Below, in pieces: positions 1-64,000 of a stretch of 64,000 nucleotides of DNA. The notes beneath the pieces are model-generated. The model made no database searches and was not told the origin of the DNA. It saw only the letters and a program-made list of their open reading frames with translations. The translations under genes were made by a program, and so were the position numbers. Every line of letters starts with the position of its first letter. The stretch's first letter is position 1. The stretch is from Candidatus Latescibacterota bacterium (lineage in GTDB: Bacteria; Latescibacterota; UBA2968; UBA8231): contig CBDAOB010000005.1 of the NCBI GenBank assembly GCA_965197905.1, forward strand, positions 256,001 through 320,000, in the 5' to 3' direction.

Positions 1-2
1 TG

Positions 3-1976
3 GTGGCGGATGTGCTGCGTCAACCTCTGCCGGGACATGTGCAGGCCGATACCACCTGGTCTGGAGATGTGGTGTTGGATGGCGATCTCGTGATCGAACC
101 CGGCGCGAGGTTGTCTTTGGATCCGGGCACCACGGTGCGCTTCGCCACCAGCGACAGTCGGCGGACGGGATTCTCACGCGAGCATTGCGAACTCATCGCC
201 TACGGCGAGCTGCTACTGCCGGCAGGCGGCGAGAGCCCCGCCCGTTTTCTGTCGGCTGCCGCGCAACCGGGCGCCGCCGATTGGCAAGGTATCTTCCTGC
301 TCAACGGACAGGAGTTCGACGAGACGAGTGCCGTGCTGGAAAACGCGGCGTTCGATCTGGTGCGCTCGCACCTTCCCCAGGGGATCACCCGATGGTCCGG
401 CCGCAGAAACATGCCATTTGATCTCGTGATTCCGCCCGGGGCGGAGCTGGTGGTGGAGGCGGGCAGCAGGCTCGGTTTCAGCTCGATGGATATGGGCCGC
501 AGCGGGCAGTTCGCCGAGCTGACAGAGCTATTAGTGGAGGGCCGGCTGGAGGTGGACGCTAGCGTTGCTCAGCCGGCGATCTTCACCCTGGCGTCGGGGC
601 GGCGGGATTCCCTTTGGTACGGGGTGCATCTGAAGGACGGCTCCGAGCTGATAGCCCGCAACCTGAACGCCGAGCAGGGTGTAGTAACCATCGGTGGCGA
701 AGTGGGCGCAGGGAGCACCCTGTTGCTTGAGGACAGCCGTCTGTCCACCAGCGCCGGGTACGGCTTGCGTCTCACCGTCAATGGTACTGTCGAACTGAAC
801 CGCAGCTCGATTACCCGGCATCCCTTGCAGGCGATCTACGTCGAGGGCAGCGGTACCTTGTTGTTGCACAATTCCGCCGTCGCCGGAAATGGGCAGGAAG
901 GGATTTTCATTGGCAACTGCTCTTTGGAAGCGATCAACAGCCGGATCGAACAGAACGGGCTCCTCGACGCCAACGACCCGCGTTCAGGTTTGACGGCGGT
1001 GGGCGGCCGCGGTCAGCGCATAGAATTGTGGAACAGCACCGTGGCGAGCAATCCGCTGCATGGGCTGGATCTCACCCAATGGCAAGGAAGGTTGGAGCTG
1101 CATTCCACCGAAATCAGCGCCAACCGTCGGTCGGGCTTGCAGGCGGCGGGGCTCGAGATACTGGTGTTCGAGGATGTTGCGATCGAACGCAACCTGGGTA
1201 TCGGCGCCATGGTCAGCGGTTCGCCTCTCGAGATCTGGACCACGAGCTTCGCCGACAATATCGGCCCCGGGCTGGTCCTCGGCCCCGGTTCCACCGGACT
1301 GATCGAGATGGGTGAATTCATCAACAACTCAGGCATCGAGATGACCGATGTGGAAGGAGTAATGGTGCGCAGCAGCAGGTTCGAGAACTCGGCGCTCGCC
1401 CTCAGCTCCGTCGACTCCGCTCCCGCGCTCTACGGCAATCGGTTTACCAACAATCTGACCGCGGTGGAAATCGCAGGCGACGCAGTGCCAGCCCTGGTGA
1501 CCCGCAACAGCTTCCTCGACAATCAGCTTGCGATCGCCAACCGCACCTCACTGCCCTTGGCGGCCGCGGGGAACTTCTGGGGCACCGCTGACAGTACCGA
1601 GATCGCCGGCCTGGTCACTGGGCGGGTAGACTTTGCGCCGTTTCTGGATTCTGAGCCCGACCTGACTGCCATCGCCGGACCCGAGGAGGCCACACCCCTG
1701 CGTCATTCCATGGACGCTCCATTCCCTAATCCGTTCAACGCACAGACGGTGATACGGTTCGATCTCGCCGCACCGCAGGCTGTCACCCTGGAGGTTTTCG
1801 ATATCCTGGGCAAACGGGTGCGAACGCTTGCGGTTGGAAACCTAGGTGCGGGGGTTCACCAGGAGGTGTGGGATGGGAAAGATCAGCGAGGTCGGACACT
1901 GGGCAGCGGTGTCTATCTCATGCGATTGACGGTGAGCGGCATCCCGGTGACCCGCCGGTCCGTTCTTATTCGTTAG
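3..1976 (+). CDS. 5'-truncated secreted beta-helix repeat protein with C-terminal FlgD-Ig/T9SS-like sorting domain; paralog of 30427-33225
   Basis: Repeated W.GD..(L/V).GD...PGA.L...GT.V.F...EL..G.L units, parallel beta-helix repeats, C-terminal PFPNPFNAQTVIRF...WDGKDQRG...SGVY. Confidence 0.75.
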   Translation: MADVLRQPLPGHVQADTTWSGDVVLDGDLVIEPGARLSLDPGTTVRFATSDSRRTGFSREHCELIAYGELLLPAGGESPARFLSAAAQPGAADWQGIFLLNGQEFDETSAVLENAAFDLVRSHLPQGITRWSGRRNMPFDLVIPPGAELVVEAGSRLGFSSMDMGRSGQFAELTELLVEGRLEVDASVAQPAIFTLASGRRDSLWYGVHLKDGSELIARNLNAEQGVVTIGGEVGAGSTLLLEDSRLSTSAGYGLRLTVNGTVELNRSSITRHPLQAIYVEGSGTLLLHNSAVAGNGQEGIFIGNCSLEAINSRIEQNGLLDANDPRSGLTAVGGRGQRIELWNSTVASNPLHGLDLTQWQGRLELHSTEISANRRSGLQAAGLEILVFEDVAIERNLGIGAMVSGSPLEIWTTSFADNIGPGLVLGPGSTGLIEMGEFINNSGIEMTDVEGVMVRSSRFENSALALSSVDSAPALYGNRFTNNLTAVEIAGDAVPALVTRNSFLDNQLAIANRTSLPLAAAGNFWGTADSTEIAGLVTGRVDFAPFLDSEPDLTAIAGPEEATPLRHSMDAPFPNPFNAQTVIRFDLAAPQAVTLEVFDILGKRVRTLAVGNLGAGVHQEVWDGKDQRGRTLGSGVYLMRLTVSGIPVTRRSVLIR

Positions 1977-2108
1977 TACGCTCAATAACTGGCCTTGTAA
2001 AATTTCGGCGCCGAGGCGCCCCGCCCGCAAAGCGCGCGATCGAGCCACATTTATGGATATGGCGAGTGAGCACAACGCAGCGGGCTGGGATACATCGGCG
2101 GCGAGGGC

Positions 2109-3539
2109 TCAAACACCCAGCTGTTTCTTGAGCAGCTCGGTAACGATGGGTGGCGAAGCTTTGCCCCGGGTAGCTTTCATCACCTGTCCCATGAGGGCGT
2201 TCATAGCCTTGTCGTTTCCGGTTTTGATCTTCTCGACCACGTCAGGATTCTCGCCGATGATCGTGGCCACTACCCCTTCGAGCTCTCCCGCATCGGAAAC
2301 CTGCTCCAGCCCCTGCTGAGACACGATCTCGGCGGGCGAGCCTCCATCCTCCCAAAGCATTCCGAATACCTCTTTGGCGGCGTTCTGATTGATCGCACCG
2401 CTGTTGACCATGGTAATCAACTCAGCCAGCATCCGGGGCGTCAGCTTTATCGACTGAATCTCGAGCTCGTACTCATTGAGTCGGCGGAACACCTCCCCGG
2501 CTACCCAGTTGCTAACCTGTTTCGGCTCGGCGCCATCGTGGCGCAGCACCTCTTCGAAGTAGTCGGCCACGTCGCGATCATCCACCAGGACTTCGATCTC
2601 TTGATCGCCGAGGCCGTAGTCGGCGGAGAAACGACCGGCCTTGGCATGGGGAAGCTCGGGCATCGCGTTACGAAGTCGCTCGATCCAGGCGGATTCGAGC
2701 TCCACCCGGAGCAGATCCGGCTCGGGGAAATAGCGGTAATCTTCGGAGGTTTCTTTGCTGCGCTGCTCTCGGGTGACCCCGGCGTTTTCATCCCAGCCTG
2801 CGGTTACCTGGGTGACCCTTCCACCTCCCTCCAGGACGCGGATCTGCCGGTCCGTCTCGTAGGCGATGGCGTTGCGCACCGAGCGGAAGGAGTTCAGGTT
2901 CTTGACCTCTACCTTGGTTCCATATTCAACGGAACCTTCGGGCCGAACCGATATGTTCGCCTCGCACCGCATCGCTCCCTTTTCCATGTCTCCGCTGGAA
3001 GCCCCCACGTAGCGCACGATCTGGCGGATCGTGATCAGGTAGGCGTACGCCTCCTCGGCCGAGCGCAGGGAAGAGTCGGAGACGATCTCCATCAAAGGAA
3101 CGCCAGCCCTATTGTAGTCCACCAGACTCGCTCCATCCCGGTGTACCAGCTTCCCCGTGTCCTCTTCCAGATGAACGCGAACGATGCCGATTTCTTTCTC
3201 TTTTCCCTCGCTTCGAATCGCGATCGTACCGTCTGTGCATAGAGGTTGCTCGTACTGGGAGATCTGGTACCCCTTCGGCAGGTCCGGGTAGACGTAATTC
3301 TTGCGGGCGAAGATGTTCCGCGGTTGGACCTTGCAGTTCAGGGCCATACCGGTCATCACGGTAAGTTCCATGGCCCGTTCGTTGATTACCGGCAATGATC
3401 CAGGCTGTGCGGTACATACGGGACATATGTGTCGGTTGGCCTCGACGAGAAAGTGATTCGCGTTGCAGCGGCAGAACATCTTCGACGCGGTTTCCAGCTC
3501 GGCGTGAACCTCCATGCCGATGACTGTTTCGTATTGCAC
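2109..3539 (-). CDS. gatB: Asp/Glu-tRNA amidotransferase subunit B
   Basis: [67 protein letters not shown]. Confidence 0.97.
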
Positions 3540-3555
3540 CCTCAGCTCCTGCCCG

Positions 3556-5433
3556 TCAATTAAATATGACGTGGCGCCTTAGGAACGATTCCATGGCGCG
3601 GTAGTAGGCTTCGATCGTCTCCGGTTTCCTCCAGCCGTGCCCCTCACCTTCGAAGAGATGGTATTCGTGAGGCACGTTGCGGCGGGAGAGGGAAGCCACG
3701 AGCTCCTCCGCCTGCTCCTTGGGCACCATCCGGTCTGCGGCCCCCTGGAAAATGATAAGGGGGTCGGCGATCTTCTCAATCGCAAAGATAGGAGAGCGCT
3801 GGCGGAACAGCTCGCTCGACTCCGGAAGCGGACCGATGAGCGAGTCCAGGTAATGGGCTTCGAACTTGTGGGTCTCGGCCGCGAGGCTGAACAGATTGCA
3901 AATTCCGTAGGAGCAGATACCGGCACGGAAGAATCCGGGGCGCACCGTCAGGGCGCGCAGGGTGGTGTATCCTCCGGCGCTACCGCCCATGATAATCAGC
4001 TGCGACTCGTTGGCCAACCCGGAGTCCACCAGATGCTGGCCGCCGCCAAAACAATCCTCCACGTCATAGACCCCCCAGTTTCCCCGCAGCAGCTGCGCAT
4101 ATTCGCGCCCGAAACCGGCGCTACCCCGGTAATTGACATCGAGCACTGCGTACCCTCTGGTGCTAAAGAATTGGATGCGCGCTTCGAATCCGCAGGCCGC
4201 CTGGGCGCTGGGGCCGCCGTGGACCGCAACAATGGCTGGCGGCGCGCCGCGACCGGAGAAGCGCCGGCTTGCAGGGGCATAATAAAGACCGTGGACCTTG
4301 GACCCATCGGCCGTCTCCCAGCTCAGCGGTTGCGGTTGGGCCAACTCCTCCCGGGCGATAGTTTCCGAGCTGGAGCGGCTGCTAACTCTTGCCGCAGGCG
4401 GTTCGACCCGAACGATTCTGGGTGGTAGGGTGCTGGAGGAGGCGATGCAGGCGAGAGAACGACCACGAGGCGCGGCCGTCAGTTGCTCTACGAACGCGTA
4501 CTCTGCCAGTTCGGTCACTTCCGATACCTTCCGGGTGGCCAGGTCACACACGTAGGCACGTCGGCAACCCGCTTCGGATCGGGTGAAATAGAGCCGCTTG
4601 CCATCGGCGGAGAAGCTCATGGCGCGCATGCCCTGGATCCATGCCGGCAACCCCACATCGTGCTCATCTTCGGTTAAGCAGGCGTGACGGTTCTCTTTCA
4701 ACTCGTAGAGCCAGATGTTGCTCCAGCCCCGGGTGTCGGAAGCGTAGGCGAGGGTGTTGCCATCGGGGGAAAAAAGGGGCTGGAACAGGGAGGTCGTGGC
4801 GTCGCCGGCAATCGTCCTCGCCGCCGCCAGCACCGGTGTTGTGCCTTTGGGAAAACGCAGGTCTCCCAGCACCAGCCGGGTACCGTCCCACGGCATTTGG
4901 GGATGGTCCCACTCGATCCATGCCAGGGTTTTGCCGCGAGGATGCCAGGCGGGCTGCATGTAGAAATCGGCGCCACCGACCAGACGCGAAGGCCATGCCG
5001 ATCCCTCCGCGTCGACCAGGGCGATGCAGTCTCGATCTTCCGCGGTGTGTATGTAGGCAAGCCAGCCGCCCTCGGGAGAGGGGCATGGTGCGGCCGCATT
5101 ACCGAAGGCGGGTGTGAGCGCCTGAACGCCGCCGCCCGTAAGCTCCCGGCGCCAAATCCGGCCCTCCGCACCGACGAAAAACAAGCGGTTTCGGGATACG
5201 GCGAACTCGCCCCCGCCGTAACCCACTTGAGCGCGGCTGGGTTGGGTCGGATTGAGGGTGCGCGAAGCGTCCGCGCCCCGTTGGCAGACAATCATTCCAC
5301 CCTGACCCCGATCCTCGAGCCAGACTAGGGTGCGCCCATCCGTGTCCCAGGCCAGATCGCGAAAGCGGGCGGTGCGGGCGAGCTCCCGAGGGTTCAGCGG
5401 GCTGTCCCACAATCCAAACTGGCGTTCCTCCAT
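3556..5433 (-). CDS. S9 family (prolyl oligopeptidase/acylaminoacyl) peptidase
   Basis: VHGGP, GGSAGG nucleophile, D and H (GEGHGW) triad, N-terminal propeller. Confidence 0.92.
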
Positions 5434-5449
5434 GGTCAGGTCTGCCGGA

Positions 5450-6364
5450 TCAAGCCTGGGCCCAAGCTCGATCCAGCAGCGCGGTGGACTCGGCGATGAT
5501 CTCCTCTGCGGATTCGCCGCTGCACGGTTTCAGCTCGAAGGACAGCGCTTTCTTCTCACCGGCAAAATATCCGATCGAACCCAGGCCGGCGAGGAACTCA
5601 GCCAGCTCATCGAGCCCGTTCTCGCCCTCCGGGATGCCGAATCGCGGATGGTTGTCGCCATAAGCCTTGTGATCTGGATGAGACATGACGCAGTTGCCGA
5701 CATGGGCGTGGGCGAGGAATTCCCGCAGGATGGCCAGACAATCTTCCGTGCGCTCTTCCAGGAGCGTCATGTGTGCCTGATCCACCAGCACCCCGAAGCT
5801 GGGATGCGTCTTGCGCACCTGGAGCGCGAAGTCGGCTACCTCTTCGCTGGGTCCCAACAAACAGTTCTTAGCGTACGGCGCGCGATCGAACGCCTCCAAC
5901 AGGAGAGGCATATCTCCCTGGTCCGCGGCATGGTCGCAAAGCTGCAGAACCGAGTCCACAGTGTGTCCGATCGCCCGGGAGCGCTCGCTGGCTCCGGGGT
6001 CGGGTCCAGATAAGAACGACAGGCCGGCCGCATCCCATCCATACGCCTCATCGATCGCGCCCTTGACGATATCGACTGCTTTCCGCCGTTCGCCGGCGTC
6101 ACCATGTCCGAGGTCGAGCTTGTTCATCAGAATCGCCGGATGGGAGCCAAACGCCACCGACTTTCCAGCCCCCCCTATGGTCTCCTTGGATTGGGCGCGA
6201 ACCGCTTCGTCTTCGATGTGTGTGATTTCCAGAAGCTGGAAGTAGTCTAGGGATGCCAGATACTCGTAGATATCCCCGAGCGGTCCGCTCCCACCCCCTA
6301 TTTCCGGGTAAATCATGAACGCGACGATGCCGACGTCCGCCCGATCCTGCACGCGGCCTTCCAT
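5450..6364 (-). CDS. Xylose-isomerase-like TIM barrel (sugar phosphate isomerase/epimerase)
   Basis: LLLEAFD, VDQAH, HAHVGN, GDNHPRFG, SFE motifs; start moved to MEGRVQ after GAGGAG. Confidence 0.8.
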   Translation of the reverse strand: MEGRVQDRADVGIVAFMIYPEIGGGSGPLGDIYEYLASLDYFQLLEITHIEDEAVRAQSKETIGGAGKSVAFGSHPAILMNKLDLGHGDAGERRKAVDIVKGAIDEAYGWDAAGLSFLSGPDPGASERSRAIGHTVDSVLQLCDHAADQGDMPLLLEAFDRAPYAKNCLLGPSEEVADFALQVRKTHPSFGVLVDQAHMTLLEERTEDCLAILREFLAHAHVGNCVMSHPDHKAYGDNHPRFGIPEGENGLDELAEFLAGLGSIGYFAGEKKALSFELKPCSGESAEEIIAESTALLDRAWAQA

Positions 6365-6474
6365 GTTCGCTCCTCTTGTGTAAATCCAGAATAAATTTTT
6401 GGAAATATCCTCCCAAACCCGCAAATGCACAAATGCGTTGCCCCCGTCTGGGGATCTTTGTAGAATTAGCCGAA

Positions 6475-7056
6475 ATGACTGACGCGAACCACGAACAGCA
6501 GGACTACTCCCCCGATCCGGAGTGGACAAACATCTTCCGCCCCGAGATCGCCCAACGGGAGACTCTGGACGCGACGCTTTCCCGCATACCCGTTTTTAAT
6601 CTTCTCAGCGGTAAGGAATTGGCGCAGCTCGCCCGCATCGTCCATCTGCGCCACTTCGAGCCCGGCGAAACGGTGATCAAGCGGGGGGTGCAACAGTCCG
6701 GATTCTATCTTATTCGCAGCGGATCGGTGCACATCGTGCGCCAGGACATCAACCAGGTCACAACCGTCATTGCCACGCTCGGTCTCCACGAGCTGTTGGG
6801 CGAATTCGCACTTCTGGACAGCACGCCGCGAACATCCTCGATCGTGGCGGCCGAAACCAGCGAGCTCATAGGGTTCTTCAAACCCGACCTCATGGACATC
6901 CTTGTAACGAATCCCCAGCTCGGCTGCAAGATTCTGCTCCGCCTGGCAGAAGAGATGTCCAAAAGCCTGCAAAAGGATTATCGCAAACTGCGCGAAACAA
7001 AAATTCCCCTGGAGGATCTGGAAGTAGCGTTGCCCGCCGAATCCGTCTTGCCATGA
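6475..7056 (+). CDS. Cyclic nucleotide-binding domain protein (no HTH)
   Basis: FYLIRSGSV, LGEFALLDSTPRTSS cNMP signature. Confidence 0.85.
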   Translation: MTDANHEQQDYSPDPEWTNIFRPEIAQRETLDATLSRIPVFNLLSGKELAQLARIVHLRHFEPGETVIKRGVQQSGFYLIRSGSVHIVRQDINQVTTVIATLGLHELLGEFALLDSTPRTSSIVAAETSELIGFFKPDLMDILVTNPQLGCKILLRLAEEMSKSLQKDYRKLRETKIPLEDLEVALPAESVLP

Positions 7057-7388
7057 GCCCCCGCAAGAAGAAGAAACCTCTGCTCACCCGCATTTTCGGG
7101 GGCAAGAAGGGCAAGAAGGGCGGCAAGAAGGGCGCCACGGCGGACAAGCAATCGCAGGAAACCCCCAGAACCAGGCTTCAGCGCTCCATTGCCGAGATGA
7201 AACAGATGAAGCAGTTGGGGGAGAAAGACCCGGAGCGACTCGCCCGCCTGCTGGTCGCCATGTTCCGCGAGGTGCAGCAGAAAGAGGAACAGGACAAACA
7301 ACGCTTCGACGAGATGGTCTGGGATATCGTCCACAAGAACGAGGCGCCAGAGGAAGAGGGCGGCAACGGCGAGACCCCCCAGCAATGA
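7053..7388 (+). CDS. Hypothetical protein with Lys/Gly-rich N-terminus
   Basis: ATGA overlap with the upstream gene, coding-like codon use. Confidence 0.65.
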   Translation: MSPRKKKKPLLTRIFGGKKGKKGGKKGATADKQSQETPRTRLQRSIAEMKQMKQLGEKDPERLARLLVAMFREVQQKEEQDKQRFDEMVWDIVHKNEAPEEEGGNGETPQQ

Positions 7389-7439
7389 CGCCCCCTCGCC
7401 TGTCAAAGCGAATACCCGGATACGCTCCCAGGGTGACGA

Positions 7440-8262
7440 TCAGCTCAGTGCGGCTTCGATGCCCCGGCAGTAGGCGAGACTGGTTGCCGCGATCGTGCGC
7501 GGGTCGGGTTTGAAGTCGAACACCTCCACCGACGCGTAACGTTGGTAATCGAGCTTCTTCAAGGTTTGCAGGATCTCCGCAAAGTCCGTATCGCCGAACC
7601 CGGGACCGCGGCCGTTGGCATCGTTGAGATGCACGTGGTAGAGCTGGTCGACCGTTTCTTCCAGCAGGCGTGAAACCGGGATCTTTTCGGTGGAGCCGCT
7701 GCGCACGTCTACCATCGCTTGAAAGTTCGGGTGATCGATCTCGGACACCAGCTTCCGAGCTTCCGCCGCCGTCGTCACCATATTCGTCTGGTCCGTGCTC
7801 AACGGCTCGATGCAGAGGTACACCCCGTTTTCCTCCGCCAGTGCCAGGCAATCCTCGAAAACGGATCGCGTGCGATCCCAGGTCTCCTGGTAATCCCAAG
7901 CCTCCTGCACGTTGCGTTGCTGCGGCGAGCCGAAGATCATTACCGACCCGCCCAGATCTCCGCAGAACCTCGTCAGGGATCGAAAGTAATCGCGGGTCTT
8001 GTTGCGCAGCTCGTCCGTCTGGATGATTCATATAGAGCCCTTTCGGGCTGATCAGGAGCCAGTGAAGACCGATAATCTCGACTCCGGCGCCGGCGGCGGC
8101 CCGGCGAATCTCTTCCCGCCTGGCTGAGCTGATCTCGTCCACCGATTCGGCCAATGTGTACGGCGCGATTTCGACCCCATCGAAGCCGATCTCGGCGCAA
8201 TATTCAAACACCGCCTCGATTGTCCATCCCTCGAAGTATTCGTTGCAGGTTCCGTATTTCAT
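7440..8262 (-). pseudogene. Sugar phosphate isomerase/epimerase (D-tagatose/psicose 3-epimerase-like), frameshifted near 8016 (possibly sequencing error)
   Basis: N-half GFDGVEIAP...GLHWLL continues after one extra base as DELRNKTRDYF...MIFGSPQQR...IEPL...HVHLND...SVEVFDF. Confidence 0.8.
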
Positions 8263-8502
8263 TTCCTATCCCCTGTTGGTGCTGCATCCAGAATCAAGCA
8301 AAGATAGTACGCGATCGTTCGAACTCAAATCGCCAAGGAAGCGGTCCGTGTTGCGACAGGGAAACACGAATGTCTCCTCCGTACCTCGGTGGTGAGGCGC
8401 TTCCGCGAGACATGGCGCTGTGTCCGCTTGCTCCACACTGGGGGGAATCTGACCAGCGGTTAGCCGCGAATGCCTGGAACGCTTGTTGCGTTGCAGCTCC
8501 GA

Positions 8503-10063
8503 ATGTCGAGGTTCCAACACCTGGTAGCGGGCGCTCTCGCAGTGACCGCTACCGCCTTCTCGCAACCGGCTGTATTTCAAGATGACTCCGATGTTCGGAC
8601 CCTCGAAACTGAAGCGGCCGACCGTGCGGGCTTGACCCGATCGACCTACCGCTTGCGGCTGCAGAGCGCGTCGCCGGCGGTGGAAGCTACCCGGGTCTAC
8701 CAGCGTCTCGAACTGCGGGATGGAGAGGGTGGAGAGGCGTTCTTCCTGGTGGAACGCGATCCCGGCGAGCCCAGGTGGAACGATTTCACCACCTTTTACC
8801 TTCGCTGGTCGAGTCCGGCGAGACCGATCGAAGTCGTAGTCGGCGACCTGCGTCCCGGGTTCGGTCAGGGTCTCCTCTTTAGTCGCAGCAGCCGGAAGGG
8901 CGCCGGTGTTTGGCGACCCCGCGCGGATCATCGCCGGCTGGGGTACCGCTCCAGCGGGGAGAATGACGCATTTCGGGGACTGGGAGTTCGCGGCCGCGCA
9001 GGTTTGTTGAGCTGGGCATTGCTTGGGGGCAGGGGGCGGCGCGACGCGCGGGTGGACGAAACCGGCACCGTCACCTCGTTGCCCTCCAGCGGTCTCCACG
9101 TTACCAGAGTCGAACAGATGGGGCGCAACCGGCTAGGAGTCCGAGTATTCGGAGCCCGACTGCGGGGCGTCAGCCACGGGGTGTCTGTCGGTTTGGTGGG
9201 CCAGGACCTTCGTTTCGATCGAGCTCTCGATCTGCGCCGGCAAGGGCGGAAAGGGGTGGCATTCCACGGCCGCCGAATGCGCACAGGTTCGGCGGATCTC
9301 TTGCTCAAACGAGAGCAGCTGGACTTGGCGGCGGCGATGGCTGTGGACGGCTCGTCCAGGATGGGCACCTCGATTGTTCTGCGTCAGGGTCTGCCGCAGG
9401 GGCGTGTCAGGGTGGAGGCTGCACCACGCTGGTTTTGCCAATCCGTTCGGTCGCACGTCGAACGCCAATGAAACCGGAGTGGGTGGTGAGTGGAAGGGTG
9501 GGAACGGGAGATTCAAGTGGCGGCTGTCAGTAGACCAGGTTCGACAACCTCAGGCCGAGTACTCCACGCCGTTGCCGAGCGAGACGCTGCGCTGGTCTGG
9601 GGAGCTGGAAACCCAGATCGGACGCCAGGCGCGCCTCGACGCTCACCTGCAAACGGTCGAACGTCGCAAAGGGAGCAGTGGACAGCGTGATCACACTCGA
9701 CGCTTCCGTCTCGATCTACACCTTCGCGGCGCGAAGCTGCGTGTGGAAGGCAGACAAAACAAGGGCTCGAGCTCAGATCGGGGCGGGTTGGTGTCTGCGT
9801 TGTGGCGCTATCGTGGGCAGCACTTGAGTGGTGTAGTCCATCTCAGCCGTTTTCACACTGGCGCCTATGCCGCGCGGATCTACGAATACGAGTACGATCT
9901 GCCGGGAGCGTACAGCATACGACCGCTCTACGGGAATGGATGGAGGATCTACACCCGAACCGGTTTAGCCTGGGGAAGTCTGCGGATCGTGCTGCGATAC
10001 CGACTTCAATCCGGGCCTCCGCTGCGTCACCATGCAGGTGTTCAAGTGGATTTGGCCGCCTGA
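8503..10063 (+). pseudogene. Outer-membrane protein resembling the C-terminal barrel of FCB ComEA/helix-hairpin-helix proteins, frameshift near 9420
   Basis: Signal peptide, VVGDLRPGFGQGL, RIYEYEYDLPGAYSIRPLYGNG; two overlapping ORFs. Confidence 0.6.
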
Positions 10064-10098
10064 ATCTGGACCAAACTCCGACCACTCCGACGGCGAGG

Positions 10099-11420
10099 TC
10101 AGAACCCGATTCGCTCCAGCAGCCAGGTGGGCACCGCGGTAAACTGGTTGGTCAAAACCACTATCCACGAAACGGCACCCGAACGCGGCACGAGCTGCAA
10201 ACCGTATTGCACCATAAGACCGCCGTTCCAGAGGGACAGCAGAACCACAACGAGAGTGGGGGACCGGGGCCACTTCCGGCCGATGCTGCGCAAGGTGGCC
10301 GCAAGGCCCAACGCGAGCCATGGATAAGACGAGATGAAGAACCGATTGCCGAAGGAGGCTCCACCCCACCAACCCGACCACGAGCTGACCAGGTAGATCT
10401 GCAACGACATTCCCAGGATCGCCGCATTCCATATAGGCTTGGACGGAGAGTTGCGACAGACGACGAGCCCCGCAAGACCCAGCAGCAGTATCGGGTGCCA
10501 GGCAATGAACCCACCGCGTTCGCTGAAAAACACATGGAGCAGATGTGTGGGCACCCATTCAAGTCCCCCCAGGCTTGGCGTCGGCCCGCTCAACCAGCTG
10601 CCGTAGAGATAGTTCCAAATGGCCAGCTGTGGTGCGAGCGTCACCGCGGCACCGAGACCAAACCATGTTGCGAACCGGCCCTGGATGCGGAGATTGCGCT
10701 CGCCGGCGTAATTCCAGATGCCTACACCACCCACTGCAACCACCCAGACCACGTCTTGATACCTGGTTACGAAGAGCAAACCTCCCAGCAACCCCAAGCC
10801 AAACATATTTTTCGCGCTGGCGGAGCCGACGGTACGCTCCAGCTGCAAAAGGAAGGCGACCGCGACAAAAAAGCCGACGCCGTGGGACATGGAGCCGTGA
10901 AACAGCCGTAAAAAATCAGCGGCGTCGCCAGCAGGATTCCAGCAGCGGCGTAAGCCGAGGTTGCCGGTCCAAATTCGCGTTTGAGGCGCCGAAACAGCAG
11001 CAGTAAACCCAGGCTGGTCCATAGCGCGGACGAAAAGGCCACCGCCCAGGCGTACGGAAAGCCGAGCAGATCGGCGGCGCCCGGAGCCGGGGAGCCAGAG
11101 GCGAGAAATACCACGAAAACCGCCGGCGCCCAAAAGAGGGCGGCGCCGAATCCAAACTGATTGCTCAACCTTCCGGTTATTTCCGAGCGGGGAAGGGTAA
11201 CCATGCGGTACGGCGTCTCTCGAAAGAGATCCAGCGCGCGGTACTCGTCCTGAAAATCGAGATCGCCCTCCTGCAACAGGGCCATGAGGTAGGCGTAGTT
11301 ACCGCCGCCGTCAAAACCCCTGATCTCCGGGCGCAGGGCCAAGGTCGTGAGGATCACGAGGAAGAGTGCGGCCAGCACCGTCTCGCGTTCGCGCCAGCCA
11401 GTCAACAGGTTTCGGGGCAT
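10099..11420 (-). pseudogene. Multi-TM GT-C-like glycosyltransferase, frameshift near 10906
   Basis: DGGGNYAYL...DLDF, SMSH, FFSERGGFIAWHP, WWGGASFGNRF; a missing base joins the two ORFs. Confidence 0.7.
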
Positions 11421-11429
11421 GGTAAGGTG

Positions 11430-12887
11430 CTACGAAAGGGGGGAAGGAACCCGGCGCTCCTCTAGGTACTCGGCGTCCGTGTTCACCAACCACGGATCAT
11501 CGTCGCTCTGGCCCAGGCAGTTCCGGGTGGCCAATAGGGCGGTCATCATGGAGTGGTCCTGGTTGTTGTAGTGGTGCATTCCGTTGCGCCCCACGGTCCA
11601 GATGTTCTCGAAACCGTCGAGCCAGCTCCGTACCTTCTCGACCACCGATTTGTAGTGCTCGTCGTAGACCGGATACGCTTTTTTTACTCGCACCACAGCG
11701 CCATCCACAACCTTGTCGTGCCCTAGCAACCCCAAACCGGTCAACTCCTTCACGGCCAGGCTCCGGAGTGACCCGTCGCTCTGGTTCCACAGATCGTCCT
11801 GTTGGTTGCAGAAATACTCCACGCCGAGAACGGAAAAGGCGCCTTCGGGAACCATGTCTGCCGACCAGTTCCCGTAATTCTGCACCCGTCCTGCTTTGAC
11901 TGCAGGATCGTGAATATAGATCCAGTTGTCGGGAAATATGTCGGTTCCTTTCACGGTAAGGGCGACTATTAGAAAGTCGCGATAGCGAAGTTTTTCTACC
12001 TCCGCGATCAGGTCCGGCGGCGCTGCGGGATCGAAGTTGCGAACGAATTCTCGCAGCGGCATCGAGCTGATCAGCGCTCCGCAGGCGTGTTCGTGTCGAT
12101 TTCCATCGCGGTCTTCGCTAACGACACGCACCGCGCGTCGGCCGTCGGTCATCACCGAGGTTACCGTGCGGTCCAACAGCACCTTGCTCCCGTGGGATTC
12201 GATCCGGCGCGCCACGGTTTCCCACATCATGCCCGGGCCCTTGCGGGGGTAGAGAAATCGGTCTGTCAGCGTTTTTACTACCTTGCCGCTTCCCCGGCTA
12301 CCGCCGCTTAAACCTATCGAGTTCATGACGGCGATTCTCAACGACAGACCCTTGATGCGCTGGGCGGCCCAGTCCGCCGAGATCTCCTCACATCGCATGC
12401 CCCAAACCTTTTCGGTATAGCTCCGAAAAAAAATCCGGAAGAGTCGATCGCCGAACCGGTTGGTGACCCAGTCTCTGAAGGAAACCTCAGGTTTGATCGG
12501 ATTCACACTGCGATACAGGTAGGTAAGGATACAGAGGAAGGAATCGAGCACGCCAAGGTTGATCAGCGCGTTGAGCGGCCGCAGCGGATATTCGAAGAAT
12601 TTGCCGCCATAAAAGATCCGGCTATGGCGATCCACCTCGATAAAATCCTCCGGCGGCAGCACCTCCTTCCACTAGGCGACGATTTCCTGATTCTTCGAGA
12701 AGAAACGGTGGCCGCCCAGGTCGAACCGGGCGCCATTGTGCTCGACCGTTCGCGCCAGACCACCCAGGTAGTGGGGGTCGGATTCCAGCACGGTGCATTC
12801 TCCGTCGCTCTTGCAGTACTCCAGGCCGGCCGTGAGTCCTGCGGGTCCGCCGCCAATGACGACCATGTGCGGGCGCGAGTCGTTCAC
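11430..12887 (-). pseudogene. NAD(P)/FAD-dependent oxidoreductase (protoporphyrinogen oxidase/UDP-galactopyranose mutase-like) with in-frame TAG at 12672-12674
   Basis: GGGPAG Rossmann motif, GGLART, DLGGHRFFSK, WIYIHDP, GRNGMHHYNNQDHSM; both parts are in the same frame. Confidence 0.85.
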
Positions 12888-13102
12888 TCTTTTGTCGGTT
12901 GTTGAATGGGTCTAGATGTTATCCGGGGGTGTCTGAGAAGGCGCACTTGAATGTAGCAACTGGGTCTCATTTTGTCGTTGATGTCCGGCCGTCCCGGTCG
13001 ATTGCCGGCGCCAGGTTCCTTGCGTACTGTTGCCAACGTTCAGTGGAATCGATCTGACCATATGTGAATGCAGCCCGTCACGACGTCGGCGGAGGACGAA
13101 AG

Positions 13103-14719
13103 ATGGCTCGACCCGAGCGAGCAACCCACAGAATGGCGTGTGAGTGGGGCATCGATTCACATAAACAGTACAAAGATCCGTTCAACGCCCTCGAGTTGGA
13201 CGTGCATTTTACCCACGAAAGCGGAACCGAGTACCGGGTCCCCGCATTCTGGGCCGGCGATCACCACTGGCGGGTGCGTTTCGCGCCTCCCGAGGCCGGC
13301 TCCTACACCTATCGCAGCGTGTGCACTGACGCTGACAACCAGGAACTGAATGGCGACGAGGGGAGCCTGGAAGCGGGTCCCTATACGGGTGATAACCTGC
13401 TGCTTTCAAGGGGACCACTTTCCCTCGGTGGCGAGCCGACGCGCTTCATGCACGAAGACGGCACCGCTTTCTTCTGGCTCGGCGACACCTGGTGGATGGG
13501 ACTGTGCCACCGCTGGACCTGGCCCGAGGATATTCAGCTGCTCGCCGCCGACCGTAAACAGAAAGGGTTCACCGTAATCCAGATCATCGCAGGCCTCTAT
13601 CCCGACATGCTCGCTTTCGATCCCCGGGGCGCCAACGAAAGTGGATTTCCCTGGGACCCGCAGTACGAACAGATCAACCCCGCCTACTTCGATGCCGCCG
13701 ACCTGCGTATTCAATGGCTCGTGCGCTGTGGTCTGGTGCCGTGTATCTTCGCCTGCTGGGGCTGGTTCTACTCCCTCATGGGCGAGCAGCGGATGAAACA
13801 GCACTGGCGGAACCTGGTGGCGCGCTGGGGCGCGTATCCGGTTGTCTGGTGTCTAGCCGGTGAGGGGCAGCAGATCTACTACCTGACCAAGACCCCGGAC
13901 GAGGATCGGGCCCGTCAGCTGCGGGGGTGGACCGAGCTTGCCCGCTATGTGCGCGAGATCGATCCGTACCGGCGCCTGTTGACCATTCATCCGGCCTCCC
14001 TGCGCGATTCCCGCGAGCAGATCGAAGATCCGCAGCTGATCGACTTCGGCATGCTGCAGCTGAGTCATCGGGGACACGAGTACCTGGGCGATCAGATGCG
14101 CATTCTCGACGAGTCCGTGCGGCGCTCGCCACCGCTTGCCATCGTCAACGCGGAAGGGAATTACGAAGGGATCAAGGGGGGGCATCTCGCCGATGTGCAG
14201 CGGTTCTCTTTCTGGAGCAGCATGCTGCTGGGCGCCGCCGGGTTCACCTACGGCGCCAACGGCATGTGGCAGATCAATCGACGGGAGGAGCCGTTCGGTC
14301 CCTCTCCGCACGGCGCTTCCTGGGGAGACACCTCCTGGGAGGAGGCGTACCAGCTGCCGGGGGGAAACCAGGTCGCCTTGGGAAGCCGGATCCTGCGCCA
14401 GCTGCCGTGGCACAGGTTTACTCCTCATCTGGAGTGGGTTCGGGATGCGGATGGGGTCGACAACCTCTTACGCCCGGTGGCGGCCGGCATACCGCAGGAG
14501 TGTCGCGTCGTCTACCTGCCGGTGCCGTTGCATCCCCAGGGAGCGCGCCCTACCGTTCTCGGCATCGAGCACGACAACTACGAAGCCCGCTTTGTCAGCA
14601 CGGAAAACGGTCGGGATTACGATCTTGGGCGCGTGACACCCGATGCCAGCGGAGAGTGGATGCTGGCGCCGCCGCCGATCATGCACGACCTGCTGCTCAT
14701 ACTCCAGCGGCCGTCGTAA
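13103..14719 (+). CDS. DUF5060/DUF4038 (apiosidase-like) glycoside hydrolase
   Basis: WRVRFAP, FFWLGDTWW, KGFTVIQ, YPVVWCLAGE, NAEGNYEG, GFTYGANGMW; GGAGG RBS. Confidence 0.85.
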   Translation: MARPERATHRMACEWGIDSHKQYKDPFNALELDVHFTHESGTEYRVPAFWAGDHHWRVRFAPPEAGSYTYRSVCTDADNQELNGDEGSLEAGPYTGDNLLLSRGPLSLGGEPTRFMHEDGTAFFWLGDTWWMGLCHRWTWPEDIQLLAADRKQKGFTVIQIIAGLYPDMLAFDPRGANESGFPWDPQYEQINPAYFDAADLRIQWLVRCGLVPCIFACWGWFYSLMGEQRMKQHWRNLVARWGAYPVVWCLAGEGQQIYYLTKTPDEDRARQLRGWTELARYVREIDPYRRLLTIHPASLRDSREQIEDPQLIDFGMLQLSHRGHEYLGDQMRILDESVRRSPPLAIVNAEGNYEGIKGGHLADVQRFSFWSSMLLGAAGFTYGANGMWQINRREEPFGPSPHGASWGDTSWEEAYQLPGGNQVALGSRILRQLPWHRFTPHLEWVRDADGVDNLLRPVAAGIPQECRVVYLPVPLHPQGARPTVLGIEHDNYEARFVSTENGRDYDLGRVTPDASGEWMLAPPPIMHDLLLILQRPS

Positions 14720-14747
14720 TCGGGTCTCGTCGCCGGGCGGCGAAAGG

Positions 14748-15494
14748 TTATTTCTTGTTCTTCTTGCCGGCTTTGGCTCCGTACGCTTGCCCACCGAATA
14801 TAGCCCGTATCTCGGCGGCGGATGTCGCTTTGGACGCGGCGCCCATTCGCTCCTCCTCCACCTTCTGAATCTTCTTGCAGTTGTCCAGCACCGCGGCCAT
14901 ATGCTGGGCTGGAAATTTACAAGCGCCGTTCTCGTCCATGTGCACGATCTCTCCAGGCGCTACATCCATGCCAGCAACCGAAACGGGAACATTGACCGCA
15001 TGCACCGCAAAATCTCCATGACCGGGAGTGAGCCCGGTGAGCAGATACTGGAATTTCATCGGTCGAATCTCGTCGATATCCCTGGAGGGCCCGTTCGAGA
15101 CGACGCCGACGCAACCCATCGCTTTCATCGCTGTGGTCATGTTGCCACCGGCGAGGCCCACCTTGCCCTGCAACTCCGGCGGAAACTTCTGCTGCAGTAC
15201 CAGGATGGTAGGTTTTTTTGAGACGTCCAGTGCATCTATGACATCCATGAAGGTCAAGCGCGAAAAGCTCGGGTCGGGCAACCCGAATACGCAGGTCACT
15301 GCGTAGCCCGTGAGCCGGCCCAGTTCCGGATACATGCAGCGGATGCTCTGATCGGTGTACCAATTCTCGGTCCACGGATTGTAGAGCCCGAGGCAGAGCG
15401 GATTTTTTGGATAGGTGGCAACGACGTTGGTTATGGTAGGGGTATCGAATCCCTTGAGTGCTTCCAATATGTCCGTATCGCTGAGCTTCGGCAT
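14748..15494 (-). CDS. RraA/HMG aldolase family protein
   Basis: DTPTITN, GYAVT, GGNM, NGPSRDIDE, VAPGEIVHMDENG. Confidence 0.85.
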   Translation of the reverse strand: MPKLSDTDILEALKGFDTPTITNVVATYPKNPLCLGLYNPWTENWYTDQSIRCMYPELGRLTGYAVTCVFGLPDPSFSRLTFMDVIDALDVSKKPTILVLQQKFPPELQGKVGLAGGNMTTAMKAMGCVGVVSNGPSRDIDEIRPMKFQYLLTGLTPGHGDFAVHAVNVPVSVAGMDVAPGEIVHMDENGACKFPAQHMAAVLDNCKKIQKVEEERMGAASKATSAAEIRAIFGGQAYGAKAGKKNKK

Positions 15495-15606
15495 GGTTTC
15501 CTCCACGGGTGACCAGCTTACAGCATCTGGACTAAGGTTCTTCGCGTCAATACTTTTTTGAGACCGACATCTCGTTTCCATGGACGAACCCGAGAGGACT
15601 CTCAAC

Positions 15607-16971
15607 ATGCAGTCTCAATTTGAAGCGGAATATGTTGCCAAGACACCCGGATCGAAGGCGCTGTGGCCGCGCGCCCAAGAGGTGTTCCCCAGCGGAGTGA
15701 CGCATGATTCGAGGATCTTCGCTCCGTACCCGTTGTGTATCGACCGTGCCTCAGGCTCCCACAAATGGGATGTGGATGGCAACGAGTACATCGACTTTTA
15801 TGGCGGCCACGGTGCGCTGTTGCTGGGCCACTGCCATCCGGTGGTGTTAGAAGCCGTAATCGAGCAGGCTGCCAAGGGAACCCAGTTCGGCTCCTCCAAC
15901 GAGATGGAGCTGAGGTGGGCGGAGCAGATCGTCAAGATGGTACCCTGCGCCGAGAAGGTGCGTTTTACCAGCTCCGGAACCGAAGCGAGCCACCTGGCTT
16001 TTCGCATTTCCAGGGCGGCCACGGGAAAAACCAAGATCCTGCGCTTCGCGGGCCATTTTCACGGTTGGCACGACCAGGTGGCGTGGGCGGCCACCACCCA
16101 TCTCGACGGTTCAGTGCCGGCAGGCATAACTGGAGAAACCATGGAGAACGTGATTGTTTGTCCGCCCAACGACCTGGATGCCTTGGAGCGTCACTTGGCG
16201 AACAATGACGACATTGCGGCCGCGATCCTGGAACCCACCGGTGGCACCTTCGGCACTGCGCCGACCTCCGGCGAGTTTCTGCACCAGCTGCGGCGTTTGA
16301 CCGAGCAGTACCACGTGCTGCTCATTTTCGACGAGGTGGTGACCGGATTCCGGGTTGCGCCCGGAGGTGCTCAGGAGCAGTACGGGGTCACCCCGGATCT
16401 GTCGCTGCTGGCCAAGATCATGGCGGGCGGATATCCGGGGGGTGCCGTGGTGGGTCGCTCCGACATCCTGGAAGTAATGAACACCCATCCGGACCCGGAA
16501 TGGAACCGCCAGAACCTCGTTTCACATTATGGCACCTTCAACGCCAATCCCTTTTCCGCCAGCGCCGGACTGGCGTCCCTGCAACTGATCGACTCCGAGG
16601 ATATGACGGGCCGCGCCAACGCGACCGCCCAACAGCTGCGGGATGCCTTGAGCGATATCGTTCAGTCGGCGGGACTCAACTGGGTCGTGTACGGCGAGTT
16701 CTCCGGGGTCCACATCTTCACCAACGGTGACGATATGGAGGTATCGCGCGAGGACATCTACGCCGGACGGGTGGACTACCTCGAGCTCAAACGTCGCCCT
16801 CCCGAGATCACCGCCGCCCTACGGCATGGCCTGCTTGCGCGCGGGGTCGATTTCGCCGGCTGGCCGGGGGCCATCGTCTCGGCGGTGCATTCCGGAGCCG
16901 ACATCGATCGCACCGCAAGCGTTTTCGAAGAGGTTGCCCACATGTTCAAGGAGGAGCTTGTGGCGGGGTGA
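15607..16971 (+). CDS. Class III PLP aminotransferase (glutamate-1-semialdehyde aminomutase-like)
   Basis: WDVDGNEYID, SSGTEA, FHGWHD, LIFDEVVTGFR, LAKIMAGG, GTFNANP. Confidence 0.9.
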   Translation: MQSQFEAEYVAKTPGSKALWPRAQEVFPSGVTHDSRIFAPYPLCIDRASGSHKWDVDGNEYIDFYGGHGALLLGHCHPVVLEAVIEQAAKGTQFGSSNEMELRWAEQIVKMVPCAEKVRFTSSGTEASHLAFRISRAATGKTKILRFAGHFHGWHDQVAWAATTHLDGSVPAGITGETMENVIVCPPNDLDALERHLANNDDIAAAILEPTGGTFGTAPTSGEFLHQLRRLTEQYHVLLIFDEVVTGFRVAPGGAQEQYGVTPDLSLLAKIMAGGYPGGAVVGRSDILEVMNTHPDPEWNRQNLVSHYGTFNANPFSASAGLASLQLIDSEDMTGRANATAQQLRDALSDIVQSAGLNWVVYGEFSGVHIFTNGDDMEVSREDIYAGRVDYLELKRRPPEITAALRHGLLARGVDFAGWPGAIVSAVHSGADIDRTASVFEEVAHMFKEELVAG

Positions 16972-17825
16972 TGCGCGCGTCTCTGCTCGCCCTCCTGGTG
17001 ACCTTACCGCTGCTTGCCTGCGGCGACAAGGGCGTTGATTCCAGAGCGCCCGCACTGCTGGCCGGCGACTACGAAATCCTGAACACGCGCGACATCGACG
17101 AGCTGCGCCAGAGGGGAGGGGAGGCCTACACCATCGGTGGATCTTTGCTCATCTTCGGTTCAGCGGTGGAGGACCTGTCCGGTCTCGGAAACCTGACCGG
17201 GATCGGTCGAAGTCTGGAGATTCGTTTCAATACCAGACTGACTTCCCTGCGCGGACTCGAAGGCCTGGCAAGCGTCGGCGATAGCCTGACGGATACGGGG
17301 CTTCGCGTTTCCCCGCTGGAAAACCCTTCCAACAAAAGCCTCCACGTCATCGAGGGACTGATCGTCACCGATAATCCGGCGCTGGCTAGCCTGCTGGGCC
17401 TGGACAGCCTGCAGTTCGTGGGGGGTGGCCTCTCACTGATTTTCAATGAGACGCTGACAAGCCTAGATCATCTGGGAAACTTGACGCGGGTCCGCGGCAG
17501 CGTCGACGTCATTGCGAATCCCATGCTCGCCGGGCTTACCGGATTGCAACGATTGGAGCGGATCGAAGGATACCTGGAGGTGGGCGGCAACCCGCTCATA
17601 AGCGATCTGCGAGGCTTGGAGCGCTTGTCCACCGTCGACGCAGATCTGATCGTCTGGTTCAACGACGGACTGACGTCTCTGGATGGGCTTCAGGGGCTAG
17701 AGGTGGTGGGCGGACCGCTGACCATCGATCGAAACCCGTTGCTTCCACAAGAGCAGGTGCGCGCGTTTGTCGACAGTCTGATCGCCAGGGGGTACGAGGG
17801 AGAAGCGATTCTCGGTCCGGGGTGA
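16968..17825 (+). CDS. Receptor L-domain/leucine-rich repeat lipoprotein
   Basis: Lipobox LLAC, repeats L.GL..L..(V/I)GG.L.I..N..L. Confidence 0.8.
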   Translation: MMRASLLALLVTLPLLACGDKGVDSRAPALLAGDYEILNTRDIDELRQRGGEAYTIGGSLLIFGSAVEDLSGLGNLTGIGRSLEIRFNTRLTSLRGLEGLASVGDSLTDTGLRVSPLENPSNKSLHVIEGLIVTDNPALASLLGLDSLQFVGGGLSLIFNETLTSLDHLGNLTRVRGSVDVIANPMLAGLTGLQRLERIEGYLEVGGNPLISDLRGLERLSTVDADLIVWFNDGLTSLDGLQGLEVVGGPLTIDRNPLLPQEQVRAFVDSLIARGYEGEAILGPG

Positions 17826-17844
17826 CCGGGCCCTTTTCCCGAGT

Positions 17845-18324
17845 CTAGGGTTCAGTGCAGGTGAAGTCGCGTCCTTCGGTGCAACCGGTGTGGCAGCCTA
17901 CGCACGACGGCAGCTGTCCCTCGCGCATAACCTTGCCCTTGATATCCAGCTCCTGCCAGCTCCAATCTCCCGTCAACGGCGCTGTCTGCGTCTCGCCTTT
18001 CCTCATGCTGACGAAACCGGCGATCTCGGAACAACCGGGATCGGCGTGCAGCACCTTCACGAGAACCGATCCAACGGGTAGTGGATAGGCGCCGTCCACG
18101 TAAGCCCCGGCGTTCTCGGGGTCGGCGAACACGACGATGTTGTGCCCGTCGTGGGCGCTGCTGAAGCGACAGTTCCGCACCTGGATATAGGAGGCGCGAA
18201 AGTCCGTGGGATAGAACGGCTCCGGTCCACTGGCGCCGGTAGCCTTATCGTCGCTGCATTGGGTCGTGGAGGTCAGGGGAAGGCAGACTGCCGCCAACAC
18301 GAGGACGGCGCGCTTCGGCGTCAC
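17845..18324 (-). CDS. Cytochrome P460 family protein
   Basis: Signal peptide, PVGSVLVK, MRKG...GDWSW, C-terminal CVGCH heme motif. Confidence 0.75.
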   Translation of the reverse strand: MTPKRAVLVLAAVCLPLTSTTQCSDDKATGASGPEPFYPTDFRASYIQVRNCRFSSAHDGHNIVVFADPENAGAYVDGAYPLPVGSVLVKVLHADPGCSEIAGFVSMRKGETQTAPLTGDWSWQELDIKGKVMREGQLPSCVGCHTGCTEGRDFTCTEP

Positions 18325-19541
18325 TTGCGCACAACCCGGACCCGGTTGTTGTGGGTATCGGCGATGTAGAGGTTGCCTCTGCGGTCTACGTCGAGACCGT
18401 AGGGTCGATTCAACAGCGCTTCGAGCGGATGGCCCCCCCCCCCATCGCCGTCGTATCCTATCTCACCGCATTGCCCCACCAGCGTGCGGATGAGGCCATC
18501 TAGATCGACCATTCGCACGCAGTGGTTGAAGGTGTCGGCGATAAACAGCCGCCCGTCAGGACCTACTGCCACATCGCACGGCCAGCCCAACTTCGCCTCA
18601 GTTGCCGGCACCCCTTCACCCTCGAAGATGACGCCTCTGGACCCCAGGATATGGCTTTCGATTTCGATGTCACCCTCCTCCAGTTCGGCGTCCACCTTGG
18701 TGAACCCGGCAACGGTCGATATGATGCCGCTCACCGCGTCGATTCGCCGAATTCGATTGTTCATGGTGTCGGCGACGAAGATGTTACCGTCCGAGTCGGA
18801 CGTGATGCGGCTCGTCGGTGGCGCGGATTGTCCGGTGGGGGAGAACAGCTGCGCCATGTAGGCCGGCTCCTCTTCGCCCGCGAACCCCGGTTTACCGTTG
18901 CCTGCGATGGTGGTGATGATTCCGTTCAGGTCCACCATGCGAATGCGCTGGTTGGCCTGGTCGGAGATGAACATGCGTCCGGCGAGATCGAAGGCGGTGG
19001 AACTGGGCAGATCCAGCGCAGCCTCGGTGGCCGGACCCCCGTCGCCGGCGAAGGAGCGCGCCCCGGTTCCCACAATCCGTTCCAACGATCGGGTGCCGAA
19101 ATCGTACCGCATTACCTTGGAGTTGTGCCAGGCGGCCATGATCAACCGGCCCCTGGGGTCGAACGAGATGTTCGTCGGGTGGTTCAAACCGACCTGCAGC
19201 GCCAGACCTTCCAGAGCATCCCCCAGCTCACCCGTGCCGATCAGGGTGCGCACCACCCCACCATCCACGACACGAACCCGGTGGTTATTCCAATCGAGGA
19301 TGTAGAGCCGGTTGTCCGGGCCATACGTGACATCCTGAGGCAGATACAATTCCGTTATATCAGGTGCCATGCCCTCAGGCCCTAGTCCGGAGATGCCAGT
19401 ACCCACCAGCGTGTGAATCTCGGAGTACGGTTCACCGCCGTGCGCTGGACCCGACGGTGAGCTGTCACAGCCGCTGCCGGCGAAGCCAGCCAAGGCCGCC
19501 AAGGCGATTCCTCGAACTAGCTGTGTTTTGAAAAGCAGCAT
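18321..19541 (-). CDS. NHL-repeat beta-propeller lipoprotein
   Basis: Lipobox-like GSGC, GDGGPA..A.L..P, IADT.NNR.R repeats. Confidence 0.85.
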   Translation of the reverse strand: MLLFKTQLVRGIALAALAGFAGSGCDSSPSGPAHGGEPYSEIHTLVGTGISGLGPEGMAPDITELYLPQDVTYGPDNRLYILDWNNHRVRVVDGGVVRTLIGTGELGDALEGLALQVGLNHPTNISFDPRGRLIMAAWHNSKVMRYDFGTRSLERIVGTGARSFAGDGGPATEAALDLPSSTAFDLAGRMFISDQANQRIRMVDLNGIITTIAGNGKPGFAGEEEPAYMAQLFSPTGQSAPPTSRITSDSDGNIFVADTMNNRIRRIDAVSGIISTVAGFTKVDAELEEGDIEIESHILGSRGVIFEGEGVPATEAKLGWPCDVAVGPDGRLFIADTFNHCVRMVDLDGLIRTLVGQCGEIGYDGDGGGGHPLEALLNRPYGLDVDRRGNLYIADTHNNRVRVVRK

Positions 19542-19550
19542 CGGGTGCTC

Positions 19551-20741
19551 CTATGGATTTACACGGCGTATGCGATGATTGTAGGTGTCGGCAATGATCA
19601 GACGCCCCATGGCGTCCTCTGCGATGCCGGCCGGCCGGTTCAGGGATGCCGAAACGGCAGGTCCTCCGTCCCCCGAAAATCCGGCCATTCCGTTTCCGGC
19701 AACGGTGGAAATGATCCCGGTGTCGAGATCGATGGCACGAATGCGGTGATTCAGCTCGTCGGCTACCAGAAGCCGGCCGTCGCGAGTGAACAGCAGATCA
19801 CGGGGATTGTCGAACGCGGCGGACAACGCCGATCCTCCGTCCCCCGAAAACCCACGATCGCCCGTTCCCGCGAAGGTGTCGATGCGGTCGTTGTCGAAAT
19901 CTACGACGCGGATGCGATTGTTGAGGCTGTCCGATATGTAGAGTCTGCCAGCGGGTCCAAACGCGAGTGAGCCCGCGGGCTGGGGGTTGCTCCCCGCGGG
20001 AAGATGCAATTGGGCTTCCAGGGGTAGACCCCCGTCTCCCGCAAAGCCGGGTTCGCCGGTGCCCACCACGGTGGAGATGGTGCCGTCGGCGGCAATTCTG
20101 CGGATTCGCTGATTGCGCTGGTCGAGGATGTAGAGCCCTGCATCCGGACCGAGTACCGTCTGGCTCGGTTGGCTCAAGAGGGCCTCGCGCGCGTGATCGC
20201 CGTCCCCTTCGAAACCGGCAGCGGCCCCGCAGATAACCATAACCAGACCGGTTGCCGGATCGTAGGTGCGCAGCTTGTGGTTGTGCCAGGCCGTAAGCAG
20301 CAACGTGCCGTTGGGCAGGGGGATCATCTGGGTTGGGTGATTCAGCAGCACTGTAGTTCCCAACGCGCCGGGAGCCACTTGATCCGATTCGTCGTACGGG
20401 CCGTCGCCCACGAAATCGGATCCGATGACGGTCAGCAGCGTCTCGTCGGCCATCACCTTCCGCACCCGGTGGTTGTTCCAGTCCATCACGTAGGTGTCCC
20501 CCGCGGGGGTCACCGTGATGTCCATCGGCCAGTAGAATTTGGACAGCAACAGGGGTTGGCCGTCGCCTTCCCAGCCTGGGCCGCCTGTGCCGGCCCAGGT
20601 GCAGATGGAGCCGGGTTCAGCGGAACAGAGCGAGACCGGCACCTCCATTTCTCCGTTTGCGGACATGCCCTTGTCGCCGGAACATCCGGCCAGACACAGC
20701 GCCACAGCGCAGAAGACAAGCCGCAGAACAGAATTCACCAT
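19551..20741 (-). CDS. NHL-repeat beta-propeller lipoprotein (paralog of the downstream gene)
   Basis: Lipobox LAGC, shared DWNNHRVR and LNHPT...AWHN motifs; ORF could extend to 20804. Confidence 0.85.
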   Translation of the reverse strand: MVNSVLRLVFCAVALCLAGCSGDKGMSANGEMEVPVSLCSAEPGSICTWAGTGGPGWEGDGQPLLLSKFYWPMDITVTPAGDTYVMDWNNHRVRKVMADETLLTVIGSDFVGDGPYDESDQVAPGALGTTVLLNHPTQMIPLPNGTLLLTAWHNHKLRTYDPATGLVMVICGAAAGFEGDGDHAREALLSQPSQTVLGPDAGLYILDQRNQRIRRIAADGTISTVVGTGEPGFAGDGGLPLEAQLHLPAGSNPQPAGSLAFGPAGRLYISDSLNNRIRVVDFDNDRIDTFAGTGDRGFSGDGGSALSAAFDNPRDLLFTRDGRLLVADELNHRIRAIDLDTGIISTVAGNGMAGFSGDGGPAVSASLNRPAGIAEDAMGRLIIADTYNHRIRRVNP

Positions 20742-20840
20742 TGTTTCAAAAACCTTCGTTCGCCGCACTCCTCCGCTGGAGACAGCGACGATTGCTTTAC
20801 CCATGTAGGTAGTATAAAACTCATCGTTCGACTTACCAAT

Positions 20841-22412
20841 TCATTCCATATTCGCTTCAATCTCCACAAGACCTTCGAACCCGCCGGCGGCCAGTCGGCC
20901 GGCGAAGGCGCGGGCGTTTTCCGCCGACAGGCTCGGATTTTCGGTGATGCGCAGGATCCTTCCGACGCTGCTCAGGTTGCGCAAACCGTCCAGGTCGGCC
21001 AGGGAAGGATTGCCGACTATGAGTAGATCGCGCCCCACACTGGACAGTCGCTCGGCGCCCACCAATACCGCCAGAGACTCGTTGCCGGCGATCCGCAGGT
21101 TTTCACCGATCGAAACCAGGGCGGAGAGTCCGTCCAGGGTAGCCAGGGTGCTGTTCTCGTCGATAAGAAGGCTCTCTTCGATGGTTTCGAGGTGCTCGAG
21201 TCCCATGAGGTTTTCGAGGGCGCCGTTTCGCGCCAGGAAGAAATCCTCTCCCAGGTGGACGAGCCCGTTCAGCGCGGCAAGGGATTGCAGTTCCGGTTGG
21301 TCCTCCAGACGCAGGTCACCGGCGACCTCTGCCAGGTTTTCAAGTCCGTCCAGGGTGGCAAGGGAGCTGTTGCCACTGAGCCTGAGCTCTCCGGGAAGCG
21401 ATGTGAAAGCCGGGAACCCCTCCAGATTCACCAGGGCCCCATTGTCGATGATTCCGATATCGGATCCCACGACCGTCAATCGTTCCAATCCATCCAGGGC
21501 CCGCAGCTTCTGGTTGCCGCTGATCCACAGCTGGCCGTGCACCGCTGTCAGATTGGTCAGAGCCGCCAGAGAAAGGAGCTCGGGATTGCCGGAGATAACA
21601 AGATCGTCGGCAATGCCGGTCAGATTGTCGACGCCCTGAAGCGACTCCACGAGGTCGTTGTTGGCGATGCTTATGCTGCCGCGAATCGTAGTGATCGACT
21701 CCAATCCCTCAAGTGAAGTGAGCCGACCATTCCCCTCGACGATCAGGTTGTGACCGATCTCGTGCAGAGAGCGAAGCGGTTGTAGCGTGGCGAGATTGGC
21801 ATTGCCGTCGACGAATAACGAGCCGCCAATGACTGTTAGGTTTCTCAATCCCTGCAGCTGGGTCAGGTTCTGGTTCTGCAGGAGAACGAGATTGCCGCCG
21901 ATCTCTTCCAGATGCGACAGGCTGTCCAGGGCAAGCAGCCGTTCGTTATTCGATATATTCAGCTCGCCATGAATCGTCGTCACTCGCTGCAGACCATCCA
22001 TGCTCAGCAGCGATCGGTTCAAGCTGATTCTGATCTTGCCGCCGTGATTCGGACTCTGACCTACCTGCTGGAGACTGCGCAGGCCGGCCAGGGAGACCAG
22101 CTGATCGTTGTTTTCGACCAGGAGGTCAAACCCGATGCTGGTGAGATTCTGCAACCCGCCGAGATTCACCAATCCCGGATTGTTTCTCAGTGTGAGACTG
22201 CCGCCCACCGTCTGCAGGTTCTCCAGAAACCCCAGATCGGTCAGGTCCGGGCTCTCGATCAGCAGATCGCCCTCGAGGGTCGAGCGCGACCGCAGGGCTC
22301 GCAGGTCGGAGACGGTTCTTACGATCGCGTCACCGGACGAACACTGAGGGTTACCCTCGTCGCCGCAGGAGTATCCCAAGCAGCATGCCGACAGGCCAAT
22401 GAGCCATTTCAT
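20841..22412 (-). CDS. Receptor L-domain/leucine-rich repeat lipoprotein
   Basis: Lipobox-like GYSC, many ~25-aa L-domain repeats, C-terminus like that of 16968-17825. Confidence 0.8.
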   Translation of the reverse strand: MKWLIGLSACCLGYSCGDEGNPQCSSGDAIVRTVSDLRALRSRSTLEGDLLIESPDLTDLGFLENLQTVGGSLTLRNNPGLVNLGGLQNLTSIGFDLLVENNDQLVSLAGLRSLQQVGQSPNHGGKIRISLNRSLLSMDGLQRVTTIHGELNISNNERLLALDSLSHLEEIGGNLVLLQNQNLTQLQGLRNLTVIGGSLFVDGNANLATLQPLRSLHEIGHNLIVEGNGRLTSLEGLESITTIRGSISIANNDLVESLQGVDNLTGIADDLVISGNPELLSLAALTNLTAVHGQLWISGNQKLRALDGLERLTVVGSDIGIIDNGALVNLEGFPAFTSLPGELRLSGNSSLATLDGLENLAEVAGDLRLEDQPELQSLAALNGLVHLGEDFFLARNGALENLMGLEHLETIEESLLIDENSTLATLDGLSALVSIGENLRIAGNESLAVLVGAERLSSVGRDLLIVGNPSLADLDGLRNLSSVGRILRITENPSLSAENARAFAGRLAAGGFEGLVEIEANME

Positions 22413-23434
22413 GGGCGATGGGCGCGCAGAAACTTGCGGTCGCTGAAGGTCTTGAGGAACGCGACGATCGCTCTCTGTTCCTCGGCGGTCAGGGTATGAC
22501 GCCGCGCCCTGAGCAGTGGATCCGTTCGCGAGGTTCGGTGAAATCCTTCACTGTAGAATCGGAGTACCTCTTCCAGGGTTTGGAATCGACCGTCGTGCAT
22601 ATATGGTGAGGTGAATTCCACGTTGCGCAAGGAAGGTGATTTGAACTTGCCGAGATCGAAGGTGTTGCCGGTTATGGCCGCCAGTCCCGAGTCGGCCGGC
22701 ACCTCATCCAGCCCATTGTTGTGGAACTGATTGTCGGTCAGCAGGACAGTGCCGTGACAATGAAAACAGTCGCCGGTCTCGTTGTTGAAGAGCTCGAAGC
22801 CGAGCTTCTCCTCCTCGCTGTAGTTTTCTTTGCCGTTCAGGAAGTCGTCGAACCGGGACTCGCTGGAAACCAGGGTGCGTTCGAACTGTGCGATCGCTTT
22901 TACCACCCGATCACGGGTGATCTCGCCGTCGCCGAACGCTGCGGCAAAGAGAATCGGGTAGTCAGGGTGCCGGCTGAGTTTTTCTTCCACGTGGCTCCAG
23001 GTTTCGCCCATCTCTACCTGGTTTGCCACCGGCTGCAGCGCTTGCGCCTCGAGGCTCTCCGCTCGTCCGTCCCAGAACAGCGCCGACATCCACCCGGCGT
23101 TGACGATATGCATTGAGTTTCTCCCGGTAACACCGGCGACGCCTTCGCTGAATTGGTCGTTGTCCGTAAACGACGCGTTTGGCAGGTGGCAGCTGCCGCA
23201 TGCTTTGGTGCTATCGATGGAGAGTATAGGATCGAAGAACAGCTTCTTTCCCAGGTCCACCCCCTCTACGGTCATCGGGTTGTCCTCTGGGATAGCCATG
23301 GGCGGGAAATGGTCGGGCCGTATCATGTCCAACGGCGTCGGAGTCGAGGACGACTCGCCCCCCATTCCGCTTTCCTTGCCGTCACATGCGAGCAGCAGGG
23401 CGCACAACAAGATTGGGACGGCGCGCCAAGTCAT
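22409..23434 (-). CDS. Di-heme cytochrome c peroxidase family lipoprotein (MbnH/MauG-like)
   Basis: LGKKLFFD, CGSCH, FWDGRA, CFHCH, FKSPSLRNV, PYMHDGRF. Confidence 0.9.
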   Translation of the reverse strand: MTWRAVPILLCALLLACDGKESGMGGESSSTPTPLDMIRPDHFPPMAIPEDNPMTVEGVDLGKKLFFDPILSIDSTKACGSCHLPNASFTDNDQFSEGVAGVTGRNSMHIVNAGWMSALFWDGRAESLEAQALQPVANQVEMGETWSHVEEKLSRHPDYPILFAAAFGDGEITRDRVVKAIAQFERTLVSSESRFDDFLNGKENYSEEEKLGFELFNNETGDCFHCHGTVLLTDNQFHNNGLDEVPADSGLAAITGNTFDLGKFKSPSLRNVEFTSPYMHDGRFQTLEEVLRFYSEGFHRTSRTDPLLRARRHTLTAEEQRAIVAFLKTFSDRKFLRAHRP

Positions 23435-23443
23435 GGAACTGAA

Positions 23444-23611
23444 TCATTCGTGGTCTTCGTCATGAGCGTCGTGAATGTCGTCCAGGATGAAGACATTGCC
23501 ACCGGTCTCGTGCAGCACCAGCTGGGCGTCGCCGTCGTTGTCGCTACAGCCAAGGAGGCCAAAGGTCAGCCCGATGAGGGCGATACTCATGAAGGTCGAC
23601 GGCAATTTCAA
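23444..23611 (-). CDS. 55-aa His/Asp-tailed lipoprotein, probable internally deleted MbnP-like remnant (not in ORF track)
   Basis: TTG start after AAGGA; MKLPSTFMSIALIGLTFGLLGC-SDNDGDAQLVLHETGGNVFILDDIHDAHDEDHE; lies between the barrel and the MbnH-like gene. Confidence 0.6.
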   Translation of the reverse strand: MKLPSTFMSIALIGLTFGLLGCSDNDGDAQLVLHETGGNVFILDDIHDAHDEDHE

Positions 23612-23647
23612 AGCATGAGAATTCCTTGGAGATTAATATAACGGATA

Positions 23648-24760
23648 TCAGTGATAGAGTGGGAGGTAGTATCCGAGGCCAACGAGCAGATTGGCGTCGG
23701 CGGTAACCTGAACCTGGTTGACGTCTTGGTGGACGGGGTGCTGGTAATACCAGTATGCCGTCAGGTTGTGTAGTGGTTTGACTTCCATCCCCGGGCTGAG
23801 CAGAATCTCGGTTCCACCCGTAGCGTCGGTAAGTTCGCCACTGCGGCCCGGCCGGTGCTGATTGCTCCAGTGACCGACAAGCTGACCGAGCAGTGTGACT
23901 TTACTGGAGACCGGGATATGAAGGCCCAGGTGGGCACTGCGTTCTGCTCCGAAGTGGAAACTTTTGCGCCCCTCGGCGTTGAGCTGCATGGACACGCTGG
24001 CTCGCAAGAGCATCTCTTCTTGGGACGGACCCACCGGATGGGGCAGGCGATAATGGATCGCGGCGCCCGCCAGCAATCCGTACGCCCCTCTGCCTGGCTG
24101 CAAGGTGGGCTCGGCTCGCTGCCTATGCGGGTTTTCCACCGCCGTGGACCCGGTGGGCAGGCGCACACCCAACGTGAGCCCTAATCGGGGGCGTTGAAAC
24201 CCGGGAATGGGTGATTGCCACGCTCCTCGTAGGTTGAGATCCCCGATCCTGGTGAAATCCCATGTTTCCCGGGTGCGGTCCAACGGGTCTTCATGTTTGA
24301 CGGCTTCGCGGCGTCCCGCCTTCGCCGTCGGACCAAATCCCGCCGTCACGCCGCGTTGATCTACAACTTTGTGTCGATGTCCCCCAGCGGACAGATGAAT
24401 ATGGCACCGGTTCACAACGGGTAGTTCGGCTTGGAACGACCAAACCTCACCGAATCGGTACTGCAGCAAGAGGCGGGTATTGCGGTTGAGGGTTTCGATT
24501 TCATCGTGATCGGGTCGGGAGATCTCCCCGAACCCCACCTTCTTCGTTCCGAATCGGGATTGATTTTGGTCTATGCGTTCGAAAACGATCTGCACATCTA
24601 TTCCAGGTTGGGCTGTCTTGGTCGCATTCCCCAACCCGAGGTCACCAAGATCAAGCGGGCAGCTGGACGTGCCGCAGCTTGCTTCCGCGGGGGGCGGCAC
24701 GGGCGTCGCCAGGCTGCCCAGAACCGCGGCGAAGAGAGCTGAGAGCTGGAAGGGCCTCAT
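23648..24760 (-). CDS. Outer-membrane beta-barrel 'transporter' with N-terminal Cys motif
   Basis: Signal peptide, SCGTSSC, HDE, His-rich HIH..GGHRH, IGD...GVRLPTG...LQPGRG, aromatic C-terminus. Confidence 0.7.
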   Translation of the reverse strand: MRPFQLSALFAAVLGSLATPVPPPAEASCGTSSCPLDLGDLGLGNATKTAQPGIDVQIVFERIDQNQSRFGTKKVGFGEISRPDHDEIETLNRNTRLLLQYRFGEVWSFQAELPVVNRCHIHLSAGGHRHKVVDQRGVTAGFGPTAKAGRREAVKHEDPLDRTRETWDFTRIGDLNLRGAWQSPIPGFQRPRLGLTLGVRLPTGSTAVENPHRQRAEPTLQPGRGAYGLLAGAAIHYRLPHPVGPSQEEMLLRASVSMQLNAEGRKSFHFGAERSAHLGLHIPVSSKVTLLGQLVGHWSNQHRPGRSGELTDATGGTEILLSPGMEVKPLHNLTAYWYYQHPVHQDVNQVQVTADANLLVGLGYYLPLYH

Positions 24761-24933
24761 TCGATTATCCTGTTTGGCCTAGCGCGGTCGATGCATTTCA
24801 GACGCCATCGTCTCCCGGTGCCGTAAAAACGTCAGGCCCGTTGGACATACTAGTATCTTGCTTGACAGCCCGGCAGTTGGCAATCAGTATTCCGAACGCA
24901 ATGCCCAAGCTGTAACAATTAAACCTCGAGTAA

Positions 24934-27900
24934 ATGCACCAAGAAATCCACATGCCCAGCGCCCTGGATGAGCTGAAACGCGGATTTGCCCAGCCTCGGG
25001 CCGACTACGGCCCCATCGATTGCTGGTGGTGGGAAGCCGCGCGTTTGGACAAAGAGAAGATGCGGTGGCAGCTGGAAGAGCTCAAAGACAAAGGGGTCGC
25101 CGGGACCTGGTACTATCCGCGCTACATCGGCGAGGAGGATCTGGCCTGCCGGCCCCGCTACTGGACGGAGGAATGGTGGGACCTCACTAAATTCGCTGTC
25201 GAAGAGCACGAGCGCCTCGGGCTGGCCTACTGGTTCAGCGACTGGACGGCCCACGAGTTCATCCAGGAAAAACTGCGGTCGGAGGTGGATGCGAGACCTG
25301 AATTCCACGGCAGGCGCCTCGTTTTCCGCCAGGAGGAGGCGACGGGTCCAGGGCCGCTCGCCCTAAAAATCGACTCCGGAGACGTGGTGCTCGACGCGGC
25401 GGCCTTCCGCACGGCTGGCGGGGGTCTCGACTATGCCACGAGGGTGGATCTGACCGCGGACCTGCAGGACGGCGAACTGCGTTGGAGGGCCGAGTCATCC
25501 GGGTGGATCGTCACCATGGTCTGCGTCGAGCCGTTCGATCTGGATTACATCAACCCCGAGCTGACGGCGCGTTGGATCGAGATCCTACTGGGCACCTACG
25601 AATCCCGCATGGGGCGCCACATGGGCGCCACGATCAAAGCGTTCGGCACCGACGAATGGCGCTTCATGCAGGGTAACGTTCTCTACTCATCCGCGCTGAT
25701 GCAGCGATTTCAGGCTGAAAAGGGATACGATCCTTCCGCCTACCTGGTGGGGCTCTTTCGCGATATCGGCCAGCCGACCGACAAGATCCGCTGCGAGTAT
25801 TACGAGGTGATGTGTTCCGAGATCGCGGAGAATTTCTATCGCCCGTTCGCGGCGTGGCTAGAGGAACGCAACATGCTGTTCACCGAATTCTGTCCGCGCG
25901 GAAAGACGGAGAACCTCCTGGAGCAGACCCACCACTACGGCGATTTCTTCCGCTACATGGGGAGTTACCACATCCCCGGAAACGAGGAACGCTGCCTGAA
26001 GGGCGATCGGGTGCGCAAGTTCCAGGCGAAGCTGGCCAGCTCGATCGCCCACGTGAGCGGCCGCAGTCGGGTAGGACTGTGCGCCTACTGGGGGTCGGGC
26101 TGGGGCCACACCACCCAGGAGAATCTGGCGTGGACCAACGAGAATTACGCCTACGGCATCAACCTCTACAACCGCCACGGCGTGCTCTACAGCACGATGG
26201 CGGGTTGGTATGAGTGGGTGCCCCCGGCGGTGCATTTCCGCCAGCCTTATTGGAAGTACTGGCGCACCTTCACCGAGTATGTGAGCCGGCTCAGCTACCT
26301 GTTGAGTCAAGGCACTCATCGAGCCGATGTGGCGCTGGTCTACCCGCTGGCGACGCTGCATGCAAACTGGGAGGACCGCTGGAAATTCAACAAAACGGCG
26401 GAGACCTTCAGCAAGGCGATGTACGATCTCGCCAAGGCGGTGTACCGCGGCGGCATCGACCTGGATTTCGTGGACGACGCTTCCCTGGGCAACGCTCGCG
26501 TTGACGGCGACAGGCTGGTAATCGCGGAGATGCCGTTTCGCGCGGTTCTGCTGCCTCCCATGACCACGGTTCGCTTGCAAACCATGCGCCTCATCGCCGA
26601 GTTCCACCGCGGCGGCGGCACGGTGGTATGCTTCGGATGCCTGCCCACGGCCTCCGATGAGGGCGGCCGCGGCGATCCGGCGTTGGCGGAACTGTTGGAA
26701 GAGCTCTTCGGCATCTCCTCGAGCGCGGGCGTGCAAAAAACGTTAGAGCGTGAGCGGGTGATGTTTGCGCCAACCGACCTGGACTCGATCCCGGCGATGC
26801 TGACGCGGTCGATCACCCGGGATTTGATTGCGTCTCAAGCGAACGTTTTCCACACCCACCAGATCGTGAACGGAGTCCATCTCTATTACATCTATAATCA
26901 CGCCGCAGATCGCCGTCGCATCGAGCTGGATCTGGACGCCGTCGGGGTTCCCCTGCGCTTCGATGCCGGCAGCGGTCAGGTGGGAGAGATCCACCGATTC
27001 GAGATCTCATCGGACCGGACTCGCGTGAGGCTCGACATGCATGCATTCGAAGGCATTCCGCTGGTCATCGACGGGGGCGGCGAACGCCCCCAGCTTTTGG
27101 AGGACAACCTCGGTGTAGTGGACCGAGTAGAAGAGATGGGTGAGTCGGTTCGCATTTCGGGGACCGATGCGGACGGGGGAGGGAAGCAGGTACGGCTGCG
27201 ACACCGTGGCCGCGAATACGCAGGGGAGCTCGAAGTGGCGGCACCGCCCGCAGCCATCGACCTGGATGGGGCGTGGGATTTCCGTCTGGAGCCGACGATG
27301 AACAATCGCTGGGGCGATTTTCGTTATCCCGCCGCCGACCGCGATATCGGCGCGGAGGTCCGACGGTTTCGCTATCGCGAAGAAGGCGACATCCCCGGAG
27401 AAGAGCTTGGCTGGCACCAGGCCGCCTACGACGACGGCGACTGGAGGCAGGTGACCTACACCCACGGGCCGTACTGGTCGACCCTCGGTCCGATCCCCGT
27501 GGCCGACGACAGCCCGGAAACCACTGCGTTTGTGCACCGAGACCCACCCCTGGAAACGGATCTCGAGGTTGCCGGCACCGTACTCCGGTGGGAACAGTAC
27601 CGCTTTTCGAAGAGGTTCGGGTTCGAGAATCGGAGCTCCGCCGAGGTAACCGCCACGGAGCTGGGGAGCTTGATGGGGGTGCAACCTCATTTCCTGCGGT
27701 TTCCCGCCGTTGAGGCGGCGGCCACCGACATGCCCGATTTCGAGGCGACGCTGGCAGCACCCGAAGCCCGCGCGCAAGACACCCGGAATTCCGCCTCATC
27801 AGGCCAGCGTTACGCGCGCTATTTCCGTACCTGCATAATCGTTCACCACGAAGGTCAGTACACCTTTGACTTTGGAGGGCCTGCCGCCCTGCAGCGGAAG

Positions 27901-28770
27901 GCATGGGTCGACGGAGAAGAGGTGATCTCGAGAGATGCCGCCACGGCGGACGCGAGGTGTGTCGTGGCACTTGGCGCCGGCTCGCACACCGTGCTGTTGC
28001 GCGTGGAGGTGGACGCCACCCAACAGCTGGAAACCTATGCCTTTTTCTATCTCGGAGATCCTCCCGAACACGATCCGCTGATTCCGCAGCTGCAATGGTT
28101 CGACGCACAGGCACCCGACTACGAAGTGAGAACCTCCGGGCAGCTAAACGTCGGTTGGTTTCGCTTCGACGCGCCGCCAGGTCTGCGCGAGATCCGGCTC
28201 AACTGCGATGCGGAACAGGTGGAAGCCTGGGCCAATGGTATTCCCCTGCGTGTGGACGGGAACCGGGCGCATCCGGACCAGATCATCGAAGATCGTTCGG
28301 CGATCGCCCTTCGCGTCCGCCAGCGGAGAGGTGCGTACGAAGGGGCTGCCTTTGTGGAGCCGATAGCGTTCGAGTGTCGTGGGGGTCGGATTCCGGCGGG
28401 CGACTGGTGCGATCATGGTCTGGGGGAATACTCCGGCGGCGCTATCTATCGTCGCACGGTTCGACTGGCGCCGGAGCACCTTTCTGGTGCCGTCTTGCTC
28501 GACCTCGGGACCGCGGCGGCGACCGCGGCTTTGCGGGTGAACGGCAACGAGGCGGGGGTGCGCATGGCGCTGCCGTTTCGCTTCGACATTACCGATCTGG
28601 CGCGACCCGGAGAGAATGAGATCGAGGTATCGGTGGTCAATACCCTCGCCAATCACATGAGCTCCTATCCCACCAACTTTATCTACGAGGGGCAGCTGGT
28701 CTCCGGCTTACTCGGCCCGGTCCGGCTCGAATTCCATGCGCGCTTCGAGATGGACGCGGTTCTCGTTTGA
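24934..28770 (+). CDS. Large glycoside hydrolase (GH106 alpha-L-rhamnosidase-like with GH2-type sugar-binding C-terminus)
   Basis: WWW, YWTEEWW, GTDE, KLASSIAH, WGSGWG, RQPYW, LDLG...VNG...PFRFDIT...NEIEVSVVNT, SGLLGPV. Confidence 0.75.
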   Translation: MHQEIHMPSALDELKRGFAQPRADYGPIDCWWWEAARLDKEKMRWQLEELKDKGVAGTWYYPRYIGEEDLACRPRYWTEEWWDLTKFAVEEHERLGLAYWFSDWTAHEFIQEKLRSEVDARPEFHGRRLVFRQEEATGPGPLALKIDSGDVVLDAAAFRTAGGGLDYATRVDLTADLQDGELRWRAESSGWIVTMVCVEPFDLDYINPELTARWIEILLGTYESRMGRHMGATIKAFGTDEWRFMQGNVLYSSALMQRFQAEKGYDPSAYLVGLFRDIGQPTDKIRCEYYEVMCSEIAENFYRPFAAWLEERNMLFTEFCPRGKTENLLEQTHHYGDFFRYMGSYHIPGNEERCLKGDRVRKFQAKLASSIAHVSGRSRVGLCAYWGSGWGHTTQENLAWTNENYAYGINLYNRHGVLYSTMAGWYEWVPPAVHFRQPYWKYWRTFTEYVSRLSYLLSQGTHRADVALVYPLATLHANWEDRWKFNKTAETFSKAMYDLAKAVYRGGIDLDFVDDASLGNARVDGDRLVIAEMPFRAVLLPPMTTVRLQTMRLIAEFHRGGGTVVCFGCLPTASDEGGRGDPALAELLEELFGISSSAGVQKTLERERVMFAPTDLDSIPAMLTRSITRDLIASQANVFHTHQIVNGVHLYYIYNHAADRRRIELDLDAVGVPLRFDAGSGQVGEIHRFEISSDRTRVRLDMHAFEGIPLVIDGGGERPQLLEDNLGVVDRVEEMGESVRISGTDADGGGKQVRLRHRGREYAGELEVAAPPAAIDLDGAWDFRLEPTMNNRWGDFRYPAADRDIGAEVRRFRYREEGDIPGEELGWHQAAYDDGDWRQVTYTHGPYWSTLGPIPVADDSPETTAFVHRDPPLETDLEVAGTVLRWEQYRFSKRFGFENRSSAEVTATELGSLMGVQPHFLRFPAVEAAATDMPDFEATLAAPEARAQDTRNSASSGQRYARYFRTCIIVHHEGQYTFDFGGPAALQRKAWVDGEEVISRDAATADARCVVALGAGSHTVLLRVEVDATQQLETYAFFYLGDPPEHDPLIPQLQWFDAQAPDYEVRTSGQLNVGWFRFDAPPGLREIRLNCDAEQVEAWANGIPLRVDGNRAHPDQIIEDRSAIALRVRQRRGAYEGAAFVEPIAFECRGGRIPAGDWCDHGLGEYSGGAIYRRTVRLAPEHLSGAVLLDLGTAAATAALRVNGNEAGVRMALPFRFDITDLARPGENEIEVSVVNTLANHMSSYPTNFIYEGQLVSGLLGPVRLEFHARFEMDAVLV

Positions 28771-28820
28771 CACACGCCCTTTACTGGCGATAATTTGGGG
28801 CGACCGAAGGACGTTCTATC

Positions 28821-30413
28821 ATGACTACCACGACCAGCGTCGAATCGGATCTGGGCGACCGCCTGAAGCGGCTCAACGAGATCGGAGTCGCATTGAGCGC
28901 CGAGCGGGACCTCACCGTTCTGTTGGAGCGCATCCTCTACGAAGCCCGGCGTTTCACCCATGCCGACGCCGGCACCCTCTTTCTGGTAGAGGACGATCAT
29001 CTGAACTTTGAAATCGCCCAGAACGACACCCTCCACAGCTTTATGGTCGGGCGCTCCGGCGGCAACCACGTTCCCCCAGTCCCCATCAACAAAGAGAGCG
29101 TTTCGGGGTATGCTGTCGTCACCGGCGAGATCCTCAATATCGAGGATGTCTACACCGACACCGAACACCGCTTCGAAGGTCCCAAGCAGTACGACCGGCT
29201 CAGTGGATACCACACCTCGTCCATGCTCGGGGTGCCCATGAAGGATCACGAAGGCGAGATCATCGGCGTGCTTCAGCTGATCAATGCTACCGATACCGAC
29301 ACCGGCGAGGTGACCGCTTTCACGCTGGCCGATGAAGAGTTGATCCAGTCGCTGGCGTCCCAGGCCGCCGTGGCCATTGAAAACGTCCACCTCATCGGTG
29401 AGATGGAGAAGCTGTTCGAATCGTTCGTCCAGGTGATGGCAACGGCCATCGACGAGCGCTCGCCGTACACCGGCGGTCATATCAAACGGGTGGCCGAGAT
29501 GACGATGGTGGTGGCCAGAGCGGTAAACAGATGCGACGCGGGAACGCTCGCCGATGTCAAATTCGACGAAGACGAAATGAACGAACTCAGGATCGCCGCT
29601 TGGATGCACGATATAGGCAAGATTACCACCCCTGAATGGGTGGTCGACAAACCTACCAAGTTGACCACGATTTACGATCGCATCGACCTGCTGAGAGCGC
29701 GTTTTGCGTTAGTCAGAGCTTCCATCGAAAATGAGCATTTACAACAGAAGCTGGAGTTTCTGGAAGGCGGGAAGAGCGTTCCCGACGAATTCGAGAGCTC
29801 CTACGCCAAACACATTTCCCAGGTCGATGAGGTATTGGAATTTCTCGAGCGGGCGAACACCCCTGGAGAGTTCATGCAGGACGAGGACCTGGAACGGTTG
29901 CGGGAGATCGGGAGTTACAGTTACAGCCTGGCCGGCGATTCACGACCGTATCTCAGCCCTGACGAAATGGAGAATCTGTCCATCCGCAAGGGCAGCCTAA
30001 CCGACGCCGAGCGACAGAAGATCAACGATCACGCCGAGATGAGCATTCGCATGCTCGAGCAGATCCCGTTCACGCGAAAGCTGCAACAGGTCACGCCCAT
30101 TGCCGGGGCCCATCACGAAAAGCTGAACGGCACCGGCTATCCTCGCGGCCTCAAGGCGGACGAGATCAATGTTCAAGCGCGCATTCTGGCGCTGGTCGAT
30201 ATCTTCGAGTCGTTGAGCGCCGACGATCGTCCCTACCGGTCGCGGCCCATGCCGCGGGAGCTGGTGTTGAAAATCCTCCAGGAGGAGGTGGACGCCAACC
30301 ATATCGATGGAGACCTCTTCGCGCTTTTCCTGAAGGAGGAGTTATATCTCGAGCTGGATAAGATCAAAGCGGAAATGGCCCGAGATCGGGAGGAGATTTC
30401 GAACGGCGACTGA
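28821..30413 (+). CDS. GAF + HD-GYP cyclic dinucleotide phosphodiesterase
   Basis: GAF (GVLQLINA), YTGGH, HDIGK, HHEKLNGTGYPRGL, DRPY. Confidence 0.92.
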   Translation: MTTTTSVESDLGDRLKRLNEIGVALSAERDLTVLLERILYEARRFTHADAGTLFLVEDDHLNFEIAQNDTLHSFMVGRSGGNHVPPVPINKESVSGYAVVTGEILNIEDVYTDTEHRFEGPKQYDRLSGYHTSSMLGVPMKDHEGEIIGVLQLINATDTDTGEVTAFTLADEELIQSLASQAAVAIENVHLIGEMEKLFESFVQVMATAIDERSPYTGGHIKRVAEMTMVVARAVNRCDAGTLADVKFDEDEMNELRIAAWMHDIGKITTPEWVVDKPTKLTTIYDRIDLLRARFALVRASIENEHLQQKLEFLEGGKSVPDEFESSYAKHISQVDEVLEFLERANTPGEFMQDEDLERLREIGSYSYSLAGDSRPYLSPDEMENLSIRKGSLTDAERQKINDHAEMSIRMLEQIPFTRKLQQVTPIAGAHHEKLNGTGYPRGLKADEINVQARILALVDIFESLSADDRPYRSRPMPRELVLKILQEEVDANHIDGDLFALFLKEELYLELDKIKAEMARDREEISNGD

Positions 30414-30426
30414 ACGCCGGGTCGAA

Positions 30427-33225
30427 TTGGTAATCAATTTCCAGCCGCTCTCTCGATTCGGGAGCGGTTTTTTTTTCGTCCCCCTGCGCCACGCCACCTG
30501 TCGCGGAATTCTCATCCTACTGAGCCTTTCCGCGGTTTACTTAACAGCCCCGCAGACGGCATCCGCTTCCTGTGCGCAACGGCCGCTATGGCCCCTGCGC
30601 GGAGCGACTCCAGTTCAGGGCACCTGCGGCGCGCTGGTGATCTTCGCCCGCTTCCAGGGTGAGGCCGCGAGCGCAACAGCACCCCCGTTCGCGGCTGAGA
30701 TTTTCGATCCACAGCGCGCCGGCAGCCTGAGCCATTTCTACAGCGAAATGTCCCATGGTCAGTTTGCCCTCACCGGCGAGGTTCTGGAGCGCTGGTACGC
30801 TTCCGAAAACAACGCCCAGTTCTACATGGCGAACACCGGGCCGCAGGATTCCTTTGGTCTGTTCGCGGCCGACATCCTACGCCAGGTGGACAACGAGATT
30901 GATTTCGGCCTGTTCGACAACGACGGGACCGATGGCGTTCCGAACTCCGGCGATGACGACGGCTTCGTGGATATGATCTTCATGACCATGCTGACGGTCC
31001 CGCAAGGGTTCTTGATCGGCACCGCGACCGGTGTCGCCCGGCTGGGTCTGCGCGAGAACTTCACCACCGCGGATCCCTCCCGTCGCGGTGGATCGATCAA
31101 GATTCGCAACGATACCCATAGGAATGGACCGGCCGGGGTCCTGCTGCGGGGCCACACATTCGAGGTGGCCGTGGGCAGCATGGCGCACGAATTCGGCCAT
31201 TTCCTCGGGTTGCCCGATCTCTTCAACACCCGTTTCGCGCAAGCGGAGGGAGCGATCGAACCTGAACAGGATTCGGCCGGAATCGGGTACTGGGGGTTGA
31301 TGGCTCACGGAACCCGTGGCTGGGATGAAGCCGGTGGTCCGAATCCGTTTTGCGCCTGGAGTCTGGAGCAGCTTGGGTGGATCGGCGCAAACAACAGCGA
31401 CCTGGAGGTCGTCGAGAGCAACCGGTTTGATGTTGAGTTCGTGGATGTGAACGCCGGCGGCAAGGTTAGGAAGATCGCGATATCCGGTTCCGAGGAGTAC
31501 TTCCTCATCGAGCATAGAGGCCGGGAGACGAGCTACTACGAGCGGGATCTGCCCGCCAGCGGATTGCTCGTATGGCATGTGGATCCTTCACAGCCAGATG
31601 ATGACGATGAACGTGCCAAGCTGGTCGACCTGGTATCCGCAGATGGATTGTATGTCGACGCCGGGTTCCCCCTGGGCAGCGAACCCGCGCCACGGGTCGG
31701 TTTCGACAATCTCGATTTCTGGGCCAACGACGATGAGTACCAACGCACCCGGGGCGGAAACCTTGGTGACGCCGGTGATCCGTTCGATGGCGTTACCACT
31801 ACCGAATTTTCCGTTGTCTCCAATCCCGCCGCCCCTTCAGGGCTTGCCATCGCCAACATCAGGCGCACTTCCGGCGGCATGGTCGCCGATATTCTGCTAG
31901 ACGATCGTCGCCGTGCAGGGATCGTACTCGACGACGAAGAGTGGCAAGGATCCATACAGGTCGTGGGGGATGTAGTCGTTGGTCCCCGGGGGCGGTTGGA
32001 GATCGCGGGCGGGACCCACGTCGCGTTCTCGGCGGACGAACTTGCTCGCGGATTGGATCCCGCACGCACCGAGCTCGTCGTCGAAGGCGTGCTCGTCATC
32101 AATCGACCTGGCAGCGGTGAAGTCACGTTGACCTCCGACCGGGACAACCCGGCTCCCGGCGATTGGTACGGAATATATCTGCGACCCGCTGGTAGCCTGT
32201 TTGCGTCTTCCACCACGATCGAATTCCCCCTGGTCGGACTGCGTTCGGGAACGCTTGAAGGGGTTCATCAGCTGGAGGAGCTTTCCATACGCTGGGCGGA
32301 TCAGGGCATTGGACTGGACGATCTGCAGGGTCAGATGGACCTGTCCGATCTGGACGTGCGTGACTCACGGGGCGCGGGTGTCGTGGTGAACGGTCGCGGT
32401 TCGTTGAATCTGCACTCGGCGGCTTTGGTGAACAACGGCGGTGCAGGTCTCGTAAGGTCCGGTGGAGAGTTGGTGTTTACCCGCGGCGAGCTCACCGGAA
32501 ACGGTCTTGTCGCGGCCGCGGCTGCCAACATGGATCTGCGGCTCGGCACATTCGGTCGAGTCACCAGTAGCACCTTCCGCGAGGGAATCGGGATGCGATT
32601 GTCTGATACCCAGGAGGTGCTCATCCGAGCCAATAGCTTCTCCGATCAGCAAGTGGGGATAACCTCGAGCAACTCGCGGCCGCAGATTCTCAGCAACCGA
32701 TTCTCCCGCAACGAGCTCGCCATGGAACTCTCCGGCGACATGGTGCCCGTGAGGCTGGAGCTGAACACCGTTCACGATAGCGATCGGTTGCTGGAAAACA
32801 ACGCCGCCGTCGAGGTCGTGGCCACCAACAACTGGTGGGGCACCAGCGACTCACGGTCGATAGCCGGGCGCATTCTGGGTGCGGTCGTGTGGCAGCCGTT
32901 CCTGAATTTCGATCCGCGCAATCCGGTGGATTTCGGGCTGGCTCAAAGCTACCCCAATCCGTTCAACGGCAGTGTCGTCATAGAATACACCGTTGGTCTG
33001 GACGATTCCGTGGTGGAAGAGGAAAACGAAGTACTGGTCGAAGTGCGCAACACCGCCGGCGCCCTGGTGCGCCGATTGGTGCGCGAAGCTGCCTTTCCGG
33101 GGGTCTACAGCATCACCTGGGACGGGCGCGATGAGGCGGGAGTTCAGGTCGGCACCGGGGTCTACTATTACTGGTTGCGGATCGGATCGACCGTCGCATT
33201 TCGAAAAATGATGGTTCTGCGCTAA
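30427..33225 (+). CDS. M6 (immune inhibitor A-like) metalloprotease with beta-helix and FlgD-Ig/T9SS-like tail; start uncertain
   Basis: FYSEMSHGQ, FDNDG.DG.PNSGDDDGFVD, HEFGHFLGLPDL, WGLM, EYFLIE, GLLVWHVD, SYPNPFN tail. Confidence 0.88.
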   Translation: MVINFQPLSRFGSGFFFVPLRHATCRGILILLSLSAVYLTAPQTASASCAQRPLWPLRGATPVQGTCGALVIFARFQGEAASATAPPFAAEIFDPQRAGSLSHFYSEMSHGQFALTGEVLERWYASENNAQFYMANTGPQDSFGLFAADILRQVDNEIDFGLFDNDGTDGVPNSGDDDGFVDMIFMTMLTVPQGFLIGTATGVARLGLRENFTTADPSRRGGSIKIRNDTHRNGPAGVLLRGHTFEVAVGSMAHEFGHFLGLPDLFNTRFAQAEGAIEPEQDSAGIGYWGLMAHGTRGWDEAGGPNPFCAWSLEQLGWIGANNSDLEVVESNRFDVEFVDVNAGGKVRKIAISGSEEYFLIEHRGRETSYYERDLPASGLLVWHVDPSQPDDDDERAKLVDLVSADGLYVDAGFPLGSEPAPRVGFDNLDFWANDDEYQRTRGGNLGDAGDPFDGVTTTEFSVVSNPAAPSGLAIANIRRTSGGMVADILLDDRRRAGIVLDDEEWQGSIQVVGDVVVGPRGRLEIAGGTHVAFSADELARGLDPARTELVVEGVLVINRPGSGEVTLTSDRDNPAPGDWYGIYLRPAGSLFASSTTIEFPLVGLRSGTLEGVHQLEELSIRWADQGIGLDDLQGQMDLSDLDVRDSRGAGVVVNGRGSLNLHSAALVNNGGAGLVRSGGELVFTRGELTGNGLVAAAAANMDLRLGTFGRVTSSTFREGIGMRLSDTQEVLIRANSFSDQQVGITSSNSRPQILSNRFSRNELAMELSGDMVPVRLELNTVHDSDRLLENNAAVEVVATNNWWGTSDSRSIAGRILGAVVWQPFLNFDPRNPVDFGLAQSYPNPFNGSVVIEYTVGLDDSVVEEENEVLVEVRNTAGALVRRLVREAAFPGVYSITWDGRDEAGVQVGTGVYYYWLRIGSTVAFRKMMVLR
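30443..30476 (+). terminator. Intrinsic terminator after the HD-GYP gene
   Basis: AGCCGCTCTC/GGGAGCGGTT stem running into a T9 tract. Confidence 0.75.
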
Positions 33226-33446
33226 GTATATTGAAGGAAAGAATTTCCGCTGTCCGCGCCCTTTCCAATTGGGATCGATCGAGACAGCCACCATGGATCG
33301 TGGTGTTCGAAGCAAGCTACCAATATGTAGACATGGCCGGGGGTCGTAGGCGTTCTAGCAAATTCCGCGCGGCGGCAACGTAAGCTTGCTTAACATCCAT
33401 AATTTACTAAAGATTAGGGTGCTCCAACCGATTTAACTACAAGGAA

Positions 33447-33462
33447 TGGCCTTCAATTTGCT
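33447..33462 (+). promoter_or_regulatory. Candidate sigma-54 (-24/-12) promoter
   Basis: TGGC-CTTCAAT-TTGCT (GG-N10-GC) in an AT-rich intergenic region upstream of 33549. Confidence 0.45.
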
Positions 33463-33548
33463 CAAAACCAGTTTCGGCGAATTCCGGGTGTGGCACCTAC
33501 TCGGCGCCGCGAATTACCCCAGGAAGGAAGCAGTCGAGCACTGAGGAC

Positions 33549-34586
33549 ATGACCATGATAAAGAGAAAACTGGCGCTGATTTCTGTACTACTGCTGTTGG
33601 CCACAGGCAGCCACGCGGGAGAGGGACTGATCACCAAGGTCCGCGGTTCCAACTTGACCGTCGACAAGGGTGCCGAAGACGGGCTCACCGTCGGCATGAA
33701 GGTCATCGTCATTCGACCGCCGACAGAAGCCGTCATTCATCCCGTTACGGGAGAGAATCTGGGAGCGCCCGAGATCAATCTGGGTCCCGGCGAGATCACC
33801 AAAACTTCTGGCAGAGCCTCCAACGTGAATCTGGCACAGCGTCCGCTCATGGGCGTGCGTCCCGGAGACCTGGTGCGTTTCACGACTCCAGAAGAAGAGA
33901 TGATCATGGAGCAGGAGAGCGCCATGGTCAGCAAGGAGAAGGCGCAAGGCGAGCGCCGGGCCCTGCGCGGCAATATCTCCGGCCTCACCAAGAAGATTCA
34001 AGCTACGCAGCGACGTATTAGCGGCTTAGAAGCCATCCTCAAGCGACTCGATCGCACGCAGAACGGATTTATCACCCAGCTTCAGTTGGCCCACAAAGAC
34101 ATCACCCTTATGAAAGAGGATATCGACGACATCAAAGAGTCGATTTCCCTGATGGGCGCCGTGCCGGTGGATGAGATGGGGGAAGCCGGAGCTGCCGGTT
34201 TCGATCTGCAAAACGAAGAGAATCTGACCCAGCTCAAGGATGTGGTTCAGGGTATGATCGACGAGCTGCGGGCCGAAATCCCGGCGCAGGTGATGGAGCC
34301 GGAGGAGGAGATCGATCTAGGCGAGGACGAAGATCTCGATCTGGAAGAAGAGGTAGAGGAAGAGCCTCCGTTCTACACACAGACCTGGTTTTTCGGAATC
34401 ATCGGAGCTATCGGTATTCTCGCGGTTGTTGCATTCCTCTATTTGAAGATGGCAGCGGCCAGCGAGGAAGACGAGGAGGATGAGGAGGACGACGAAGAGG
34501 AAGAGCTCGATGACGAAGAAGACGAGGATGATGAAGACTTTGAGGTCGAAGAAGAAGACGATATCATCGTAGAAGAGACATCGTGA
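33549..34586 (+). CDS. Exported/membrane protein: FlgT-C-like beta domain, coiled coil, TM helix, poly-acidic tail
   Basis: VDKGAEDG...HPVTGENLG, heptad region, WFFGIIGAIGILAVVAFLYL, D/E-rich C-terminus. Confidence 0.65.
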   Translation: MTMIKRKLALISVLLLLATGSHAGEGLITKVRGSNLTVDKGAEDGLTVGMKVIVIRPPTEAVIHPVTGENLGAPEINLGPGEITKTSGRASNVNLAQRPLMGVRPGDLVRFTTPEEEMIMEQESAMVSKEKAQGERRALRGNISGLTKKIQATQRRISGLEAILKRLDRTQNGFITQLQLAHKDITLMKEDIDDIKESISLMGAVPVDEMGEAGAAGFDLQNEENLTQLKDVVQGMIDELRAEIPAQVMEPEEEIDLGEDEDLDLEEEVEEEPPFYTQTWFFGIIGAIGILAVVAFLYLKMAAASEEDEEDEEDDEEEELDDEEDEDDEDFEVEEEDDIIVEETS

Positions 34587-34633
34587 CCAGAGGAATCAAA
34601 AACGCGTTAGATACGCCGGACCGAGGTGCCGTC

Positions 34634-35431
34634 ATGCTCAAGACTTTTTTTTGGCTTTGTCTGGCCATCGCCCTGTTATGCCAGACCGCCGAGGCGAAGA
34701 TGGCGGACAAGGGAGTCATCATCAGAGTGGTCGAAGGGCTCGTCTACATCGACCAGGGACAACGGGATGGCGTGATGGAGGGAGATCTTTTCGACATCAT
34801 TTCTCACGAGGTGCTCTCCCATCCATTGACCGGCGACACGTTGGCGGTAACCCCCAAAAGCGTTGGAGCTCTACGCGTGCGGCAGGTGCTCCCGAAGATG
34901 TCCATTGCGCAGGTTATGCAGCTCCATTCCGGCTTCGACCCCATGTTGATGGAGATTGCCCGGGTGCAGACTCCCGAGCGGCTTATGGAGATCGAGATGC
35001 TGGCCAAACGCACCATGTTCGCCAACATGGGGATTTCCCGGAGAATGGCGTTTATTCCCGCCCTCTATCAGATGAAGATGGGGGACGAGCGCAAGGGGTG
35101 GACGTTGCTGGCTCTGGATGGTGCCGCCCTGGCCGCGGGCATAGGCTACCGCATGAACAGCAACGACTGGAAGGATCGATACGATCGTCTACCCGCCGGA
35201 ACTGCACAAAGCGATTTCGATTTCTACTTCAACGAAGCGAACGACCGGCGCAAGAGAGGGAATCGATTTCTATGGCTGGCCGGCGCCCTCTACGCCTACA
35301 ATTGGGTGGACGCGCTGTGGATGGGCAATGGGGGCATGAGCTACAAGAAATCTCAGCAACCGATGATTGATCTCGGGCTCGGTTTTGGCCGCGAGGGCAA
35401 CGCGATGCTGCAGCTGTCGAGTCGATTCTGA
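34634..35431 (+). CDS. Exported protein with FlgT-C-like domain and DUF5683-like helical C-terminus
   Basis: VYIDQGQRDGV...HPLTG, FIPALYQ...KGW, LYAYNWVDA; GAGG RBS. Confidence 0.6.
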   Translation: MLKTFFWLCLAIALLCQTAEAKMADKGVIIRVVEGLVYIDQGQRDGVMEGDLFDIISHEVLSHPLTGDTLAVTPKSVGALRVRQVLPKMSIAQVMQLHSGFDPMLMEIARVQTPERLMEIEMLAKRTMFANMGISRRMAFIPALYQMKMGDERKGWTLLALDGAALAAGIGYRMNSNDWKDRYDRLPAGTAQSDFDFYFNEANDRRKRGNRFLWLAGALYAYNWVDALWMGNGGMSYKKSQQPMIDLGLGFGREGNAMLQLSSRF

Positions 35432-35441
35432 GCTAACGAAG

Positions 35442-35900
35442 ATGTCGGCTCTCAAACATTTCTCGTTTCTTCTCCTCGGTCTCTGGCTCACCGCGTGCGG
35501 GGAGTTCGATCGCGACAATCCGGTCGATCCCGTCGTCAGCGGCGGGGTGGATCTCAGGGAACTCCTCGTGGGCACCTGGAGTCGGGCAGACACGGAAAAG
35601 AACGAAGTCTACTTCTTTACCGGTGACGGGCGCGTCGAGCTGCGGGACTACACCTCGACTGGAGAGGGGGCCATCGATCGCAACGCATCGTTTCCACCTA
35701 CGAGAGTCCGCAGCTTTACGGGCTCCTATTCCCTGGTGGGGAACGTGCTGCGGATCACTTTCACCCTCGCCCAATCCAGCGATCCCAACGAGCGCCTGAG
35801 TCTCCCATCCAGCGACAAGGTCGTTGAGATATCCATATCGGGCACCCGCCTGGTGCTGAAGGAGCGGGACGGCGACCGCCAGTACGCCCGCATGAGCTGA
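35442..35900 (+). CDS. Lipoprotein, lipocalin-like
   Basis: Lipobox LTAC, RDNPVDP, LVGTW. Confidence 0.7.
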   Translation: MSALKHFSFLLLGLWLTACGEFDRDNPVDPVVSGGVDLRELLVGTWSRADTEKNEVYFFTGDGRVELRDYTSTGEGAIDRNASFPPTRVRSFTGSYSLVGNVLRITFTLAQSSDPNERLSLPSSDKVVEISISGTRLVLKERDGDRQYARMS

Positions 35901-36009
35901 ATTGCCGCGGGTTCTGCCCGCAGACTCAGCTTCGTTCAACAGCTTGCTCCGAGTACTCCCAACCTTATATTCCTGATCCAACCCCCTTTGCCGGTGAACG
36001 GACCTCTCT

Positions 36010-37806
36010 TTGGGCATAGCCGTCATCGATTTCGGTGGGCAGTACGCCCACCTGATCGCCAACCGCATCCGCCGACTCAAGGTGTTTGCGGAGATACACC
36101 CTCCCACGTCAACCCCAGCTGATCTTGCCGCCGCCGACGGCTTGATTCTGTCGGGCGGCCCCTCCAGCGTCTACGCCCCGGACCAGCCTCGGTACAACCC
36201 CGAAATCCTGCACCTCGAAAAGCCGATTCTGGGTCTGTGCTACGGCCACCAGCTTTTATGCCAGGAGTTCGGCGGGGTCGTCTCTCCGGGGGACACCATG
36301 GAGTTCGGAGCCGCCCATTTGCAGGTGGGGCAAGCGGCCGGTGTGCTCGCTGGATTGGCCGACGAAGAGCCGGTCTGGATGAGTCACCGGGACGCCGTCA
36401 CCGCCCTGCCGACCGACTTCGAAATCCTCGCCAGCACCAGCGACTGCGCGGTGGCGGCGATGGGCGACCTGCAACGCAACATCTACGGCTTGCAGTTTCA
36501 TCCCGAAGTGAGCCACACGGCTTCCGGAATGGAAGTCCTCGACAACTTTCTGGATATATGCGGCAGCCCGCGCGACTGGACCATGGAGCATTACATCAAA
36601 GAGGTGATGGGCCGGATCGAGAAACAATGCGCTGGTCGCAAGGTGTTCCTCCTGGTCAGCGGCGGCGTCGATTCCACCGTCTCATTCCTGTTGTTGAATC
36701 AGGCTCTGGGCGAAGAACGGGTCCTGGGATTACACATCGACAACGGGTTCATGCGCAAGAACGAAACGGCGCTGGTGCGCCGCCTCATGAATGAATCCGG
36801 ATTCCGCAATCTGCAGGTAGTGGAAGCCAGCGCAAGCTTTCTGGATGCCGTAGAGGGTGTCGTCGAGCCGGAGGAGAAACGCCGCCTCATCGGAGCGGAG
36901 TTTCTACACGTTCGCGATCGCGCGTTGCAGGAAATGAAGCTCGATCCGAACGAATGGCTCCTGGGTCAGGGGACCCTCTACACCGACACCATAGAGTCGG
37001 GCGGCACTGAAAACTCGGCGGTCATCAAGACCCATCACAACCGAGTCGACATCATCGAACAGCTGCTGGCCGAAGGCAAGGTGGTCGAGCCGCTGGATCA
37101 GCTCTACAAGGATGAAGTCCGCGAGCTTGGGGAGACACTTGGCTTGCCGCACCACCTCGTCTGGCGCCATCCGTTTCCGGGGCCGGGCCTCGGGGTTCGT
37201 GCCCTTTGCAGCGAGGGCAGCCCGGGAAGCAATGGAATCGCTGACGCAGCGCCGGCCCTGCAGGCGACCGGCGCCCGCTTCGGGCACCTGGAGATCGGAA
37301 TCTTGCCGCTGCAGAGTGTCGGAGTACAGGGAGACTCGCGCACCTACGCGCACCCGGCGGTGATCTCCGGGCGCGCGGATTGGGATCAGCTGGAGGAGCT
37401 ATCCACGGAGCTGACCAACGAGATTCCGCAGATCAACCGGGTAGTGTATCTGCTGGGGCCAGAGGTGCGACCAACACAACGGATAAAACCGGCCTTCTTG
37501 AGTCGCGATCGTCTCGACCTTCTGCGCGAAGCCGATGCCATCGCCATGGATGCTCTCGAACGCCACGGACTCATGACCGAGGTTACCCAGATGCCGACGG
37601 TCCTTGTGCCGCTTTCCTCCAACGGGGTCAACGAGAGCGTGGTGTTGCGACCGATCTCCACCGACGACTTCATGACGGCGCGATTCAGCCATCTTCCGCA
37701 CGCCTTCATCGACGACGTCACCGCTAGGCTATTGGAGCTGGAGGGGATCGAGGCGGTGTTCTACGACGTTACCCACAAACCTCCCGGAACCGTGGAGTGG
37801 GAATAG
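36010..37806 (+). CDS. guaA: GMP synthase (glutamine-hydrolysing)
   Basis: DFGGQY, LSGGP, LCYGHQ, QFHPEV, SGGVDS, IKTHHN, RHPFPGPGL, KPPGTVEWE. Confidence 0.97.
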   Translation: MGIAVIDFGGQYAHLIANRIRRLKVFAEIHPPTSTPADLAAADGLILSGGPSSVYAPDQPRYNPEILHLEKPILGLCYGHQLLCQEFGGVVSPGDTMEFGAAHLQVGQAAGVLAGLADEEPVWMSHRDAVTALPTDFEILASTSDCAVAAMGDLQRNIYGLQFHPEVSHTASGMEVLDNFLDICGSPRDWTMEHYIKEVMGRIEKQCAGRKVFLLVSGGVDSTVSFLLLNQALGEERVLGLHIDNGFMRKNETALVRRLMNESGFRNLQVVEASASFLDAVEGVVEPEEKRRLIGAEFLHVRDRALQEMKLDPNEWLLGQGTLYTDTIESGGTENSAVIKTHHNRVDIIEQLLAEGKVVEPLDQLYKDEVRELGETLGLPHHLVWRHPFPGPGLGVRALCSEGSPGSNGIADAAPALQATGARFGHLEIGILPLQSVGVQGDSRTYAHPAVISGRADWDQLEELSTELTNEIPQINRVVYLLGPEVRPTQRIKPAFLSRDRLDLLREADAIAMDALERHGLMTEVTQMPTVLVPLSSNGVNESVVLRPISTDDFMTARFSHLPHAFIDDVTARLLELEGIEAVFYDVTHKPPGTVEWE

Positions 37807-37807
37807 A

Positions 37808-39052
37808 TCACCTGATCAAGGTGTATTTGCTCTTGCCGCGGCGGATGACCAGAAACTTGCCGTGCAAGCCGTCTGCCTTGCGCAACGCTCGATCCAGCTC
37901 GGTGCACCGCTCTCCATTCACGTAGATCGCGCCATTCTTGATGTCCTCCCGCGCTTGCCGTTTGGAGGACGACACCTTCGACGTTACCAGTAAATCCACC
38001 AGATTCAATTCTTCTTCCACCATCGAGTGCGACGGGACATCGTTGAAACCCTCCTCGATCTCTGCTTCTGCAAGCTCCTGAAGGTTCCCGTAGAACAGGG
38101 CCTGGGAGATCTTCTCGGCGGTCTTGGCTGCGTCTTTACCGTGCACCGTCTCGGTCACCTCGGCGGCCAAGCGGCGCTGCGCTTCCCGCTTTTCCGGTTG
38201 GGAACGAGTAACGTCCTCGATCTTGCCGATCTCCTTCCGGCCCAGGAAGGTGAACATACGCAGGTAGTTCAGGGCGCTGTTGTCATCGCTATTGACCCAG
38301 AACTGGTAGAATTGGTACGGGGAGGTTTTCCCGGCGTCCATCCACACCGCACCGCGCTCACTCTTACCGAACTTGCCGCCATCCGCTTTGGTCACCAGCG
38401 GGTTCGTAAGACCGAACGCCTTCTTGGAGGTAGCGCGGCGAATCAGATCGGAACCCGCTGTGATATTGCCCCACTGGTCCGACCCGCCGATCTGCAGCTC
38501 GCACTGGTGATCCTGCAGCAGGCGGAGGAAGTCGTAGGCCTGCAAGGTCATGTAACTGAACTCGGTGTAGGAGATTCCGGCGGCAAGGCGAGAGGCGACC
38601 GAATCCTTGGCCAGCATGTACGGAATCGGGAAGTGCTTGCCCACATCGCGAAAGAAATCGATCGCCTTTATCTCTCCCAGCCAGTCGTGATTGTTGACCA
38701 CCTTAGCCGGATTCGTCGCGACCTCGAAGTCCAGAATCGGCTCCACCTGCCGGCGAATCCTCTCCGTCCAGGCGGCGACCGTCTCGGCCGTGTTGAGACC
38801 GCGCTCTTCCGAGCGGCCGCTGGGATCGCCGATCAGTCCGGTGCCCCCGCCCACCAGCGCGATGGGGGAGTGGCCGGCCAGCTGGAAACGGCGCAAGACC
38901 AAAATCGGCAGCAGGTTGCCAATGGTGAGACTGTCGGCCGTAGGATCGAATCCGCTGTAGAGCGTGATCGGTCCCGACTTCAAGCGCTCCGGCAATCCAT
39001 CTGTGGACTGGTACAGCAACCCCCGCCATTGTAGATCTTCTAGAATGTCCAT
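37808..39052 (-). CDS. tyrS: Tyrosine--tRNA ligase
   Basis: GFDPTADSL, GGGTGLIGDPSG, EFSY..LQAYDF, QIGGSDQWGN, KFGKS, S4-like tail RRGK. Confidence 0.97.
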   Translation of the reverse strand: MDILEDLQWRGLLYQSTDGLPERLKSGPITLYSGFDPTADSLTIGNLLPILVLRRFQLAGHSPIALVGGGTGLIGDPSGRSEERGLNTAETVAAWTERIRRQVEPILDFEVATNPAKVVNNHDWLGEIKAIDFFRDVGKHFPIPYMLAKDSVASRLAAGISYTEFSYMTLQAYDFLRLLQDHQCELQIGGSDQWGNITAGSDLIRRATSKKAFGLTNPLVTKADGGKFGKSERGAVWMDAGKTSPYQFYQFWVNSDDNSALNYLRMFTFLGRKEIGKIEDVTRSQPEKREAQRRLAAEVTETVHGKDAAKTAEKISQALFYGNLQELAEAEIEEGFNDVPSHSMVEEELNLVDLLVTSKVSSSKRQAREDIKNGAIYVNGERCTELDRALRKADGLHGKFLVIRRGKSKYTLIR

Positions 39053-39071
39053 AGTGCTCTCCGTTTAGAAC

Positions 39072-39099
39072 AAAAAAAACCCCCGAGAATCGGGGGTTT
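39072..39099 (-). terminator. Attenuator terminator in the tyrS leader
   Basis: mRNA AAACCCCCGA-UUC-UCGGGGG-U8, ending about 20 nt before the tyrS ATG. Confidence 0.85.
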
Positions 39100-39130
39100 G
39101 CACAGATCGTCGCGAAACACGTCGGTGATA

Positions 39131-39187
39131 TTATCCCCCGTACTGTTTTTCAAGACGATAATAATAGGATTTCAGCGTCATATTCAT
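39131..39187 (-). CDS. Tyr-rich leader peptide of tyrS (MNMTLKSYYYRLEKQYGG)
   Basis: ATG AAT ATG ACG CTG AAA TCC TAT TAT TAT CGT CTT GAA AAA CAG TAC GGG GGA TAA; alternative ATG at 39181. Confidence 0.8.
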   Translation of the reverse strand: MNMTLKSYYYRLEKQYGG

Positions 39188-39207
39188 TTGCCCGTGGATT
39201 CAATCGG

Positions 39208-39236
39208 AATATAGGGGGCCACGAGACGAACGGCAA
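39208..39236 (-). promoter_or_regulatory. Sigma70-like promoter for the tyrS leader
   Basis: TTGCCG-N17-TATATT on the minus strand, just upstream of the leader ATG. Confidence 0.55.
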
Positions 39237-39260
39237 CCCTGTCCTGGCCGTTCGTCGCTC

Positions 39261-40052
39261 CTATACCATGTCGGTTTCCTCGTTGCCCTTGAACAGGGTG
39301 AAGGTACCACCCTGCGGATCGGACACGACCGCGAAGCGGCCCACAGGGATGTCGGTCGCCGGCACACAAACCTTGCCGCCAAGCTCGGTCACCTTCGCGG
39401 CCCCGCCGTCGACGTCGTCGCAGCCGATATAGACCATCCAGTGCGCCGGGACCTCCGCCGGAAAGTCATCGCCCATGGCGAAAATGCCACCGTTGCCGCG
39501 GTCGCCCACTTTGCCGATGTAATAGGTGCCCATCTCGCCCAGGTCCATCTCTTCGTAGGTCCAGCCCAACAGGTCGCCGTAGAAAGCGCAGGCTTTCTCC
39601 TGGTCGCGGGTTGCCAGCTCGTTCCAGGTCAGCGCGCCATGCTCGTTGAAGACAGTGGCTCCAGTGTGTTCCTTCGGTTGCCACAGGGAAACCACCGCCC
39701 CGGTGGGGTCCTGGATAATGCTCATGCGTCCCGCGTCCATCACGTCCATGACTGGCATTATCACCGTGCCGCCCAATTCGGAGGCGCGCGCGGTTGTAGC
39801 GTCGGCAACCTCGACCAGGATGTAGGAATTCCACACCGGCGGCATCCCGGATTGCTCGGGGTTCTGAGCGCCCATGCCGGCGACATCAACGTCGCCTTTG
39901 GAGAACATGGTATAGAAACCGTACTCGCCGGCGGGCTTGTCCTCGTGGGTCCAGCCAAAGAGGGAGCCGTAGAATGTCTTTGCGGACTCCACGTCCGGAG
40001 TCATGAGATCGCACCAGCAAAACATCGTGGGTTTCAGCTCGACAGCGGGCAT
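39261..40052 (-). CDS. Two-domain VOC/glyoxalase family protein
   Basis: FCWCDL.TPD...FY..LFGW, GRM...DPTGA, WNELATRD, GRFAVVSDPQG. Confidence 0.9.
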   Translation of the reverse strand: MPAVELKPTMFCWCDLMTPDVESAKTFYGSLFGWTHEDKPAGEYGFYTMFSKGDVDVAGMGAQNPEQSGMPPVWNSYILVEVADATTARASELGGTVIMPVMDVMDAGRMSIIQDPTGAVVSLWQPKEHTGATVFNEHGALTWNELATRDQEKACAFYGDLLGWTYEEMDLGEMGTYYIGKVGDRGNGGIFAMGDDFPAEVPAHWMVYIGCDDVDGGAAKVTELGGKVCVPATDIPVGRFAVVSDPQGGTFTLFKGNEETDMV

Positions 40053-40219
40053 CTGGTCGTTCCTTTCTTGAGGGCGAGGGCGTCAATATGGAGGTAGGAT
40101 GAGAGATCGATGCAACCGAGTCAAGAAAGATTTCGCGGTAGTTTTGGGGGGGGTTCTTGCTGAGTGGGGGAGATGGAGTCTTGTTGCGTTCTGGGAGGTC
40201 TGTTCTATTTTCGGAGCCA

Positions 40220-40296
40220 GGGCGATTAGCTCAGCTGGTCAGAGCACCTGCCTTACAAGCAGGGGGTCGCTGGTTCGAGCCCGGCATCGCCCACCA
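40220..40296 (+). tRNA. tRNA-Val (anticodon TAC)
   Basis: GGGCGAT/ATCGCCC acceptor stem, D arm, CCTGC-CTTACAA-GCAGG anticodon arm, GGTTCGAG T-loop, encoded CCA. Confidence 0.96.
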
Positions 40297-40301
40297 TCCA
40301 A

Positions 40302-40334
40302 AAAAGCCTTCGGAGCACTCCTCCGAGGGCTTTT
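40302..40334 (+). terminator. Intrinsic (bidirectional-type) terminator after tRNA-Val
   Basis: AAAAGCCTTCGGAG-cactc-CTCCGAGGGCTTTT. Confidence 0.8.
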
Positions 40335-40363
40335 CTATAATGACTCGGTGTGACGGTTGCCTA

Positions 40364-40395
40364 TTGACTCCGTACCATAGTGCAGGGTCTATATT
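40364..40395 (+). promoter_or_regulatory. MerR-type promoter/operator
   Basis: TTGACT-N20-TATATT containing the dyad ACTCCGTAC-CATA-GTGCAGGGT; begins like the Tn501/Tn21 mer promoter (TTGACTCCGTAC). Confidence 0.85.
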
Positions 40396-40413
40396 CAGTT
40401 TGGAGGATGAAAA

Positions 40414-41514
40414 TTGAACCAGATCACGATAGGTCAACTGGCCAAAAAGGCCGGCGTAAAGGTTGAAACAGTGCGCCACTATGAACGCCGAAATCTGATA
40501 TCCGAGCCCCCACGGAGCGATTCTGGATACCGCCAGTACAGATCCAAGGATGTACAACGAATTCGGTTCATCAAACGAGCGCAACGACTGGGATTCACGT
40601 TGCGTGAAATCGAGGAACTCCTGCAGTTGAGAGTAGATCCAGACACAACGTGCGCTGATGTGAAGACCGAGGCCGAAGCAAAAATCGAAGACATTCGCCA
40701 AAGAATTCGCTCTCTGCAGAAAATGAAGCGCGTACTTACAGAATTGACAGTGTCGTGCGACAGTCGTGCGCCAACGAATAACTGCCCGATTCTGGAATCT
40801 CTGGCTAAAGTCGATTTCATATATGATGACGATTGTCCGAACGTGACCGCTGCCCGACAAAATCTCGAGCGCGCGTTTGAGCGGACGGGTCGGAAGCCAG
40901 TTTGGCGTGAATGGCGGCGTGCCGAGAGTTCCGAGGATTTCCAGCATTACGGATCCCCGACGATACTTGTCGACGGCGTCGATGTTGGCGCAAATGGTGC
41001 GGTCAAGGCAGGTGAGTCGTGCCGCCTTTACCACGACAACGCCGGCAATCTTTCTGGTGTGCCGTCCGTGGAGTCAATTGCATCGAAGTTGCAGAGCGAT
41101 GAGGGGCACAGCTTACAACCGAGAGATCGCTGGAGCCGGATGTGGGCGGTGGCCCCAGCAATCGCGACCTCACTGTTACCCAAACTAACCTGTCCGGCCT
41201 GCTGGCCTGCATATGCCGGGGTTCTGAGCACGCTGGGATTGGGGTTTGTGGACTATACGCCTTATCTGATGCCGCTGACGATTGCGTTTCTTTTGATCGC
41301 GCTAGGGTCCTTGGGCCGAAGCGCATACAGAGAGGGCGACTACAAGCCTCTTTTCCTCGGGATTTTAGGGGCTCTGTTCGTTTTGGTCGGGAAGTTTGAG
41401 CTTGATATGGAGGCGGCGATGTACGGCGGCATAGCTTTACTGATGGCCGCATTTGTCTGGACCTCCTGGCCAAAGCAAAACCATGACTGTGCGCAGCATG
41501 CGAGCCAAACATAG
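40414..41514 (+). CDS. Fusion of Hg-type MerR regulator, thioredoxin-like domain and MerC-like transporter
   Basis: TIGQLAK...VETVRHYER...SGYRQY...GFTLREI, three Cys (TCADV, SCD, NCPIL); then DDDCPN...GSPTILVDG...SCRLY; then LPKLTCPACWPAYAG and TM helices. Confidence 0.85.
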   Translation: MNQITIGQLAKKAGVKVETVRHYERRNLISEPPRSDSGYRQYRSKDVQRIRFIKRAQRLGFTLREIEELLQLRVDPDTTCADVKTEAEAKIEDIRQRIRSLQKMKRVLTELTVSCDSRAPTNNCPILESLAKVDFIYDDDCPNVTAARQNLERAFERTGRKPVWREWRRAESSEDFQHYGSPTILVDGVDVGANGAVKAGESCRLYHDNAGNLSGVPSVESIASKLQSDEGHSLQPRDRWSRMWAVAPAIATSLLPKLTCPACWPAYAGVLSTLGLGFVDYTPYLMPLTIAFLLIALGSLGRSAYREGDYKPLFLGILGALFVLVGKFELDMEAAMYGGIALLMAAFVWTSWPKQNHDCAQHASQT

Positions 41515-41520
41515 GAGAGC

Positions 41521-41779
41521 ATGAAAATGAGTGATAATCTTCACGGCCGGCTGTCCGGCCTGCGATGACACTGTGGAAATGGTTAATCAAATGGTTTGTC
41601 CCTGCTGCGATGTCAGCATTCTCGATATGCATGAGAAGGAAGTCGCCAGTCGTGCGCGGGCGCTGGGCATACGCTCGGTGCCCGCTGTTGCCGTTGACGG
41701 AAAATTGGCCGATTGCTGCAGCGGTCGTGGTCCGGATGAAAGTAGCCTGCGAGCAATGGGCGTTGGACAGCCTTTGTAA
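41521..41779 (+). CDS. Small thioredoxin/glutaredoxin-like protein (ATG 41521 is out of frame with the body; in-frame GTG at 41531)
   Basis: FTAGCPAC, CPCC, GIRSVPAVAVDG, DCC..RGP. Confidence 0.8.
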
Positions 41780-41997
41780 CTGAGGTGCCTCGTTGCTGGC
41801 CCACAGGACAATTTCCTCAAGTTCACTTTTCCGTTGTCGATCTATGTAGTGGACCTTCCGGGTCCAAAATTCCACGGACGGATGTCCCTGTCGAGCATAG
41901 CTCTGTCTCGGCAGGGTTTTTTTTGGCAGTTCGTGACTCCCTGCAGGCCGAAGTTTTTACCATACTCCATTCCTGAAACGGCCGAAGGGAGTAGATC

Positions 41998-42402
41998 ATG
42001 CGACGCCTCAACATTCTGCTTGGGATTTGCCTCCTTGCTCTAGTTGGTGCTTGGTCCTTGCACACGACAAGCTCGTTCGCGCAAGATGAGAAGCAGGCTG
42101 AGAAGGTCACCCTGCCATCGGAGTGCATGAAGGGCTGCTATGACGTTTACGAAGTCCAAATGTCTTCGTGCGAGAAAAAGGGGAACGGCGTTGTCAAAGG
42201 TATCTGCGAGGGCAACGCCTTTGAAACGTACACGCAGTGCATGAAGGACTGCAGAAACTTGGCGGACAGCGCGTGCCAGGACCGGATGGTAGTACACCTC
42301 AAGGCTTGCGACGAGGTGGTAGGGACTAAAGAGAAGTGCGAGAAGAGGGCCCTTGCCACGAGCCGCCATGGTTCAAGAGGAGTCTTCGCCAGGGCGGAGT
42401 AA
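41998..42402 (+). CDS. Small secreted Cys-rich helical protein
   Basis: Signal peptide ending SFA, CMKGC/CMKDC and regularly spaced Cys; GGGAG RBS. Confidence 0.6.
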   Translation: MRRLNILLGICLLALVGAWSLHTTSSFAQDEKQAEKVTLPSECMKGCYDVYEVQMSSCEKKGNGVVKGICEGNAFETYTQCMKDCRNLADSACQDRMVVHLKACDEVVGTKEKCEKRALATSRHGSRGVFARAE

Positions 42403-42693
42403 CTCGCTGTGGAAGGACGCTACTCAGGCGGGGCGCAAGCTGAGTACTGAGGATCTTGGCTTGCTCAGCGGAAAGCGGCAGTGAGCGCTGCTAATTGAAA
42501 TCGGCAGAGAACGGAGGAGCCGCCAGTGTTTAGTGTAGATGTTATTTCTGAGTATCTCCTACTTGGGGGCTTGTGCTCGGAATCTTGGCGGCCCCTTGGG
42601 CAGGGTACTTGGGCTGAGTCACACGCTGGTCCGGTGAAATATGCGGAACTGGTATTTGCCGGGATTCATCGGTACACGATAAGAGAGGGGGAT

Positions 42694-42903
42694 TTGGCAG
42701 ACGAGCAGCCTAGATTGTCGCAGGAGATAGCGGATCAACGCCGCGGAGTTACGGTGGGCGTGGTGAAGGTGCCGGTTGCCGTGATTGAGCGGTGGGAGGA
42801 GATGGCGAGGGAGCTGGAGGGACTGCCTTCCCGAGACAACGCTCTAGAGACAGTCCCTTCAACAGTAGATAGAACTACGCCGCAAGCCTCTTCGACGGAT
42901 TGA
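42694..42903 (+). CDS. Small hypothetical protein, module A copy 1
   Basis: QEIADQ.RGVT.GVVKVPV.VIERWEEMARELEG shared with 45133-45300. Confidence 0.5.
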   Translation: MADEQPRLSQEIADQRRGVTVGVVKVPVAVIERWEEMARELEGLPSRDNALETVPSTVDRTTPQASSTD

Positions 42904-43262
42904 GCCGACGGGAAATTTGAGCTAGCGAGAGCCCTTCGTTGACCCGCAGATCATTAATCAGGTGTTTGAGCAGAATAACCTCCGCTGCATCAAACAGATC
43001 CTTATTGCCGACACAATCTGCCACTTTAAGCAGGCCTTTGGACTTGTACTGGCGCATTTGAGGAACCGATTTCCCGAAAAGACTGGCCGCCTCCTCAATG
43101 CTGATAAGGTTGAGCGATATGACTGCCATCAATAAAGACCTCCATGTCTAAATCGCAGGCAGGGGATTGCGTGGGGTGCTATCTACTATATCGGGTGCTA
43201 CGGAGAAATCTTCAAAAAATCCTTCGGACTCGCTGCGACTACAAAGAAAAACGCGGCACCGA
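42872..43262. repeat. Direct repeat copy 1 (wHTH gene plus promoter), partner ~47098-47492
   Basis: Near-identical sequence at offset ~4223. Confidence 0.9.
42875..43132 (-). CDS. Stand-alone MerR-like winged HTH (excisionase/BldC-like), module B copy 1
   Basis: ISIEEAASLFGKS...RQYKSKGLL...GLSLAQI; GGAGG RBS. Confidence 0.7.
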   Translation of the reverse strand: MMAVISLNLISIEEAASLFGKSVPQMRQYKSKGLLKVADCVGNKDLFDAAEVILLKHLINDLRVNEGLSLAQISRRLNPSKRLAA

Positions 43263-43280
43263 CCGAAACCGATGCCGCGT
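43243..43280 (-). terminator. Intrinsic terminator of the 43316-43887 gene
   Basis: ACGCGGCA...TGCCGCGT stem with TTTTCTTT on the minus strand. Confidence 0.7.
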
Positions 43281-43315
43281 AAACCAGGTGATCTGTTTGA
43301 ATCTCTAATCCGAGA

Positions 43316-43887
43316 CTAAAACCTCGAAGGAGGTGCCATCAGCGGTCCTAGTTGTATGGGATCACCGCCCGATGCGCAAGTTGCCACGAGTCGGTACCCG
43401 TGGCCGCAAGTTGCACCAGGACAGAGTTGATAAGTAAGCGAGTAGTCACCTGAGCCTGTTCCCTCGAGAGTGGCCAGATCCTGGAACGTTGTCACCCCAG
43501 TCTCGGGATCGAACGCAATGCCGCCCTGGATAGTGTAGAGCACAGAGCCGGTCGTGCCCGTGGTGGTCCAGGTCCATTCTACCAAGCCGCTGAAGCTGAT
43601 GATGGTGACACCGATACTGCCGACCAATTCCACCTCACACGAAACTGGCGCGGGATCACAGTTCTCATCCAGACTCTCGGTACCGGGCAGCACGTCACCG
43701 TGGTTGAGATGAGCGTTCAACGCATTGCCATTGATGTTTATCAGATTCCACCCACCGTTACCGGTGGTGTGGCAGACACCGACCCTGGGTGCTTTCTTGG
43801 CAGCCGGTTCTAAAGCAGTTGGAGAATTGGAGTTGTCAGTGCAGCCGATGAACAGGGCAACATTGCGAGAGAAAGTAGGATTTTCAT
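43316..43887 (-). pseudogene. Lipoprotein with VCH...AHLxHGD motif; frameshift in the signal peptide near 43860
   Basis: MKILLSLAM then in another frame ALFIGC-TDNSNSPT...RVGVCHTTGNGGWNLININGNALNAHLNHGD. Confidence 0.6.
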
Positions 43888-44245
43888 GCGGATCTCCGTT
43901 GTGGTATATCGATCTACTGAACTACATCAATGCTGATTGCAATCGCGGTGACAGACTCGTCCGTGCTCCGTGCGAGCAACTGCCTCGGTGTTCTCAAGGG
44001 ACCGAGATTCAGCTTCACGGAGCTCGAGTTGCCGTTTTGAATGGCGTCGGCCAAGATTGTCCCGTCCTCCAATATTTGGCCGCTACACTGTGCCGGTTTG
44101 AACTGAGCGGTCGTGGAACAGCTGGATATTGTGCTTCAGTAGCCACAGTTATCTCCAATATGCACCTTTCGTCCCGACTGAGTGCGGAGTCGGGCACGGC
44201 ATCGAGCTTATCCTGGCAGCGATAGGATTGAGTGGGGGCATCGGA

Positions 44246-44839
44246 CTAAGGCTGCAACCGGTCTCCCTTAGTTTTTTTCTTCCACTCATCAATCTCCGGC
44301 TTTACTTCATTCTCGTAGCAGGACGGACAGATCGTGTGACTGAGGTCGGCGTCCGTCTTCTGGGTCAGGTATTTCTCCATCGACATCCACTGCGCTCCCT
44401 CGTCCTGTATGTTTTTGCAGTACGCGCAGATCGGCAGCAGGCTAGCGAGTTGATCCAGCTCCTTGCGCAGTCCGAGTATGCGCTCGGCGACTCGCAAGCG
44501 CGCCTGCAGCTCATGGCGATCGAAGGGCTTCGTCATGAAATCGTCAGCGCCGGCTTCCATGCCCTCCAGATAGTCGGATTTCTCTTTCTTGACCGTCAGC
44601 ACGATGACATATGTGTACTCTCTCTTGTGCTGGCGGCGGATGCGCCGGCACAGCTCGATTCCGTCGAGTCCTGGCATCAGCCAATCGGTCAGCACGACCC
44701 GTATATCCACGTCCGCCGTAAAGGCGTCCCAGGCCTGCTCTCCGTCGTCGGCCATGACTGGCTCGTGGCCGAATTTACGCAGGGTGGCTTCGAGTACCTC
44801 GCGGGTCACCGCCTCGTCTTCTGCGATCAGAACTTTCAT
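44246..44839 (-). CDS. Response regulator with C-terminal 4-Cys domain
   Basis: IAEDE, TDWLMP, GADDFMTKPF, PICAYCK...SHTICPSC. Confidence 0.9.
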   Translation of the reverse strand: MKVLIAEDEAVTREVLEATLRKFGHEPVMADDGEQAWDAFTADVDIRVVLTDWLMPGLDGIELCRRIRRQHKREYTYVIVLTVKKEKSDYLEGMEAGADDFMTKPFDRHELQARLRVAERILGLRKELDQLASLLPICAYCKNIQDEGAQWMSMEKYLTQKTDADLSHTICPSCYENEVKPEIDEWKKKTKGDRLQP

Positions 44840-45132
44840 TTTTCACCTGTCCTTCGAGACATTAGGGCGAATGCGCCCACGTTGCGTTGTGACATATGGC
44901 GTACGAAGAAAAACGCCGCTCACCTGAGTGGCCGCTCTCTCCGCCTTCACTGTGAGCCGATTTCACAGTTTCGAAGGCTCCCGTTTGTCGCTAACCAAGA
45001 TACCAAACTGCTCCAGACAACTCCAAAGCCAGAATTAAAAAGAAGAGGGAAACGCTCACTCGGAAATTCTCTGGAGCTATTACCCCTTTATCTGTGACAC
45101 ACTGTACATGGAAGGCTTACGAGGAGAGAGGA

Positions 45133-45300
45133 ATGGCAAAGCAGCCTGATGGAGTCGGATTGGCGCAGGAGATAGCGGATCAATACCGCGGAGTTACAGC
45201 GGGTGTGGTGAAGGTGCCGGTTACCGTGATTGAGCGATGGGAGGAGATGGCGAGGGAGCTGGAGGGGCTTCAGCAGGAGACTCCGGAAGAGGAGACCTAG
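45133..45300 (+). CDS. Small hypothetical protein, module A copy 2
   Basis: Strong GAGGAG RBS, paralog of 42694-42903. Confidence 0.55.
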   Translation: MAKQPDGVGLAQEIADQYRGVTAGVVKVPVTVIERWEEMARELEGLQQETPEEET

Positions 45301-45379
45301 CAAAGAAAAATTGCTGGCGATTGCTCACACACATTCCGTTCTTCAGGCTCTACGTCTAAACAACCAAGGAGCAGCTCCG

Positions 45380-46953
45380 CTGGCACTCCAGAGTCGATTC
45401 CAGTTATCAGTCCCGATTACGTCGAAGAGAGTCTCGATCATAGCAACGGCCTTCTACCTTGTCGCTTGCGGGTCATCGATAGAAGACAGTATAGACAAAC
45501 TCGGCGCCGGACCCGACGAGCAAGCCGCAGCAAAACATGAGCTTGTCCTGGCCTCAGAAAGAGCCGTTGAGCCCCTTATTCAAGCGCTGGCATCGGATCG
45601 AGAGACGAAAATCCGTGCTGAAGTGGCGGACATTCTGGTGAGTCTTACGATGCGAACCGCCGACGAGCGGATCGCCGCCGTGCTCGAGAAACATTTACTG
45701 AACGATCCCGAGCCTGTGGTGCGTGGACGCATCGCCGAGGAGCTGGAACTGCGCATGCAATCCGAGTTTTTTGACCTCTTTCTCCGGGCCATTTCCGATC
45801 CCTCTCCAATGGTGCAGGCCCCAGCGCTGCTCTCTTTCGGCAATGCTATGGGCAAGCTGAGCGACGAGCAGACCCAAACGTTGCGGCGGCTCGCAGGTGA
45901 AAGGGCACTTTCAGAAGACCAGGAGGTTCGCGCGGCCGCGCTATACCTGGTCGAAGAGTACGTCGCTCAGTGGGCAAAGAAGGCGCGAGAGGCAGCTCTT
46001 AAAGCAAATCTTTCAGAAGCCGACTCCCTTCTTGGCGTGGCAGTGGCTTATGCACCGGCCAGCAAACAGGCCAGATATTACCAGGGAAAATTTTACTTCG
46101 ATTACATGGAACGCGAGCATGGAATTAAGATGTTGAGGACACATCGACTGTTAGTTGATGTACCCAAACTCGAATCGCCCCCAACCATCGACGGACTGTT
46201 GGGCGATGAAGCCTGGGAAGGGGCGGCAAGGATTGATTCGTTCTATGTCCATGGGAGTACCCGTACGACGAATCCACCCCAGGTTCAGACTCACGTCGTG
46301 ATGGGGTATTCCGATACTGCACTCTATTGGGGCGCGCACTGCTTCGACGCCCATCCAGAAAGCCTGGTAGTGCTACCATTTGAAGATGAGGCTCCTTTTA
46401 AGCTACAGGACGTAATGATGTTTCGTCTCGATCGTAACCTGGACACGAAAGTCGCTCAAATGTTCGTCAACACCTTGGGATTGCAAAGAGATAGGGGGTA
46501 TTCCGATACTGCACTCTATTGGGGCGCGCACTGCTTCGACGCCCATCCAGAAAGCCTGGTAGTGCTACCATTTGAAGATGAGGCTCCTTTTAAGCTACAG
46601 GACGTAATGATGTTTCGTCTCGATCGTAACCTGGACACGAAAGTCGCTCAAATGTTCGTCAACACCTTGGGATTGCAAAGAGATAGCTGGAACGACTTCG
46701 AGGACTGGGCATGGGCCTAAAAAATGGGATGCGGACGCGATGGGATGCGGACGCGAGGGCGGCAGCCTATGTCGGAGACGACTTCTGGTCCGTCGAATAC
46801 GAGCTTCGGTGGGATCCGATATACCATCCGCCGCCGGTTTCGGGCGAGATCTCCGGTATGAACTTTATCCGACTTTTCCGCGCGATAGAGTGGAGTCACC
46901 CGTTTGTCGGGTATGACAAAAAGAAGGCACGAGGTTTCCTCCTCTTTCAATAG
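45380..46953 (+). pseudogene. HEAT-repeat + CBM9/DOMON-like lipoprotein, module C copy 1; disrupted by 192-bp and 16-bp duplications and an indel
   Basis: LVAC lipobox, HEAT helices, PTIDG.L.DEAW, LYWG..C.D; paralog of 48146-49513. Confidence 0.7.
46303..46686. repeat. Perfect in-frame tandem duplication, 2 x 192 bp
   Basis: 46303-46494 repeated at 46495-46686 (GYSDTALYWG...LQRD twice). Confidence 0.95.
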
Positions 46954-47100
46954 TTCGTCCGGACTGATCGCGCAACGGTATTCTCAGCCCTTTCACTTGG
47001 GTACTTATTTGTTGTTTTGATTGAGGTTGGGCGGCGATGGCTAGGGAGCTGGAGGGGCTGCCTGAAGACGAATCTCTAGAGGCAGCCCCTTCAATGCGAA

Positions 47101-47355
47101 CTACGCCGCAAGCCTCGTCGACTTGAGGCGTTGAGCAATCTGCGCCAGCGAGAGCCCTTCGTTGACCCGCAGATCATTAATCAGGTGTTTGAGCAGAATA
47201 ACCTCCGCTGCATCAAACAGATCCTTATTGCCGAGACAATCTGCCACTTTAAGCAGGCCTTTGGACTTGTACTGGCGCATCTGAGGAACGGACTTTTCAA
47301 AGAGGTCCGCCGCCTCCTCAATGCTGATAAGGTTGAGCGATATGACTGCCATCAA
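47101..47355 (-). CDS. Stand-alone MerR-like winged HTH, module B copy 2
   Basis: Near-identical to 42875-43132. Confidence 0.7.
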   Translation of the reverse strand: MMAVISLNLISIEEAADLFEKSVPQMRQYKSKGLLKVADCLGNKDLFDAAEVILLKHLINDLRVNEGLSLAQIAQRLKSTRLAA

Positions 47356-47567
47356 TAAAGACCTCCATGTCTAAATCGCAGGCAGGGGATTGCGTGGGGT
47401 GCTATCTACTATATCGGGTGCTACGGAGAAATCTTCAAAAAATCCTTCGGACTCGCTGCGACTAGTTGGGACAAAGAAAAACGCGGCACCGAACGAATCG
47501 ATGAATGGGCATTGCGCCTCGACACCTCGCTATGATATCCACCGAATTGAGGCCAGCACTCGGCGAT

Positions 47568-47822
47568 TTATTCAAAGGTGTTTTTGTTACTTTCGCGTTC
47601 TTCAGCCTCGAGTTCCTTGAGATGCTGCAGGTGCTTCTGGCGACAACTGTACTGCATCCGCAAATAGAATCGGCCAAGCACAAAGAGACCGATCAGTACA
47701 CCCACGAGAACGACGCCGTACACCACGAGTTCTTCGTTACTGGGACCTCGGCTGAACTGCACATGGGCGGCTTCGACCCGCTCCGTTGTCGGTGCCGCCG
47801 TGCCCAGACCGATCAGAGTCAT
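47568..47822 (-). CDS. Small single-TM hypothetical protein
   Basis: LVVYGVVLVGVLIGLFVLG followed by a charged tail. Confidence 0.4.
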   Translation of the reverse strand: MTLIGLGTAAPTTERVEAAHVQFSRGPSNEELVVYGVVLVGVLIGLFVLGRFYLRMQYSCRQKHLQHLKELEAEERESNKNTFE

Positions 47823-47928
47823 GTTCTACCAACATTGTCAAAAAGGAACGAGAACCTTCTGAATATTCGACTCCTCAGGCAGCGTTGTGGTTTCGTTCAA
47901 ACCACGGATGCGCCAATGCAACGGCTGC

Positions 47929-48061
47929 GAATGGCCCTTCTCTGTCACCTGGCGAACTGCTTCGTCCTTGAATTCTGGTGTATAACGCTGCTGACTCATT
48001 GGACTCCTCCGGTTGCCTCAAAGATAGCATCCAAGGTGTCCACATTACCGGGTCAATTCCA
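47929..48061 (-). mobile_element. IS3-family left-end remnant (IRL plus truncated orfA)
   Basis: TGGAATTGACCCGGTAATGTGGACACC end, GGAGG RBS, MSQQRYTPEFKDEAVRQVTEKGHS from 47999, then truncation. Confidence 0.8.
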
Positions 48062-48145
48062 GACCTAGCAAAGAAATTGCTGGCGATTGTTCTCACACAT
48101 TCCGTTCTTCAGGCGTTACGTCTAAACAACCAAGGAGCAGCTCCG

Positions 48146-49513
48146 CTGGCACTCCAGAGTCGATTCCGGTTATCAGTCCCGATCACGTCGAGGAGAGTCT
48201 CGATCATAGCGACGGCCTTCTACCTTGTCGCTTGCGGGTCATCGATAGAAGAGGGTATTGACGGGCTCGGCGGCGCGCCCGATGAGCAAGCCGCAGCAAA
48301 ACACGAGCTTGTCCTGGCCTCAAAAAGAGCTGTTGAGCCCCTTATTCAAGCGCTGGCATCGGATCGAGAGACGAAAATCCGTGCTGAAGTGGCGGATATT
48401 CTGGTGAGTATTACGGTGCGAACCGCCGACGAGCGGATCGCCGCCGTGCTCGAGAAACATTTACTGAACGATCCCGAGCCTGTGGTGCGTGGACGCATCG
48501 CCGAGGAGCTCGGACTGCGCCTACGATCCGAGTTTTTTGACCTCTTTCTCCGGGCCATTTCCGATCCCTCTCCACTGGTGCAGGCCCCGGCGCTGCTCTC
48601 TTTGACTAATGCTATGGGCAAGCTGAGCGACGAGCAGACCCAAACGTTGCGGCGGCTCGCAGGTGAAAGGGCACTTTCAGCAGACGAGGAGGTTCGCACG
48701 GCCGCCGTATACCTGGTGGAAGAGTACGTGGCTCGATCGGCAGAGAAGGCGCGGGAAGCGGCGCTCAAAGCGAACCTTTCGAAAGCCGACTCCCTTTTTG
48801 CAGACTTGGTGGCATATGCACCTAACAGCAAACAGGCCAGATACTACCAGGGAACGTTTTATCTGGACTACGTCGAGCGCGATCGCGGAATCGAGATTTT
48901 GAGAGACCATCGCCTGCTGGTGGATGTTCCCACCCTTGAATCGCCTCCGACCATCGACGGCCGCTTGGACGATGAAGCCTGGGAGGGCGCGGCACTAATA
49001 GATTCGTTCTATGTCCACACGCGGCGCGGGCGCACGACGTTGCCACCACGTGTCGAAACCCGCGTGCTGATGGGGTATTCTGCAACGGCGCTCTATTGGG
49101 GCGTGCACTGTGCCGACGCACATCCGGAAAGCCTGGTGGTGCTGCCACATGAGGATGAGGGGCGTAAACCCCGCCAAGATCGGTTCTACTTCCGCTTCGA
49201 TCGCAACCGGGACACGAAGACGATCTCCCACATCTTGGTCAACAGCCAGGGGGCGACGGTTGACGTGCGGGACAGCAAGGAGAGGGATGGTGATTTCAAA
49301 TGGGACGCGGAAGCGACAACGGCGACTTATGTGGGAGACGATTTCTGGTCTTTGGAATGCGAGCTTCGGTGGGATCCGATCTACCACCCACCACCGGGGT
49401 CGGGCGAGTTCTCGCGTGTGAACTTTATCCGCTTATTCCGTACCGTCGAGTTCAGTCAATCGTTCGCCGAGTACGACAACCTAATCGCATCAGGATTCCT
49501 TCTCTACCAATAG
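48146..49513 (+). CDS. HEAT-repeat + CBM9/DOMON-like lipoprotein, module C copy 2 (intact)
   Basis: As copy 1; start inferred at CTG after AAGGAG (alternative TTG at 48077). Confidence 0.7.
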   Translation: MALQSRFRLSVPITSRRVSIIATAFYLVACGSSIEEGIDGLGGAPDEQAAAKHELVLASKRAVEPLIQALASDRETKIRAEVADILVSITVRTADERIAAVLEKHLLNDPEPVVRGRIAEELGLRLRSEFFDLFLRAISDPSPLVQAPALLSLTNAMGKLSDEQTQTLRRLAGERALSADEEVRTAAVYLVEEYVARSAEKAREAALKANLSKADSLFADLVAYAPNSKQARYYQGTFYLDYVERDRGIEILRDHRLLVDVPTLESPPTIDGRLDDEAWEGAALIDSFYVHTRRGRTTLPPRVETRVLMGYSATALYWGVHCADAHPESLVVLPHEDEGRKPRQDRFYFRFDRNRDTKTISHILVNSQGATVDVRDSKERDGDFKWDAEATTATYVGDDFWSLECELRWDPIYHPPPGSGEFSRVNFIRLFRTVEFSQSFAEYDNLIASGFLLYQ

Positions 49514-49866
49514 TTCGTCGGGACAGAGGCCGTAGATGACTGCTCCAAAGTGGGGCGTAAGGAGCAAACCGTGCCCGCGAGACATGCTGAAGCACATTGG
49601 TAAACTCACGATCAAACCAGCACTAAGTCCTACGGACTGATCACACAACCTGTATTCTCAGCCCTTCCATTTGGGGCCTTACTTGCTGTTTGATTGAGGT
49701 TGGGCTCCAGCGCGATTTTATGCTAGCGTGCGCACCCGGGCGAAAACGGTTGGTTGAGTTTGGAAACTGCCGTTACGTGGCCCCAGCTTCACGCAGAAGT
49801 CTGGCCACCTCATTATGATCACTGGCCCAAGCCAGAGGCAGCGTGGTTCTTAAGCCTTGATCAAAA

Positions 49867-51363
49867 TTACATCGACTCCGAACCAGACTCTATAGGCAAG
49901 CTGATCGTCACCTCCGTACCCTTTCCCACCTCGCTCTCGATCTGGATCTCTCCCTGGTGATCCTGGATAATCCTGTAGTCCGTGGACAATCCCAAACCCA
50001 TTTTCACCCGAAGATCGGTGGCGTGAAAATCAAAGTCGAAGATGCGTTCCAACTGCTCCGGCGGAATTCCCACGCCTGTGTCGCTGATCTGGACATAGAC
50101 TTTGTCATCGGCCTCAAAGGTACTGACGCTTATCTCTCCTCTTTCCTCTATAGCCTGGAGCGCGTTTTTGAGCAGGTGCATGAAGACCTGGTTCAGCTGT
50201 CCGGGAGAACAGTAGATCGGTGGGATGTCCCCGTATTTCTTGACCACGGTGATGTTTTCACCGATCCGGTTTTGCAGCAGCGTCAACGCGCTATCGATCC
50301 CCACGTGAAGACCTACCACCTGGAACTCGGCTTCGTCCAGCCGGGCGAAATCCCGCAGACTGCCGACAATGCTGCCCACCCGTTCGGCACCGCTGGCCAT
50401 CACCCGGCTGGCATCGGCTATTACCTTGAAGACCGATTGAATAGTCTTATCATCTTTATATTTGGGAAAGGTCCTCTCCAGCGTTTGGTTCAGTTTATCT
50501 GTTGCCCGGGTCAGCGTGTCGTGCATGCTGCTGATGGCCCCCAGCGGCGTGTTCATCTCGTGTGCCACGCCGGCCACCAGATCGCCTAAAGAGGCCATCT
50601 TCTCCTGCAGGACCAGTTGGTTCTGCGTTTCTTTGAGCAGGCGCAGATTCTCTTCCAGTGCCCGGTTCTGCTCCTCCAACCGCTGAAAATCGAGATAGCG
50701 CACATAGCCCAATGACAGGGCATCGGTCAGTTCCTGGACGATGGTCAGGTGCTCTTCCACTCGCGTGGATTCTATAAAGGCGACGACGCCATGCTCGAAG
50801 GGCACATAGTTAAAGGCCCATTCGGCTCTTTCGGGTATTGGATAAGGCCGGTCCAGGCCCCAGGGCTCGGTCAACGCCTTAAACCTTGACGCATAGTCCT
50901 CGCCGCTGACCGCAACAGTTATCACTTCTCCTCGGCGCCACGAATCGATCATTATTTGATCCCTTGAACTGGGCAATTCCACTTCCCCTACCACTATCTC
51001 TTCATTGAACTCAAACAAGTGGGACGAAGTCCATGAGATGCTGAACTTTCTCGGGTTGTGGAAGGCGTAGTAGCGTCTTCTAACATGAACACCATCCTCA
51101 TCCTCTTCCAAGAATCGAATGGTGGGTCCCAAGTTCTCAATTCCCAGATTCACCATCTCCTCCCACATCATTCCCATTACCTTGAGGAGATCATCGCTGG
51201 ACCGCATGGCCATAGCCTCTGACCGCATCCGCTCTACAGCCAGTCTGCGGTTCACCGAAGGCACATCGCCTTTTGGTACCTGCTGGCGCAATTCAGCGTG
51301 GTCTCGGCGCAACGCTTCCAGTTGGGCGATGAGTTGCTTCTGGGTTTTCTCCACGTCTTTCAA
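49867..51363 (-). CDS. Cytoplasmic sensor histidine kinase
   Basis: QEKMASLG.LVAGVAHEMNTP H-box, QLNQVF..LLKNA, DTGVGI, GLGL, GKGT. Confidence 0.9.
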   Translation of the reverse strand: MKDVEKTQKQLIAQLEALRRDHAELRQQVPKGDVPSVNRRLAVERMRSEAMAMRSSDDLLKVMGMMWEEMVNLGIENLGPTIRFLEEDEDGVHVRRRYYAFHNPRKFSISWTSSHLFEFNEEIVVGEVELPSSRDQIMIDSWRRGEVITVAVSGEDYASRFKALTEPWGLDRPYPIPERAEWAFNYVPFEHGVVAFIESTRVEEHLTIVQELTDALSLGYVRYLDFQRLEEQNRALEENLRLLKETQNQLVLQEKMASLGDLVAGVAHEMNTPLGAISSMHDTLTRATDKLNQTLERTFPKYKDDKTIQSVFKVIADASRVMASGAERVGSIVGSLRDFARLDEAEFQVVGLHVGIDSALTLLQNRIGENITVVKKYGDIPPIYCSPGQLNQVFMHLLKNALQAIEERGEISVSTFEADDKVYVQISDTGVGIPPEQLERIFDFDFHATDLRVKMGLGLSTDYRIIQDHQGEIQIESEVGKGTEVTISLPIESGSESM

Positions 51364-51408
51364 GCTAAACAACCTTGCTTTTGGGCTGCATGGCCTCTAG
51401 TGGTCACT

Positions 51409-51960
51409 TCACGATTGCAAAAGTGCTTCCACATCTATGGTGATCAGCACATCATCGCTGACGACAACACCGCCTTTATCCATCGGCGCGTTCCAACTTA
51501 CACCAAAATCGTGGCGGTTAATCGTGGTCTCAGCGACGAATCCAGCGCGTGGCATGGGACCCTTGTCAACACCATCTTCCCAAAATGGCGTGTCCCACTG
51601 GCCTAAGTATCGCACGTCTAAAGTGACCTTCCGCGTTATGCCACGAATCGTTAAATCACCTATGACTTTGAAGTCATTCGTACTGGTGAGTTGAATTTGG
51701 TTGCCGGAGAACGTGATCTTCGGGTGGTTTTCGACATCCAAAAAATCACTTTGACGTAGGTGGTCGTCCCGGTCTTCGTCTCCCGACCAGAGCGAGGCCG
51801 CATCAATCTCTGCCTCAACAGAAAAAGTGAGAGGATTTTCTGGATCAAATTCCATCGTGCCCTCAATATTCTTGAAGCACCCACGAATCCAAGTGACCAT
51901 CATGTGTCGGGCGCAAAATTCTGCGGCTGTATGTCCGGGTTCAAATACCCATTTTGCCAT
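51409..51960 (-). CDS. YceI family protein
   Basis: H..AEF.ARHMM...RG.F, RDDHLR..DF.D, GDLTIRGIT, INRHDFG. Confidence 0.92.
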   Translation of the reverse strand: MAKWVFEPGHTAAEFCARHMMVTWIRGCFKNIEGTMEFDPENPLTFSVEAEIDAASLWSGDEDRDDHLRQSDFLDVENHPKITFSGNQIQLTSTNDFKVIGDLTIRGITRKVTLDVRYLGQWDTPFWEDGVDKGPMPRAGFVAETTINRHDFGVSWNAPMDKGGVVVSDDVLITIDVEALLQS

Positions 51961-52010
51961 GACTATTCCTCATCATGTTGTCCGACGTGCTTACCAGTGT
52001 GTTTGAAAGG

Positions 52011-52202
52011 TTAGGCTTTGATTTCTTCGCGAACCACATTGTAATCTACGCCGAACTCCTCCAAGACCTGGCAAGCTGCTCCTTCTCGATCTCTGAATAG
52101 CGCAAGCAAAAGTTGATCCCCTTCGACTACGTGACTCTGCATCTTTCTTGCTTCCTCAACTGCCGCTTCCAGAACTTGCTTTGCCCTTGGAGTATGATGC
52201 AT
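52011..52202 (-). pseudogene. Clp N-terminal repeat fragment
   Basis: TPRAKQVLE.A.EEA......HV....LLLAL..EGAA..VL. Confidence 0.6.
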
Positions 52203-53220
52203 TCCCGCAGCACTATGGGCGCCACCCGACGGATATACGTAACTATCAATCGATTTCTTCAGCTTGGCTTACACATTTAATATCGGCGCCTAGTTCATCG
52301 CGGCCCGGAAAATTCGATCTCCCGCTCGCCCTTTCTCCGTCACCTCCAGCCTAACCATCAGCTCCGCTCCTTCATTATAGTAGTGTTTAGCAACATTCCC
52401 GTTTTCAATCCGCGTCTATATTAACTCGACGAAGTCGTCTTCCTGCGCCTCGTCGGCGAACTCCATTCCTATCTTCTGCTTGCCCCAATCGAGATACGTC
52501 CGCCTGAACATGCGTGCCCGGCCAGCGTCAATTTCGCGCTTGTCCGTGCCGCGTGGATTTTTGTTCGGTTCGGGCTTGGAAGGCATGCCGGAAAGGTAGG
52601 AAGCCGGCGAGGGCGGTTCAATTGCGGGAGATACGGGCGTTGGAGCTGGTTTCGGGACGAGGTTGAGTGAGCCCGCGCCTCCGGGGCTTTCGGATCGTAC
52701 CACTACTGGTTCGCGGCACGTAGATAACGACGCATGTGCCACGCAAACTCGGACTCAATCTCATCCTTCTGGCCATTTGTGCCGGTGATCTGCAGCCTTA
52801 CCAAGGCTTGGGTGGCCATGTGAAAAGGTTTTCGGCATTACGGTCTTTTACAAACCTTTCCTTGTTACCGGCAAATCTGTTAGTTCTGATCGACCCTATG
52901 TTTGGACAGATCTAAGTGGGGACTCCGAGGAGAGCAGATGTGCGTTCTCGGGGCCCCACCAAATTGCTTATCTTTAGTAAGAAAAAATATCGCCTCCTTT
53001 TGCGACACCTATCCCGATGCCTTCTGAATTATTGCTCTGAATTTGACTCGTACATTGTCTCTGCGACATCGGAAAACAAACGACAGAATAATTCAACTCG
53101 TGACTTTGCGAAAAGCCGCATGACCAAACGAAAGAGCTTAGGAGTGAAAAGTCTCCTTTTGGTAAAGGACCAAGGCACTTGGATAAAGCGCGAGAAGGTC
53201 AAACGCATGGCCAGTGGCGG

Positions 53221-56200
53221 ATGAAAGTCCTTATAAGTTTTATTCTAATCGGCTTGCGGACAGTGTTCGGACAATCATCGCAAGTCAAGACACCTGAAGC
53301 GCATGCCGAGCTGCCCAACTCCCCGGCACAGTCCCCGCGCTTCGAGAAGATCGCGACAGGGTTCGATTTATACGCGATCCTTCAAGATCGGGACGGCTTT
53401 TTGTGGTTGGCCACGCAGAGTGGACTGGTCAAGTACAACGGCTACGATTTCCACCGTTACTCCGCTGGCGAGCACTCCATCACCGGAAACTTCGTGAACG
53501 CCCTCTACGAGGACAGCGAGGGTATCCTTTGGATCGGCACCACAAGCGGGCTCTGCTCTTACGACAAGGCGAGCGACCGGTTCACTCAATACAAGCACGA
53601 TCCCCGGCAGCCCGAAAGCATCAGCAACGACAACATCCTGATGTTCCAGGCGATCGTCGAGGATCGCGATGGAGCGATATGGGTCGGGACCTCAGACGGG
53701 TTGAACCGGTACGATAAGAGTGAGAAGCGCTTCACCCGTTACAGTAGCGACCCGACCGACTCCGCAAAGCTCATCGATAACTTCATAAGCGCGATAATCC
53801 GGGACCGACATGACTTCCTTTGGATCGGCACGAAACACGGTTTGCATAAGTTCGATCCCACCAAGGGGATCGTTGTCGAGCGATACCCGAGCCAGCGTGA
53901 CGACCCGATGAGTCTGCATGGCATCAACGTCACCGCCCTCATGGAGGACAGCGAAGGAAAGATCTGGGTGGGAACCCATGAGGACGGGCTGCAGAGGCTC
54001 GACCCTGTCACTCGGACCGTGACGCACTATGTCGCCGGCTCCGAGCGTGCATCCAGCCTGAGTAGCAATTTTGTCTATTCGATGATCGAGTTGCCGGACG
54101 GCAAGCTGTGGATCACGACGTTTGGGGGCGGACTCAACATATTCGACCCCGACACCGAGACGTTTTCGCCCTACCAGTACAACTCCGAGGCCAACGATCC
54201 CGATGGCATCAGCAGCAACCTGCTGGGGGACATCGTCATGGACAACTCGGGCGCGGTATGGATTGCCACCCTGGACGGCGAGATCAATCGATACGACCCG
54301 AAGGGGCCGAGGTTCCAGACGGTGCGGCATGTGCCCGGCGTACATAACAGTGTGAGCAAAGGATCGTATATCGGCCAGATCATCGAGGATCGCACCGGCG
54401 TAGTGTGGATTGCCGTAGGGGGGGCGGGGCTGGACCGCTACGACCGCAAGACCGGCGTGTTTACGCACTACCGCCACGTTCCGGACGACCCCGAGAGCCT
54501 GCCGGAATCGTACGGGCACGCGCTCATCGAGGATACGCAGGGAAACCTATGGATGACGTCGATGAATTGGATCGTCCTCGTCGACCGGGAGACGGGCAAA
54601 GCAAAAAAGACCTATCCTGCCAGGGCCTGGCCGCACAGCCCCATCGAGGACCGCGGCGATCCGGATATCCTCTGGTTTGGCACCGGCGGCTTGGGGCTGC
54701 TGAAATTTCACAAGCCCACGGGGGAAACGACCTATTTCGAACCGGATCCTTCATCCGAGACGAGCGTCAGCGTTGGCGTCGCGCTCTCCATCTACCAGGA
54801 CGATGAGGGCTTCATCTGGATTGCGTCGCTGGGAGGCGGACTCGACCGATTTGACCCGCGTACCGGTAAGGTTGTAGCCCAAGTACAAACACAACCCTGA
54901 CGATCCGACAACGCTCGCCAGCAACACCCTGTACCAATTCTTCAGGGATTCGTCGGGTACCTATTGGATCGGCAGTGAAGCCGGGCTGAACCGTTTCGAT
55001 CCCAACACCGGGACGTTTCGCCGCTTCTCCGAGCGCGATGGCACGTTTCCGATGAGCTCGGCCGGGCAGATCGCGGAGTATCCGAGAGGCCAGCTATGGA
55101 TAGGCGGTGACGGGGGAATCGTCCGCTTCGATCCCGATACCGGCGATGCTCAGCTCTACAGAGTGGACTTTCACATCGGGGCTTTTCGGCCGCTGGTCAC
55201 CGAGGACGGTGAGCTCTGGTTCTATGAAGACAACACCATCATCCGCTTTCACCCCGAGGCGATCACAGATGAGACCACCTCCACCTCTATCCCGGTGTAC
55301 ATTACCTCGCTCACGCAGCGCGGTAAGCCGCTCAATCTGGGCGCTGCGTCCGAGAAAAGCCGATCGATCCATCTCGATTGGCGAAGCAACTTCTTCGAGT
55401 TCGAGTTCGCCGGGCTGGACTACCAGAGGGTCGGTGACATTCAGTACCGCTATCGGCTCGAAGGCGTCGACAAGAATTGGTACGAAGCCGGCACCACACG
55501 GCGTGGTCGCTACACCAGCTTGCAGGGAGGAACCTATGCGCTCCAGGTTATGGCGACCAACAAAGACGGCCAATGGAGTGACCACATCGCCGAGCTGAGC
55601 GTCGTCGTAGACCGACCGCCCTGGCAAACCTGGTGGTTTAGGATTGTTGCAGGTGCATCCGTTTTGGCTTTGGCGTTTGGCGGCTACAGAAGAAGGATAA
55701 GGAATATTGAGACCCGAAAGAAACAACTTGAAATTCAGGTAGCAGAACAAACCAAAGAGATACGAGATACGCAGGTGCAGTTGGTGCAATCAGAAAAGAT
55801 GGCGGCGTTGGGAAAGCTTACCGCAGGCATTGTTCATGAAATTAATACGCCGGTAGGTGCGCTCAAAAGTACAGTGGACACCATGAGTCGATGCGGCGCT
55901 AAAATAAATCAAATTTTGGAAAACAGTAGCACTCTTGCTGAACTCAAAGATAACAGCGTCTATCAGAAGTCTCTTCAAATCCTCGAAGAAAATCGTCAGG
56001 TCGCATCATCGGCCGGTGAAAGAATTGTGAAAGTTGTAACTAGCTTGCGAAATTTTACCAGACTGGATGAAGCCGAATTAGAAAGGGCAGACATTCATGA
56101 AGGGTTGGATAGCGCCTTGACGTTAATCCAACACGAGATGAAAGAGAGCGTGGGCGTTGAAAAAAATTATTGTGATATTCCAGAGATTCGATGTTATCCA

Positions 56201-56542
56201 GCCGATCTCAATCAAGTTTTCATGACTTTATTGCGGAATGCAGCGCAAGCGATTGAAAATAAGGGTACCATCACAATCAAAACATCTTCAGAGGAAAATA
56301 ATGTGCGTGTTCAAATCTCAGATACGGGTAAAGGCATGCCCCCAGAAAAAATAAAGACGCTTTTCGACGTAGGTTTTACAACAAAGGACACCAGAGTCGG
56401 GATGGCCATGGGCCTAAGTAATGCGTACAACATAATTCAAAACCATGAAGGTGAGCTAAAGGTAGAAAGTGAAGTAGGCAAAGGCAGCACTTTCACGATT
56501 ATTTTGCCGATGGATTTGAAAGAAACTCTCAAAACTGTGTAA
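53221..56542 (+). pseudogene. Two-component regulator propeller + Y_Y_Y + histidine kinase, frameshift near 54880 (possibly sequencing error)
   Basis: ED..G.LWIGT..GL propeller repeats, QYRYRLEG.D..W, PPWQTWWF TM, HEINTP, N/G boxes. Confidence 0.85.
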
Positions 56543-56802
56543 ACTTCATTGGCGGTTTTCGAATGGCTACCTCAAATCGTCCAATCTATCCACAAGATAT
56601 TGGGGCTACTCACAGTAATTCCGGATGGCCTGAAAGGGGTGACCTGGTGGCCATCTTTCCGGTGCAAAGCTGGCACTATTTGAGGCAGGTGATTGAATTT
56701 GTATAATGTTTTCGGGATGCGAGCCAATTGAGAGCAACCCTGAGAAATAGGTATTAATTACATATTTTGGTCTTAGCTAGGTCCTAGTAGACCTACGGGG
56801 TC

Positions 56803-58148
56803 ATGACGGACAATACCACCAAGGAACCCGCCGACGAAGAGATCGCACTGGTTGTTCAGCAACCGGGCGAACAGCAGGCGGCTGTGTTTCAGTTACTCGA
56901 CGTGATGTTGAGTTTCCTGTACGGGTTCAACATCAAGACGGTGGAACGCATTGCCGACGCTAGCCCACTATTGATGGAGCGTGCCAAGCAGGTGCGCTGT
57001 GTCTTCGTGGTCCATGACGAGAAGATCACTAATACCACGAGTCTCACTGCCCTCTCGCTTCGAGGCTCGATTCCGGTGTTTCTCCTCGTGCCCCGAACAC
57101 TGCTCGAACATCACGCGGAAATATCCAAGAACGCCAGGAACGTTTTTGCCTTTGCCTTCGAAAACGTCTCTGACAGAGCCGATCCCTCTTTCCGTGAGTT
57201 AGTCGACGACGTCTTCGAGCGCAACGGCATCGCTGGCCTGTTCGACGGGGCGCGGCACCTCTCCTTTCGCGTTTTGCAGCAACGGGTTCAACGACGGTTA
57301 AAAAACCTGAACACCTTGCCGACGCTGCCAGCGATCATCCTGCGGATCATGAAACTGCTAAACGATCCCGAGTCCACGGCCGCGGACCTCGAGGAGGTTC
57401 TGCTCACCGACGCATCGATCGTACATAAATTAATTCAGCTTGTGAATACGCCGATTTTTGCCGGGCCGGGACACAAGGGAGAGTGGACACTGGGGGAGGC
57501 GATCGTGCGCCTGGGACGCAAGAAGATCGCCAGTATGGCGGTGCAGATTAAGCTAATCAATACTCTGGTCAAGCCCGAGGAAAGCAAGTTCGACCTGCAG
57601 CGGTTCTGGCGGCATTCGGTCGGCACGGCGATGCTGGCGGACAAGATCTATCTAGATCAGATGGTCCACGTGGACAACTGGGAGGAGTGCGACAACTATT
57701 GGCTTGCCGCGCTGCTGCACGACATCGGCAAACTCATACTTGGTTTTTTCTTTTGGAATTACTTCGAAAAGGTACTCGGACAGATGGATGGGACGACGCG
57801 GTCCTTCAGCGATGCGGAGACGCGCATGGGCGACACGGCCACCCACGAACAGATCGGAAAGCTGTTGCAATCAGGACGAACATGTCGCAGGAAGTGGTCA
57901 GCGCCGTGGCCAATCACTCCGATCCCGAACAGCTTCCCACTCCGCTGGTCAGTCTGGTCCACTTGAGTGACCAGATCTGTAAAGATCTAGGCCTGGGTTA
58001 CGTGAGTGGCGAACGCGGCGAGTACAGCGATTCGGTACTCCGAGCCCTAGGCCTCGACTCCGCCGGACTCGACCGATTGCGCGAGCAGCTGCGCGAGAGC
58101 ATGGTCGACGAGATCATGGATGTCGTGGAGCGCTGCACGACCGTATAG
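56803..58148 (+). pseudogene. HDOD domain protein, frameshift near 57868
   Basis: LPTLP, AIVRLG, FWRHS, LLHDIGK, HEQIG, continuing AVANH in another frame. Confidence 0.82.
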
Positions 58149-58302
58149 CTCCGATTAGCCATTTTCGGGGATCGCTCAGAGATATTATACCGTGTAGATT
58201 CGAGCCCTGCTTGAAGGCGACCGAGCTAGTCAAGACCTATGCCATTAGGTGCCAGGAGTAGGAGGGTTGGCAGACAGCAAGGCGCCGCGGCTCAGTGATG
58301 CG

Positions 58303-59331
58303 CTACACAAATTGGTCGTCAGAATCACCGCGGACGATCGTGACCTGACCTTGTTCTTCCAATTGCCGCACCTGCTGTACGATGCGTAGCTGTACTTCCT
58401 CTACCTCGCTCAGGCGCATGGGTCCCTGAAACTCCATCTCTTCTGTTATGAAGGTCCGAACACGCTCCGACATATTGCCGAGAACTTTGTCCTTGAGCTC
58501 GTCCTCGGCACTCTTGAGGGCCACTACCAGGTCCTTCTGATCCACTTCGCGCAACAGCGTCTGAATCTCCCGGTCGGTCAGTTTTACGATGTCGGCAAAC
58601 ACGAACATCAGGTTGCGAACTGCTTCCGCTATTTCGGGGTCCTGCGCATCCATTTGATCCAGCACACTCTTTTCTACACTCGAACCGGTGAGGTTTAGGA
58701 TATCAGCAACTACCTTGGGGCCACCGACATCCTGGTCGCCACCTAGCATGTCTCTTAAAGTTTGTTCGAGGGCTTCTTCAATTTCCTTTATCACGTTAGG
58801 CGTTATGTTCTCCATTGTGGCCAGGCGATAAGCAACATCAGCTTGTAAGCGCTCGGCCAGATTCGCTAAGATACCGGCTGCTTGGGCCGACTCCAACTGT
58901 GACAGTATCAGGGCAATCGTTTGCGGATGTTCATTGGAAATGAAGGGCGCGATCTGATCCGCGGCAACATTCTTGAGAATGTAGAACCCCGCTGAGACCT
59001 TGCTGCCCACGCGCTCCATAATCTCCTGCGCCCGGCGTGGCCCCACGGCCCGCTCCAACGCCGCCCGGGCAAAGTCTATGCCGCCCTGAGCAATCCATTC
59101 ACCCGCAGTCAGGTGCTGCTCAAATTCCTCGAGCACCTTGTCTATGATATCCGTGGAAATATTCTTGAGGGCGGCGATAGATTGGGTGATTTCCTCTATT
59201 TCGTAGTCGCTAAGATGCTTCATGACCTCGCCGGATACCTCTTCTCCTAAAGCCACCATCACGATACCCAACTTTTGGCGCATCGGAATATCAGGCTCTT
59301 CGTCCCCGGCAGTTTCATCAATTTCGGCCAT
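58303..59331 (-). CDS. fliG: Flagellar motor switch protein FliG (no flagellar neighbours in this window)
   Basis: GG.DFA...L, EHPQTIALIL, GG.K.VA.ILN, MFVF.D, ALK, NMSER, GP.RLS.VEE.Q..IV. Confidence 0.93.
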   Translation of the reverse strand: MAEIDETAGDEEPDIPMRQKLGIVMVALGEEVSGEVMKHLSDYEIEEITQSIAALKNISTDIIDKVLEEFEQHLTAGEWIAQGGIDFARAALERAVGPRRAQEIMERVGSKVSAGFYILKNVAADQIAPFISNEHPQTIALILSQLESAQAAGILANLAERLQADVAYRLATMENITPNVIKEIEEALEQTLRDMLGGDQDVGGPKVVADILNLTGSSVEKSVLDQMDAQDPEIAEAVRNLMFVFADIVKLTDREIQTLLREVDQKDLVVALKSAEDELKDKVLGNMSERVRTFITEEMEFQGPMRLSEVEEVQLRIVQQVRQLEEQGQVTIVRGDSDDQFV

Positions 59332-59432
59332 ATCCACGTCCAATTCGCATGTGAGATAAGCTGATAATCCACAAGCTAATCGAATTCGATTCAGTAAACA
59401 ATTCTGCGATTCGCTTCGCGGTAGAGACAACT

Positions 59433-59670
59433 TCAACGCTCGTGGGCAGCGTCACAACGCCATGAGATGGGAGGGTGACAATGGCAAAGCACGATGGAAT
59501 TACGCCACGAGCCTCTTCGCCCGATTGAGTCGACGAGATGGCACGCTGCCGAGTCTGTTCCCTTCGGACGCTTCTGCCATGCTATGCCATCTGTAGAAGT
59601 GGCGTAACCGATAATTCGGTCGTAGGTGCCTCCGGTCCAGGTACTGTACCGCATCTTGTAGGGTTCAAAA
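59433..59670 (-). pseudogene. Fragment of a five-bladed beta-propeller glycosidase-like gene
   Basis: EPYKMRY...IGYATSTDGIAWQK motif, then degenerates. Confidence 0.45.
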
Positions 59671-60138
59671 AATGAAGGCGTCCGATGATAGACTTTTAGT
59701 GCTCAAGTATTGTAAAATCAACAGGTTGGCTCGCCTCGTTTTCTTTGGGAAGAGCTAGTGCTCCAACTGACCCTGGTTAGTGGTACGAAGTTGTAACGAA
59801 AGAGAGCTGACAATCCCGTGCTGTTGATGTAGTATTTCTCGTCGAAGCGATGCAATACTGCGTGGGTCTCTGCTGTGCACTCCTGGGACCTTGGCTGCCA
59901 ACTCCAACGTCCAGAGTTGCCGAGGCGCCAGTTGCGACAGGTGTTTGCAGCGAACGACTTCGATCAACCGGGGCGCGTGCAGGCTGCCGAGAATCCCCCC
60001 AATAGGTATCTTTGAAACCGGCCTGACCGCGGCGAGATTCATCTCGAGCAGATGCTGACGCACCAGGACCCGAAGAGCTGGCGAAATTGAGGGCGAGCTC
60101 CTAGTGGTTCAGCCTTACTCACCGATACAGGAGGTCCG

Positions 60139-61182
60139 ATGGTTCCGAATCTCAGAGAGCCTCTTGACCCTGAAACTGTCTATCGCGCTGACCTGACCAA
60201 CGGAACGAAAGTGTCCGGGTGCGTTGTTCATCAAGACGACCAGCGCATCCGACTCAGGTTGAACGACGGTTTCGCAACCACGATTCCCTTGTCGCGGATT
60301 CACGCTCTGTCCGAAGGCGACGGATCAAATGTGATCCAGGCCTTACCGACCGATGCTAGATCGAAAGACTACAAGACACTTGCATTGAAGACCGTGCATG
60401 AAGTCACGATCCGCAAGAACCCGACGACGCAAGTACACCTGCGTGCCGTCGAATGGCCGGATCAGACCTTCCTGCTATGGTTTCCAGAAGCAGTCGTGCC
60501 TGGCGTGTGGAAGCAATGGGATGCTGAAGTGGCCCGCCAGGACTTCGTCACGAAGGAAGACGGCTCACTGGTTTGGACGAAGGACCTGCCCGGGATCGCG
60601 ATCTTGAAGGCGACACTGACCCCTGGCGATCATTCCGTGAATCTCGAAGTCCGAGTCAAAGCGGAACCAGATCACGAAATTCCGATGGCGGCGCCGGAGA
60701 TCTGCTTGCACTTTTCGGCGGCTCCCGAGTTTGCCTGCAACGACTACAGCCGGATCTTTGTTCGCGTCGAGAAGCAGTGGAGGTCACTGCTGGAGCTGCG
60801 AACTGCTCCGGGTGCACCGACGGAACAAAGCCCGGCCAGCGTCATCTATCGCGAGGAGCTTCTCAAGTCGGATCGACCAAATGTCTGGAAGGGCAGAATG
60901 GAGAAGCGGACGATGCCCGAACTTGCCGATCATCCCCTAATCGCTTGTGTTTCCAAGTCCGGCGATCGAACGGTCGCGACCGCTACGGAAGACTGTCTGG
61001 GACTCTTCCACAACCAGGGGATACCCTACTTGCTCTGTATTCACAGCGCTGAAGCCGGAGTTCGAATTCCCAAAGGAAAAGAGGCCGTATTCCGTCAGGT
61101 CATCTGGTTTGTTGATGGCGACGTCGAAAAAGCGGTCGCCGCATTCGATCGTGATGTTGCCGGCAAGATTCTGAATCCTTAG
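60139..61182 (+). CDS. Hypothetical protein
   Basis: 347-aa ORF with GGAGG RBS and coding-like codon use; no family recognised. Confidence 0.6.
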   Translation: MVPNLREPLDPETVYRADLTNGTKVSGCVVHQDDQRIRLRLNDGFATTIPLSRIHALSEGDGSNVIQALPTDARSKDYKTLALKTVHEVTIRKNPTTQVHLRAVEWPDQTFLLWFPEAVVPGVWKQWDAEVARQDFVTKEDGSLVWTKDLPGIAILKATLTPGDHSVNLEVRVKAEPDHEIPMAAPEICLHFSAAPEFACNDYSRIFVRVEKQWRSLLELRTAPGAPTEQSPASVIYREELLKSDRPNVWKGRMEKRTMPELADHPLIACVSKSGDRTVATATEDCLGLFHNQGIPYLLCIHSAEAGVRIPKGKEAVFRQVIWFVDGDVEKAVAAFDRDVAGKILNP

Positions 61183-61278
61183 GACGACCGCTCCTTTGGG
61201 CACAATAAGAGTAAGCGGATCTTGCTCCGCCTTTCACCGCCTTGCGCGGGTTGCACGCAACACTCACAATGAGAACTC

Positions 61279-62508
61279 ATGGAGTGCCTTGCGCCGACGG
61301 CCCGCATCTGCTGCCTCGATCTGGACACCTTCTTCGTCTCGGTCGAGCGACTCTTCCGGCCCAACCTGATCGGCCAGCCGGTGGTGGTCGGCGCCCTGCC
61401 GGGGACCCGGGGTGTCGTCACCGCAGCCAGCTACGAAGTGCGCGCCTTCGGAGTCCGCGCTGGCATGCCGATTGCCGAAGCGTACCGGCTGGCGCCACAC
61501 GCGGTCTACCTCTCGGGTAGGCACGGCGAATACGGAAAATATGCGCGACGGGTGCGGGAGATTCTCGAGCGCTACACGCCGATCGTCCGCACCGCGAGCA
61601 TCGACGAGTATTTCCTCGACTTCCGACGCTGTGAGCGCCTCTACCGCAAGAATGGCGACTCCGACGGCGATGCGACGATCGAGCGGGTCGTGCGCGAAAT
61701 CTGCCATTCGATCCGGACCGAGACCGGTCTGCCTGCCAGTGCGGGCATCGCTACGTCGCGGCCGGTCGCCAAGATCGCGTCGGGCGTTGCCAAGCCAGCA
61801 GGCGTGCGAATCGTGCACGGAGGCGAGGAGCGCATCTTTATCGAGCCACTCCCCTGCCGCAAGTGGCCCGGCATCGGGCCGGTCACCGATGAACGGCTCC
61901 GGTCATCCGGCATAAGCACCCTCGGCCAACTGCTGTCGTTACCGGAGAAATCTCAAGAAGCATCCCTCGTCGCTTCTGTTCGCCAGGTGTTCTCCGGCGA
62001 GTTTGCGAACAAGCTCGGGCGCGACCGCCCTGCCTTTCGCGAGCATGACCCGAAGGGGCTGACCCTCGGCAGCATCTCCAACGAAAGCACTTTTGGGCAC
62101 GACGTCGGCGACCTGGAGTCCATCCACGCGCGCCTGCGCTCCCTGTGCGAGCGCGTCAGCTGGCGGGCGCGGCAACGCGACGTCTACGCACGGACAATCA
62201 CCCTCAAGCTTCGCTACGCCGACTTCGAGACCCTCACCCGGGCACGCACCATAAAGCCGACGAACGTCGACGCGCGGGTTCTCGCCTGCGTTAAGCAGCT
62301 CTTCCGCGACAACTACGACGGCAAGCGGGAAGTTCGGTTACTGGGCATCGCCCTGTCGGGCCTCGAGGAGACCCCCTGGCAACTCGAGCTGTTCGACGGA
62401 TGCCAGCGTCCGCCGATGCAGAACGCGATCGACGCGGTGCGCAAGCGCTTCGGATACGATGCGATTCGCCTCGGTCATGCGCCGCGACCGAGGCGAACCG
62501 GGTTTTAG
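61279..62508 (+). CDS. dinB: DNA polymerase IV (Y family)
   Basis: LDLDTFFVSVE, GVV.AASYE.R.FG, SIDE, AKIAS..KP.G, WPGIG, TLKLRY.DF, QLELF clamp motif. Confidence 0.93.
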   Translation: MECLAPTARICCLDLDTFFVSVERLFRPNLIGQPVVVGALPGTRGVVTAASYEVRAFGVRAGMPIAEAYRLAPHAVYLSGRHGEYGKYARRVREILERYTPIVRTASIDEYFLDFRRCERLYRKNGDSDGDATIERVVREICHSIRTETGLPASAGIATSRPVAKIASGVAKPAGVRIVHGGEERIFIEPLPCRKWPGIGPVTDERLRSSGISTLGQLLSLPEKSQEASLVASVRQVFSGEFANKLGRDRPAFREHDPKGLTLGSISNESTFGHDVGDLESIHARLRSLCERVSWRARQRDVYARTITLKLRYADFETLTRARTIKPTNVDARVLACVKQLFRDNYDGKREVRLLGIALSGLEETPWQLELFDGCQRPPMQNAIDAVRKRFGYDAIRLGHAPRPRRTGF

Positions 62509-62622
62509 CAGTAGGGCTGCCGACTGGTAACGGCGCGCGGGCATTCATGGGGGTGGCGCAGACATGCTCAGCTCAAAGGGGTCGCACGTGCCGCCTCGCT
62601 CCGATGAGTCCGAGAGCAAGGC

Positions 62623-63330
62623 TCATGCCGACGCAACGCGAAGGCCAAGACAGCGGTGCCGCAGATCGGGTGGGTCTTCATGACGGTGAGCCGCCCAGAA
62701 CGGTGAGGGCTCGTTCGTCATGAACGAACCACCGACAAGAACGCGGTTAGTTTGAGCCGGTTTGCCTGTGGGAGTATTGGTGGGTGGATCATCGGCAACA
62801 TCGATATAGAGGTCTGCCAACCATTGCCAGATGTTTCCGACCATATCGTAGAGTCCAAATCCATTGGGCTCAAAGGATCCAACCGGCAAAGGAGCCCCGT
62901 CGTCAGGCTGACCATACCAGCAGCGGCCGCGGGGATCGTCGTTGCCCCAGGGGTGACGCATGCCGTCCAAGCCGCCACGCGCCGCTTTCTCCCACTCATC
63001 CGCATGCGGGAGCCGATAGGCACGGCCGGTCTTGTCGCTCAACCATGCGCAATACGCATCCGCGTCTTCGGCAGACACACCGCACACAGGTAGACGCGGA
63101 TCGGCGAGAACACGGTCGTTCCAGTCCAGCGGAAGCGGATGATCGGTATCCTTGACGAATCGCTCGTATTCCCCGCGGATCACGGTGTGGCGGGCGATCT
63201 GATACTCCTTCACTTCGACCTGCTTGGGACCACGCCAACGGTGGAGCGGGAAATCGTCGGGACAGCGAGGCGCGCCGAGTGTGACGATACCTGCCGGGAT
63301 CGTCACCATCTGTGGCTCAAGTGGACTCAT
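62623..63330 (-). CDS. FGE-sulfatase (SUMF1-like) domain protein
   Basis: PVCGVS..DA.AYC.WLS..G..YRLP..EWEKAARGG, PNGFGLYDMVGN.W.W. Confidence 0.85.
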   Translation of the reverse strand: MSPLEPQMVTIPAGIVTLGAPRCPDDFPLHRWRGPKQVEVKEYQIARHTVIRGEYERFVKDTDHPLPLDWNDRVLADPRLPVCGVSAEDADAYCAWLSDKTGRAYRLPHADEWEKAARGGLDGMRHPWGNDDPRGRCWYGQPDDGAPLPVGSFEPNGFGLYDMVGNIWQWLADLYIDVADDPPTNTPTGKPAQTNRVLVGGSFMTNEPSPFWAAHRHEDPPDLRHRCLGLRVASA

Positions 63331-64000
63331 GCCGACACCTCCGTTAGTCGAACGGCGCGCTCGGTCGTGCTACTCTGCTCCACCGCTAAAAGGACGCGAA
63401 CGATTTGCTCCGCTGTCTCGAGCGTGACCGGCCACGGCTCTCGCTTCTCGATACACTTCAAGAATTGTCCTACCTCGTCATGGTAGCACGACTCGTAGTT
63501 GTAGCCCTCGGGCTCGTCGATGCGGGTCCAGGTCTTCTCTGCCGCCTCGTACTGTTGCAGACACTTGTCCAACGTTGACCACTTGACCGTTGATTTGTCC
63601 GTCGCTAATCGAATCGACCGTTCGTGGGTGCGATCGACGAGGTCGAGGTGGATCGACAACGCCGGCCCGTTGCGAAACTCGATGATGATGGCCTGCTGGT
63701 CGGGCGTGCCGTCCGCCAATTCCAGCGAACTGGTCTTGGCTTCCCGGCAGGTGACGGCGCCGACGGCATGATCGATCACCCAGAAGATCCACACTAGCTC
63801 CTGCGCGAGGATATCGAGGTTGCCGCCGCCCATCGACTTGCTGGACGCGTAAAACGTGCGGTAATCCTCGTAGGGATGCCAATCCGGCAAATACATGCCG
63901 CACGCGTAGCTCGCGGCAAGGACTGGACCACCGAGCGCTCCGGTTGACTACTCCTTCAGGGCTCGACCAAGCGGATGATACAGTACCTGACAGCCCGGCG
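63327..64000 (-). CDS. Gfo/Idh/MocA oxidoreductase, 5'-truncated by the window, in-frame TAG at 63948-63950
   Basis: YHP...LKE*STGALG...YLPDWHPYEDYR.FY...GGG..D...EL. Confidence 0.75.

Follow-up and report, generated by a model that had tools for sequence, protein, structure and literature searches.

How is tyrS, the gene on which T-box control was defined, regulated in an uncultured phylum such as the Latescibacterota? The window considered here is the whole 64,000-nt stretch of Candidatus Latescibacterota bacterium assembly GCA_965197905.1 that was analyzed (contig CBDAOB010000005.1, positions 256,001–320,000); coordinates below are those of the window, and the tyrS leader lies on its minus strand. 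The gene is single-copy in the source genome and encodes a tyrosine--tRNA ligase of 414 aa (37808–39052, minus strand; TIGR00234, E 3.6e-123) that starts with the ATG at 39052. A sequence-only reading had proposed that a promoter, a short Tyr-rich ORF and an intrinsic terminator precede this ATG, and all four parts are found on the minus strand where it placed them. The leader stretch is covered by four DNA-contig runs. The upstream neighbor of tyrS on the same strand (39261–40052, minus) encodes a glyoxalase/KbpA-like protein (below the NCBIfam cut-off), and guaA (36010–37806, plus strand) is convergent with tyrS, a single base lying between their stop codons.

The promoter is of the sigma-70 type, with the motif TTGCCG-N17-TATATT (39208–39236, minus strand) and a predicted +1 near 39201, and is the sole promoter-like site in 1 kb (shuffle mean 0.2). 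The leader ORF (39131–39187, minus strand) encodes MNMTLKSYYYRLEKQYGG followed by a stop codon, and comprises 18 codons if read from Met1 and 16 if read from Met3 (39181); the latter start is common to the window leader and that of the closest relative (G002). Its ribosome-binding site is weak. The ORF contains TAT at codons 8–10 (39158–39166, minus strand), which are the candidate regulatory codons in view of the family-wide, frame-specific enrichment of Tyr described below, and TAC at codon 16. The Tyr at codon 16 cannot be regulatory because a ribosome at this position covers the G-tract CGGGGG (39135–39140, minus strand), the predicted 5' strand of an antiterminator. As had been claimed, the G-tract is complementary to CCCCCG at 39096–39091, which forms the 5' arm of the intrinsic terminator (39072–39099, minus strand). 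The terminator is completed by a loop, a 3' arm CGGGGG (39085–39080) and a U8 tract (39079–39072); its hairpin spans 39099–39077 and has a predicted folding energy of -15.6 kcal/mol, and the antiterminator region one of -17.5 kcal/mol. The arrangement of a translational attenuator was not found at tyrS, since the Shine-Dalgarno-like GGAG of the gene (39059–39062, minus strand) lies outside the terminator hairpin and only a weak 6-bp hairpin touches it.

Although the four parts were correctly listed, minimum-energy folds of the window RNA reveal a fifth element that the sequence-only reading overlooked. In these folds a predicted protector helix pairs a 5' strand AUCGUC (39154–39159, minus strand), which overlaps Tyr10 to Leu12, with a 3' strand GACGAU (39106–39111, minus strand). 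The latter strand joins an inner hairpin once the antiterminator forms, and the sequence of the spacer that holds it is not conserved between genera in the alignment.

We examined a Latescibacterota family sample of 76 genomes from 18 genera, of which 70 gave a tyrS match. Upstream DNA was obtained from 69 loci; the N-terminus was missing from one further match. A terminator of the form (G)CCCC(C/U)G...C(A/G)GGGG(C)-U precedes tyrS in 64 of these 69 upstream regions (those of L006 and L008 were set by hand, as the automatic picker chose the wrong helix). Leader ORFs were assigned by a rule blind to amino acids, in which an ATG downstream of the -10 box was preferred and the stop nearest the terminator was taken. 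This yielded a leader in 62 of the 64 terminator-bearing loci, representing 15 of the 18 genera. All 62 contain at least one Tyr codon and 55 contain at least two, counted after correction of L018, for which the blind rule took a Tyr-free frame (a zero in the Tyr statistics) and which was afterwards moved manually to a GTG frame; the other seven leaders carry just one Tyr codon each. The leader frame and the position of the stop are conserved, with ORFs of 13–28 codons that end 23–42 nt ahead of the terminator C-tract. Downstream of the first Tyr codon, 58 of the 62 leaders have a run of at least three G, as does L018 once its frame is corrected; three leaders of genus g18 have no G-run. Promoter-like sites with the consensus TTGACN-N17-19-TATATT/TATTTT are found upstream of 59 of the 62. 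Eleven leaders are probably leaderless because their starts fall within 3 nt of the predicted +1, and ribosome-binding sites are weak, with no 3-nt match in 14 of 51. The Tyr-codon run, G-tract and terminator, for which a search in related genomes had been suggested, are kept across the family, with Tyr codons in 62 leaders of 15 genera. The cassette is real and conserved, and it very probably has a function.

Several of the exceptions have features of their own. Two loci have a terminator and no assigned ORF. The leader of G008 is cut by the contig start, and a 124-nt overlap with the end of another contig completes it with three Tyr codons; G017 has Tyr codons in an open frame that lacks a usual start codon. 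No terminator was found at five tyrS loci: in two genomes of genus g3 the gene lies directly behind another gene, G010 has a Tyr ORF before tyrS and no U-tract, G012 has a tyrS with internal stops, and in G018 the 5' region of tyrS is unclear. Genus g18 (L027, L028, L057, L182–L188) has leaderless-like leaders with only one or two Tyr codons, usually in Arg-Tyr-Arg, and some of its leaders have a very long terminator loop.

One could suppose that the hairpin is simply the terminator of the upstream gene at 39261–40052 and that the Tyr ORF arose by chance. The two genes are co-oriented in the source genome, and similar hairpins of the same terminator type are found in some relatives as ordinary terminators behind tRNA genes. 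However, the upstream flanking gene varies between genera and is often divergent, while hairpin, promoter and Tyr ORF stay with tyrS, and in the window the U-tract ends only about 20 nt from the tyrS start. Chance is further contradicted by the frame-specificity of the Tyr enrichment. Family conservation and this enrichment effectively refute the explanation, to which we assign almost no weight.

The stand-alone Tyr leader was not seen outside the family in the loci examined from sister families f2–f4 and from other classes. No terminator precedes tyrS in 17 loci of f2–f4 (rows L051–L056 left out), and no Tyr leader was seen before it at five additional f2/f4 loci or, in other classes, at 14 informative loci, besides which one locus was truncated. 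The TyrS proteins of the family form one clade (SH-aLRT 100) in a quick tree of 63 rows with weakly resolved deeper forks, and we make no claim of a tyrS transfer from Bacillota on this tree.

The coding content of the leader shows that its Tyr codons are under selection. With one-per-genus weighting over 15 genera, 44.3 Tyr codons are observed and 7.6 expected, a roughly 6-fold enrichment that 0 of 2000 base shuffles reach, although these statistics overstate the significance because the genomes are related and hence not independent. The enrichment is confined to the frame of the leader ORF (44.3/4.4/4.5 in the three frames). Both codons are used and interchange (TAT 115, TAC 67), and in genus g13 the run varies by whole codons, from two to six Tyr. 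Within the source genome we located 147 units consisting of an ATG-initiated upstream ORF, a terminator and a long ORF, and by eye tyrS and trpE are the only genes whose unit has at least three Tyr codons. A terminator lies within 260 nt upstream of only tyrS and thrS among the 15 synthetase-like genes located there. Gly, Thr and Arg are mildly enriched in the tyrS leaders, Gly because of the G-tract.

The enrichment of Arg (45.7 versus 30.0) bears on a different account, in which the same RNA switch operates but the pause is set mainly by peptide context, such as an Arg beside Tyr or an Arg-Tyr-Arg triplet, or by general slowing of translation, such that the leader reports ribosome speed and not Tyr-tRNA alone. 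An Arg directly precedes a Tyr in 37 of the 62 tyrS leaders (14 of 15 genera, using five Arg codons) and in 9 of the 11 aroF leaders described below. A basic-Tyr-basic triplet occurs in 11 of 21 leaders with at most two Tyr codons versus 4 of 41 with at least three, but the former are mostly from genus g18 and are not independent. An Arg-Leu-Arg motif is noted among antibiotic-stalling leaders in PMC8632094. Against this, the rest of the leader peptide is conserved in neither sequence nor length (13–28 aa), which residue is enriched depends on the downstream gene, the window leader has no Arg ahead of its Tyr run, and some leader Arg codons form part of the predicted protector helix. We regard control by peptide context or general slowing as unlikely; the Arg before Tyr may reflect an added pause, a structural role or inheritance.

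In an alignment of 38 sequences the terminator stem is paired in 91.8% of cells and contains 18 compensatory cells, a result reached in 0 of 500 shuffles; together with its presence in 64 of 69 loci, this establishes an intrinsic terminator between the leader ORF and tyrS. A search for compensatory changes had been suggested, and they are evident in the terminator but not in the antiterminator, where covariation is not significant (cognate versus swapped pairs p 0.20; median p 0.19 in a second permutation test) in tests that have low power because the G:C core is nearly invariant.

A trans-acting factor might control the terminator and leave the ORF secondary; candidates would be an RNA-binding protein, the TyrS enzyme or, as for a T-box, uncharged tRNA. 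Precedent comes from Bacillota, where tyrS is controlled by T-boxes: a T-box is given for 25 of 32 tyrS rows listed in the Naville and Gautheret supplement (PMC2965389), and by pattern matching we found a T-box-like motif upstream of 10 Bacillota tyrS loci. However, the T-box model matches neither the window nor the source genome (0 of 57 candidates in an assembly that is 91% complete; control genomes give matches), and the tyrS leader has no Rfam match at the gathering score to the T-box (RF00230) or to the Phe, Trp, His, Thr and Leu leaders. The only Rfam match in the window is a tRNA (tRNA-Val). The leader is also only about 150 nt long, and the alignment shows no conserved structure besides the G-tract and terminator. 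In addition, selection acts on the codons of one frame, with synonymous exchange. We consider this alternative very unlikely.

Folding with a modeled ribosome is consistent with control by translation of the leader. For the window RNA without a ribosome, the protector helix (39159–39154/39111–39106) is predicted to engage the G-tract region. When the ribosome is placed on Tyr8 or Tyr10, the G-tract (39140–39135) pairs with the terminator arm (39096–39091) around the inner hairpin; with the ribosome on Tyr16 or the stop, this pairing is impossible. The predicted pairing of G-tract and arm is about 0.45 while the ribosome is on the first codons, rises to 1.0 over the Tyr codons and is 0 once it has reached about codon 14, and the Tyr run remains in the 1.0 zone for all ribosome footprints of 10–19 nt. 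This footprint model reproduces the two alternative folds that had been proposed: capture of the arm by the G-tract while the ribosome is on the Tyr codons, and its release once the stop codon is reached.

The same behavior is predicted for most of the family. In 56 of the 62 leaders, from 13 of 15 genera, capture of the arm is lower by 0.5 or more with the ribosome at the stop than with it on the Tyr codons, so that by folding the antiterminator and the terminator would exclude each other, the antiterminator being available while the ribosome occupies the control codons and covered when it is at the stop. When folding was restricted to a fixed window, 39 of the 62 leaders passed versus 4 of 187 terminators of the source genome, one of these four being that of tyrS itself; this control is tuned to the spacing of the source genome, and longer windows give 43 versus 4 and 43 versus 3, a shorter one 1 versus 4. 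In most leaders the terminator dominates at equilibrium of the full-length RNA, even when a ribosome sits on Tyr, and the switch must therefore be kinetic. With no ribosome in the model, the arm is captured in 23 leaders of the 62 and stays mostly free in the other 39, and the protector helix is therefore not universal.

Considering the conserved promoter, Tyr-codon mini-gene, G-tract and terminator together, we think it highly probable that this element is a ribosome-dependent transcription attenuator that reads charged tRNA-Tyr. Transcription would start about 150 nt before tyrS, and a ribosome would load on the leader. With ample Tyr-tRNA, the ribosome would reach the stop codon and cover the G-tract, leaving the C-rich arm free; the terminator would then fold and transcription would halt about 20 nt short of tyrS. 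With scarce Tyr-tRNA, the ribosome would pause on the TAT run and cover the protector strand, and the G-tract, now free 17–36 nt ahead, could pair with the C-rich arm before the 3' arm of the terminator is made. The polymerase would then read through, and more synthetase would be produced. Family conservation and footprint folding lend support to the original proposal that stalling at Tyr frees the G-tract and allows read-through. The alternative folds are predicted, and translation of the leader, termination and the response to Tyr are likely by analogy with established attenuator biology.

Comparable leaders precede other genes in the family. Counted by the amino-acid-blind rule as mean codons per leader, not genus-weighted, tyrS leaders contain 2.97 Tyr, 0.18 Phe and 0.03 Trp. 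On the same count, leaders before thrS, found at 24 of 30 loci, contain 9.33 Thr (up to 13–14 in single leaders) and 0.08 Tyr. In the source genome (G000) this Thr-rich leader, which starts at C5:2061143 (minus strand; L220), and its terminator precede thrS, with relatives at L221–L249, and from its sequence the leader appears to be a second synthetase attenuator of the family. A Trp leader attenuator (19 of 24 loci tried, 3.0 Trp per leader) precedes the trpE(G)-trpG-trpD-trpC-trpS operon at G000:C4:1908807 (plus strand; relatives L190–L219), and carries an antiterminator word complementary to the terminator arm.

A covariance model (R1) built from 38 tyrS leaders gave, besides the tyrS leaders, full-length matches with E values of 1e-10 to 2e-6 before a second clade of DAHP synthase (aroF) genes. 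Here the leader occurs in 11 of 14 loci (L308–L310, L368–L374, L384; 11 genomes), with means of 4.0 Phe, 3.91 Tyr and 0.36 Trp on the same count, a terminator of the type seen in the tyrS cassette, and a G-tract close to the stop codon. Of 15 loci sampled from the main DAHP synthase clade none has such a leader, nor does the only DAHP synthase gene of the source genome; in that genome, where 150 of 978 candidates were scored, R1 matches the tyrS leader alone. The second DAHP synthase gene of G063 has internal stops. R1 matches outside the family are weak, and three that were inspected are not leaders. From the codon counts for Thr before thrS, Trp before trpE, Phe and Tyr before aroF, and Tyr before tyrS it follows that leader content matches what the gene handles, and such leaders appear to be in systematic use across the family. 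The tyrS and aroF cassettes likely share descent, but their terminator type also occurs after tRNA genes in some relatives, and their Tyr codons and G-tracts could be convergent.

In two sister families, f2 and f4, tyrS usually stands at the end of a trpE-G-D-C-F run (L250–L254, L276–L305), with exceptions in which it lies elsewhere; the trp operon of the source genome holds trpS in its place. The trp-operon leader of f2–f4 carries Trp, Phe and a Tyr run in 25 of 29 loci (4.32 Tyr per leader). A dependence of the Tyr codons in trp leaders on the presence of tyrS in the operon holds only in part, as G053 and G038 have 3–4 Tyr codons with tyrS elsewhere. Homology between the tyrS leader and the trp leaders was rejected on inspection, since the terminators differ and the antiterminator polarity is opposite.

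It is conceivable, although on balance doubtful, that the family carries a reusable cassette, made up of a promoter, a codon run led by Arg-Tyr, a G-tract located at the stop and a C-rich terminator. Duplication would have placed this cassette before both tyrS and the second DAHP synthase gene, and codon swaps would have retuned it to Tyr alone in the first case and to Phe plus Tyr (plus Trp) in the second. On this tentative scenario it would have arisen when tyrS left the trp operon, where the sister families keep it under a single Trp/Phe/Tyr leader, and the adjacent Arg would act as a pause amplifier that lets even single-Tyr, leaderless versions work. If true, the retuned cassettes would be a set of natural variants from which the making of a new amino-acid sensor, and the minimum that such a sensor requires, could be read.

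The mechanism of attenuation is classical, and leader attenuators have already been described or predicted for several other synthetase genes. In E. coli pheM-pheST, a leader peptide with cognate codons is coupled to a terminator/antiterminator pair, and starvation for charged tRNA raises the synthetase. The tyrS leader likewise places cognate codons and a predicted pair of this kind before a synthetase gene. It differs in having Tyr rather than Phe, in its gene and phylum, in lacking an Rfam leader match, and in being known here from sequence alone. Attenuation of E. coli pheST is documented in PMC11802643 and PMC1262725. Classical attenuators have been predicted for Streptomyces trpS and leuS (PMC1262725) and for Bacillus hisS*/hisZ (PMC2965389), and the attenuator uORFC-8-2 for Rhodobacterales cysS (PMC8632094). 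Like these cases, the tyrS leader is a comparative-genomic prediction of an upstream ORF and terminator in one lineage; unlike them, it concerns tyrosine and has a look-alike cassette before aroF to which Phe has been added.

Tyr or aromatic codons are also found in known aroF leaders. The C. glutamicum aroR leader contains Phe-Tyr-Phe and reportedly responds to Phe, not Tyr (PMC11802643), which indicates that cognate codons do not guarantee a response. Shewanella aroF is listed in a table as having an "attenuator sensing tyr-tRNA" (PMC2659441), and Acholeplasma aroF has uORFC-13-1 (PMC8632094). These leaders match the aroF cassette found in 11 genomes of the family, but they control biosynthesis and not a synthetase, whereas the tyrS leader of the family is Tyr-only. 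The Tyr T-box of Bacillota (RF00230) shares with the tyrS leader the gene, the presumed signal (charging of tRNA-Tyr) and premature termination. It binds uncharged tRNA directly, however, and needs no translation, and the tyrS leader of the family has no T-box match.

The open literature, to which our search extended, yielded no tyrS leader peptide. The gene is absent from the main text of PMC11109978 and from the supplement of PMC8632094. Among the rows listed in a survey table for tyrS, T-boxes are the sole annotated control, and among those listed in the Naville and Gautheret supplement (32 of 36; PMC2965389) are four unannotated tyrS terminators from other taxa. Premature tyrS termini occur in S. 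pneumoniae and S. aureus (PMC13714241), and PMC4833913 is cited for comparison with the tyrS leader. We think that the leader is, with good confidence, a classical attenuator with a new pairing of gene and amino acid. It leaves the understanding of the attenuation mechanism unchanged; a ribosome-read Tyr sensor on tyrS would extend classical attenuation to another synthetase, another amino acid and an uncultured phylum. The 62 natural variants, with one to six Tyr codons in leadered and leaderless forms, and the aroF look-alike provide a test set for codon number and spacing, and the element of about 150 nt is testable in a surrogate host.

A few further observations were made in the course of this analysis. 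A long, structured-looking intergenic region of the source genome (G000:C4:1281600–1282000, plus strand) precedes a 210-aa ORF; its terminator resembles that of the trp leader, and no cognate-codon leader is evident in it. The PF00152 search of the source genome gave no class II lysyl-tRNA synthetase, and the third match (G000:C5:1640650–1641657, minus strand) looks like a short EpmA-type protein rather than a LysRS. In the window TyrS, the class I HIGH signature at residues 43–46 is TIGN, in which the first His is absent. Signatures of the TIGN type without this His also occur in the TyrS proteins of G020, G059 and G149, and other relatives have the His.
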